A stretch of DNA of 64,000 nt, taken from NCBI GenBank assembly GCA_951406725.2, contig OX597843.1:20522001-20586000 (forward strand). The letters are read 5' to 3'. Below are positions 1 to 64,000 of the stretch, piece after piece (position 1 is the stretch's first letter; each line of letters starts with the position of its first letter). Under the pieces are notes generated by a model that searched no databases, was not told where the DNA came from, and saw only the letters and a list, made by a program, of their open reading frames with translations. This DNA comes from Octopus vulgaris (taxonomy: Eukaryota). The position numbers were made by a program, and so were the translations under genes.

Positions 1-1878
1 AAACGGAATTGAAGAAAAAGATTGCTCTCATATTCCAGTGTCTCCAGCGTCACGGATAAGAAATAAGAGAAAAAATGTCAAGATCGAATCCATATTGTCG
101 GTGCGGTGGTCAACATTTTAAAAGTAACAGCCCGATTAAAAATATAAAAGGCGTCAAATGTGGCAAGAGAGATCATAAACAATCACACTGTAGAACAAAC
201 CTGGAAAACATTTCAACAGAAAGAAAACACGAAAACAGGTTATCGGTGACCAAAAAACGAACAGCCTCAAATGAAATTTGTGGACGTAAAGGTGCAACTA
301 GATAAAGGCAGTTATATCTCGATAATTAACACAGATACATACGAAAAAACAGAATTCCTAGATTAAAAGACATTTCGAAAATTGTAGGTGGTGTTTCAGG
401 AAAATAATTACATTTTAATGGTGTAATGATAAATCACGTCCCATTTCGTAGGTAAACCTTAAAAACCAAAGATATCACAAATTTATTCGGAACACTGAAT
501 AGAATTGTTTAACTTATGGGAACTCCCATAAATCTTTTCAGTAAAAATGTGAATGATTTTCTTGCCAATACAAATGAATCGTCGGACGATTTGTAGAAAT
601 AATTTTAAAAGATTTTTCCTGAAGTTCTTTCTGATAAATTAGATCTCAGTATCACAACAAAAACGAAGTTCCAAGTAAAAGTAAATGCCAAACCGGTATT
701 TAAATATAAACGAACTGTAACTTTTGCATCGTGGGAACAGATAAACTTTTGCAGCGTTAGAAACAAATAAACAAAATCAGAATGTATGCTGATTTTTTCC
801 GATGGTTTAAATGAGTGTCTTAAAACTTTCCACAAGGTATTTTCTTAATTGGATGTCTCCGACGCGTGCCTACATATTAGCGTAGACGATGAATGCTATA
901 AATACCTAAAACGTAACGCATATATATATATATACAACAGGTTATTATATGTCTTTAATGTCACACCGATTTTTCAACAGCTTATGGATGCAGTGTTAGC
1001 GATAGTAAATTTGCATTTCCATATCTGGATGATATACACATTAAATGCGAATCATGGGATCACCATGTAGAGCAAGTAATATATATGTTCGAAAAAATTA
1101 GGGATTACATTGAAAAAGAAAGCGTGAATTTTTTTATTACCGAAAATAAAATTGAAAGAAATGGACGAGGACCAGATCCGTTGAAGGCAGACGCAATTAA
1201 ATACATGCCCCCTCCGACAAATATGACGACCTTACATGATTGCTTTGGAGACAGGCAAATTATGACCAAAATCCTATTCTCAATATGCATAGGGTAAGTG
1301 TTACAGTAGATTATGTATTTTAAAAAATGTCAATTGAAATTGCTCTGAAAATTGTCAAAGGGAATACGACGAAATTTTAAAGTATTAACATTTGATTTGT
1401 TGTTAGCACGCTTCGATTCTGTAGAGGAGAATGTTGTAACTTCAGATGCCTCTGAATACTGTATCGGCGCAGTAATGCTACATAAATAAAAAGATGGTAA
1501 CATGAAGGCGGTGGTTATTGATATCAGCAGAAAATATTACAGCCAAATCAAAAAAGAGGCTCTTGTAATTATTTTTGCCGTAAAAATTGCATAGATTTTT
1601 ACACGGCAGAAGTTTTTGAATACAGACAGATCATCGTTCGTTATTATCAGTACAAGAGTAAAAGAAATAAATATCTAGCCGTACTGCTAATAGGCTGCAA
1701 CGCTGGGGTCCTGTATCATTAAACTATGAATTTAAGATAGAGTATATACCATCTAAATGATTAGGACACGGTAATTGTTTATCAAGACAGATTTCAGATA
1801 ATGCTGAACCATTTGAAGATACCGTGATTGCTACTTTGCGAATGGAAAATGAAATTAAAAGCAAACTGTATAACTCCA
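1..1878 (+). mobile_element. Ty3/Gypsy LTR retrotransposon internal fragment (gag zinc knuckles, protease, RT, RNase H), degenerate; paralog of 34753-36617
   Basis: Zinc-knuckle-like CRCGGQHFKSN and CGKRDHKQSHC in ORF 75-305; RT-like DVSDACLHI, FQQLMDAVL and YLDD (tatctggatgat ~1023); RNase H-like VTSDASEY, YSQIKKEAL and TDHR; RLQRWG. Many stops and frameshifts. Colinear with the copy at 34753-36617. Confidence 0.9.
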
Positions 1879-4100
1879 TATATATATATATATTATAATG
1901 AAAGTACCAGGAGTGTAAATGTACAATTGCAAAAGTGTGAACTACACTTCAGAAGAAGGGATTATATAAGGGGTTACACTTTTTCCACAAGCAATGAAAT
2001 AGCTGCACCGTGAAAACAGAGACATTCTTGTCTATCCATGGAATATACCTGCAGAGCAAATCTCGTAGACATTGTGCCACCTAGTCCCAATGAGTTATCC
2101 ACTTCTATTCCCTCATGGAATGTCCGGATGGCACTGTGGGATTCTATATGTGGCGAAACGCAGAACATTCGCTCGCAGACGACTCACGATGTAATTTAGG
2201 GTTGCTGATTGAAGTACCTAGGGGACCATCAGGCCCAGTTGCACGTAGAGCAGTACAGTGGAGTTATGGACTACCTGCAGAGAGGAGCTTTGAAGAAGTG
2301 AACACTGTAGGAGGTGAAATCTATGCAAGATTTAAAGATGCGTACGTATGACTTGGTCTTCTCCAAAATTATGTGATGTTGGAACATGCCATACTAAAGG
2401 TGCTGCATATCGGATGGCATTTCAGCCGCGTATCACGTTCGTTGTCCTTTGCACCTATTCAAATCATTCAAATGTCCTTCGCCTGAGGAACAGTCACAAG
2501 AATACCATGATGGTAGATTATGCTCAGCGAGGTTTGAATGCATACTCTACACTCTATAAATTCTATGCATATTGAAAATTGAATTAGCTGCCTTAATATT
2601 GGCTTGTCTGAACCAGTTCGAGTGTTACGGGTAGGGCAAAAACATGACATGAACCACCCCGGCTTTGCAACCGTTACCGATGAACAGAGAGTGATCGCTG
2701 ATGCAGTCATTGAAGACAGTTGATAAGAAAAGGTGAGGTGAGGTGCTGGAATGTTCCTGTTTCTATGCAGAGGTTCCTGGAGGTTGGGACAAGAATTACA
2801 TATTTAATACGCTGATCTCACATCTACGAAGGAGAAACTATCAAGTGGTGCGTGCAGAGGCATAGCTTCAACATTGATGTCTGGTGGAAGGACGGTGCAC
2901 AGTTTGCTCAAATTGCCCGTTCCTCCGTTGGAAACTAGCTTTTGCAGTGTACCACCCATCTCTGACCAGAAATTGTTTGAGAAATTTGTATTTGGTTATT
3001 ATAGATCAGGCTTCCATGATCCCTCTTTATGCTTTTCATGCTAATGACAAAGCTCTGAAAGAAATCACTGGCAACAATGAAGGTTACGGTTGAAAAGTTG
3101 TGCTCATTGGTAGAGACGTCAGGCAAGTTCTGCCAATATTGCCAAGAGGAACTCGTGAGGCAGTAATTCAGATCTCCATTAAGAACTCTCCTCTCTGGTT
3201 ACACTTCAGACATTTATATGTTGAGCCAAACTAGAGCAATGACAGGTCGAAGAGAATTTGCAGCATGGCCACTAGTCTTTGACTATGGCACCACAACGCT
3301 TATGCAAGATCCAAGCGAGTCAGTGATGATGTAGAAGTGCTACAGGATTCATGCTTTAATGGGTCGCTGATAAATGATGCTTTTTGGCAATGCCGCTCAA
3401 GAACAAAGAACAAGTAGAGTGATCCTCTCACCAAAAAGGTCAGACTGCTAAAAGATAAACGAAGGGGTTATGGATAAACTCCAAAGGTGACCAGGGCTTT
3501 TAATAAAACATGGATAAGGTCTTCACAGATGACCTGCTGAAGCTGAGCGATATTCACTGGAATTTCTGATTTCATGGACACCATCTGGAATGCCACCTCC
3601 TAGATTGCATTTGAAACCTGACTCCATACTAATGCTCTTCAGGAATATTTCAACTGAAAATGGTCTCTATAAAGGAACAAGACGGGAAGTGGAGGCCCTC
3701 AATCAAAACTCGATTGAAGCCTCAATAATAAGTGGCACATTGATCGGGAGACGTATTCTCATTCACAGATAAGGCTGGTACTAAGAAACCAAATCCCGTT
3801 CGCTTGACAATTGCAATGACAATCAATTAATCGAGTGGGCAGACATTTGATAAACTGGAGCTATTCTTGCCTGAACCTGCGTATTAATGGTCAGCTATAT
3901 GTTGTTTCCCAAGGGCTCACAAACATTATCTGATATTAAAGTTAAAGTTATCAACACTGACAAACAAGGGAAAAGAAGAGGGAGAGGTTACGCGAACAAC
4001 ACAATCTGTAACGAAGTATTGGATTGAAAGGTGTACGCAAATTGAAATATATATAAGCTCTGATGCACCGCCTTTCTTATGAACTACCAACGATGTGGCT
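1879..4100 (+). mobile_element. Helitron RepHel C-terminal (Pif1-like helicase) pseudogene, copy A
   Basis: Pif1/Helitron motifs: GGRTVHSLLKLP, IIDQASM, GRDVRQVLPILPRG, MPPPRLHLKPDSILMLFRNISTENGLYKGTR, AMTIN.S.GQTFDKL, GQLYV. Near-identical to 56456-59070. Confidence 0.9.
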
Positions 4101-4497
4101 TTCAGACGATGCCATGTTGCATTAAATTTTCAACCCTATGTTTTACCTATAAAATCATTTATTAACTACAATATTTTTGTTTTCTTGATATGAACTTGTG
4201 GCCATGTAAAATTTAAAGTGTAATTTTTCTCTCTCTATGGGGTAAATGGAAAAAATATTAAATATTTATTTTATGATTGCTGTGTATTAAGTCTATAAAA
4301 TCGTACATGAAGTATATAAAGTACATATATAAAGTGCATTAAGTAATCATCGTATTTCAGTTTCCTTCAATTTTCATTGAATAGCAGATGAGAAACATTC
4401 TTTTCATACACACACAACACAGTCTACGCTTTCAGATTTTTTGGATACATTTTTCAGGAGTCACCGAAATTTTTATTATTAATTCCGTGGAATATTC

Positions 4498-4830
4498 ATG
4501 GATCCCGCTACTGAAATAATAAATATTGAGTATTAAGAATCAGATGAAGTGAGAAAAGAGGAAAATGAGAGAGAAGGGTGAGACGATGATGACAATCAAT
4601 ATTATGATCGTGATGATGATGACGAAGATGATGATGATGATGATGACAGCGATAATGTTGATCATAAATACGGTGTTGAAGGTTGTTATGATGATGAGCA
4701 TGAATATGACGAGAAAGCGGATGAGAATGTTGATATTGATATTATCACTGAATATTCTAACAATTCAGATGAAAAAGAAGAGGAGGAGAACAATAGTATG
4801 AAGGTGAAATGAAGAATTCCTGCAGATTAC
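4498..4830 (+). other. Asp/Glu-rich low-complexity pseudo-ORF segment
   Basis: Reads MDPATEIINIEY*ESDEVRKEENEREG*DDDDNQYYDRDDDDEDDDDDDDSDNVDHKYGVEGCYDDEHEYDEKADENVDIDII with in-frame stops; resembles 30290-30660. Confidence 0.45.
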
Positions 4831-4846
4831 TCAATAGTTCAACGAA

Positions 4847-5325
4847 GGTATTTTCTTTTTCGTTGATCTTTAGCTTCATGTTAACATCCACTGGGCAGCT
4901 GATTTCCACAAGTGTACACAGTTCCTCTCCTCAATCCCAAATCACCATGTCAGGTCTATTATGTTTACATTACATTGGGATTTACCCTGGGACATTCCGG
5001 CAGCACTCCATGTTATTGGTAGCAGTTTTATCTTGCACCATATTGTGGGATTTTATTTCTTTATCTTTGGAATTAACCTTCCGACGAATTTCATTATACA
5101 GTGTCCTAGCTACATCATGTCACATCGGTAGATTAAATCATGATGGCATTTTCGGACAACTGCTTGTAATATGGGTGATATCTTCGGTGTTACCCCCACG
5201 TAATCTGCATCGGCTGTCACGCTTTACTGTTTTGCCTGCATCTTTGTCCCTTTTGTGCATCAGGTATTTGGTTGATAATTCCTGTTCCTGGATTGCAAAC
5301 GGATACCCTTCAAATCCAACTCATT
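4847..5325 (-). mobile_element. R4/Dong-like non-LTR retrotransposon 3' fragment (CCHC zinc finger plus restriction-like endonuclease)
   Basis: Minus strand reads EGYPFAIQEQELSTKYLMHKRDKDAGK..DSRCRL, then NRPDMVIWD..ELCTLVEISCPVDVN (PD..E RLE motif). Confidence 0.75.
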
Positions 5326-5963
5326 ACTTATTTTTATAAAGTTTGCTACTTATTCTCTCTCTTCTTTCCTCTCTCTGTCTCTCTTATGATGTCCGATTCC
5401 AATTGAAGTTGTATATATATTGTGTTAAAATTCGTTTTCAATCATTTAACCTTATGGAGAAGAAACAGTCAAAAGTAACCACCACATACAATAAACAAAC
5501 ATCTCCACTACTTTCTACCGTCCAAGTTAACCCTCTTCACTTTTGCAGCTGACATGAAAAACTACGCCAAAAAGAGAAAAGATCAATTGCTATTAAAACA
5601 GGTAGGATTTTGGTGTTAATAACCTTAACCTTCAGTTAGAGTTTCTCATTCAAGCATTTTCGGATTAAGACAGTAGGTTTTTGAGGGAGATTTGGCTGCT
5701 ATTTCCCCTAGCTACATTGAAGAGGTCTGCTTCATTGGCTTATACATAAATATATGCATACATATATACGTAAAATCGAAATAAAATATTTAAAGCAACA
5801 GTCGTCAAATAGAAAAGCCAAGGTCCATGCAGTGTCATGGGCAAAAAAATTTCCAACTTCTTGCCTAATGCGAGCCCAGAGCAATCTTTTATCTCTTACA
5901 CTATTTCAGTATTACGTCTGTATTGTCATGCGAGATAATACTTTCAGTTTGAAAGAAGCCTGT

Positions 5964-6024
<61 letters not shown>

Positions 6025-8699
6025 CGTATGCATTCAAAAACCGAATTACAGATCTTGACATGTGGGGTATAACATGTTACAGATAAATTCCTCTATTTAC
6101 ATAATACTGAGGTCCCATTCATTCTTTTGTTGGTATACCGCTACTATTAATATATATATGTATATTAAGAGAAGGGATATAATATCAAAGCAAATAGCGA
6201 ATGGCAAGTCTGGTCTCTTCAGATGGTAGGTTTACGCTAAATGTCCTTTAGGTCCCAACCGATGTAACAGTTTATTTTTTGGCAACGTAGATATACAGTC
6301 TAATAATGATAATAATGGGATTGAATTTGTATATTCAAATTCTTAATTCTCTCTGTCTCTCTCTCAATATTTCTTTCTTTCTTTCTTTCATTCTTTCTTT
6401 CTTTCATTCTCTCTTTCGCTTTCTCTCTCACTCCCTTTCTCTCTCTATATATATATATACTTATAACTTGAAGATATACTCGTTAAAATGTCATTTGTTA
6501 TAAACATTTATATATGTATATGTTATGGTCTGTGTGTTTATGTACATGTATATATATTCAAATAAATGCTCTCTCTCTGATCCACAGATCCTTCATGATC
6601 CTACTAATGGACAGAAAAGACACGAAACGTAGAAAAAAACCCTGTATGAATACATTATGCAAATGTCTCGCCCTGTGATTTTTATTTGTTCCTCAAGTTG
6701 AAGAAGTCGAAGGAGACAGTAACAAGGGTCCTGGAGACAATTCCTTTCAGATGAGATTTCAGCTTAGCTCTGTAGATTATTTTTCGAAATCTGCGCCGTG
6801 AGAGGTTCCACAGTTTAATGTGCCCCTTGGTTATCCAAACGATAATCGATGCGAGATAAAGAACTGATTTTAATATAAGTCATTTACGCAATTCGGTAGC
6901 TTAATAACACCTACGTTTGATAGGTCCGAAGACGTCAGTAGTAATACTGTTTGGAAACATGGTGGTTCTGTCCACTGACATGACAGAGGTTCCTCTGTCA
7001 AGCATCATGTCTATATTACCGTTGGTGAATGAATGAGGTTCAAACTAAGACTACGCCAGTCATATTGTTTCCTATGGCGTCATCTCAAAGTGTAAATTGA
7101 AAGACGTATGGGTGCTATGCTTTGCCAAAGTGCAATCCGTGTTTGGTCCAGGGCAATGTTTTATCCATATTCACCATACCCTAACCCTAACCCTATATTT
7201 AGAGGCTGTTCCCCATTCTATCGCATATAGTATACTCTCTCAAAGCACACATATTCATAACTGGGCATAATTCGCTATGGAATACGAGTTCATAACATGC
7301 ACCTTAATTTCACTAACTGTTTTAGCTATCGAAGTAGTCGCGAGTCGACATTGACATCCTTTCGTATTGCACACCCTTGTATCTAACTATCACAACCAAC
7401 TCTCTGTTGATACTATATTTCAAGTTCAGTAGACTGATACATCGTGAAATGAAATGACTTGATCTAAGTAATAACGTCACTCATTTCAGGAATTGATCCC
7501 GGGATATTATGATCATCACCTGAACTTCCAAAACAAGTATGCCATATAACTTCATACATGCTCCACCACACAATCTTCTTGAGATACTCCGAGCAGAAAT
7601 TGAAATCAAATCCTCATATACAACAACAAGCTATAGAAGAGTACCTCTCTATTAAATAATTTTGCTGAATTCAAATGTGGAATCCATTTTTTAGGATTAC
7701 GTCTAGATTTCAAGATACCCAAACCCTCAATATTCACTATTTTCCTCATATTTCAGGGAAATATATTGGGAAATGTAGTACGAATGTCTATTATGGTTTA
7801 TCGATTATTTTATTAAAGGTCTAGTGTAAAGATCGGGTAATGAAATAATGGCCGCAGCGAGCATTAGTCCCAGGGTATTTTAATGTGAATTAACAGACTT
7901 TAGTTCAGCCGGAGAAAATCATCCAACATCCACTTCTTATCAAGGCAGATTAAATACGATGCTGGGATATTGAGGATCAGCACTAAAGAAAACCATTCAA
8001 ACACAAATTCATGAAAAAATAGGCATGAACAATAATGTAAACTGTCTGTAGAAATTTAGAGATATTTGCTAGATTTTCAGTAGAAGTTCAAAAAATCCTA
8101 GCTTTGAAGACAATGCAATTTCTATGTATATTAGTACGTTCTTCATAAGCTGGTTTATTCAAAAACAAAACAAAGACATTCTCTGGATCCAGTATCTTAC
8201 AATTCCGATGTGATCGTATTAAATTGATGTCCTTTTCGGATTCTGTGTGTCAAAAGACTCCCAGTTCGTCTCCAGTTATTTCGTTCGCCTGACGATATTT
8301 CCAGAGTATTGTCTTGAATAAAGTTCAAATGGTTTATACACCAAGAACGGGGATTTATATTTTCATAGCATTGAATTCTGACAGATTTCATATTTTCTTT
8401 CGATTAGGAGTAAAGCAGGCTTGAAACCGATTCACAGGATGACCAAGTCTAGAGGGAAGGAGAAAAGATGGTATTCTTCAACTGAAGAATGTTTAAGACA
8501 ATATGGACTTCACCAAAGGCAGTTAAAATTACTAGGTGGTGGTTTTGAACAGAGATGTGTTTTAAGACTACCATTGAAATAGACCATTAGAGACAGAGAA
8601 AGGATACAGCATAGCCGTGGACATGGTGTTGAAACATGGTCATTTGTAATGGGCTGAAGATTAGACAAGTGTCCCTCACAATGTTACTTGAAAACTTAA

Positions 8700-9170
8700 C
8701 CTTCGCAGAGCATTATTAGCAGTGAAGATCTTTCTTGGCGAAAGTAGATCCTTTGCATAGATAGTACGGTATTTTAATGTCCAATTATTCTCTTTGCAAC
8801 CAAAACTTCAGACCATTTACAATGCTCATGTGAAGCACACAATGAAGAAATCTTTCTACATCTGGAACGGTGATACACATCCGGGATTGCATCGAAATAA
8901 GGGTGACGTGGCTAAATTGTACTCTGTCCCTAACAGACATACTCTAACAGATATCTCGCAGGCAGGATATCTCTTCTCTTTGTTTTGCCACTGTCACTGT
9001 CATGCTACAGATTCTTGTAGGAGTTGGCTGAGCTCTTGACCCCACCAAGCAGGTACTACCGACTCGCTCGTCTATTCCTTTGCTCCTCGATCTTAAACCT
9101 CAGTTCGTTTTCAGTATATCATTCCAGTAAATGTTGGACTGTAGCAGCTTAAACGGAACGTTCATGGTAT
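8700..9170 (+). mobile_element. Possible Sola-like DDE transposase remnant
   Basis: IWNGDTHPGLHRNK ... CHATDSC-GVG ... RFQYIIPV resemble the IWSDGCAGQYKNK / SHGKGPCDGVG / RKFH.FIP pattern; highly decayed. Confidence 0.35.
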
Positions 9171-9503
9171 CTATCTCAGATTTCATTCAATTCACGCTTA
9201 AATTATGAAAGATGAAAATATCTAACTTATTAAACAGAACATTGACTTTGCCATTCCACATCTTCAGATTTACGAGGTTTAAAGAATAACATTAACAAAA
9301 CATTGCTATTTGCTTTACATTAAGATTTCTCAAATGGTTAAAATGTTCCAAATTTGTTGACAAATGGGACTGATCGAATGAATCGATCCACTTTAGTATT
9401 TGAATATTTGATTAAAACTTGAAGTGATTAATGCTGTGATGCAAGCCATTTAATTGGAAATAATCGCCTAGAACATAAATTAGTTCTTATGATTTTCATG
9501 AGC

Positions 9504-9563
9504 ATCTAATAATAATTCTGCTTATTCCTCCGTCAGTAGGAATAAGCAGAATTCTTATTAGAT
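9504..9563. repeat. Near-perfect hairpin, 26-bp stem with 8-nt loop
   Basis: atctaataataattctgcttattcct-ccgtcagt-aggaataagcagaattcttattagat, one mismatch. Confidence 0.85.
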
Positions 9564-9609
9564 AATAATAGCGCATCTGTAACACTTTTACAAGATGAAT
9601 TGAAGGGAA

Positions 9610-10200
9610 ATGCGAAGAGCGAGAGAAAAGATGGAGTAGAGGGAAAAAGCGGGTAAGGTGAAGAGCGAGAGAAAAACAGGCAGAGAGAAAAAGAGGGAGA
9701 GAAAAAGAGGGTAAGAGAAGCGTCTATGACGTGTGGTAGGGGGAACGTAATAGTTATTACGTGGTTAAAAATGTTAGTTGAAGGTAGTGATATAGAGGAG
9801 AGTGAGAAACAGAATTGTAGCAGAGGATCGATGTTCTGATGGTGAGATTAAAGATAGGCAGAGAAAGAGAGAGAGAGAGAGAGATGATGATGATGAATGT
9901 GTTGGTGGTGTTAGTGGTGGAGGTGGAGGTTGCGTTGGTGAGTGTGTGTGAAGAGTGTAATGTTTTTAATTGATATATTTTTTTAATACCACCTATTACT
10001 TAAAGCATGCGCATAAGTGCAATCGTCTGCTCGCTTGAAAAATGTTATTTCTTTATAAACCATAGATGAGAGACGATGTAATCGAACAACAGAAAGAATG
10101 AAACCAAATGGACAATGGCGCCAAGAGGAGCAGAGGGTCTTATCCAGAAGGACTGAAGGTGTTTTAAAACGACAATTATGTAGAATATACAGAGAAAAGA
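9610..10200 (+). repeat. AG-rich leader repeat plus start of an STPR-like Helitron N-terminus; paralog of 32330-32870 and 55960-56140
   Basis: Shares tgtggtagggggaacgtaat..ttattacgtg, ttagttgaaggtagtgatat and gatgttctgatggtgagattaaa with 32550-32680, and cctat(c/t)acttaa.(g/a)catgc with 32820 and 56040. Confidence 0.7.
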
Positions 10201-10235
10201 AGAGACATATACTCTTTTACGCTTTTATATATATG

Positions 10236-10302
<67 letters not shown>

Positions 10303-10375
10303 AAAGTTGAGTTGTGGGGTATCGCACGAGCGGAATTATAAGAAGGTTTGAAAATGCAATTTAAAAGATGTTTAT

Positions 10376-10421
10376 TTACTTAACCGGTTTCACTCTTTGG
10401 AAAAAAGATTGTCAAAAGTAA
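10376..10421 (-). ncRNA. Minimal type I hammerhead-like motif, U3-A8 core variant
   Basis: Reverse complement reads TTACTT TTGACAA T-stemII-T GAAA CCGG TT AAGTAA. Confidence 0.55.
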
Positions 10422-11249
10422 CATATGGAAGTTTGGTTGCGTTAATTATTGGTTGTTGCAAATTGCTACATTACATGTATATATACAGTCTTTGGTAACA
10501 GGGACATGTTAAGGACATAAAAATGTACAACAGTATGATGAGAATATAAAGAGGTTTAACAAGCTCATTGAAAAAATGGGCAGAAAAGATTAAAACAAAT
10601 ATATTATACATCTCAGCGTAATTTCCAGGAGGAATTATCAAAAAAAGTTCAGTACAGAATATTATGAATTCAAAAAGATTTTTACATTAAGATTTGCATT
10701 AATGTAGTGGCGAGGTTGTTTACTGACCTGTCCGTTTTAGCAGAAATGTGGAATTGAAAAAGATGTACCCGTTTTTTTCTTTTTTTGGCTCTCCTTCAAG
10801 CATCAATGATTTGGGGGTTAGGATGAGGTGAATATGTGTGTCTCTGCGTGTATGTGTGCGTGCATACATATACGTGTGGTGTGAATAGATGTGTCTGTGT
10901 GTCTGTAGTATTTGGTCAGATGGTGTCTGTTTGTCAAGTGTGTGTGGTTGTCATGGTGTTGTGTGTGCGTGTGTGTGCGCGCGTGTGTGTGTGTGAGTGC
11001 GTGTGTACGCATGTATGATTGTGGATGGCATTTGACATGGTGCTGCGTGTGTATATATGTGCCTGTATGGAGGTGAGATCGGTGTGAGTGTGTGTGTCCC
11101 TGTGTGTGTGCATATACACGTATACAAGTGTCTGCGTGTGTGTGGGGGCTGTTTTTGATTGGTTCCAGGGTGGTGAAAATAGATGTGTGTTGTTTAAAGA
11201 ATTTTTGGGGGTAGGATGGTGTGTGTATATATGCGTATATATGAGGGAT

Positions 11250-11598
11250 CGACGTACAAGTTCCGATCGGGACACGCATTCATCATAAACAATAATTCAC
11301 GTGCGCATCACAAAATTTACTCTACGTCATAAGGTGTGAAGGATGCCACGAAGACTACATAGGGCAAACGAGCCTTACCCTCAGAGAAAGAATGACAGTT
11401 CACCGACAACAACTGAGGGACCCCTCCACAAGACAGATGCCACTAAGTGGACACTTAGACCTTGGTGCACACAATAAGTCCCCCAAATTATTAGTCATCC
11501 CTCTATACCAATGCTCGGACAACACCACAGACCAAACCCGAATAAATAGGGAAAGTAATCTTATTCAAAAATACAGACCACAACTAAACATACTCTAA
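11250..11598 (+). pseudogene. GIY-YIG endonuclease C-terminal fragment of a Penelope-like element
   Basis: LLY-(10 aa)-YIG motif, conserved R..H, and a terminal E..I....P.LN. Confidence 0.85.
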
Positions 11599-11739
11599 CA
11601 TACCCCCTAGGCACACATCCAGAACAAGCACACAAAGACACGCGCACACTCGCAACGTATCATGCAAGCGGACACATGCACGCATCGGCACACATAGGGC
11701 GCACTGGCAGGCATTGACCACACACACACGCATGCATCA

Positions 11740-12036
11740 TATATATGTATGTTATGTATGTATGTGTGTATTGTGTGGATTGTGTGTGAGTGTGTGCGTT
11801 GTGTGTATGTGTGCGCGAGTGTGTGTGTGTGTGCATTGTCTGTTTGTATGTATTTATATGTTTATATGTTTTATATATATGTATATATGTGTGTGTTGTG
11901 TGTGTGTATGCATTGTATATGTGTATATGTGAGTGCATTGTTTGTGTGTGTGTGTGGTATGTAGATATATATGTGTGTGTACACTATATTTTTGTATTTT
12001 GTGTGTGTGCATTATATATATGTATGTGTATATGTG

Positions 12037-12073
<37 letters not shown>

Positions 12074-12760
12074 GCATTGTGTACATGTATATCATATGTA
12101 TGTGTGTTGTATATGCATAAATACATGTATATACATTATATGTATATATATGTATGCATTGTGTATGTGTATGTTATGTGTATATATGTTATATGTATGT
12201 GTATATGTATATGTATACATTGTATGTATGTATATTGTGTGTATATGTGGTATATTTATGTATGTGTATGTAAATATTATATATATGTATATATGTATAT
12301 ATGTATATGCATTGTCTATATATATATATTATATGTATGTATTGTGTATGTATGTTATATGTATATATTGTGTATGTGTATTATATATATGCTGTGAATG
12401 TGTATTGTATGTATATATGTGTTAGGTGTATATGTGTTGTATTATATCATGTATGTATGTGTGCGTGTGTTGTGTGTGTGTGTGTGTTGTGTGTGTGTGT
12501 GTTGTGTGTGTGTTATATGTGTGAATATTACATATAAATATATGTTATATATGTGTGTAGTGTGTGTTCTGTATGTATGTGTGTTGTGTGTATGTGTGTG
12601 TGTTGTGTGTGTGTATATTATGTGTGTATGTGTGTTGTGTGTGTGTGGAGTGTGTGTGCGTGGGGGGGGGCTGAGATATGTGTGTGTGTGTGGTGTGTAT
12701 GTGTATGATGTATATGTGTGTGTGTGCATATATATATGTATATGTAGTGTGTGTGTATGG
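11740..12760. repeat. Degenerate (TG)/(TA) compound microsatellite, about 1 kb
   Basis: Direct inspection; source of the spurious Cys/Val/Tyr ORFs. Confidence 0.95.
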
Positions 12761-13596
12761 CCCGCACACACGCGTAGATGCGCACGGGCGGGCACGCATA
12801 TATACACACACCATCCTACCCCCAAAAATTCTTTAAACAACACACATCTACTTTCACCACCCTGGAACCAATCAAAAACAGCCCCCCCACACACGCAGAC
12901 GCTTGTATACGTGTATGTGCATGCACACATGGACACACACACTCACACCGATCTCGCCTCCATGCAGGCACATATATACACACGCAGCACCATGTCAAAT
13001 GCCATCCACAATCATACATGCGTACACACACACACACGCGCACACACACGCACACACAACACCATGACAACCACACACACTTGACAAACAGACACCATCT
13101 GACCAAATACTACAGACACACAGACACATCTATTCACACCACACGTATATGTATGCACGCACACATACACGCAGAGACACACATATTCACCTCATCCTAA
13201 CCCCCAAATCATTGATGCTTGAAGGAGAGCCAAAAAAAGAAAAAAACGGGTACATCTTTTTCAATTCCACATTTCTGCTAAAACGGACAGGTCAGTAAAC
13301 AACCTCGCCACTACATTAATGCAAATCTTAATGTAAAAATCTTTTTGAATTCATAATATTCTGTACTGAACTTTTTTTGATAATTCCTCCTGGAAATTAC
13401 GCTGAGATGTATAATATATTTGTTTTAATCTTTTCTGCCCATTTTTTCAATGAGCTTGTTAAACCTCTTTATATTCTCATCATACTGTTGTACATTTTTA
13501 TGTCCTTAACATGTCCCTGTTACCAAAGACTGTATATATACATGTAATGTAGTAATTTGCAACAACCAATAATTAACGCAACCAAACTTCCATATG

Positions 13597-13641
13597 TTAC
13601 TTTTGACAATCTTTTTCCAAAGTGTGAAACCGGTTAAGTAA
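13597..13641 (+). ncRNA. Minimal type I hammerhead-like motif, U3-A8 core variant
   Basis: TTACTT TTGACAA TCTTTTTCCAAAGTGT GAAA CCGG TT AAGTAA; 6-bp stem I and palindromic stem III. Confidence 0.55.
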
Positions 13642-13678
13642 ATAAACATCTTTTAAATTGCATTTTCAAACCATCTTT

Positions 13679-13773
<95 letters not shown>

Positions 13774-13814
13774 GTGTATGTCTGTGTGTCTGTGTTTGTG
13801 TGTCTGTGTGTGTC

Positions 13815-13940
13815 TCCCCAACATCGCCTGACAACCAATGCTGGTGTGTGTACGTTCATGTAACTTGGCGGTTCGGCAAAAGAAACCGATAGAATAAGTA
13901 CTAGGCCTACAAAGAATGAGTCCTGGGGTAGATTTCATCG
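13815..13940 (+). mobile_element. SINE 3' half (same family as 26374-26795)
   Basis: gacaaccaatgctggtgtgt..gcggttcggcaaaaga..gatagaataagtact matches 26608-26710. Confidence 0.8.
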
Positions 13941-13944
13941 ATGT

Positions 13945-14610
13945 TTCTTTATTTCTCTCCCCTTAATGTCACTCTCTTTATAAAATTGATCAGTGTGTCC
14001 AATCTCAGCAAAATCCGAAGAAAAATGGTAAGGTTATATCATAAAACAGATTCCATGTGACCATTTACACGAAAATATCCCATAGACACTTAAATCTCAG
14101 TACATTATATGAATAACAGATGTTTCATACGTCGAAGTGCTTAATTTTGCTCACGGTTTAAATTTTCTTCAAAATCAGTCCATTATTTTATTGTGAATGA
14201 TTTGAGGATTTCCGCCTATCACTAGTTTAATTTTAAATTCTTCTACATGTCTCCGACATTAAACTTTACCTAAAAGTCAAAGTTCATCAAAATCGGATGA
14301 ATTCTGTAAAAGTTACTGTATAAAATAATAATCCTATGGGTGATTGCATGCAAAAAGCCTATTGATTTCTTAAAATCTCCCGCCCACGCGCAGATATCGA
14401 TTCTTTGTCAACTCTTCATGCTGGCATCAGCTAATACACATGAACTATAATCACGTATAAAATTTCTACAAAATCGATAAGAATGTGTCTAAGAAAATTC
14501 TTATTTGCATTTATACCTATTTCAAGCCATTTTGAATTAAATAAATACCTTCACCCTCTCCCCCACCAAACATTTACCTACACTTCATATTTCAATAAAT
14601 TCGGATAATA
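13945..14610 (+). repeat. Interspersed non-coding repeat with recurring caaaatcggatga units; paralog of 52890-53550
   Basis: Colinear similarity to 52890-53550 (ctcagcaaaatccgaagaaaa, ttttcttcaaaatcagt, cctaaaagtcaaagtt); ends where the RTE LINE begins. Confidence 0.8.
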
Positions 14611-14611
14611 A

Positions 14612-17600
14612 TAAGTTGCTGACCCGCCACAGGCCGCCTGCTTCATCGGGTGCTTGGAGCTAAGAGTTTGACTTGAAAACGGCCTGCAACCTCTGCACCA
14701 GGCAAACAACTAAAAGACAAGGAACCACCAATCCTGCGGTTAGCAAGCTTGAATGTCAGGACCATGTGCCCTGGCATATCTCATGATCTACTCAGGGTTG
14801 AAGACACAAGAAAGACAGCCATCATTGACCGTGAAATAAAGAGGCTTAACACAGACACTGCTGGGCTGCAAGAGACAAGACTTCCCTCAAATGGCAAACT
14901 CGAAGAACAGGATTTCACCTTCTTTTGGCAGGGAAGCGATCTAGAAGAACCTCGTCCGCATGGCGTTGGCTTTGCAGTGAGAAACTCATTACTCTCCTCA
15001 ATAGAACCACCATCAGGAGACACTGAGCGTATCCTCTCACTGCGCCTCTCGACTTCTTCTGGTTCAGTACATCTACTGAGCATCTATGCTCCCACTATCT
15101 ATAGCCCAGAGGAGACGAAGGACCAGTTCTACGAAGATCTCAACTGTGTCATTTAAAATATACCAACAAATGAAAACATCTACCTTCTAGGAGATTCGTG
15201 GCAAATTTGTGTGGGACACCCTGATATTGGCAAAATGAATGACAATGGTCAGAGACTACTTGAAATTTGCACATACCATAACCTGTGCAACACCAACACA
15301 TTCTTTGCCAACAAGACATCACACAAGGCATCTTGGAGAAATCCAAGATCTCACCACAGGCATCAGATGGATCTCATCATTACACGAAGATCCTTTCTGA
15401 ATTCTGTTCACCTGACCCGTATTTACCACACAAATCACTCACTAATTGGAAGCATGGTGAGGATCCTGCCTAAAAAAGTCCATCACTTCAAGAAAATGGG
15501 CCGACCACGCATTAACACTGCCAGAACCCCCGACCCTACACTGCGACAATGTTTTGCTATTTCTATCAAAGTTGCCCTCAGTAGCTGCCCAACCTCCTCT
15601 GCTGAAAGTAGGTGGAATTATATTAGGGAATCTTTGAATACCATAACAATAGATACTTTCGGCATGAGAGAAAGTCAAAACCCAGATTTTGTTCAGTGCT
15701 GGGCTCTCAGAGCTGGAACCAGTTATCAAAGCAAAGCGTGCAGCTCTGATGCAATACAAGAGTGATTCTTCTACAAAATCACTAGAATAAATCTGAAAGG
15801 CAAAAATATAACCCAAGTGAGAGCCAGACTCTGTGCAAACAGGTATTTGGCAGGTAATCTGTCAGAGTATCCAGTCAGCTGCCGACAATGGCGACAACCG
15901 TGGGGTGTATGCCGGTTTGAAGAAGGACCCTCGGTCCATCCGCAACCAAGTCAGCCCCTCTGAAATCAACTACTGGAGATCTCATCAAGGACCAAAGCAA
16001 GAAAATGGATAGATGGGTGGAGTACTACCAGGATCTCTACTCACGGGAGACCACGGTAGCTGAGGCTGCAATCGAGAGTGTCAAGATCTTGCCAGTCATG
16101 TGAGAACTTCACAGTCCACCATCTATAGCAGAGCTCACCAAGGCTATTGACTCCCTTGCAAGTAACAAGGCTCCGGTAAAAGACGGCATCCACTCAGAGA
16201 TAATCAAAGCCGGCAAAAACACCATCCTGCTTCGCACCATCATGAGCTTCTGTGTCAGTGCTGGGAAGAGGGTACAGTTCCTCAAGATATGCGGGATGCT
16301 AACATCATTAAGCTTTACAAAAACAAAGGTGACTCTGGTGATTGTAACAATTATCGTGGAATATCTCATCTACGCACTGTTGGAAAGACCTTTGCTCACG
16401 TTATCCTGCCCAGGGTACAACTGGTTGCTTCTCGAATTCATCCGAAATTGCTGTGTGGCTTTAGAAGGAGCAGATAAACTATGACATGATATTCTCCATA
16501 CGCCAACTTCAGGAGAAGTCCAGAGAGCAGAAAATTCCATTACATATGGCCTTCATTGGTAAGTAGAAAAGGCCTCTTCATCCTGCTCCAAAAGATCGGA
16601 TGTCCACCAAAGCTGCTGAGGATCATCAAATCTTTCCATGACGATATGCAAGGCACCATACAGCACAATCGTTCAACAACAGCCGCCTTCCAAATAAAAA
16701 AACGGAGTAACGCAAGGTTGTGTCCTTGTTCCTACATTATTTGGCATCTTCTTCTCGCTGCTGCTCTCACATGCCTTTCAGACATCAGATGATGGAGTGT
16801 TTCTGCAGAGTAGAAGTGACTGGAGACTGTTCAATCTTTCACGCCTGCGTGGCAAGACCAAAATCGGAAGCGTCCTGCTCAGGGAAATGCTATTTGCTGA
16901 TGATGCCGCTCTGGTATCACACACAGAAGAAGCCCTACAAAGGCTCATCACCTGTTGTGAGCAGGCATGTAAAGACTTTGGCTTACCTATCAGCCTCAAG
17001 AAGACCAACGTCATGGGTCTGGCTACACCGGACATCCCAAACATACATATTGGAGACCACAGATTACAGGAGGTGGGGAAGTTTTACCTATCTTGGCTCT
17101 ACCGTAACCTACAACCTACCCCTTGATGCTGAGCTCAATATACGCATTGGCAAAGCATCTGCTGTGATGGCCCAACTCTCGAAACGAGCATGGGTCAACA
17201 TTAAGCTGACCAAGAACACAAAAGTGAAGATTTACCAGGCATGTGTACTTAGCACTCAACTGTATGGAAGTGAGACTTGGACGCCATTCACACGCCAAGA
17301 GCGTCGCCTAAATATCTTTCATTTGCGCTGCCTCTGGAAAAGCATTCGCATCAAATAGCAGAATCATGTCCCCAACAAAGATGTCCTCAAGCAAGCAGGA
17401 ATACTAAGCATGTTTGCACTCCTCACACGTATGAGATGGCTTGGACGTGTTAGCCGTATTCAAGATGGCAGAATCCCCAAGGACATACTCTACGGAGAGC
17501 TTGATAGGGGCACTAGGTGTGCGGGTAGACCGTTCTTACGAGACAAGGATGTTTGCGAAAGGGACATGAAGGCCTGAAACATTAATATTAGCAACTAGGA

Positions 17601-17901
17601 AGTAGTTGTCAGCAAACGTGGAGATTGGCGACGTTCCGTAAAAGAGGGAATACAAAGTAGTAACGGAGAGAGAGGAGAAATGGAAAGGCAAGAAAAGACG
17701 TCAACAAGAAACTATGACATTACAACCAGCCAGGAAAAGTCTTCGCTACATTTGCAGCACCTGCCAGAGGAAGTGTTTGTCCAGGATACGACTACGCAGC
17801 CACAGCAGGAAATGTATTAGGACATGAAATGTAAAAAGCCGGACTAGATTATTTTATGCGCAACTCCATTGTCTCCCGAGACAAAAAGGATGCCAACAAC
17901 A
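14612..17901 (+). mobile_element. RTE-clade LINE, near full length, degenerate (APE endonuclease plus RT)
   Basis: NVRTM..GLQETRL..GVGFAV..SIYAPT (APE); LYKNKGD..DCNNYRGIS; MLFADDAALV; YLGS; LYGSETW; short (CAA)n tail at ~17894-17901. Confidence 0.95.
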
Positions 17902-17996
17902 ATTTTAATTATCAGTGTAACAAAATAAATAAGTTAACATTTTTAATGTCCTAAAGTTGATGAACCAACTATTGTTCTCCTCCATTTTCTTATTTG

Positions 17997-18032
<36 letters not shown>

Positions 18033-18126
18033 ATATAATATAATATAAAGTTATATCTTGAGTGACAACAACGCTCAAGATATACAACGGACTGGAAATA
18101 GAAGTGCTCTAATGAGCTGTATACAC

Positions 18127-18250
18127 TTTTTTTATATCCGAGGGGAGGCAATGCGAGCAACGACTACAGGACCATCACAAAATCTACAGAAACACCAAAT
18201 ACATACAAATCTTCATATACTCATTTATATCTATAATGCCCGACATTTAA
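18127..18250 (+). repeat. Short interspersed repeat with an inverted copy at 24133-24258
   Basis: atccgaggggaggcaatgcgagcaacgactacaggaccatcacaaaatc..aaatcttcatatactcatttatat is the reverse complement of the 24133-24258 segment. Confidence 0.8.
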
Positions 18251-18271
18251 AAATTTAAAAATTTAGTAAGG

Positions 18272-18600
18272 GTAAAGACCCCCTTCGGTCATGAGTGACC
18301 ATGAGTTTGCACCTAGAAAATTACCCTCCTAGACAAAAGTCCGGGCAAGATTGTTTATGGAAGACCAGCAGTCGCCCATTCATACCAGCCTCCCCTCTCC
18401 ACGCCACCAGTGTTATCCAAGGGAAAGACAAAGGTCGATACAGCTTGGCACCAGTGACGTCGCAACTCATTTCTACAGCTGAGTGAACTGGAACAACGTG
18501 AAGTAAAGTGCCTTGCTCAAGAACACAACACGCAGCCCGGTCCGGGATTCAAGCTCACAACCTCACGATCGTAAGCTCGACGCTCTAACCACTGAGCCAT
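18272..18600 (-). mobile_element. tRNA-derived SINE
   Basis: Minus strand starts atggctcagtggttagagcg (A box) with a B-box-like gcttgaatccc; body shared with 25416-25720. Confidence 0.9.
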
Positions 18601-18639
18601 AATAAATAAATATATCATATAAAAATATAAATTTTGCAT

Positions 18640-20800
18640 ATAACACCTTGAATCTATGGAGTGGCAGCGGCTTGAAATAGGTATTGCAGCCGGATGCACG
18701 ATATCAGTCATCTTATTCGTGCTAATCATGGAAATGCTACTCAGATCTACAAACTGTGAGAAAGCTGTTACTAAGACACCATTAAGGGCTTTTATGGACG
18801 ACATAACTATATAATCGGAGAGTAGAGAAGAAGCAGAGGAAACGCTTGAGCGATTGGACGAACTGATAGGATGGGCAAGGATGAAATTCAAAGCCAAAAA
18901 CTCTCGAAGCGTGGCTTTCGTGAAAGGAAGGCAAGAAGTGAAATTTATGATAGGAAGTGAAGACATACACACAGTGATAGAAAAACCAGTAAAGTGTCTC
19001 GGCAGATGGTATAGAGATTTACTAAATGATAGGAAGCAAGGGAAATAAACACACGAGTTAGAAGAACAAGGATTAAATGCAATTGACAGAACAACGCTGC
19101 TGGGAAAATTCAAATGTTGGATACTGCAATTTGGGCTGTACCCAAGAATAATGTGGCCATTGCAAATGTACGAAATAGCCTCAAGAAGAGTAGAAAGGAT
19201 GGAACAAAGATGCAGTGTGTTTATCAGAAAATGGCTAGACCTGCCGAAACCACTGAATACAACTGCACTATATGGAAAAGCCGTGCTGCAACTACCAATA
19301 ACATCAATCGCCGAAGACTATAAGGCAGGAAAGGCAAGGACAGTAATGATGCTAAGGTATTCAAAAGATCAGAGTATCCGGGAAAACCCTCCAAAGGTAC
19401 GAACAGGGAGGAAATAGAAGGCGGAAGAGGCAGTAAACCGGGCGATAGGAAAACTAAAGCACGCAGATATAGTCGGAGCGACGCAAGAAGCTACAACCGG
19501 CCTAGGGTCGCAAAATTTCAGGCCATTTTGCAAGAGCAGTGTAAAAGAGATGAAAGAGGCATTGGTATACGAAGTGAGAAATGAGCAAGAGGAAAGGCGA
19601 AATGTACATTTTGTTTGATGCAGTTAAAATTGACAATGCCTGAGATCAACCGCAGAATATCATGCAAGGAACTTTGGGCTTGGGAACAAGCAAGAACATC
19701 CTTCCTGATCAAGTCTACTTCCGACGTTCTACCTTCACCGGCGAACTTAGTCCGGTTGAACATAAACAAAACTGATGACTGTAGATGCGGAGAGAAAGCG
19801 ACGGTTAGACATGTTCTATCAAATTGCAGACTAGCACTTGAAAGATATACTTGGCAACATAATCAAGTCCTCAGCGTCATAAGCCTAGCACTCAAGGAGA
19901 AGATCGAGAGGTACATTAGGGGAGAGTACCCAAAAGTAGAAAAGCGCAGGAAAGTATACTTCCACAGGGAGGGAAAAGACCTACAAGTAAAGTATACAAG
20001 ATAGATGAAAGATTGAAGGGATACTGGGAGGTGGCCACGGACTTGGAAAGACAAGTAGTATTTCCACTAATAAAAACAACAAAAAGACCGGACTTAGTTC
20101 TATGGAACAGAGACCGGGGAATGGGAATTTTACTAGAACTGACAGTACTTTGGGAAGAGAACATCGGCAATAAAACTAAAGGAGAAGCGATACGAAAAGC
20201 TAATCGAAGAATGCAGAGAACAGGGATGGAATGTCGAATATTATCACCTGGCAATGAGGGCTAGAGGCTTCTTTGAAAAGAAAATGACAACGCTTTTCAA
20301 AAGAAGATTTGTTGTTTCTAGCCCCGAGCTGCGTAAACTAATAAGGAGAGTACAGGAGGTGGTCGAAAAAGCCAGCTTCTATATATGGCTGAAGCGGGAA
20401 GACCGAAAATGGCTTGAAAATCATAAACACGCCGACGGGAAATAACATCGTTAGGTGAGACTGGCTGACTGAATCAGCTTCGCTGACTGACAGGTGAGGG
20501 TCGTTTAGAAAAAGCGCGGGCTAAAACTACGCACCTTCTCTAGTCAGTTAAGGTGAGATAGTGTCATGTGACAAGTGGCTGGGGCCTATGCGGCAGGTAC
20601 TTAAAGAGAGAAATTTGAGAAGACAGTCAGTCACCGGCTGACACTCGCTGACGATACGTCGAAGAGGCCAGGGAAAAGAAGAACGAAGACATGTACCCAA
20701 CACCAGAGCTGAAGACACCTCCGATAGGGGGGGGGGAATCAAAACGGTAGAGGAGTAGGGGCCGAAACCGGACGTGGTTCCTCCTGATGATGTGTTGAGC
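18640..20800 (+). mobile_element. HERO-like (R2 superfamily, RLE) non-LTR retrotransposon, 5'-truncated and degenerate
   Basis: GIAAGCTIS, AFMDDIT, WARMKFKAKNSRS, WPLQMYEI, DVLPSPANL, CRCGEKATVRHVLSNC..RYTWQHNQVL, KRPDLVLW..LELTVLWEEN. Confidence 0.9.
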
Positions 20801-20989
20801 TAACTGGATCCTATAAAGGTGCTGTTGGGGTAGCAGACCACGAAACACTGTTGTAATTCTTAAGTATAAATTTGTTATAATAAGAGAAATAAATAGAATA
20901 ATAATAAATAAAAATAAAGCATACAATGGCAAATTAAAAGACGAATTAAAATTCTAGCGAAATGTACATAGAAGATACTAATTATACAA

Positions 20990-23900
20990 TTTAGAAAAAT
21001 ATAAGTTTACAAAGATACACAGAAGTCCCTCTACGGGCAGTTTCGGAGACGCGCCTATTAATATTAGTCAATTCATATACTTAAAATTGGCACACCCCTC
21101 ATCAGGATATCCTATACATACAACACATAGTAAACGTGAACAAATACACAATTACATACCGGCCATATTCAGAAACGAGACATTACGTACTCCCAGAAAT
21201 TTTTCTCCGATCCTGAATGCTATTTTATATGCATATAATTCGATCCAGCGGCCATAGTGAATGATATGCACACAGCGCCATCTGGACCATTTCACTTCTG
21301 CACTTATTTTATTATATTTTTCTTCAATCTTATAAGTTCTCACATACATGCAAAGCCACATATTCGGGTTCAAGTCCTTGACCCTTTTTATACTAATAGC
21401 TATTTTTTCTTTTAATAATTACATTACTTTACTTTTATTTCATTTACTACTTACTATACTTACTAAATTTAATTCAATTGTTATTGCTTAGCTCTAACTT
21501 TTATTGCTATTTCTATTTCTAAATTTCTTATAGAACGTCGAGTGGATCTTATGCGTACACGCCGGTATTGCATCAGTGAACTTATTTAACACTGCGTTGT
21601 TGTAATTTTTCAATATAGTGTATGCTTCCTTTATGCATAAACCGCATCTAGTGGACCCAATTCTATAAGGGGAGGCATGCGCAAGGATAGGCCATAATAT
21701 TTTTTTAATTCATCATTCCTTTCCTTAAGGTCATTAACATGTAATGCCAATGTTGTAGAGGTCCTATATTTAGGATTGTTGAAAGAGCTCAGGTGGGATC
21801 GATACCTCTGCTTAAAGTCTACTGTGCTTCCAATATATATTTTTCTCTGGCATTCTTGAGCATCAACACTACATTTATAAACTACATTTTCCTGGCGACA
21901 ATTTCCGCTAATCGACATACTGATGAGCCCCCTACAATTACATTTCTTCAACCTGCTACGGGGTCTCGTATTACTGTTCACTCCGAAACCATGCCCCCTC
22001 CCAGTACTAGGATCCACCATATCATTTACACCATCGTTCGTACTATTTTCATGTATATGTATTGTTATATGTATATGTATTGTTATTCTTACTATTACCA
22101 TCATTCTTATTTTTATTTTTACTAATATTTGTATTACCATTATCACTACAATTAACACTATTATTACCACCCTGATAATCATTATAATCACTAATATCAT
22201 CACCAACATCATTATTATGATTATCTCTACTATTTGCATTATTTGTCATTCCAATACGCCCTTCATAATCGATTTCAGAAGACGTACTATTAATATTACT
22301 ACTATCTTCTATGTCGTTAATGAATTTTCCATTAAAGCTTCTGTCATCATTTCTATCATTATAGCGCCTTATTTTACTTCTGTTCAACGAAGCAACAATA
22401 GATCCGACATTGGGAGTGTCTGAGTAGGCCAACTTGATTGTTGACTTGTTACATATTGAATAGTACTTATGATGTTTTGGGATAATTTCCTTCAATAACT
22501 TTAAAAATAGCTTTGGTAAACCTTTCACCCTTAATGAAAAGGGAGAGGCAAACCAAGTAACTTGACGAATCCTAGACGTAGTATTAATAATGGGATTACA
22601 ATATGTTGCTTGACTTGAGTTAAGGCCATTCTGTATCTATTAGTAATATTTATATCTTTATTTTTACTACTATTAGTATTATTCTTATTCCTATTTTCAC
22701 CTTCACTAGACCTAAGCCCAACTTTAAACCTCAATTCACATTTATGACTCCTATTATTTGCAACCCTTTCCCTCCCGTTGCTGTTATCATCCATGGTATT
22801 TTCATCATTACAATTCTCATTATTAACCTTATTAACGTGGTTACCATTTACAAAACCAACCACATCACATTTATTTCTCTTATTTCCAAATCTCATTTTA
22901 TCAGCATAAATATTGGTCATTATCAGCTTGTTGCGAGTTCCTTGGGGATCATGAGGGGAGCCTCTGCTATCCGAAATCCGTTTCATATCGTCGCTGACCA
23001 TGCTGGACAATTTAATTTTTAATTTTGTATTGTGTAATTTTGTATTCAATATTATTTGTGAACCCACTCAATTTTAAGGCATTGTTGTATATTGGGGCGT
23101 GTTGATTAAAGATGTCTTTATTCGCCGATAGGTTTGAGATTCTGATAGAAATTGCAATTACAATGCTATTGATGGTCGATTTGGGATGATTTGAGTAAAC
23201 ATTGAGATATCGGAAAGATTGGTTTGGTTTTCGGAAAGGGTAGTGTAAGGGAGTATTCAGATCGAGAGTGATATCGAAGAAATTTGCCAATTTAGGATTA
23301 TTCTCAAAAACGATGCTCAAATTATAAAAGTCCTTGAGAGATTCTCTAAGGTCCTTCTTCATTCTTTCAATCTGAGGATTTGAATTATTAGAGACGATGA
23401 AAAATGCGTCATCCCAATAAATCCCTCCGGATAGCGATGGGAAAAACCGCTTAAACTTATCTAAGAAAAATAGACCAACAATATCCGTTACTTGAGCCGA
23501 GTCCGATAATCCCATAGTGATGTCGAATAAAATAAAAGAATCCGATTTAGACAAGTGGTATTTCCATAATTTATCAGAGTCATTCTTGCTGCTTGAATAA
23601 TATCAATATCTAGATTCGATATTTCAACAAAGTTCCGGGCTAAAATGATTGCTTTATTCAGTAAGATGGGAGAGATCAAGGAGTAGTAATTCGAAATATC
23701 AAATTGTACAAATGAAGATGAGTCATCACATTTAATTGTGTGAAACCACTATAAAACATCATTGGTAGATTCCCATAAGGGCAACATCGTCCTTTCACTT
23801 ATCACTGGAATAATTCTATCCAATATGGATTTGCTGATTCTACCCAAGTCAGATTTAGTTGGGCAAATTAATCGTATTGACAGTTTGGCAAGAAAATCTT

Positions 23901-25100
23901 TTTAATGGGCCTTTAGGGTGCAGTGCGGGGTCTTAGGATCATAAGGTTGCGTGCGGTCAAGGATTCCTAATTCAGAAATTAAGTCGTAGTGTCTATTATT
24001 AATGTCGGTAAGAGCCGATTTCTTGGCGATTTTGTGTTTAGCGTGCAGCTCTTTGGATATCAATTTATCATAAGTTTCATAAGGCACTGAATAAATATTC
24101 CCTGTTTTATCAGAAAGAATGTGTAGATTAGGATCTAAATGTTGGGCTATATATATATATAAATGAGTATATGAAGATTTGTATGTGTTTGGTCTTTCTG
24201 TGGATTTTGTGATGCTCCTGTGGTTGTTGCTCCCATTGCCCCCCCCTCGGATAAAAAGTTATATATATATATATATATTTATATATATGTATGTATATAT
24301 GCGGAGCAAAACTATATACAAATTTGTTGTTCACGATGCACCTAAATTTGGATTTTTTAAAAAATAACCTTATTTGAATTGTTTTTAAATAACCTTATTT
24401 ACATACATACCAAATTAGTTTCAACAATACTTAAATAATGAACTAGAAAAACTTGTTTCAATGTTTACAAGTTTCAGTATTAAGAAATATGATTTAAATA
24501 TTCATAACATTCAATAATATAAAAAATGTGGAAGATCTTGTTTGAATGCATAAAATTCAAAAGATCGATTAGAAATGTGGATCATCAGAGTTTCGGCCAT
24601 ACAGAGTTAAGAAGGAGGAGAAAACAAGGGAGAAATGGAGATAGTGGAATAAGGGAAATCTTTGAGCACAGTCCCTGTGAATCATTTTCCGTTGAGTGCA
24701 AGGACTTTTGCTTGTAACGGCGTTTTTTGGAATTGGATGTGTTTACAATTATATCCGTGAACCGATCTGATATTTGATTCATTAAATTACAGGTGGCGTC
24801 TAATTTTTCTGGTGGGCAAGGTTGTGGTTCTGTCTGATTGACTTCCCTGTGGGGGATGGGCATAAGCCATTCCAGTTGGTTGATTCTCTTAAAGCGTCAC
24901 TTTGTTGTGTTTGCTCAAGTTCGGTTCTGATCAGATGTAAAATTTCAATGATTTATGTGACATCAGCAACTGGTGTTTATATGGTGGTATTGTATGGCGA
25001 TTTGGATTTGCTATTTCGAAACCCGCGTTGATGACTGGTACTAAAGATTTTTGAATTATGTCTGTTGTATCTCGGTTTTTTATTGTGGAAAAATTGTTTC
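20990..25100 (-). mobile_element. Penelope-like element (RT plus C-terminal GIY-YIG; Neptune/Nematis-type) with Asn-rich linkers, degenerate
   Basis: LSDKTGNIY, FDISNYYS, ITMGLSDSAQVTDIVG, IYWDDAF, FFDITLDL..SNHP, CNCR..GNC..NVVYKC..IYIGST..FKQRYRSH. Interrupted by a short repeat at 24133-24300. Confidence 0.9.
21027..21112 (-). ncRNA. Hammerhead-like motif in the 3' terminal region of the Penelope element
   Basis: Reverse complement: CTGATGA GGGGTGTGCC-long loop-GGCGCGTCTCC GAAA C TGCCC G TA; stem II good, stem I weak. Confidence 0.55.
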
Positions 25101-25227
25101 TTTTTCCTTTTTCTGTTTAGTGTTTAAACAGAGGTGAATAAGAGAGAATGAATTAAACGATATTCTTTATTCCATAACACTACCATTGTATATTGTTCAG
25201 ATGATATAATTAATATATATATTAACA

Positions 25228-25415
25228 CAGAGGGGACAAACAAGGACAGACAAAGGGATTAAGTCGACTACATCGACCCCAGTGCGTGACTGGTACTTAA
25301 TTTATCGACCCCGACAGGATGAAAGGCAAATTCGACCTCGGCGGAATTTGAACTCGGAACGTAACGACAGACGAAATACGGCTCCGAATTTCGCCCGACG
25401 TGCTAACATTTCTAC
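25228..25415 (-). mobile_element. tRNA-derived SINE
   Basis: Minus strand: ggtagaaatgttagcacg..gagttcaaattccgccgaggtcg..cctttcatcct..ggggtcgat (B box gttcaaattcc). Confidence 0.8.
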
Positions 25416-25720
25416 CAGTGGTTAGAGCGTGGAGCTTACAATCATGAGGTTGTGAGTTCGAATCCCGGACCGGGCTGGGTGTTGTATTCTTGAGCAAGAC
25501 CCTTTATTTCGCGTTACTCTAGTTCACTCAGCTGTAGAAATGAATTGCGACGTCACAGGTTCCAAGTTGTATCGGCAGTTGCCTCTCCCTTATATAGAGA
25601 TGTGAGGCCGGTATGCATGGGCGACTGCTGGTCTTCCATAAACAAACTTGCCCTGACTTGTGCCTGGGAGGGTAACTTTCTAGGTGCAATCCCACGGTTA
25701 GTCATGACCGACGGGGGTCT
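25416..25720 (+). mobile_element. tRNA-derived SINE, same family as 18272-18600
   Basis: cagtggttagagcgtgg..gagttcgaatcccggaccgggctg (A and B boxes). Confidence 0.9.
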
Positions 25721-26008
25721 CAGCTCAATCCTTACCATCTATCGTAGGTGTAAAATATGCTTTAAGTGAGTATTTCAATAAGTTCTACGTTAGGTCATAC
25801 TATCATTTCATAGACACATGTTCCACCTTTGATGAATGGCAGTGATCACACAAGATCTTAACCATATCATCTCATCAATGAACTACAGGAGTGATGTATA
25901 GACACAATTGCAGGGATATGGAATAAAGAATGTCGTTGAAACCATTCGCTTATTCCTCATCAGCTATGTATGTATGTATGTACGTATGTATGTATGTATG
26001 TATGTATG

Positions 26009-26040
<32 letters not shown>

Positions 26041-26319
26041 TGTATGTATGTATGTATGTATGTATGTGTGTGCCTCTCTTTCCTCTTTTACTTGTTTCAG
26101 CAACTCCTTGTAGTATGAAATTTGAACGAATCGAGATCACTAACTATTCTTTTAAACCCTGGTACTTACCCTGTCGGCCGCTTATGCGAAATCGCTAACT
26201 GAAGAGGAATTAAACGCACTAACATAGGTTGTGAAGAAGTAGTGAGTACAAACATAGAGACTAAGTCACACACACACACTCGCACACATATGTATATTAT
26301 ATAAGTATATATATATATA

Positions 26320-26373
<54 letters not shown>

Positions 26374-26375
<2 letters not shown>

Positions 26376-26795
26376 CTCAGGAGTGACTGTGTGGTAAGTA
26401 GCTTGCTAACCATCCACATGGTTCCGGGTTCAGCCCCACTGCGTTGCATCTTGGGCAAGTGTCTTCTACGATAGCCTCGGGCCGACCAAATTCTTGTGAG
26501 TGGATTTGGTAGACGGAAACTGAAAAGAAGCCCGTCGTATATATGTATATATATATGCGTGTGTGTGTATGTTTGTGTGTCTGTGTTTGTCCCCCTAGCA
26601 TTGCTTGACCACCGATGCTGGTGTGTTTACGTCGCTTTCAATTAGCGGTTCGGCAAAAGAGACTGATAGAATAAGTACTGGGCTTACAAAGAATAAGTCC
26701 CGGGGTCGATTTGCTCGACTAAAAGGCGGTGCTCAAGCATGGCCGCAGTCAAATGACTGAAACAAGTAAAAGAGTAAAAGAGGGAGTAAAGAGTA
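26374..26795 (+). mobile_element. Full-length tRNA-derived SINE with internal microsatellite and (AAAGAGT)n tail
   Basis: ggctcaggagtgactgtgtggtaagtagc..ggttcagcccc head; tail gaaacaagtaaaagagtaaaagag. Confidence 0.9.
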
Positions 26796-26796
26796 T

Positions 26797-27120
26797 ATGA
26801 AAGAGTTAGGACTCTACTCAATGGAGCGAAAACCGGAGATGTATTTAGTGATATGTGTGGAAGTTACTAGGGAAGCTGTTATCAAACTTTGGAATTCAGA
26901 ATTATACCAGACCTCGAATTGGACGTCACTGCACGGTTCCAAAAGTCCCGGAGTCTCATTTAATATTAGGATAATGTACTGCAATAGTTTGGAGTTCAAG
27001 TGCTCACAGATATTTAACGCCTTGCCAACACATCTGAGGAGTGGGTGTAGATGTTTCAAGATACAACTTGACCTCTTGCTATCCAAGTGAACCAATATCA
27101 GGGTACGAAACTCAAAAGAC
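26797..27120 (+). mobile_element. CR1/L2-group LINE 3' fragment
   Basis: MKELGLYSMERK..YLVI and IFNALPTHLR..FKIQLDLLL, typical of the RT C-terminal tail. Confidence 0.5.
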
Positions 27121-27293
27121 TGCAGCGGTAGCGAACTCCGGCCAATCCCATAAACTCGGCCAGTCGAAAAGTGTTTACACTGGTAGGGCCCCACCATCGA
27201 CACAGCCTCAGGGTTAAAACATATAAAAGAATAAAAATATATATATATATATATGAATGAAGGTTTGAAAATGCAATTTTAAAAGATGTTTAT

Positions 27294-27339
27294 TTACTTG
27301 ACCGGTTTCACTTTTTTAGAAAAAGATTGTCAAAAGTAA
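27294..27339 (-). ncRNA. Minimal type I hammerhead-like motif, U3-A8 variant, GUC site
   Basis: Reverse complement: TTACTT TTGACAA T CTTTTT CTA AAAAAG T GAAA CCGG TC AAGTAA. Confidence 0.65.
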
Positions 27340-27881
27340 CATGTAAAAGCTTTGTTGTGTTAGGTACTGGTTGTCTACAATACATACACACATTCTTTGA
27401 TAATAATATGAACATTTAGATAGTATATAAATGTACAATGAGGGAGATATGTTTAGTTTGAACTGACCTGATTCACCATATTATCGTAAAAGCTTTTACG
27501 ATAATATGGTGAATCGGGTCCGTTGAAACTAAACATATATCCCTCATTGTACATTTATATACTACCAAAATGTAACCTTTTTGAACTTATAATTTTCTGT
27601 GTGTATATATACAGATACAATACCAATTTTCCTCTGAACTTTTTAATAATTCTTTCTGTAAACTGTTTTTAACATTCTCTTTTTATTATCAAAGAATGTA
27701 TATATGTATTGTAATCTTTTGTACCCAATATTTTAATGAACTTGTCAAATTTCTTTTATATTTTCCCAAGATTTTCCCTTGTAAACTGTGTTTAACATAT
27801 TCTTATTATTATCAAAGAATATATATATGTATTGTAATATTTTGTGACAACCAGTACCTAACACAACAACGATTCTACATG

Positions 27882-27926
27882 TTGCTTTTGACAATTCTTT
27901 TTAAATAAGTGAAACCGGTCAAGTAA
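27882..27926 (+). ncRNA. Minimal type I hammerhead-like motif, U3-A8 variant, GUC site
   Basis: TTGCTT TTGACAA TTCTTTTTAAATAAGT GAAA CCGG TC AAGTAA. Confidence 0.55.
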
Positions 27927-27989
27927 ATAAACATTTTTAACATTGCATTTTCAAACCTTCTTTCATATATAATTCCACTCGTGCGGTAC

Positions 27990-28490
27990 CTTAAAACTCG
28001 AAACATTACTCTACGACAGTGGGTCGTACGTAATGTTTCGAGTGTATGGGCGCACGAATATATGAGCATGTTCATCATTTTTTTCCGACATCCTCGGTAT
28101 TGTGCATTGGGAGAGTATTCAGGGAGGACGTTTGGGGAAAATGACCGGATCTGGATTCCCGAAGTATTGAATTTTTCACGACAACAATGCACCTATCACC
28201 TCAATGGTAAGTTTCTTGCCAGAAACAACATGCAATTGCTTCCGCACATGCCCTATTCGCGAGATTTACCACCTGCTGACTTGCATCCGTTTCTCAAGAC
28301 GAAAAATCAGCTCAGAGGTCGAGATCAAGAGCAAACTTAACATCATTGTCGAAGTCAAGATGTCCTCGACTCGCCTATGGGAACTAAGTCCAGGTCGGAT
28401 TTCGAAAATTGTCAGAAAAGCTGGGGCAGTTGTATTATTGCTCAGGTAACATGAGTTACTTCTATTAAACATAGCTCGTTCAGAAAATTT
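27990..28490 (+). mobile_element. mariner transposase C-terminal remnant
   Basis: HDNNAP and LLPHMPYSRDLPPADLHPFLKTKNQLRG (YSPDLAPxD-like). Confidence 0.8.
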
Positions 28491-28899
28491 ATATATACAA
28501 CGGATTTCCTTCAGTTACCGTGAACCCAATTAATTAACATACACGGGTTTGTTTTGTTGGAGTGCAGAGTACACGCAGAAGGACTGAATACAGAAGCAAA
28601 ATTCCAATCACACAGCCATGCCAACGCCTAAGAATATGCACACAAACACACACATACACACACATACATACAAAATACACACACACACGTATGACGGAAA
28701 TGGAAAATGGATTTTACGTGATACATTAATCATTACTGCTGTTTCAACCCGTCTTCAATCGGCCCCTCATGAATGAGATAATGGTCGATTGGCTGCGGTG
28801 CATCTTTCTTTGCAGATGTTTCTCATCAGTTGACATTTCAAAAAGTTCTCTGCTCAATAAACTCGGTTTCACTTGGTTCGATTATAATGTATTTCGTTA

Positions 28900-28901
28900 G
28901 T

Positions 28902-28957
<56 letters not shown>

Positions 28958-29210
28958 TTAAAAAAAATAATATTAATGATAATAATAATAATAATTTTAG
29001 TACGAATAAGGTGAAGAAGAAGAAGAAAAAGGAGAAGGAGAAGGAGAAGAAGGTGAAGAAGAACAAAAACAATGACAACAACAACAATAATAACAACGAA
29101 GAAGTCGGTGATGAAGAAAAAGTAATATAAGTAGGAAGAAAATAGATAAGATGGACAAGAAAAACAATAACAAGAAAATTCGGGAATGAGGATAGAAATG
29201 ATAATAAAAA
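28900..29210. repeat. (AAT)n and (GAA)-rich low-complexity tract
   Basis: Direct inspection. Confidence 0.9.
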
Positions 29211-29974
29211 TATATCAACATAAGTAAAATTATCAGACATACACACAGACACAAACGTACGAGGGACACACCAAACGTTGTTTTATGTTGTGGACGACTA
29301 GCTACATTAACATCCTTCCTAAAGAAATTGAAACGGAATATACAACCATTACACTGGACAGTTTGACCAAATTGACCCAGCTGTAGCTCACTGTACAAAT
29401 ATAAAATGACGACTACCAACTTCAGCACGTCATGTAATTGTAGAGTTTCAAATAACTCATATTATTGAATCAGTATCTCAAAAGAATGAGGATGAATATA
29501 TTTCTATACGTTCTTTCCTTGAAGTGAGTATAATTCTGCAAAGATATATATTTCATAATATACCCACCTATAGACACAAATACAAACATACATATTCACG
29601 TACAATCGTACACTCATACAAAAAATGTTTGACATTTATGCAGACACAAATACTCATAGACACATTCGTACACACTCTAACATGAAAATAGTAGCAGAAC
29701 ATTAGTTAGAGATAGAGAGAGAAAAAGGAAGATGAGAAGACATCAAGTTCCCAGAAATATTTCGTAAATAAAATAATATAAAAAAAATTTAGCAACTTAC
29801 ATTTCCTCTAAACTTGAGAGATTTTGAAAGGCTCCTTGTGGGATGGCTGTGATTTCATTTTCACTGAGATATCTGAAAAATAAAACACAGTTCAAAAGAA
29901 AGAGTATTAAAGAGTATTAAAAAGATTTCTTATAAAATATTGAATCTTGTATCTTTAGAATGATATTAATAAAA

Positions 29975-30429
29975 AGAGGACGGTGAAGGAGAAAATGGCC
30001 GAAATGATGTTGATGATGATGATGAGGGGGAGGAGGATTGCGATGTTGATTGTAAATGCTGTAATAATGACGGGGAGAAGGAAAAATGATGATGATTATT
30101 ATCGAAAACGATGACAAACCCTACCGAGTAATTGGTGATGAAGACGTTGATTATTACGATGGTCATAACGAAGGTGATGATGATTCTGCATGCTAGAAAT
30201 AGCAGAGTAAATGAGGGAAGGAAATAGTTATGATGACATGATAAAATATAACTATTAGTGAATACGAAAATATGATTAGCAGAAGGACTATGAATATGAT
30301 AGCGCTGAAGATGATACTGATGATGATGATGATGATGATGATGACGATGATGATGATGATGATGATGATAATGATGATGACGATGACGATGATGATGATG
30401 ATGATGATGATAATGATGATGACGATGAC

Positions 30430-30462
<33 letters not shown>

Positions 30463-30880
30463 AATGATGATGATGACGATGATGATGATGATGATGATGA
30501 TGAAGATGATGATGATGATGATGATGATGATGACGATGATGACGATGATGGTGCTGCTGATGATGATGATGACGATGATGACGATGATGACCATAAATAT
30601 GATGAAAGATGTGATGAAAACTTAGAAATTGATAAGATTAACGAAGAAGGTGAAGGAAAATAAATCATAGAATTATAGATATAGAAAAATAGAAGAAGAA
30701 GAAGAAGAAGAAGAAGAAGAAGAAGAAGAAGAAGAAGAAGAAGAAGAAGAAGAAGAAGAAGAAGAAGAAGAAGCAAAAATGATTCGTGAAAAGAGGAGAA
30801 AGCAGATGAAAAACTTAAAAGCAGAAGAACCAGAAAATGATGAACAAGATGAATGTAGAGAAATATTGTGAAGAAGACGA
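29975..30880 (+). repeat. Acidic low-complexity region with (GAT)n (~30318-30590) and (GAA)n (~30691-30773)
   Basis: Would encode poly-Asp and poly-Glu; flank DHKYDERCDENLEIDKI resembles EHEYDEKADENVDIDII at ~4700; stops present. Confidence 0.8.
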
Positions 30881-31089
30881 TAAATGCAGGAAAAAAAGAT
30901 ATATTAGGACAAGAAAATAACGTGGAATATCAGAATGGGAAAACAAGTGGGATTAAAAGAATATAAATACAAATACTGTAGTCACACATCAAACAAACAC
31001 GAATATATATATATATATATATATATATATTGCGCGTTTATGTATTCGTTGTGCACGAATTTTGATGTGAAATCGTGTGTTGAAAGAGA

Positions 31090-31577
31090 TGTTGTTGTAT
31101 TTAGGAATGGTCATTGTGTCAGTTTAGCCAATAAAAACACACGCACTATATATTTGGTGTTACTTAGCTTCAGTGTTATTTATTTTTTAGATTAATCTTA
31201 ATCTTCTTTCGCCAGAGTTCTTTCGTCACACTCCAGTGACCTCATCAGTGATCCTTTGCTTTCTTCTTTCTTATTTGTGTCTCTCTCCTTACCAAAGGTC
31301 AGCCATTTTGTATTTTGTATTTGTATTGTATGTGTCTTCATTTGCGCATATGGATATACATCTATATGTGTCTATGTTTAGTTAAAGTGTGTGTGGGGGG
31401 GAAGTACTTGTAATATTTGTATCTCCTGTTTATATACGTTCGAAAGAACTCTGGTCGAAATAACATTAAGCTTAATGTAAAAAATAAATAACGCTGAAGC
31501 AATGTAACACCAAATATATAGTGCGTGAGTTTTTATTAGCTAAAATGGCAAAATGACCATTCCTAAATACAACAACA
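31090..31577. mobile_element. Inverted pLTR-like pair (second family) with hammerhead motif
   Basis: 31090-31225 is the reverse complement of 31441-31577 (gttgttgtatttaggaatggtcat / atgaccattcctaaatacaacaac). Confidence 0.75.
31211..31253 (-). ncRNA. Hammerhead-like motif
   Basis: Reverse complement: GATCA CTGATGA G GTCAC TGGAGT GTGAC GAAA GAAC TC TGGC; the partner arm reads ..GAAAGAACTC TGGTC, completing stem I. Confidence 0.6.
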
Positions 31578-31641
<64 letters not shown>

Positions 31642-31959
31642 ATGTGTGTGTGTGTGTTTGTGTGTGCGTGTGTGTACATACACACATCCACCTATATATA
31701 CCTTATCAAACCCTGATGTATGAACGCACACACTCACTTCCAGGCCACACATATATTCCCACTTTCTTACTCACAGGCAAACACAAATTGCAAGACAATA
31801 TGAATTGTAGAAGGATGAGGGTAAATAAAGAAGATAAGAGAGACATTTAGTTTATGGAAATTACATTGGATGACATATCGTGATCTTCTTATGAAGAAGA
31901 TGACTAACATAAGAGAAAGTTGATGATGAAGAATAGGTCGAAAAAGGAAACAACGATGA

Positions 31960-31990
31960 AGCAGCAGCAGCAGCAGCAGCAGTAGTAGTG

Positions 31991-32033
<43 letters not shown>

Positions 32034-32140
32034 AAGAAGAAGAAGAAGAAGAAGAAGAAGTGGAAGAAGAAGAAAAAGAAGAAGAAGAAGATGATGATGT
32101 TGATTATGATGATAACGATGATGAGCAACAACAACAGTAA
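31960..32140. repeat. Compound trinucleotide tract (CAG)n(TAG)n(AAG)n(ATG)n
   Basis: Direct inspection. Confidence 0.9.
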
Positions 32141-32896
32141 CAACGTTAAAACAACAATAAGAGAAGTGGCAGAAAATGTAGGAGCTGAAGAAAAGAATGA
32201 TGTAAAAAATAAGGAGGAAACGAAGGAGTCTGTCATGAAGACAACTTAAATATAATATTTCTGATCTTATAATAATTCTGTTTGTCGTTATGTTAATTAC
32301 TCCGTCGGTAACGCTTTCTCGTGATTAGAGAAAAAGAGGGAGAACGAAAAAGAGCAAAAGAGAAATGTCCATGACCTGAGTTTGAAGGAACGTGACTGTA
32401 ATGCTTTCACGTCATTAGTTGAATGGAAAGAGAGACAAAGAGAAAGAAAAAGGAATGAGAAAACGAAAGTAAGACGAAGAGTGGAGCAGAAAGAGAGGGA
32501 GAGGGAGAAAAGGGGAGAGAAAAAAGAGCGAGGGAGAAAAGGTGGGAGAGGACATTGTGGTAGGGGGAACGTAATATTTATTACGTGACGAAAAAGTTAG
32601 TTGAAGGTAGTGATATTGAGGAGGGTTACGAATATAATTTTAGCAGAGCGGTGATGTTCTGATGGTGAGATTAAAATAAGGCAGATAGGTAGATAAACTG
32701 AGAAAATGGTAGAAAGGGGGAGTGAGAGTTGGTGGTATTGGTGGTAGTTGTTGTGGTGGAAATGGTGATGATGAGTGCATAATGTAAAGTAATTTATAAA
32801 TTGAACTAAGTATTTTTTATCCCCTATCACTTAACACATGCTCATAAATATTCACACTTATTTACAGTGTCATATGTACGACGCATATATATATTT

Positions 32897-32963
<67 letters not shown>

Positions 32964-33199
32964 TATGAAATATAAACATTATAATTAAAATATATATATT
33001 TCATTTAAAATAAAGGTGGACACAGTAAATTCCATCTCTACAAGATCCCGATTAATGTTGTTACTGCTTCTCATACATGACGCCGTTGGTTGTGCTTCCG
33101 CTATGGGGGAGATAGAAATTCGCAATTTAAGGTTATTTGATCCTTTTTCCAAAGCTGTGCTTATGAAATAAGCAAATTACAAAACTTGACTGAAGAATG

Positions 33200-36100
33200 G
33201 AAAGTTAAAGAAGATTAGAAGCTACTAGCGAGAGGGTTAGGCACTACAGGCAGCGAATAAGAGAAGAACAGCGGTAAGAAATCAGAGAAAGAGACAAATG
33301 GTAACAACAGATGAGACGATCTGCAATGGATGAAGAACAACGCAAGGCACAAATGTTGTGAGAGAGAATGCGAGACCAAAGTAGAAGACAGGATGAGGAA
33401 GAACAAACACAGTAGAAGGAACAACAAAGATTGATATTTCAGCGGAGAATGGAAAACATGAATGATATGCAGAATCCGCAGTATCAGGACCAACAGAAAA
33501 GCGTAATGTAACAGAGAAGGGAGAATATGGATGATTTGGAAAGGGCTGCTTGTCTCCAAGGTCAAACAGAGAGACATCAAGATGGAGTTGCAAGTATGAA
33601 TGCTGAACAGGCGTTACGTTTGCGAGATGAAATGGTGCAACGAAAGCGTGAAGGAAGACATAGACTACCACTGAACAGACACAATAATCCTAAACGAACC
33701 TATCGTATTGGTGATATGTACTTATATTGCGAGTATTGTGGTGCACTGAATTTTAAATATGAAAACTTCATGTTCTTTCACAATATAAAGTGAATTTTCC
33801 TCCACTGCAACTAAACCCTCAGACATTGAAGCGTTTGTCTGAGAAAATTACCAAGAGTCTGCTTCATTTCGAAAAAAACATCAGCAATTACAACTGCATA
33901 TCTTCCTTTACGTCATTTGGTGTGACACTCTCTGTGCCGCAAGGAAGAGGTCTACATTGTTTCTGTATTGTTGTGGAAGGATTCCAACCACCTTCCAATT
34001 GACTAAAAGGGAACTGACACATTCCTATTAAATAGACAACTGTCGAGAATTCATCAATTAATTGGTAAATAGTTCACTGTGAGCCATTGACAGAGAGCGT
34101 TGGGTAATCGATTCGCGTCGTGTAAACACTTTCTTTCCCCCTGATTCCTTAAATCATATGTTCCAAACCAGGGTATAAAAGTGGCGACGATTTCTTCGAA
34201 GTTTGCGTTGGACGTTTACATTTGTTTGGGATGGGTATGAAACCAAAGAATATTCGTTTAAGATAGAAGGCTTATTTGCGTCTGTGGTGCAGTTGCATCA
34301 GCAACAATAGTAACAACAAGAGCAACTACAACAGCAACAACAACAAAACCAATAGTTGCTGGAATTAATGTTAAAGTAGTCTAAAAAATACTTCAGGTGT
34401 GAACTTGCCAGACAGCGTAGCAATCTCTATTGAAGTAGTATAATCCAGAGGAAGGGATTACCTTCTCTGAATATTTTCGAAGATACGAAGAAATTCTCAA
34501 AGAAGAATTTAAAAATTGATCTGAGAGGAAAAATAGTACGACTACTTGTAAGAAAGGTATCCCTTGCCGAATACAAAAAATATAGTAATTATATTGTGCC
34601 GAAAGAGTCAGGTGAGATTTGTTACAATAAAAACTATTAACATTTTATCAAATGATTTAGAACTGGACAAAAGTTAACTCTTCAGACAGAAGCAGAAGAA
34701 AGTCAGGGAAGACGACGCAGAAAAAGAAATGAAGAAAAAAAAACGATGCACAAAACGAAATTGAAGAAAAAGATTGCTCTCATATTCCAGTGTCTCCACC
34801 GTCACGGATAAGAAATAAGAGAAACAAATGTGAAGATCGAATCCATGTTGTGGGTGCGGTGGTCAACATTTAAAAAGTAATTGTCCGTTTCAAAATATTA
34901 AAGGCGTCAAATGGGGCAAGAGAGATCATAAAAAATCACACTATAGAACAAACCTGGAAGACCAAAAGACGAACAGCCTCAAGGGAAATTTGTGGACGTA
35001 AAGTTGCAACTAGTTAAGGGCAGTGATATCTCGATAATTAACACAGATAAATAGAAAAGAAACAGAAGACCTAGATTAAAAGACATTTCGAAAATTGCAG
35101 GTGGTGTTTCAGGAAAATAATTACATTTTAATGGCGTAATGATAAATCACGTTCCATTTCGTGGAAAAACCTTAGAAACCAAAGATTTTGTGTTGAATAA
35201 TATCCCAAACTTATTCGGAACACTGAATAGAATTGTTTACCTTATGGGAACTCCCCTTAAATCTTTTCAGTAAAAATGTGAATGATTTTCTTGCCAATAC
35301 CAATGAATCGTCAGACGATATGTAAAAATAAATTTCAAAGATTTTTCCTGAAGTTCTCTCTGATAAATTAGATCTCAGCATCACAACGAAAACGAAGTTC
35401 CAAGTAAAAGTAAATGCTAAACCGGTATTTAAATATAAATGAACTGTAACTTTTGCATCGTTGGAACAGATAAGCTTTTGCATCGTTAGAAACAAATAAA
35501 CAAAATCAGAGTGTATGCTGATTTTTTCCACTGGTTTAAATGAGTGTCTTAAAACGTTCCACTATCCGCTACCTACCCTGGGGGATATATTTGCAAAATT
35601 AGACGGTGGCAAGATATTTTCTTAATTGGATCTCTCTGACGCGTACCTACATATTAGAGTAGACGTGAATGCTATAAATACCTAAACATTAACGCACATA
35701 TATATATACAACAGGTTACTGTCTGCCCTTATGTCACGCCGGCGATTTTTCAAAATATTATGGATGCAGTGTTAGCGGATAGTGAATTTGCATTTCCATA
35801 TCTGGATGATATACTCATTAAAAGCGAATCACGGGATCAACATGTAGAGCACGTAATATATATGTTCGAAAAAATTAGGGATTACAGTGAAAACGAAAGC
35901 GTGGACGAGGACCAGATCCGTTGGGGTCAGACGCAATTAAATACATGACCCTCCGACAAATATGACGGCCTTACATGATTGCTTTGGAGACAGGCAAATT
36001 ATGACCAACATTATATTCTAAATATGCATAGGGTAAGCGTTACAGTAGATTATGTATTTAAAAAATGTCAATTGAAATTGCTCTGAAAATTGTCAAAGGG

Positions 36101-39100
36101 AATTCGACGAAATTTTAAAATATTAACATCTGATTTGTTGTTAGCACGCTTCGATTCTGTAGCGGAGAATTTTGTAACTTCAGATGCCTCTGAATAATGT
36201 ATCGGCGCAGTAATGCTACATAAATAAAAATATGGTAACATGAAGGCGGTGGTTCATGATATCAGCAGAAAATATTACAGCCAAATCAAAAAAGATGCTC
36301 TTCTAATTATTTTTGCCGTAAAAAATTGCATAGATTTTACACAGCAGAAGTTTTTGAATACAGACAGATCATCGTCCGTTTTTATCAGTATATGAGTAAA
36401 AGAAATAAATATCTAGCCGTACTGCTAATAGGCTGCAACGCTGGGGTACTGTATTATTAAACTATGAATTTAAGATAGAGTATATACCATCTAAAAAATT
36501 AGGACACGCTAATTGTTTATCAAGACCGATTTCAGAAAATGCTGAACCATTTGAAGATACCGTGATTGCTAATTTGCGAGCGGAAAATGAAATTAAAATC
36601 AAACTGTATAACTCCATGCGTGAACTGCTATTTACGTTACAAGACATAAAATTACAATTGGGAAACGATATATTCATTACAAAATGAAAGAAATGCAGAA
36701 GTGTTAAAGAGATAAAAGATATTCGAGCCTATCACAAGGTGTGACAATTTGCTGATGTATGCACAAAGTCGTAGTGCCAGCCACACTACAAAAGCAATTA
36801 CTAAAGGAATTTCATATTGAGTCAAAGGGATTTCGATAATGAAATCGTTAATGAGAATTTAGGTATAGTGGCCAACAACGGACTGTAACATTGAAGATAT
36901 AGTGATAGTATGCAATACCTGTTCTCTAGCTCCAAATACACCCGTCACAAAATGGCACCCGTGGCTGAAATCACTTAAGGTTTCATATCACTATGTTGTG
37001 GGGGAGTGTTTTTCAACGTGGTCTGAAGTGCATAAATGTAGAAAGCCGACATCTCTGGTTACAGAGATATCTGATGTTTGTTAGAAAGATCAGATCCATC
37101 TTTGATCAGCCGATACCGAGTGAAAATATAAAATAAAGGAATATTTCAAAATTCTTCAAGTTAGGTGACAATGTTTTTTAAAGACCTATAGATATAGTAA
37201 AGAAGGCTGGGAGGATGGTACAATTATTAAATAAATTGCAAGAATGATATTCCTGGTCAAAGGTAAAACAAATATCGAACATAAAAGACTTATTAACCAA
37301 CTTAAAACCTGATTCAAGGAAAAATCAGACAAAAGAAGTGAATTTCTCATGAAAGTATTGCACGACACTTTTGAGGTACCAACACAGAAACAATTTGTAA
37401 TTACACGTTCTAGCACCAGAAAACGAAACGAATGGAAACACAAGAATTGAGCCCTAAGCATAAGAGATATTAAAACTCTGAGCGACTTTAATTCTCAAGT
37501 GGAGAATTTAGGGGAGACTAATTCTATAAAGGGGAGATGCTGTGGAAAGATTCTGACAACCTTCCAAGTGACTAAAAGTGGTCTGGCACATTTCCATTAC
37601 ATGGAGAACTGTCTAGTCGTAAGCAATTGATTGTGAACAATTGATTGGTAAGCATTTTCCTATGATCCGTTGGCAGAGAGTGTCGAGTCTCATGTAATAG
37701 TAATCGTATTGCGTCGTGTAAACAGCTTCGTTAAATTATATATCCAATACCAGGATATAGAACGTATTCAGGGCCAAACTTAGCACAACACTGCGAACTG
37801 TCAATGGTCGCCTGCAGTACAGTCAGTTGTATATTATTAATGCATCAAAGAGTGGAAGCAAGTCAGAACTCCCAAAGCTCTTCTCAAAGAATGGGTGTCA
37901 TGTGCAACAAGTAAATCCTTAGGCTGAGTTATAAGGGAACATGCACTTAATTGAACAACAAGAGATTGGAGGTGCCAGGAGTGAAAATGTACAATTACGA
38001 AAGTGTGAAATACGTTTCAAAAGAACGGTTTATATAAGGCGCTACAACTTTTCCCCTTGCAATGAAATAACTGCACCCTGAAAACCCTAATTGCCACGAG
38101 AGAGAAAATAATCTGCTGCGAAATAAGACTTTTGAAAACCGATACATCATTGAATTTCTGAAGGATATGGTGGACAGACATGTATTTGGTGTAAGAGTAA
38201 CTCATGTCCGTGTCATCGAGTTTCAAAAGAGAGGGCTTTCACACTGCCATATGCTCGTAGACAAAGTGAAGATCAAAGATGATATAGACAGAATGGTACC
38301 AGAAGAAATTTCTGATTCAAATGATGAACCTGTCTTGCATGATTTAATTTTAAAAAATTCATGAGACTTAGACCTTGTGGTGTTGACAAACCCTCCTCGC
38401 AATACATGGGGAATGGTTCTTGCCAAACAAAGTTTCCCAAGAATAACAGAAATAAGACACTACTAAATATTAATGGATATCCAGAATACAGGAGGCACAA
38501 TAAAGGGAACACATCACAAGTTGGATTCCATTCTGTTGACAACTGGTATGTCGTTCCATTCTATGCTTACTTATTAAAGAAATTCCGAGCTCATATTAAT
38601 GTAGAAGTTTGCTCCTCTGTAAAAATGTCAAGAATATATGCAAGTATGTCTACAACGGTCAAGATAGCGCTTAGTTGAAGTAAGGAATGATTCAGTTGCA
38701 GAAGATGGACAGACTCAGCAACCTCATGGTTAAATCAGAAATTATGGATATGTTTCTCCTTCTGAAGCCTTATGGAGAATGTCTACGTAGAAGCTGCATG
38801 ACTCGTTCCACACTGTCTACAGATTAGCAGTTCACTTTGAAGACCAGCGGAGACTGAGCTTTCACAGAGGTAGCACTTAGAAACCTGCTCAAGAACAGAG
38901 AGATCGTGACAATACTCCCACTGCATGGTTCAAACTGAATGAGCACGATTAACGGAAGTACTTGTACCCTAACATTCCTATACGTTACGTGTTTAATGAA
39001 CGTACAAAAACATGAACACTCAGGAGAAGAATCAATACCATCGGCTGCAGAATGAACACAGTGAATCCTAAGGACGTAGAAAAATTTCATTACGATTGCT

Positions 39101-39620
39101 ATTTTGGATGTTCCAGGTGCTAAGCGCTTTGAGAAGTGAGCACTGTAGGAGGTGATATCTATGCAACATTTAAAGATGAGTTGGTCTCCTCCAAATTGAT
39201 GAGGGTTTGGAAAATACTATACTTGAAGCTGCTGCGTATCGGATGCCATTTCAGTTGCGTATTACGTTTGCTGTCCTCTGCATCTATTCAAATCTTTCCA
39301 ATGTTCTTCGCCTGTGGAATACTGACAAGAATTCTATGATGGAAGATTATGCTCACCGAGGGCTGAATGCAGACTCTACACTCCATAAATTCTGTGTTAA
39401 TTGAAAGTGGCACTAGCTGCATTAATATTAGCTTGCTTGTACCAATTGGAATGTAACGGGTTGAGCAGAAAGATGACATGAACCACCCACTCATTGCAAC
39501 CCTTACCAACGAGCAGAAAGGGATCGCTGATGCAGTCATTAAAGACAGTTGGTAAGAAAAGGTTGAGGTGAGATGCTGGAATCTTTCTATTTCTCTGCTG
39601 ATTTTCCCGGAGGCTTTAAC
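33200..39620 (+). mobile_element. Helitron RepHel pseudogene, copy B (STPR-like repeats, zinc finger, HUH Rep), interrupted by Gypsy
   Basis: N-terminal R/E/Q repeats; IGDMYLYCEYCGALNF; FEKNISNYN..FTSFG..GRGLHCF|RIQGQ; VIEFQKRGLSHCHML (HUH); PCG; GYPEYRR; DNWYVVP..HINVEVCSSVK; YRLAVH. Confidence 0.92.
33969..37762 (+). mobile_element. Complete but degenerate Ty3/Gypsy LTR retrotransposon
   Basis: 5' LTR 33969-34180, PBS-like gtggcgacga 34181-34190, PPT aaaggggaga 37528-37537, 3' LTR 37538-37762, 5-bp TSD tgtat/cgtat; gag knuckles, YPLP, YLDDILI, RNase H and integrase HHCC remnants. Confidence 0.92.
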
Positions 39621-40197
39621 TTCATAAATTCCACTTCAATCCGTACACTTCGGTAAATTTCTTATTTGATTTTGCAACGTTCTGTGTTTTCTTTTTGTTG
39701 TTGTTGACGGAATTACTGATAAATGTAAGTTCATAATTTACTGACAGGAGTAACTTCAAACATTTCACTTAATCCCGCGCACATAGTTAATTTCCCTAAA
39801 AATGTCTTCTTTATCTGTTGTTAATGGCTTTTTTCTGGTTCCATCTATACTGGCACTTTGGTTCAGTAAGTGACAAATTTCACTTCAACACGTACAATTT
39901 TTTTATTCTCCGGAAAACTATCTTGTTAATGTTCTGCTTGTCGTATTAAGAAATATAATTGTCGTTACCCAGTTATTTTCATTGTTTACTATCTTCTGCG
40001 CTCGTGTATTTCCGTATAACCATGCCTAAAAGGAAGGTGTCAAATCTGTCTACAATGTCAAGATAAAGCCAAAGAATGTCTCTGTCTAGAGAAAGAGAGA
40101 CAGCTGCAGAAAGGGAAGCATACCAAGAAACGAACAGACTTTGCACTACGAAAAAGCCAGAGCATCTCAAAATGATGAACAGAGGTATACACGGCTG

Positions 40198-40305
40198 ACA
40201 AGGAATAAGATCTCCACTGCAGAGAGACAAGGAATAAGATCTCCACTGCAGAGAGATAAGGAATAAGATCTCCACTGCAGAGAGACAAGGAATAAGATCT
40301 CCACT
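40198..40305 (+). repeat. 29-bp tandem repeat, about 3.7 copies
   Basis: Unit acaaggaataagatctccactgcagagag. Confidence 0.95.
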
Positions 40306-40722
40306 AATTACATTTATTTTTGACTGAGTATTCGTTTTCCTCTTCTCCCTATTTTCTTTCATATTTCTCTTCTACTAATTTCTTTTCCCTCTAAGCAGTT
40401 ATGAAAGCGAAAGCTCATTAGTTCACTTTATCTAAAGAGGAACGCAAGACTTCCTCGTTCATATTTGAATCTTTTGCATGTCTGCAGTCTTATTTGTATT
40501 TTATTCGTTCCCCAACTAGATGGCAGTATAACAACATGCCAGATGACACTCGAAATCTTTAGTCACACACAACTTTATCGATGTGCCTGATGGGATCCAG
40601 AATGATCGATGCTGCACAACACGTTGAACAGAGACCCACAAATAAAGGACAATAGCAAGACGGGTCGAAACGAATGTTGTACAGAATAAAATTTAATACC
40701 AGATCCATCATTTCGTTACTTA

Positions 40723-40956
<234 letters not shown>

Positions 40957-41008
40957 TTTTGTTCCACTTCTTCGCGCTGTTGTGGTTTTTTGTGCTTTCT
41001 TGTTTAGA

Positions 41009-41069
<61 letters not shown>

Positions 41070-41085
41070 GCTGGGTCAACCCGTG

Positions 41086-43020
41086 AAACCCACCGACTAA
41101 GCAATTTTCTAGACATCTACTGAAACCCTTGCTGAAATACATCAAAAGTTTCATTAGGGAAAAAAACAATTAATGAAGAAGCAACATTGGTCACCCTCGA
41201 TGTTATCAATCTTTACACCAACATCTCCCTTGACTTTGGAATAAAAGCAATTAAATTCTGGTTGGAAAAGTACTCGCGAAATGCATAAACCAGATTTTTA
41301 TAATTGAATCCTTAAAATTTATACTTCAGAACAATTATTTTCTATTTGATGACACATACTATTGTCAGAAATGCGGAAGTGCGATGAGGACGAAAGCAGC
41401 TCCTGTTCTTGCGAACCTAATAATGGGTTATTTTGAATTCACCTTATATGAAGTATCACTTCAGAAATATGGTTACCCTTTTACCTCTACATAAAAGAAA
41501 ATTGGAAGAGATACCTAGATGACTGCTTTATCGTCTGGAAGGAGAACATCGACAAACTCTTGGATTTCAAATCAACACTAAATGACATCAATAGTAACAT
41601 ATAATTCACAATGGAATATAACAAAGAACAAGTCCCATTTTCAGACATCATGATAAAAAAAGTTAACAATGAAATCATAACTGACATTTATTATAAACCA
41701 ACTGACTCAAAACAATATATTCTCTTTAACTTATGCCACCCGAAACACATCAAAGTAAACATCCCTTTCAATGTAGCAAAAGGGTTCTGCACAATAGTGT
41801 CTGATAGAACAACTCAGGACCTTTGTCTTTAAGACCTCAAAACAATACTTATTGAAAGACAATATCCAACCTCATTTATCGACGAAAGAATTAAACGTGC
41901 CAAACAATTAGACACAAAAATACTAAGGACAACAAAACATAACACCACACCTCAACTCAAAACAGTACTATTTATATCAACACACAACCAGAGAAACAGT
42001 GAGGCATTCAACATTATTGTGCAAACTCTTCCTTACAACTTCGTTTGCTATCTAGAGATCCAAAAATGAACGACATCCTGAAAACACACAAACTCATCAA
42101 ATGCAAAAAAAAAACAAGACAAATTGCTAAAGAGACTTCTAACAAATGCGAAGCTCTACAAAGCAACCACAAAACCAACAGTTGAAAAATGTGGACGCCC
42201 AAACTGTGGAAACTGCCCCAACCTGCTTGAAGGCTCGGACTTCCTTTTCAAACAAGGACAGAGGTTTACAATTAAAACTAGTTTCACTTGAGGATCTGAG
42301 AACCTAATTCATGTAAGAACCTGCTCGGGTTGAGGACACCACTATATTAGACAAACGAGTATGACCAGGAGAAAGAGAACCACTCTACATAAAGGGCAAA
42401 TCCGTTTCCCCGAATACAGAAAATTCCTCTCAGTGAACATATAGAAACTTGTGCCGGTAACATCAAACCAAATTTCACACACTTCCCTTTTTACCAGTGC
42501 AAAGACGCAATCTCTCAACTAGAGCGTTTAAATAAAGAAACTTTTTACGTTGAAAAAGGCAAACAAATGCCTTAATATCCACGCATAACCAACTGTTATC
42601 TTTTTTATATATTTCAATTCACGATTACATCACTGTACATAAATCCCCTACTAAACAAGTTTTTTGAAACTTGTCTGTCTGTACTCCTATATAATCCGCA
42701 CCCATTACCGAAAGCTAAACCGTTATCTCCCTTAGCCACAACAAAAACAAGAATAAAGACAACCAATAACCGCCCTTTATTTATCCACTTGTGAAGTCAT
42801 TCACTCGTGAATTTCATCACACACAACATGGACAAACTTTCTAAGAAAAAATATATATTCAAAAAAGTAAAATATAATATCATGAATAGCGATATCGAAA
42901 CTGGTCAATATATTAAAAATTATATTAAAACTATGTAAGTGTGCGTATTTTACTTTTTTAATTTCTTATATATATGACAACTCACCACGTGGGGATAATC
43001 GAAATTCCTCTTTTCTGTTA
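41086..43020 (+). mobile_element. Penelope-like element (Neptune-type), 5'-truncated, degenerate
   Basis: LDVINLYTNI, RYLDDCFI, YYKPTDSKQY..CHPKH, KCGRPNCGNCP linker, NLIHV.TC..HYIRQT (GIY-YIG-like). Starts at a (TA)n tract. Confidence 0.9.
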
Positions 43021-43036
43021 CTACAACTGCTACTAT

Positions 43037-43099
<63 letters not shown>

Positions 43100-43240
43100 A
43101 TATGAGAGGTAATATTGTCAAGGAGACCCAAATGTGTCAGTCAAAGCTGAGTTGTTGCTATGGACATGCAAATGAGGAGTCCAACTTAGGTCATATATTA
43201 ACATCTATATGTATAAAATCAACAGAAGGAATTAAAAATG

Positions 43241-43476
43241 CAAGGCTGTGAAAGATTTAAGAACATTTCTAAAGAGAAGACGTTACAGCTGTTTCCGGGA
43301 TATTTATGTATCTCTTCAACGGAGACGGTGCGAGAAGATGGTTAGGCAATAGGTATTCTAGAATAACTGTTGCTTAACTATTTTCGCACACCGTCTTCGA
43401 TGAAAGAATATATAAAATATCCCTGGAACAGCTGAAAGACCTCTCTATAAAGGTTCTGAAATCTTTCACAGCCTTG
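43241..43476. mobile_element. Palindromic mini-pLTR (third family) with two decayed hammerhead motifs; paralog at 59870-60120
   Basis: Inverted arms centred on tattctagaata; arms read cgtct (C/T)CGA(T/G)GA A.(G/A)ATA-loop-TATCCC.G GAAACAGCTGTA with palindromic stem III CAGCTG. Confidence 0.7.
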
Positions 43477-43806
43477 GACATTTATCTGATTCATTTATAT
43501 ATATATATATAAAAATATACATATATATATATATACAAACACACACACACACACGCACACACACACACACATACAGATATATATATACATAAAAATACAT
43601 ATATGTATGTATAAATGAAAGTGTATGTGTTTATCCATGATTGCTTACGAATTTCAATTTCAAATTTCTCAATCTCGAATTATAGGTTGTCCATAAATAG
43701 TGGACCTGGATTCCGTAAAGCTATTTTTTCTATATGAAATACCTATTTTCTAGTTTCTCGGCCTGAGAAACAGTAGAATTATCCGATCAACGACTAGTAT
43801 TACTGG

Positions 43807-43846
<40 letters not shown>

Positions 43847-43852
43847 GCGTAT

Positions 43853-44705
43853 ATACGCGGTAGTATCAAAATTTCACAGACAAACTCCATAGCGCGCCAA
43901 CGCTTGGATGCACACAATTGTAAGCACGGTGATAGCGAGCAGTGACCTTCATGAAGCAGTATGCTGAGTAACATCGATGTGTAAACTTCACACGATGTGG
44001 AATTTGTATTTTTGTGATGACGTGTATGAACAGGACGGGTATGGAAGAAAGAACAAACATGAAATTTTACGTAAAAATTGGGAAGTCTGCTATAGAGAGA
44101 TGGAGCATGCATCGGCAAGCTTATAGCGACGAGACAATGGGTCGTACATAATGTTTCAAGTTCACAGGTGTACGAGAGAATGACAGCTTAATCAAGAGAA
44201 TTTTCAATATTGTTTCTACATCATCGGGTTGTGCATTGAGAATTCGATCCCCAAGTCCAAAGCAGAGATCAACTGCGACATTTTAAAGCTTTTCAAGGAT
44301 GACATTCGAGAAAACTGACTGGATTTGTGGTGCGCGAATTATTGGATTTTTCACAACGACAATGCACTCTGTCACCACACCCGTGGGTTTCTTGCCATGG
44401 GCAACATGCTATCGCTTCCGTGCATGTCCTTTTTGCCAGATTCAGCACCTGGTGACCTCCATCTCTTCCCCAAGATGAAAATACAGTTCATAGATCGAGA
44501 TAAATAGGAAATTTAACACCGTTGTTGAGATCAAGACGTCCTCAAGAGGCCGGATACCAAAAGTGTCAAGAAAGCTGGATCGGTTGTATTCGAAAAGCTT
44601 GCTGGTGTATACCTGCACAAGGTGACTTTACCGAAGGCGATGAAGTTAATATAAGTTAGTTTTATTAAACATAACTCATCCAGGAACATTACGATGCCAC
44701 TTTGT
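43853..44705 (+). mobile_element. mariner-like DNA transposon, internally deleted
   Basis: [19 protein letters not shown] (HTH), HNDNALCH, PDSAPGDLHLFPKMK; degenerate TA-flanked TIRs. Confidence 0.8.
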
Positions 44706-44856
44706 ATGTATACGATGGGTTTCTTTTAGTTACCTTGAACAAATATACACGAGTTTGTTGTGCTGTAAGCCAGAGTACACGCAGTGGGACTGAATACAGT
44801 AGAAAATATTATATCACATTTATGCCAACACCTAATCGCATGCACATATATATATA

Positions 44857-45729
44857 TACAGGTTGCAACGCGAAATTGTCACCATTACCTTTTTAATTTC
44901 GCGCATGCGCCTTCTTTGTTTTTGACTTTTGTCTACCTCTCAGTATAGTATGATCAGTTGGGTACCGTCTGTGAGAAAAACAGCACCATGGCGTAATTCC
45001 CTCTGCCAGAAATTTTGGAAACGACATGCTGTACTGCTTGGCATCCGTGCCGAAAGATCTAATATGAACATTTCAGAGTGTTTGGGTGTCAGTCTGAGGA
45101 ATGTGCAATCCAAGGACGTGTACTGAGAGAGATAAAAATCAAACATCCATTCAACATCATGGTGTTTGGAGTGATCACTAGTGATGGTGACATTATGCTT
45201 TCATTCACGGTTTCAGACTCAATACGGAGGCCTACATCAAGTCCCTGGAGAAGGTAGTGCTTCCCTGGAGCAAAGGGATAGCTGATGGAAGATCCTATCT
45301 CTGGCAGCAAGACTCTGTACCATGCCATACAACCAGGAGAACCCAGCCATGGCTGTCAGACAAATTCTGCGACCACATCACCCCTAAAATCACGCCATCT
45401 AACTCCCCAGGCTGGAACCCCTTGATTATTATGCGTGGGACGCAGTTGACTGAGAGGTCAACAAAACCCCTTGTAACATCAAAGATAAACTGAATACAAG
45501 GATTATGGCAGTATTCACGAAATTAAACAAGTTGACCGTCCAAAAGAGTTTCAAGAGATTCCGAAGCTGACCGGAAGACGTGGTTGAAGCCAATAGCGAA
45601 TTTATTGAAGACATTTACTTTCAAGATGCTTTTTCTGTTATTTTGGTAAATATACCTGTTAAAATGGGATGTCAGTTTTATTTTCATTTTTGCATAATTT
45701 AGACGACACTATATTTACCGTACCCTGTA
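44857..45729 (+). mobile_element. Tc1/mariner superfamily DNA transposon (possibly DD37D/maT-like), internally deleted
   Basis: TIR-like tacaggttgcaacgcgaaat / atttaccgtaccctgta; MVFGVITSDG, WQQDSVPCHT, SNSPGWNPL-DY. Confidence 0.8.
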
Positions 45730-45733
45730 CAAA

Positions 45734-45767
<34 letters not shown>

Positions 45768-45789
45768 TTCTGTGTGTGTGCGTGTGTGT

Positions 45790-48330
45790 TTTGTGTGAGG
45801 ATGCTCTTGAGTGCTACTGGTAAATCCTCCAATAGATGATACACAAGATAGCAATCCCTCCACACTATCTATCAAAAACCGCATTATCCACATATGGAAT
45901 GAAAAACGTAAAGCCAGAAACTTTTCTTTCTGCAATACGATTAAAAACAACCACAAGACAGAAATCTAGGAACGCTGGCTAAACTCTACACCAATAATTT
46001 TGCCTCGTAAATTCCAACTTAAACGTATTCCAAAGAAGCCGACAAAGGAAGTGCGGTAGTAGTGATGAATACAGAATACTACAAATATTTAACACTTTCC
46101 ATGTTGGAAAATAATATTTACTATTAGAAGTTAATACAATACAACCCACAGAAAACACTGAAAAACTTGCCCTCCTTACTCAAAATTCATGGAAAGGGTC
46201 TCACTAAATTTGAAATAGACTTTTTACCCAATTTTAAATACGGACCCAGTCTATTCTACGGATTACCCCCCCCCCAAATAAAATATCCTCACATTTGTGA
46301 AGCCTGCAAAGTCTCTACAAGCCTATGCATTAATGTCCCTTCCTCTACTGACCTCAAAATGAGACCCATCATAGCTGGGCCTTCTTGTGAAACCCACCGT
46401 TTCAGCAATTTCCTCGACATCTAACACAAAACGTTTTTTTAAAAATATGTGAAAAGCTTTATCAGGGATGACCTAGACATGCTGAACCACCTCCCGAATA
46501 CATTAAAGGAAGGAACCATGCTGGTGTCTTTCGATGTGGTGAATCTGTACACCAATATCCCACATGAGTATGGTATAGAAGCAATCACATCCTGGCTAGA
46601 AAAATACCCAGAAGAGATCCCAGGATACATAAACCACAGATTGATAATCGAAGCACTCAAATTCGTCCTGCTGAAAAACTATTTCATGTTCGATACAACT
46701 TACTATCGAAAACAATGTGGAATTGCAATGGGAACCTGAGCTGCTCCAGTGATTGCAAACCTTGTAATGGGTTACCTAGAACTGAAGTTATACTAATCAT
46801 CACTAGAAAATTATGGCGCCTCTTTTAATTGCTATTTAAAGGAGAATTGGAAGAGGTATTCGGATGATTGCTTCATACTTTGGAAAGACAGCATGGACAA
46901 ACTCCTTGATTTGAACGTAATGCTTAACAACATACATAGCAATATACAATTCACTATGGAACACAACAGTAAACAACTCCCTTTTCTAGACATGATAATT
47001 AAAATAGTTAACCACAACATAGAAACAGATATCTTTTATAAATCGACAGATTCTAAACAATACCTATTGTTTGCCACCCCAAACACATAAAAATTAATAC
47101 ACCTTTTAATCTGGCGAAAAGAATCTGTACCATAGTTTCGGATACATATATTCTTGAACAAAGACTTCTTGAACTTAGATCAACACTAACTAAAAGACAT
47201 TACCCAATCTCATTAATAAATTATGGCATTAGAAGAGATCAGGAAATAGATATACAAATATTAAGGCAAGCCAGCCGAAATTATAAACCAGACTTAAAAA
47301 TACTCCCGTACATTTCCACACATAACCCTAGAAACATCGAAGCCTTCAATATTATCACCCAAAATCTTCTCATCCTCACAGAAGACAAAACAACGAACGA
47401 AATTTTAAGCTCATACAAAATTTATAAAAAGCAAACTACAACCCAAGTCACTGAAAAAGTATTAACCAGCGTAAGACTATATCCACTAACAACAGAGCCA
47501 AAAGTGAAAAAATGTGGTCGTCTCAACTGTGGAACATACCGCAACGTTTTGGATGGTTCATAATTCCTCTTCAAGCAGGGTGAAATATTTAAGATCAAAT
47601 CAAATTTCACCGGACACTCTGAAAATCTAATCTATACCATGACTTGCTTAGGATGTGGTAAGCACTATATTGGACAAACAGGAATATCCCTCCGTCGAAG
47701 AACCACCATGCAAAAGGAAGAAATTCTCCACCCACAATACAGACAGTGACAGCTTAGTGAACACATAGAAAGGTGTGCTAGGATTCCTAATCCTAATTTC
47801 CAAATTTTCCACTTCTATCAATGTTCACAGAACACCTCAATGCAACAAAGGTTGAATAAAGTGACAATTTCCATCAATAAATATATTCCCCAACTGAATA
47901 TAAACACACAACTTAATACAGAACACTACTATCCCTTCAATTAACACCATAAACACCAATACATTCCTTACACCATTCACATTAAAATTCTATATCGAAC
48001 CTTACTGCACAAAATCCAGAACAACTTACCTCCCTTACAAATAATCTTTTTATTCAGGCGCTATTAGACCTAACACCGTTCATTAGCCGGCGTTCATTCA
48101 AAGCAATGAATAGCTTATGACGAAAGCATGGTATGCTTTCTGACTCTTTATTCATCTCATAATAATGACTTTTATGACTCTTATTACTACCTCAGTCCAT
48201 CTAAACGTATATATATGTCGTTAGCTTTCATAAAAAGCTTTTTCTTGTTTTATTTACAATGTGCATTTTCGTTGATTTTTCATATTTTCCCCTTACATTT
48301 ACACGTGTATTTCCTAATTTCTTCTTGTAA
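45790..48330 (+). mobile_element. Penelope-like element (Neptune-type), degenerate
   Basis: KEADKGSAVVVMN, MRPIIAGPSCETHR, SFDVVNLYTNIP, GIAMGT, RYSDDCFI, KCGRLNCGT, NLIYTMTCLGCGKHYIGQT, PQLN. Confidence 0.93.
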
Positions 48331-48338
48331 CATACTTC

Positions 48339-48382
<44 letters not shown>

Positions 48383-48383
48383 C

Positions 48384-48439
<56 letters not shown>

Positions 48440-48961
48440 GTACATACATACAGACATACATACATGCATTGCATACATACTACATACATGTATACATACA
48501 TACATACATACTTACATATATACATACATACATATATACACATGTATTTTCTATTTTCTTCTTGTAACATATTTCTAATATATATATCTATATATATATA
48601 TATATATAACATATTTCTCCTATATATATATATATATGTATATATATACACTCATACATACATATATACATACATATATACAAACACACATACATACAGA
48701 AATGCATACGCTATATATACCCTACATAAATACGGGTGCATGTGGTCTTTTATGTGTTTTTAGATCTACGAGCCTCTGAAACTTTTCGTCCTGTAGTAAA
48801 ACGAATTTGATATCCGAAATCCGATTCCCAAGGTAAACATCGTCCATAAAATATAATAAATATCATAATCCTCCACGTGAAATAACCCAACTTTGAGATC
48901 TCAACCTCCCACTCTATATCTTTCACTACCCATGTATTTTATATTTACCATACTATTTGAT

Positions 48962-48963
<2 letters not shown>

Positions 48964-49028
<65 letters not shown>
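48964..49028. repeat. (CT)n microsatellite
   Basis: Direct inspection. Confidence 0.95.
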
Positions 49029-49032
<4 letters not shown>

Positions 49033-49500
49033 GTGAATTAAAAATCAATCATTGCTTTCATTTTGTTTAAAATCTCTCCTACTTCTGTTTTATGATACAA
49101 GTGTTCAAACACAAACAGCTTAGCTTCCAAATCTTGTTTTCCAATGGGGTAAAAATGATAAAACTTTGAACCTCTGATGTGTTTTCTAAACTTTGTCTCG
49201 AATAAATCAAACATTTCCAAATTTCCACATACTTTTCAAATTTCAAATTCTGTGACACAAAGCGAAAAGTTCGCGCTCTAATTGCTTATTTCTTTCCTTT
49301 TCTCATAGTAAACCTTCCCACACTTTATGAAAGTATACCGCTCACACTATCGTGTTCCCAATGTGTGTCGTGTTCCTAATATATATATAGGTGGGTCTGT
49401 GTGTGTGCCATTGTGTCTGCGTGCGTGGATGTAAGAATGTGTTCGTATTTTTGTGCGTTATCGTGTGTATACGTATGTGCAGAAGAATTATACGCATAAA

Positions 49501-49541
<41 letters not shown>

Positions 49542-50058
49542 GCATACGTATACCCATGCATACCAGTATATATCATATATACACACTCACACATATACAC
49601 TCACACATACATATATATAGAGAGAATATTATCTTCCAATTATTCAAGTCATTAATCAGCAACCATCCTGGCAACCCTCCTAGAAAGTATTTTATTCGAA
49701 TATATTTTCCACGGTATTTAAATTTTGAAAGTCTGTTAATTATTATATCGGTTTCTTTTGAGGAACTGTTAAGTGACGGGGATGGAATATCTCCAGAGAC
49801 TAATACAACAACTATAATCAAAGCTCACACACACACATACACCCATGTATATATGTATATACATAAGACAGGCCTCTTTCAGTTTCTGACAACAAAATCT
49901 ACTCACGACACGAAGATATGGAATTGGACACTTGGTGAAGGCAGCTCGTATTAACAATGACCCCTACACCATGTGGTTGGAAATCAAGCTTCTTATTACG
50001 CAGACACGCCATTGACTTTATACACACATACACTTATATAGATATACATATATATACC

Positions 50059-50209
50059 TTATTTAAAGCAGCAGAAAATTCAACAAAACCTGTTACTCTG
50101 AGTTTCCCGTTGCCGTTCATCGGACAGTTTTTGCTAGACACTGTCTGATGAACGGCAACGGGAAACTCAGAGTAACAGGTTTTGTTGAATTTTCTGCTGC
50201 TTTAAATAA
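50059..50209. repeat. 70-bp near-perfect hairpin made of two divergent hammerhead-bearing arms
   Basis: 50059-50128 is the reverse complement of 50140-50209 with one mismatch; 11-nt loop ttttgctagac. Confidence 0.95.
50140..50179 (+). ncRNA. Minimal type I hammerhead ribozyme motif (PLE-type)
   Basis: CTGT CTGATGA ACGGCAACGG GAAA CTCAGAG TA ACAG: stem I CTGT/ACAG, canonical core, near-palindromic stem III, GUA site; stem II imperfect. Confidence 0.7.
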
Positions 50210-50280
50210 AGCATATTACTCTACCAATGGTATTCGAGTACTCTTTTTTCCACCTTGTTTCACATTAATGTGTTTACTCC

Positions 50281-50365
<85 letters not shown>

Positions 50366-51215
50366 ATATGTATGTATTGTACGCTCAAGTGGTCACACCT
50401 GTTTTATCCTGTTTTAAACACCTACATATTGGACTCACTACTGCCTGAACTTTCTGCACCTCTCCGATTCTACATATCTGCACTCTACCCGATTGCCACT
50501 GGATATAATTATGGATCTCACGGGACACATCTGTTAATGAAAATTCCCTCCAATACACTACAACTTTTAATCCTTTTTCAACTTCTGTGATTTCCTCATT
50601 TTCTTTACTTTTGAAGATCGTAGGGCCGAAACATAAAGCCCTTTCTCACTTTTCGGAGTGTCAAACTAATACACACCTTGTTCATATATCTGTGTTCGTC
50701 TTTTGTTTTTCTGCAAATTTCAACTATGTATATATATATATATATCTATAGATGTATATATATATATATAAATACAGTGTACATTTAAACACATAAGAGG
50801 TATCCGTCATAGGATTCATTGCACGCTAGAAGGAACAGCTAAAATCCAAACCGCTATTAGGGATAATCATCGAAGGGAATGAAAATTATAAAACATTTAC
50901 CTCTGTCTCCTAGACAACGGATTGAGACATTTTTTTAGCAAATATACTTATTTGCTAGGCGAAGTCTTCACCAGCAGGTACGCCTATATTAAAACATATA
51001 AGCATGAGGCAATCCAACATTGCCTCTTATGTGATACCTCTTATGTGTTTAATTATGTTTAAATGTGTTTAAACACATACGACGAATACCTCTTATGAGT
51101 TTGAATGTACACTGCATTTATATGATTAATATATAGGCTATTGACAATATTTTTACACATTAGGCCACTGGTAGTACAGATTCTAAGCTTTTTTATTACC
51201 CTGTTATTGTTAATT

Positions 51216-51216
<1 letters not shown>

Positions 51217-51292
<76 letters not shown>

Positions 51293-51308
51293 CAGATTGA
51301 TAGATAGA
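51217..51308. repeat. (GATA)n microsatellite
   Basis: Direct inspection. Confidence 0.95.
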
Positions 51309-51309
51309 C

Positions 51310-52525
51310 ATGTTTCTTTACAAGCCACAAAGAGCTGCACACAGGCGGGAAAGATTACAATGTAGAGCTTTTCTTCTTTTAGGAAATAAAAGGTGGGGTA
51401 GGTATTCGATAAAAAGAGATCGTAAAAGGGAAAGAAGAAGTTGAAAAAAGGAAAAGAAACAAAAGAAAAAAAACGAGTAGGGATCGTGTATCACAGTGTC
51501 ATGATGTATGGTGTAAAGGGGGAAGCAGATAAGGTTTAACCGTGGGAAGAAAAGCCCACGGAAAGACCACGGTAACCTCGGACAATATTGTTACCTGTTA
51601 CCACATTTGTTTTCAAGTAACCCTCTGTTTCAAATTTCCGGTTTCATAGGATTATGCTCAAGCTGGCTTCGTCATTCATTCGTGCCATCCTTGCTACATT
51701 CACCCATCTTTTTTAAAACATTCGCTAGACAAAACTTGCCTCTCTGCTCTCACTTCCTTTTCAAGTGATACTTGAAAATGTTGATGAGAGATTGACCAGA
51801 GAGGAAAGTGTTTGTCTCTAATCCTTTCAGACGCGTCCACCAGATACATTCTTTCGCCATATGATGAAAATAGCTCTTCCTTCCTGTTTGAAGGACGGAG
51901 GCGTGACAATATTGACAATAGACTCGGCTGTTAAACCGACTCGTCCCACACGGGACAGCAGTTGTTCGACATAAGCCCACAGGTCGGTAATGGTTGGACA
52001 CTGCACGAAAGCGAGCAAAACGGTATCGTTGCTCTGACCCCATCTCGGGCTGGTCGGCCCCGTGTTCCTCGAGCCGTGTCTATAGAGCTTATCCTGAAGA
52101 GGTAGCGCTTCTCGGTAGCACTGCCAGGCCAAAGATCTCTGGATGTTGTCAATGGGCCCTGGCCCGAAAGTCGTCCTGAACATGCGGATCAGGTATTCCT
52201 CGTCAAAGTCCAGGTTGGCCCCGAGCTCGTCGTCGTACCTCACCTCCACTAATCCCCTATAGAATGCTTGGGTTGTGTTGAAGTCCCTCATATTCGATCC
52301 GGGACGGCAGAGTTGCTTGAGAGCAACGTGACACGCGCGGTGCCATTCGCCCTTCCTAGGCCTCTTTTTGATCCACGACTACATCTGTTCACCGTCGTTT
52401 ACGTAGAGCCTGAGATATATCAGTCTCAGCGCGTGTCTGCGCATCATCGTCCATCGTCCATGGTGGAGAAAGTGTCAGCAGAGGTTCACCATTACCTTTG
52501 GCCGGAGCCACGTTGAGCTGAGGTG
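51310..52525 (-). mobile_element. Tx1/L1-clade LINE 3' fragment (zf-RVT region plus 3' UTR)
   Basis: RSLAWQCYREALPLQDKL..PTSPRWGQSNDTVLLAFVQCP...LWAYVE, a decayed C..C...ET..H.F..C pattern. Confidence 0.75.
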
Positions 52526-52539
52526 TTCAGCTCATAAAC

Positions 52540-52620
52540 AAACATCTCATAATCTGAGATTCGAAACCGCGATCCCTCGAGCGCGAGACTGCTGCTCTAA
52601 CCACTAGAACTTGTGCCTCT
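52540..52620 (-). mobile_element. tRNA-derived SINE head
   Basis: Minus strand: ctagtggttagagcagcagtctcgcgctcgagggatcgcggtttcgaatc; same family as 56150-56440. Confidence 0.7.
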
Positions 52621-52889
52621 CTCTCTATATATATATGCTCGTGTGCCTCCATATATATATATATATATATATATATTGCTCGTGTTTTCCGTGTTGAAGT
52701 TAAACCCACCTCTGGCCTTGTATTGAAATCTTCTATATTCCCTCTACCAACTGTTACCAATTAAGATGTTATATCTGATTCGGCAGGGATTTTATCCGCT
52801 TAACGCTTTCGACATATTCCTCCATACCGGACCGTCTGAAATCGCAGTGAAACGTTTGGGTGTACTTCGACACATTGAGAGTGATGTCT

Positions 52890-53950
52890 GTTTATTTCTT
52901 TCCACTTAATGTCTCTCTCGGTACAAAATTTATCAGCGTGTCCACTCTCAGCAAAATCCGAAGAAAAGTGGTAAGGTTATGTCATAAAATAGAATCCATT
53001 TGACCATTTACATGAAAATATTCCATTGCCATTTAAATCTCAATACATCTTATAAATAATCGACGTTTCATATGTGGAAGTGCTTAATTTTACTCACTGT
53101 TCAATTTTCTTCAAAATCAGTTCATTATTTTATTGTGAATGATTTTGACGATTGCTGCCTTTCATCATTTTAATTTTAATTCTACTTCATGACTCCGGCC
53201 ATAAATTTTACCTAAAAGTCAAAGTTTATCAAAATCGGATGAATTGTGTAAAAGTTACAGCATAATATACTAATCCTATGGGTAACTGCATACAAAAAGC
53301 CTATTGATATTTTAAAAATCTCTCTCTCACACGCAGTTATCGATTTTTGTCAACTCTTAATGCTGATATCAACTAATGGACATGAACTGTAATCACGTGT
53401 AAAATTCCTACAAAATCGTTAAGAATGTCTGTAAAGAAATGCTTATGTACATTTGTACCCTTTTCGAGCTCTTTTGAATTAAATACATACATTTCCCGTA
53501 TCCCCCACCAATCATTTACCTACACTTCATATTTCATTAAAATCGGATGAAAAATATGTAATTTACGGCCAAAAATAAATCCCCTATGGGTATTTAGACG
53601 CAAAACGTCTATTGATTTTATAAAACCACTGCTCCGGCGCAATTACCATTTTTTTTCTCAACGTCATATACTGAAATCAACTCACTGCCATGAGCCTTGC
53701 TCACTCATCGATTTTCATTGAAATTGGACAAAAAATGCAAAAGCTGCTGGGAAAATAACATCGTTTTGGGAATATGCGAGGTTAATGAACACAATTTTAA
53801 AATGTCGCCATTGTTTTCAAATTACGTTTCACATTTTGTTTGAAAAAAAGTGTGGATTACAATGGTGATCACCGATTTCCAAAATTTTTCATTCAAAACT
53901 TTTGTTAATGCGTCGTTCAAAAGCATTGGCCAAAATCGGTACCGATTGGG
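52890..53950 (+). repeat. Interspersed repeat with degenerate internal units (aaaatcggatga..cctatggg..ctattgat)
   Basis: Motif set recurs at ~53230 and ~53540; paralog at 13945-14610. Confidence 0.75.
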
Positions 53951-54097
53951 ATTGGGGATTTGAAAAAAATGAAAACACATTCAAACAATTTTTAAAGAGC
54001 TTCCTGCCATCATTTCAAACGTTGAGGTGAAAAAAAATTTGAAAATCATCATCAGAACGAGTGCAGGAGTGGCTCTGTGGTAAGTAGCTTGCTTACC

Positions 54098-55923
54098 TCA
54101 TTGTGCATGTGCGAATCGGAGTTGATACTGAAGCTATAAAGACGTGTTTTTGAAGCCGTCTTAAATTGAAGATTTTTGAAACTCAGCTGTACAAGTAAGA
54201 CTTTTTGGGGGGTCTAGTGGGGGCCTGTTGTCTACCGAAATTATTTTTTGCAAACAAGAAGTCCTCACTGGATTCTGGTCTACCTGTAGCTGAGTGAATA
54301 TCTTTTCACTTAACTGTGAAAATTATTGTTTTGTGGGCGTATCCTGCCGCAAAATTTTGTTTGAGAATCGTGTTTGTCCAGGAATAACTCTGGGAATTTT
54401 TAGAAAAGATTTCAACAATATTGTTCCTGTTAAGGATTACCTATGAGAAGAAAATTGGAATGATTTGCGCTAAAATTTTGACCTGGAGTACCAAGTGTCC
54501 TTTACTGTGCTTTGAACTGCTGCTCTGTCTTCAACCCTCTTTTATTTAAAAAAAGACTCTTTATTGAACTGTTAATTTTTTTCTCCTTCCTTTTTGTTTA
54601 GACTTTTTCTCTTCCTTCTTTATCCTTAATTATTTTGTATTTTATGAAGTGTTTTTTTAACTTTTTTAAAAGAAACATGGCAAAGAACAATGGAAAGTAG
54701 GTGGAGTGGGAATTTATACCACCCAAAAGATGATTAAAAGAACTTGAAAGTAAGACGGTGGTTTTGAGGACCTACTCTAGGATCCTCGACGCCATTGCCG
54801 TTTTCAAAAAATATTAACGAAAGAGAGATGGCAGAATTTAAGCCAGCTATTAAGTTTCTCACTCGGAGGGTCAAATATGCAACCGTGTGGTACTATTTTA
54901 CTTCCCAGAAGTGGATTGTGATTTTGCGTGCCAGCTCCTGGAAGGCAATGAAATTTTGTTTCTTCCCACTTATTGTGGGAAGAAGTTGAGGAGGGCTTGG
55001 GTTTGCGGCTTTCCACCCGGTGCTGAGCCCGAATGGATTGGAGATACTATCCGCCGGGGTCTTGTGGCAGTAGCACCAAGCTCTTCAATGTAAATATTCT
55101 GCCTGCGGCTTACTGGGAGGGGTCAAAAGCTGTTTTGACCCTCTGGACCAAGTCAGCCGAAAGTCTAGTATTTCCAGACTTTTTGAGAATCGGCTGGTCC
55201 AAGTATCCGGTGATGCTTGAGGGAGCATCTCCTCCAAGTGTTATCGGTGCCTTGAACCTGGCCATATAAAAAAGAACTGTCCTCAACGGCAAAGCAAAAT
55301 CCTGGAGCGGTTAACGGAGACCTCTGTAGAAGAAGGAAAGCAGGCGGCCGAGGAGATAGAGGATGCCTCAAAGAAGAGCCGCAAAAGGAAGAAGGTGAGT
55401 AATAATGGGTGCTCACCGAAGGATTCTGGGAATGCGGGAGGGGAGGCACATGTTCCGGTCACGGACGAGATGCACCCTCCCCCAGTCAAGAAGCAAAAAG
55501 AGGATAAAGGAGAAACGGGATATTGCCGACAGTCGGAGATATGAAGCCTCATCGGTGTGGGTCGTGCCACTGGCGGGGTGGCGTGGGTAGACACACTTGG
55601 TAAGAATTGTTCCGCCAATGGTAGGATTGACTACCTCGGACCTGGAGGAGAAAGAACTGCTGTTCTTCTGTTATAGAGGAGGAGTGGTGGAAAAGGTGGT
55701 GGTAGAACACTACAAGAGAGTACCTTTGGCCTTCGCACGGTAACCCGAATGGCCTCCGCAGATGGCTGTGGAGTTCATAACGTTGCGCATGTTTTATAGG
55801 CTGGGGGGACTAAAAGAGGAATATCACTCGTGGCCGGGTGACGCCAACTCGGAGCATGCCTTGATTTTAAAGCTAGCATGGGCGATGGTGGAGTACACGT
55901 ACACAAGCGATGATGAGGATTGA
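54098..55923 (+). mobile_element. Non-LTR retrotransposon 5' region with gag-like ORF1 (CCHC knuckle), degenerate, no ORF2
   Basis: ATG at 54677; FLPTYCGK..AWVCGFPPG..WIG; YPVMLEG..KCYRCLEPGHIKKNCP (55239-55283). Begins right after a truncated SINE head (54061-54097). Confidence 0.7.
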
Positions 55924-56149
55924 CAAGAGGTTGAAAAGTCTCAGTGTTATAATGTGTAAGAATTTAAGAGATAAAAAGGGAAGCCTAAGAGAGATGGTGG
56001 TAGTGGTTGTGAGTGTGGTGGTAGTAAGTATTTTAAATCCCCTATCACTTAACGCATGCTCAGAAATGCAATTCCATGAAATATTCACACTTATATACAG
56101 TGTCATATGTACGGCGTATATATATTTTACAATTGTATATATATATATG

Positions 56150-56440
56150 TGGAGGCGCAATGGCCTAGTGGTTAGGGCAGCAGACTTGCGGTCGTTGGGT
56201 CGCGGTTTCGATTCCTTGTGAGTGTATATTGAGCGAAAACACCTAAAAGCACCACGAGGCTCCGGCAGGGAGTGGTGATCCCTGCAGTACTCTTTCACCA
56301 CTCTTTCTCCCACTCTTTCTTTTGTTGACCTGCTCGCTTAGCCAGCGGGATGGCGTCATTTGAAGGCTAAAACAATGCGAACACATTGTGACCAGCGATG
56401 TGTAGCAACATCTGATGGTCTGGTCGGGCACATGATAATG
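56150..56440 (+). mobile_element. tRNA-derived SINE
   Basis: ggaggcgcaatggcctagtggttagggcagcagac..ggtttcgattcc (A and B boxes); (GAT)n tail. Confidence 0.9.
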
Positions 56441-56455
56441 ATGATGGTGATGATG

Positions 56456-59070
56456 ATATATATATATATTATAATGAAAGTACCAGGAGTGTAAATGTAC
56501 AATTGCAAAAGTGTGAACTACACTTCAGAAGAAGGGATTATATAAGGGGTTACAATTTTTCCACAATCAATGAAATAGCTGCACCGTGAAAACAGAGACA
56601 TTCTTGTCTATCCATGGAATTCACCTGCAGAGCGAATCGCGTAGACATTGTGCCATCTAGTCTCAATGAGTTATCCACTTCTATTCCCTCATGGAAAGTC
56701 CGGATGGCACTGTGGGATTCTATATGTGGCGAAACGCAGAACATCCGCTGGCAGACGACTCACGATGTAATTTAGGGTTGCTGATTGCAGTACCTAGGGG
56801 ACCATCAGGCCCAGTTGCTCGTAGAGCAGTACAGTGGACTTATGGACTACCTGCAGAGAGGAGCTTTGAAGAAGTGAACACTGTAGGAGGTGAAATCTAT
56901 GCAAGATTTAAAGATGCGTACATATGACTTGGTCTTCTCCAAAATTATGTGATGTTGGAACATGCCATACTAAAGGTGCTGCATATCGGATGGCATTTCA
57001 GCCGCGTATCACGTTTGTTGTCCTATGCACCTATTCAAATCATTCAAATGTCCTTCGCCTGAGGAACAGTCACAAGAATACCATGATGGTAGATTATGCT
57101 CAGCGAGTTTTGAATGCATACTCTACACTCTATAAATTCTATGCAAATTGTAAATGGCATTAGCGGCCTTAATATTGGCTTGTCTGAACCAGTTCTAGTG
57201 TAACGGGTAGGGCAAAAACATGACATGAACCACCCCGGCATTGCAACCGTTACCGATGAGCAGAGAGTGATCGCTGATGCAGTCATTGAAGACAGTTGAT
57301 AAGAAAAGGTGAGGTGAGGTGCTGGAATGTTCCTGCTTCTATGCAGAGGTTCCTGGAGGTTGGGACAAGAATTACATATTTAATACGCTGATCTCACATC
57401 TACGAAGGAGAAACTATCAAGTGGTGCGTGCAGAGGCATAGCTTTAACATTGATCTCTGGTGGAAGGACGGTGCACAGTTTGCTCAAATTGCCCGTTCCC
57501 CTGTTGGAAACTAGCTTTTGCAGTGTACCACCCATCTCTGAACAGAAATTATTTGAGAAATTTTTATTTGATCATTATAGATGAGGCTTCCATGATCCCT
57601 CTTTATGCTTTTCATGCTAATGACAAAGCTCTGAAAGAAATCACTGGCAAGAATGAAGGTTTCGGTTGAAAAGTTGTGCTCATTGGTAGAGACTTCAGGC
57701 AGGTTCTGCCAATATTGCCAAGAGGAATTTGTGAGGCAGTAATTCAGATCTCCATTAAGAACTCTCCTCTCTGGTTACACTTCAGACATTTATATGTTGA
57801 GCCAAAATAGAGCAATAACAGATCGAAGAGAATTTGCAACATGGCCACTACACTTTGACAATGGCACCACAACTCTTATGCAAGATTTAAGCGAGTCAGT
57901 GATGATGTAAACGTGCTACGTGATTCATGCTTTAATGGGTCGCTGATAAATAATGCTTTTTGGCAATGCCCCTCAAGAACAAAGAACAAGTAGAGCGATC
58001 CTCTCACCAAAAAGTTCAGACTGCTTAAAGATAAACGAAGGGGTTATGGATAAACTCCAAAGTGACCAGTGTTTTTAATACAGCATGGATAAGGTCTTCA
58101 CAGATGAGCTGCTGAAGCTGAGCGATATTCACTGGAATTTCTGATTTCATGGACACCATCTGGAATGCCACCTCCTAGATTGCATTTGAAACCTGACTCC
58201 TTAATCATGCTCCTGAGGAATATTTCAATTGAAAATGGTCTCTATAACGGAACAAGACTGAAAGTGGAAGCCCTCTACCAAAACTCGATTGAAGCCTCAA
58301 TAATAAGTGGCACATTGATCGGGAGACGTATTCTCATTCACAGATAAGGCTGGTACTAAGAAACCAAATCCCGTTCGCTTGACATTTGCAATGACTATCA
58401 ATAAATCACATGGGCAGATATTTGATAAACTGGAGCTATTCTTGCTTGAACCTGCGTATTACTGGTCACCTATATGTTGTTCCCCAAGGGCTCACAAACA
58501 TTATCTGATATTAAAGTTAAAGTTACCAACACTGACAAACAAGGGAAAAGAAGAGGGAGAGGTTACGCGAACAACACAATCTGTAACGAAGTATTGGATT
58601 GAAAGGTATACGCAAATTGAAATATGTATAAGCTCTGATGCACCGCCTTTCTTATGAACTACCAACGATGTGGCTTTCAGACGATGCCATGTTGCATTAA
58701 ATTTTCAACCCTATCTTTTACCTATAAAATCATTTTTTTACTATAATATTTTTGTTTTCTTGATATGAACTTGTGGCCATGTAAATTTTAAAATGCAATT
58801 TTTTTCTCTCCATGGGGTAAATGGAAAAAATATCAAATATTTATTTTATGATTGCTGTGTAGTATGTGTATAAAATCTTACATGAAGTATATAAAGTACA
58901 TATATAAAGTGCATTAAGTAATCATCGTATTTCAGTTTCCTTCAATTTTCATTGAATAGCAGATGAGAAATATTCTTTTCATACACACACAACACAGTCT
59001 ACGCTTTCAGATTTTTTGATAAATTTTTCAGGAGTCACCGAAAAGTTTTATTATTAATTCCGTGGAATAT
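56456..59070 (+). mobile_element. Helitron helicase pseudogene copy C plus 3' flank; direct paralog of 1879-4495
   Basis: IIDEASM, GRDFRQVLP, MPPPRLHLK..LLRNISIENGLYNGTRL, FAMTINKSHGQ. Confidence 0.9.
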
Positions 59071-59170
59071 NNNNNNNNNNNNNNNNNNNNNNNNNNNNNN
59101 NNNNNNNNNNNNNNNNNNNNNNNNNNNNNNNNNNNNNNNNNNNNNNNNNNNNNNNNNNNNNNNNNNNNNN
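59071..59170. other. Assembly gap (100 N)
   Basis: Run of N. Confidence 1.

Positions 59171-64000
<4,830 letters not shown>

Follow-up and report, generated by a model that had tools for sequence, protein, structure and literature searches.

The whole 64-kb stretch of DNA analyzed here, which we call the window, carries four short motifs resembling the type I hammerhead ribozymes of Penelope-like elements (PLEs), with U3-A8 in place of C3-G8 in the core, and two of them lie in a 0.7-kb fold-back. The locus raises the question of whether a PLE lineage uses this variant core throughout, and whether the fold-back is a mobile unit of its own. When type I hammerheads with any of the four possible cores were sought on either strand, the window gave exactly four U3-A8 motifs (core starts at 13603(+), 27888(+), 27333(-), and 10415(-)), all having six stem I pairs, GAAA, CCGG, and UH, against 0.01 such motifs per window expected by chance from 100 Markov shuffles of the window. 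The original prediction was exact in the coordinates, the type I order, and the UUGACAA core of all four, and also in the U/U at positions 10.1/11.1, stem II opening with U.U and then C-G. The GUH site which it described is present in each, the cleavage triplet being GUC in the 27-kb copies and GUU in the 10-13-kb copies. The motifs, with the parts of the forward 27-kb copy, are as follows:

27882..27926 (+): type I minimal hammerhead motif, predicted cut after C27920
27882-27887/27921-27926 (+): stem I of this motif
27888-27894 (+): its U3-A8 core
27895-27910 (+): its stem II region, decayed in this copy
27911-27914 (+): its GAAA
27914-27919 (+): its palindromic stem III
27294..27339 (-): second hammerhead motif, in the inverted arm; family-typical copy with a 6-bp stem II closed by U.U; GUC
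13597..13641 (+): hammerhead motif with U3-A8 core at 13603-13609; GUU
10376..10421 (-): hammerhead motif with U3-A8 core at 10415-10409; GUU

No match to CUGANGA or CUGANAA passed the same both-strand scan of the window, and UUGANGA gave one weak match at 53114(-). At E<=10, Rfam recognized no hammerhead in the window, and at E<=0.5 none in six loci, two C3-G8 controls among them; because these controls are blank too, the Rfam result is not specific to U3-A8. The motifs had been taken as four copies of one family. Their common lineage stands, but the two elements are of different subfamilies, the 27-kb and 10-13-kb elements being 74% identical over ~300 bp, with identity rising to 87% in the final 116 bp.

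The 10-13-kb element retains the GIY-YIG remnant that had been predicted, which lies at 11296-11598(+) and exceeds the Pfam cut-off (PF01541, 28.9 bits against 22.6). By its sequence, 10296-13686 is an element copy: it is truncated at 11242 and carries an inverted 3' end. Its features, and the layout of a related locus (L074) elsewhere in the genome, are given below:

11242..13686 (+): 5'-truncated PLE (subfamily A2-like) with the end of the RT-EN ORF, a ~2-kb microsatellite-rich 3' UTR, the hammerhead, and a terminus at (TA)n
11296..11598 (+): GIY-YIG endonuclease domain with CCHH, 93% identical to the domain of intact elements
10296..11236 (-): inverted 3' end of the element, 97% identical to 12794-13677; tail at ~10300-10339
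L074, in order: hammerhead with predicted cut at 1689, ORF1 from 1810, 776-aa RT-EN, 2-kb 3' UTR, second hammerhead, tail, (TA)n

With the EN of the window as query, 150 matches of 92-100% identity were scored in the genome, about 30 of them with open frames of at least 770 aa, and eight of the 20 fetched loci hold direct hammerhead pairs 5,812-5,830 bp apart. The intact element is a 5.82-kb head-to-tail unit having one U3-A8 hammerhead at each end, on the sense strand and in both pLTRs, and the predicted cut precedes the start of ORF1 by about 120 nt. The 776-aa RT-EN frame of L074 has the DKG motif, a C-x4-C-x2-C linker, and GIY-YIG. As in EN+ PLEs, an RT with DKG is joined to a C-terminal GIY-YIG with CCHH, the pLTRs are in tandem, truncated copies are inverted, the tail is one-sided, and the flanks are (TA)n; the CX2-5CxxC linker between RT and EN is present as C-x4-C-x2-C in P0001 and P0003. 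This RT-EN linker motif points to a lineage of the Neptune or Nematis type. A 1,298-aa frame considered as an ORF1-RT fusion was rejected as (TA)n read-through. Three further PLE remnants lie in the window at 45844-47902(+), 41067-42557(+)/60765-62238(-), and 21634-23602(-), all of them free of hammerhead matches in the relaxed scan, along with a Helitron helicase-like N-terminal fragment and a zinc knuckle (38071-38361(+) and 55221-55541(+)). The host genome, of 2.8 Gb, is rich in microsatellites.

In the intact elements, ORF1 (about 447 aa from ATG) and the RT-EN ORF overlap in the -1 frame, the overlap lying at a U UUU UUA heptamer (L074:1810-5423; L048:2561; L157:545; L190). The arrangement is found in 13 of the 20 A2 junctions, the other seven being off by one homopolymer base, and contigs of two public runs agree over the ORF1/ORF2 junction without gaps. 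The T-run and 'FFR' at the start of ORF2 are also present in families C and M. Going by the reading frames, a programmed -1 frameshift in an EN+ PLE is possible; the legend of Fig. 1 in PMC8557442 mentions -1 frameshifts, the clade not being named in that legend.

The extent to which the variant core is used was estimated by exact counts over the genome. With CCGG as stem III, 8,880 U3-A8, 294 C3-G8, 245 C3-A8, and 194 U3-G8 matches were obtained (controls, in the same order, 72, 35, 39, and 29), and with SWWS as stem III, 7,853 U3-A8 (control 4,413) versus 6,470 C3-G8 (control 1,046). The excess over controls is about 12,200 U3-A8 versus 5,700 C3-G8 (~2:1) for these two stem III classes, two-base palindromes being left out. 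A genome-wide predominance of 30:1 was considered and rejected, as it is true of the CCGG class only. The lineage of the window alone has 2,117 exact U3-A8 matches (control 0), and its stem II occurs in none of the 100 listed of the 294 C3-G8 matches. These counts, together with the intact elements having the same core at both ends, bear out the prediction that U3-A8 is the state of the whole lineage, and the lineage would accordingly be missed by CUGANGA patterns, as had also been proposed.

To avoid circularity, 40 loci were chosen by GIY-YIG alone with the bases at 3 and 8 left free. A downstream motif was found in 16 of these, comprising 13 U3-A8, three C3-G8, and no mismatched pair, and the families so chosen include other palindromic stem III sequences, namely CATG, GCGC, and GTAC. 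Stem I was compared in 15 family representatives from this genome: its pairs 1 and 2 are kept in all 15, with four pair types each, a degree of pairing reached by none of 5,000 shuffles; this covariation is weakened because the representatives are not independent, A1-A3 being kin and M1, M2, and N coming from a stem-filtered scan. Both stem I and the palindromic stem III covary from family to family. In 79 PLE loci from metagenome contigs, all 27 sense matches (25 loci) are Watson-Crick at 3-8 (21 CG, 4 UA, 1 AU, and 1 GC), and so are four of the seven antisense matches; since stem I was filtered there, only the 3-8 pair is informative in this set. The A3-U8 and G3-C8 cores, one each, are in PLE-linked motifs of contigs L228 and L240. 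In a quick RT tree (36 of 40 rows, four having been dropped for short RT, and unnamed rows only), three of this genome's U3-A8 families group in one clade (SH-aLRT 99), C3-G8 is the core of the nearest motif-bearing relatives from metagenomes, and five changes are required for U3-A8. Between subfamilies, the motif is 87-91% identical, the 100 nt upstream 52-69%, and the 45 nt downstream 85-98%. The motif is better kept than its upstream flank but no better than its downstream one, so the core is not distinct from the terminus in the lineage of the window.

Several properties of the motif bear on whether it could cut. The order of stem I, N3UGANN8A, stem II, GAAA, stem III, UH, and stem I is that of a hammerhead, the Watson-Crick 3-8 pair is kept by covariation, and stem III is short and palindromic. 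Features that are typical, not universal, are absent: the extra base after A9, G10.1-C11.1, and a stem II of 7-8 bp. The G10.1-C11.1 pair is usually conserved in hammerheads; in the lineage of the window it is U.U, followed by C-G in a stem II of 4-6 bp, and stem II openings of T...C or T...T occur in nine of 23 metagenome PLE motifs. The motif is A/U-rich. As a monomer it gains no stability over shuffled sequences (z -0.44 to +0.92), and in its best predicted fold the cleavage triplet is paired with the core. For the dimer, the hammerhead form costs 4.8-9.8 kcal/mol more than the most stable fold, as compared with 2.6 kcal/mol for family C and 3.5 kcal/mol for a C3-G8 control. These folding predictions warn that the motif of this lineage may be a weak hammerhead. 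Minimal PLE hammerheads are described as weakly cutting, and only as multimers (PMC4209133; review PMC6765202). Contigs of four public runs, presumed to be RNA, extend over the hammerhead and over ORF1, the predicted cut being bridged by some, though contigs are unable to show RNA ends; no intron-like joint was seen in them over the hammerhead and ORF1. In families B and C (L044-L051), a pyrimidine-rich stretch and CAG close the 5' strand of stem I right before the core, resembling a 3' splice site, and an intron of D. virilis Penelope is reported to end at helix I (PMC4209133).

If the motif works, read-through RNA of tandem units would carry two hammerheads of the same sense, and these would pair with each other by their stems III through ACCGGU. 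The paired dimer would cut after GUH, probably slowly and aided by the element's own protein, and the precursor would thereby be trimmed to unit-length RNA. Solo and inverted copies such as those in the window may be passive products of truncated reverse transcription, which need not cut. Slow, protein-assisted cleavage is our best guess, preferred because the predicted folds are weak and because the anole PLE depends on protein, its hammerhead being cut only with the element's protein in the report (PMC11167929).

We hold it to be probable, with good confidence, that all four motifs belong to the 3' terminal region (pLTR) of a young EN-coding PLE lineage and are likely minimal type I hammerheads with a compensatory U3-A8 pair, predicted to cut as dimers through ACCGGU, the fold-back being most likely an ordinary truncated and inverted end. 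The copies could instead be decayed CUGANGA hammerheads, changed by CpG decay and A/T bias, since C7-A8 is the expected product of CpG decay of C7-G8 and an old G+C-rich family (L137-L140) does show decay; yet young, intact, and near-identical elements are all U3-A8, and cores with both changes are about 40 times as common as those with a single change, which leaves this reading with hardly any probability. CpG decay may still be the first origin of A8. The main rival, which we consider unlikely, is that the motif is derived from a hammerhead but silent, being kept in a terminal signal on which the PLE protein binds or primes. The weak predicted folding, the inhibitory pairing between core and GUC, the U.U at 10.1/11.1, and the conservation of the 45 nt downstream, which equals that of the motif, would fit such a signal. 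So would the anole PLE, for which the report describes insertion in vitro without need of cleavage and no reads ending at the cleavage site (PMC11167929). A silent signal is disfavored by the core, stem I pairing, and palindrome being kept across families whose stem sequences differ, and by N7 and H17 varying within the limits that catalysis allows. Moreover, an axolotl hammerhead with U.U at the base of stem II is reported to cleave (PMC7229834), and U3-A8 covariation is reported in natural hammerheads active in vitro (PMC3088659).

A hammerhead at the PLE terminus remains our preferred reading, and the 27-kb fold-back can be read as an inverted PLE terminus. It belongs to a sister subfamily, A1, one copy of which has a same-strand EN, 81% identical, ~1.5 kb upstream; an intact ORF for A1 was not found, a same-strand EN being present in one of 51 upstream segments, most of which reach just 1.5 kb. 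The original prediction gave its extent as 27255..27990, to which the tail adds at the right end, reaching about 27999. The parts of the fold-back are:

27493..27999 (+): forward arm, the last ~480 bp of the PLE 3' UTR/pLTR (subfamily A1) and most of the PLE tail (27972-27999)
27248..27492 (-): inverted arm, the same 3' end without tail, internally deleted and ending in a (TA)n tract
27470..27515 (no strand): 46-bp loop-less palindrome, the inversion junction; in other copies the family sequence runs on upstream of the junction
26794..29470 (no strand): part of a larger duplicated block, the flanks and fold-back occurring together in 15 other C30/C31 loci at 88-94% identity

The loop-less palindrome was described correctly, as a perfect 46-mer, and the form is palindromic and ORF-less as stated, but its arms are lopsided, 27574-27796 having no partner in the left arm. 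In locus L023 the family sequence passes beyond the palindrome centre, and the centre is for this reason taken to be the inversion junction. The comparison covers the best 40 of 1,143 candidates, those 40 having been scored. Twenty-nine other loci were fetched by the hammerhead query, and both flanks recur in 15 of them (88-94% identity), the right flank in two more; all flank-sharing loci are on contig C30 (19.9-21.1 Mb) or C31, and the 15 with both flanks on C30 at 20.19-21.14 Mb or on C31. In the flank-sharing loci the hammerheads are 574-602 bp apart, and the perfect palindrome has shrunk to 8-34 bp. The fold-back had been likened to a retrozyme-type non-autonomous unit, and the same centre and 574-602 bp spacing in 16 loci (window included), the lack of an ORF, and the strong hairpin would agree with a unit moving by itself. 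Retrozymes are, however, defined as head-to-tail repeats with a hammerhead per unit (bioRxiv 10.64898/2026.07.22.740005; PMC7229834), with same-sense hammerheads and a fixed monomer inserted independently at many sites, whereas the hammerheads of the fold-back sit on opposite strands, and the 15 other loci with its centre have common flanks and are confined to C30 and C31. In addition, seven dispersed inverted pairs have spacings of 141, 233, 256, 360, 684, 733, and 813 bp, one of them with a 248-bp loop-less palindrome at another point; each hammerhead is predicted to pair fully with the antisense of the other in read-through RNA (-319.5 kcal/mol); and the A1 copy noted above joins an EN gene upstream. 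On the 40 scored of 1,143 candidates, an independently moving unit is, in our estimate, very improbable, though dispersed copies may exist among the rest, and the 0.7-kb form is most likely one 5'-truncated, inverted PLE end which would have been multiplied together with its flanks by segmental duplication. Close inverted hammerhead pairs from truncated PLEs have already been described (PMC4209133).

The window, which spans C30:20,522,001-20,586,000, is part of a segmental-duplication block near the end of contig C30 (C30:19.93-21.14 Mb), and units tens of kb apart are duplicated within it at about 90-96% identity (1880/56456, 3484/58059, and 525/35254). The left flank of the fold-back (26770-27250) bears a resemblance to a LINE 3' end, and the right flank (28000-28450) to a fragment of a mariner transposase; Pfam gave no match in these two flanks. 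A Pfam scan of 63 of the 150 candidate ORFs of the window found no host gene in the duplicated block.

Elsewhere in the genome, a separate head-to-tail family of ~359 bp fits the retrozyme layout (L034-L040, L057-L059, L270-L289). It has 407 matches, and the first 100 listed comprise, by hand count, 52 U3-A8, 42 C3-G8, six C3-A8, and no U3-G8. The U-A and C-G forms are both found in tandem arrays, and the C.A form is one clade (91/88) over five fetched loci, a trimer among them; the family E tree is not converged and is midpoint-rooted. It may be, at somewhat less than even odds, that U3-A8 is the main working core of this genome, fixed throughout one clade of Neptune-type PLEs with recent activity, that the 3-8 pair has flipped many times across PLEs, and that the ~359-bp family has crossed between U-A and C-G via a C.A mismatch subfamily which nevertheless spread to new sites. 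If true, the active site of a ribozyme would have made a compensatory walk in nature, each step of which can be assayed.

Our literature search found no report on the PLE hammerhead lineage of the window; supplementary lists may already include U3-A8 hammerheads of related hosts. The novelty originally claimed for a family-wide U3-A8 core was overstated, PLE hammerheads with U3-A8 having been reported in 2014 (PMC4209133). Judged from sequence comparisons, this is a real hammerhead family with a published core variant in a new, recently active PLE lineage. What is new here is the scale, about 12,000 excess U3-A8 versus 5,700 C3-G8 matches in two stem III classes; further new leads are a possible -1 frameshift and a retrozyme-like tandem family divided into U-A, C-A, and C-G subfamilies. 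A search restricted to CUGANGA counts too few PLE hammerheads; for the two stem III classes of this genome, it would miss roughly 12,000 motifs. The near-identical intact elements with a non-canonical core offer a testbed for the role of PLE hammerheads, that is, whether cleavage is needed and whether it is dimeric or protein-assisted. The overall importance is modest and the fold-back ordinary, and the leads on the C.A intermediate and the -1 frameshift may outweigh the main finding.

Among known systems, the Cercyon PLEs of S. mansoni have U3-A8 hammerheads, with about 1,300 matches, which the first descriptor missed (Cervera & De la Pena 2014, PMC4209133). The lineage described here resembles them, as they are described there, in type I topology, pLTR position, and palindromic stem III, and in being a multi-copy U3-A8 family which escapes the CUGANGA descriptor and consists mostly of solo or close inverted truncated copies. 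It differs in host and PLE clade and in having young intact tandem copies. U3-A8 and C3-G8 stand at about 2:1 here (two stem III classes), compared with about 1,300 against 2,000 in S. mansoni (PMC4209133). Stem II is of 4-6 bp closed by U.U here, as against 7-8 bp with G10.1-C11.1 in the known minimal PLE hammerheads of that paper, from which a stem I of up to 6 bp is a further difference (PMC4209133).

With the Neptune/Nematis EN+ PLEs as described by Craig et al. (2021, PMC8557442), the intact elements share the C-terminal GIY-YIG with CCHH, the CX2-5CxxC linker, DKG, direct pLTRs, inverted truncated copies, a tail of 30-40 bp at one end, and (TA)n targets; our elements differ from them by a 3' UTR of 2 kb rich in microsatellites and by a separate ORF1, whose overlap with the RT ORF is in the -1 frame. 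The fold-back is like the non-LTR retrozymes described in PMC7229834 and bioRxiv 10.64898/2026.07.22.740005 in being ORF-less and PLE-related with type I hammerheads, but those are head-to-tail repeats of 150-450 bp with same-sense hammerheads, whereas the fold-back is head-to-head, has no fixed family length, and spread with its flanks. In the anole Poseidon element PAc (Frangieh et al. 2024, PMC11167929), the pLTR hammerhead is likewise near the ORF start, the 3-8 pair has been shown to matter, and the tail is set by two RT start sites, as comparison suggests for our elements too. PAc is described as having a C3-G8 core and a single ORF with the cut inside it, whereas in the U3-A8 lineage the predicted cut lies in front of ORF1.
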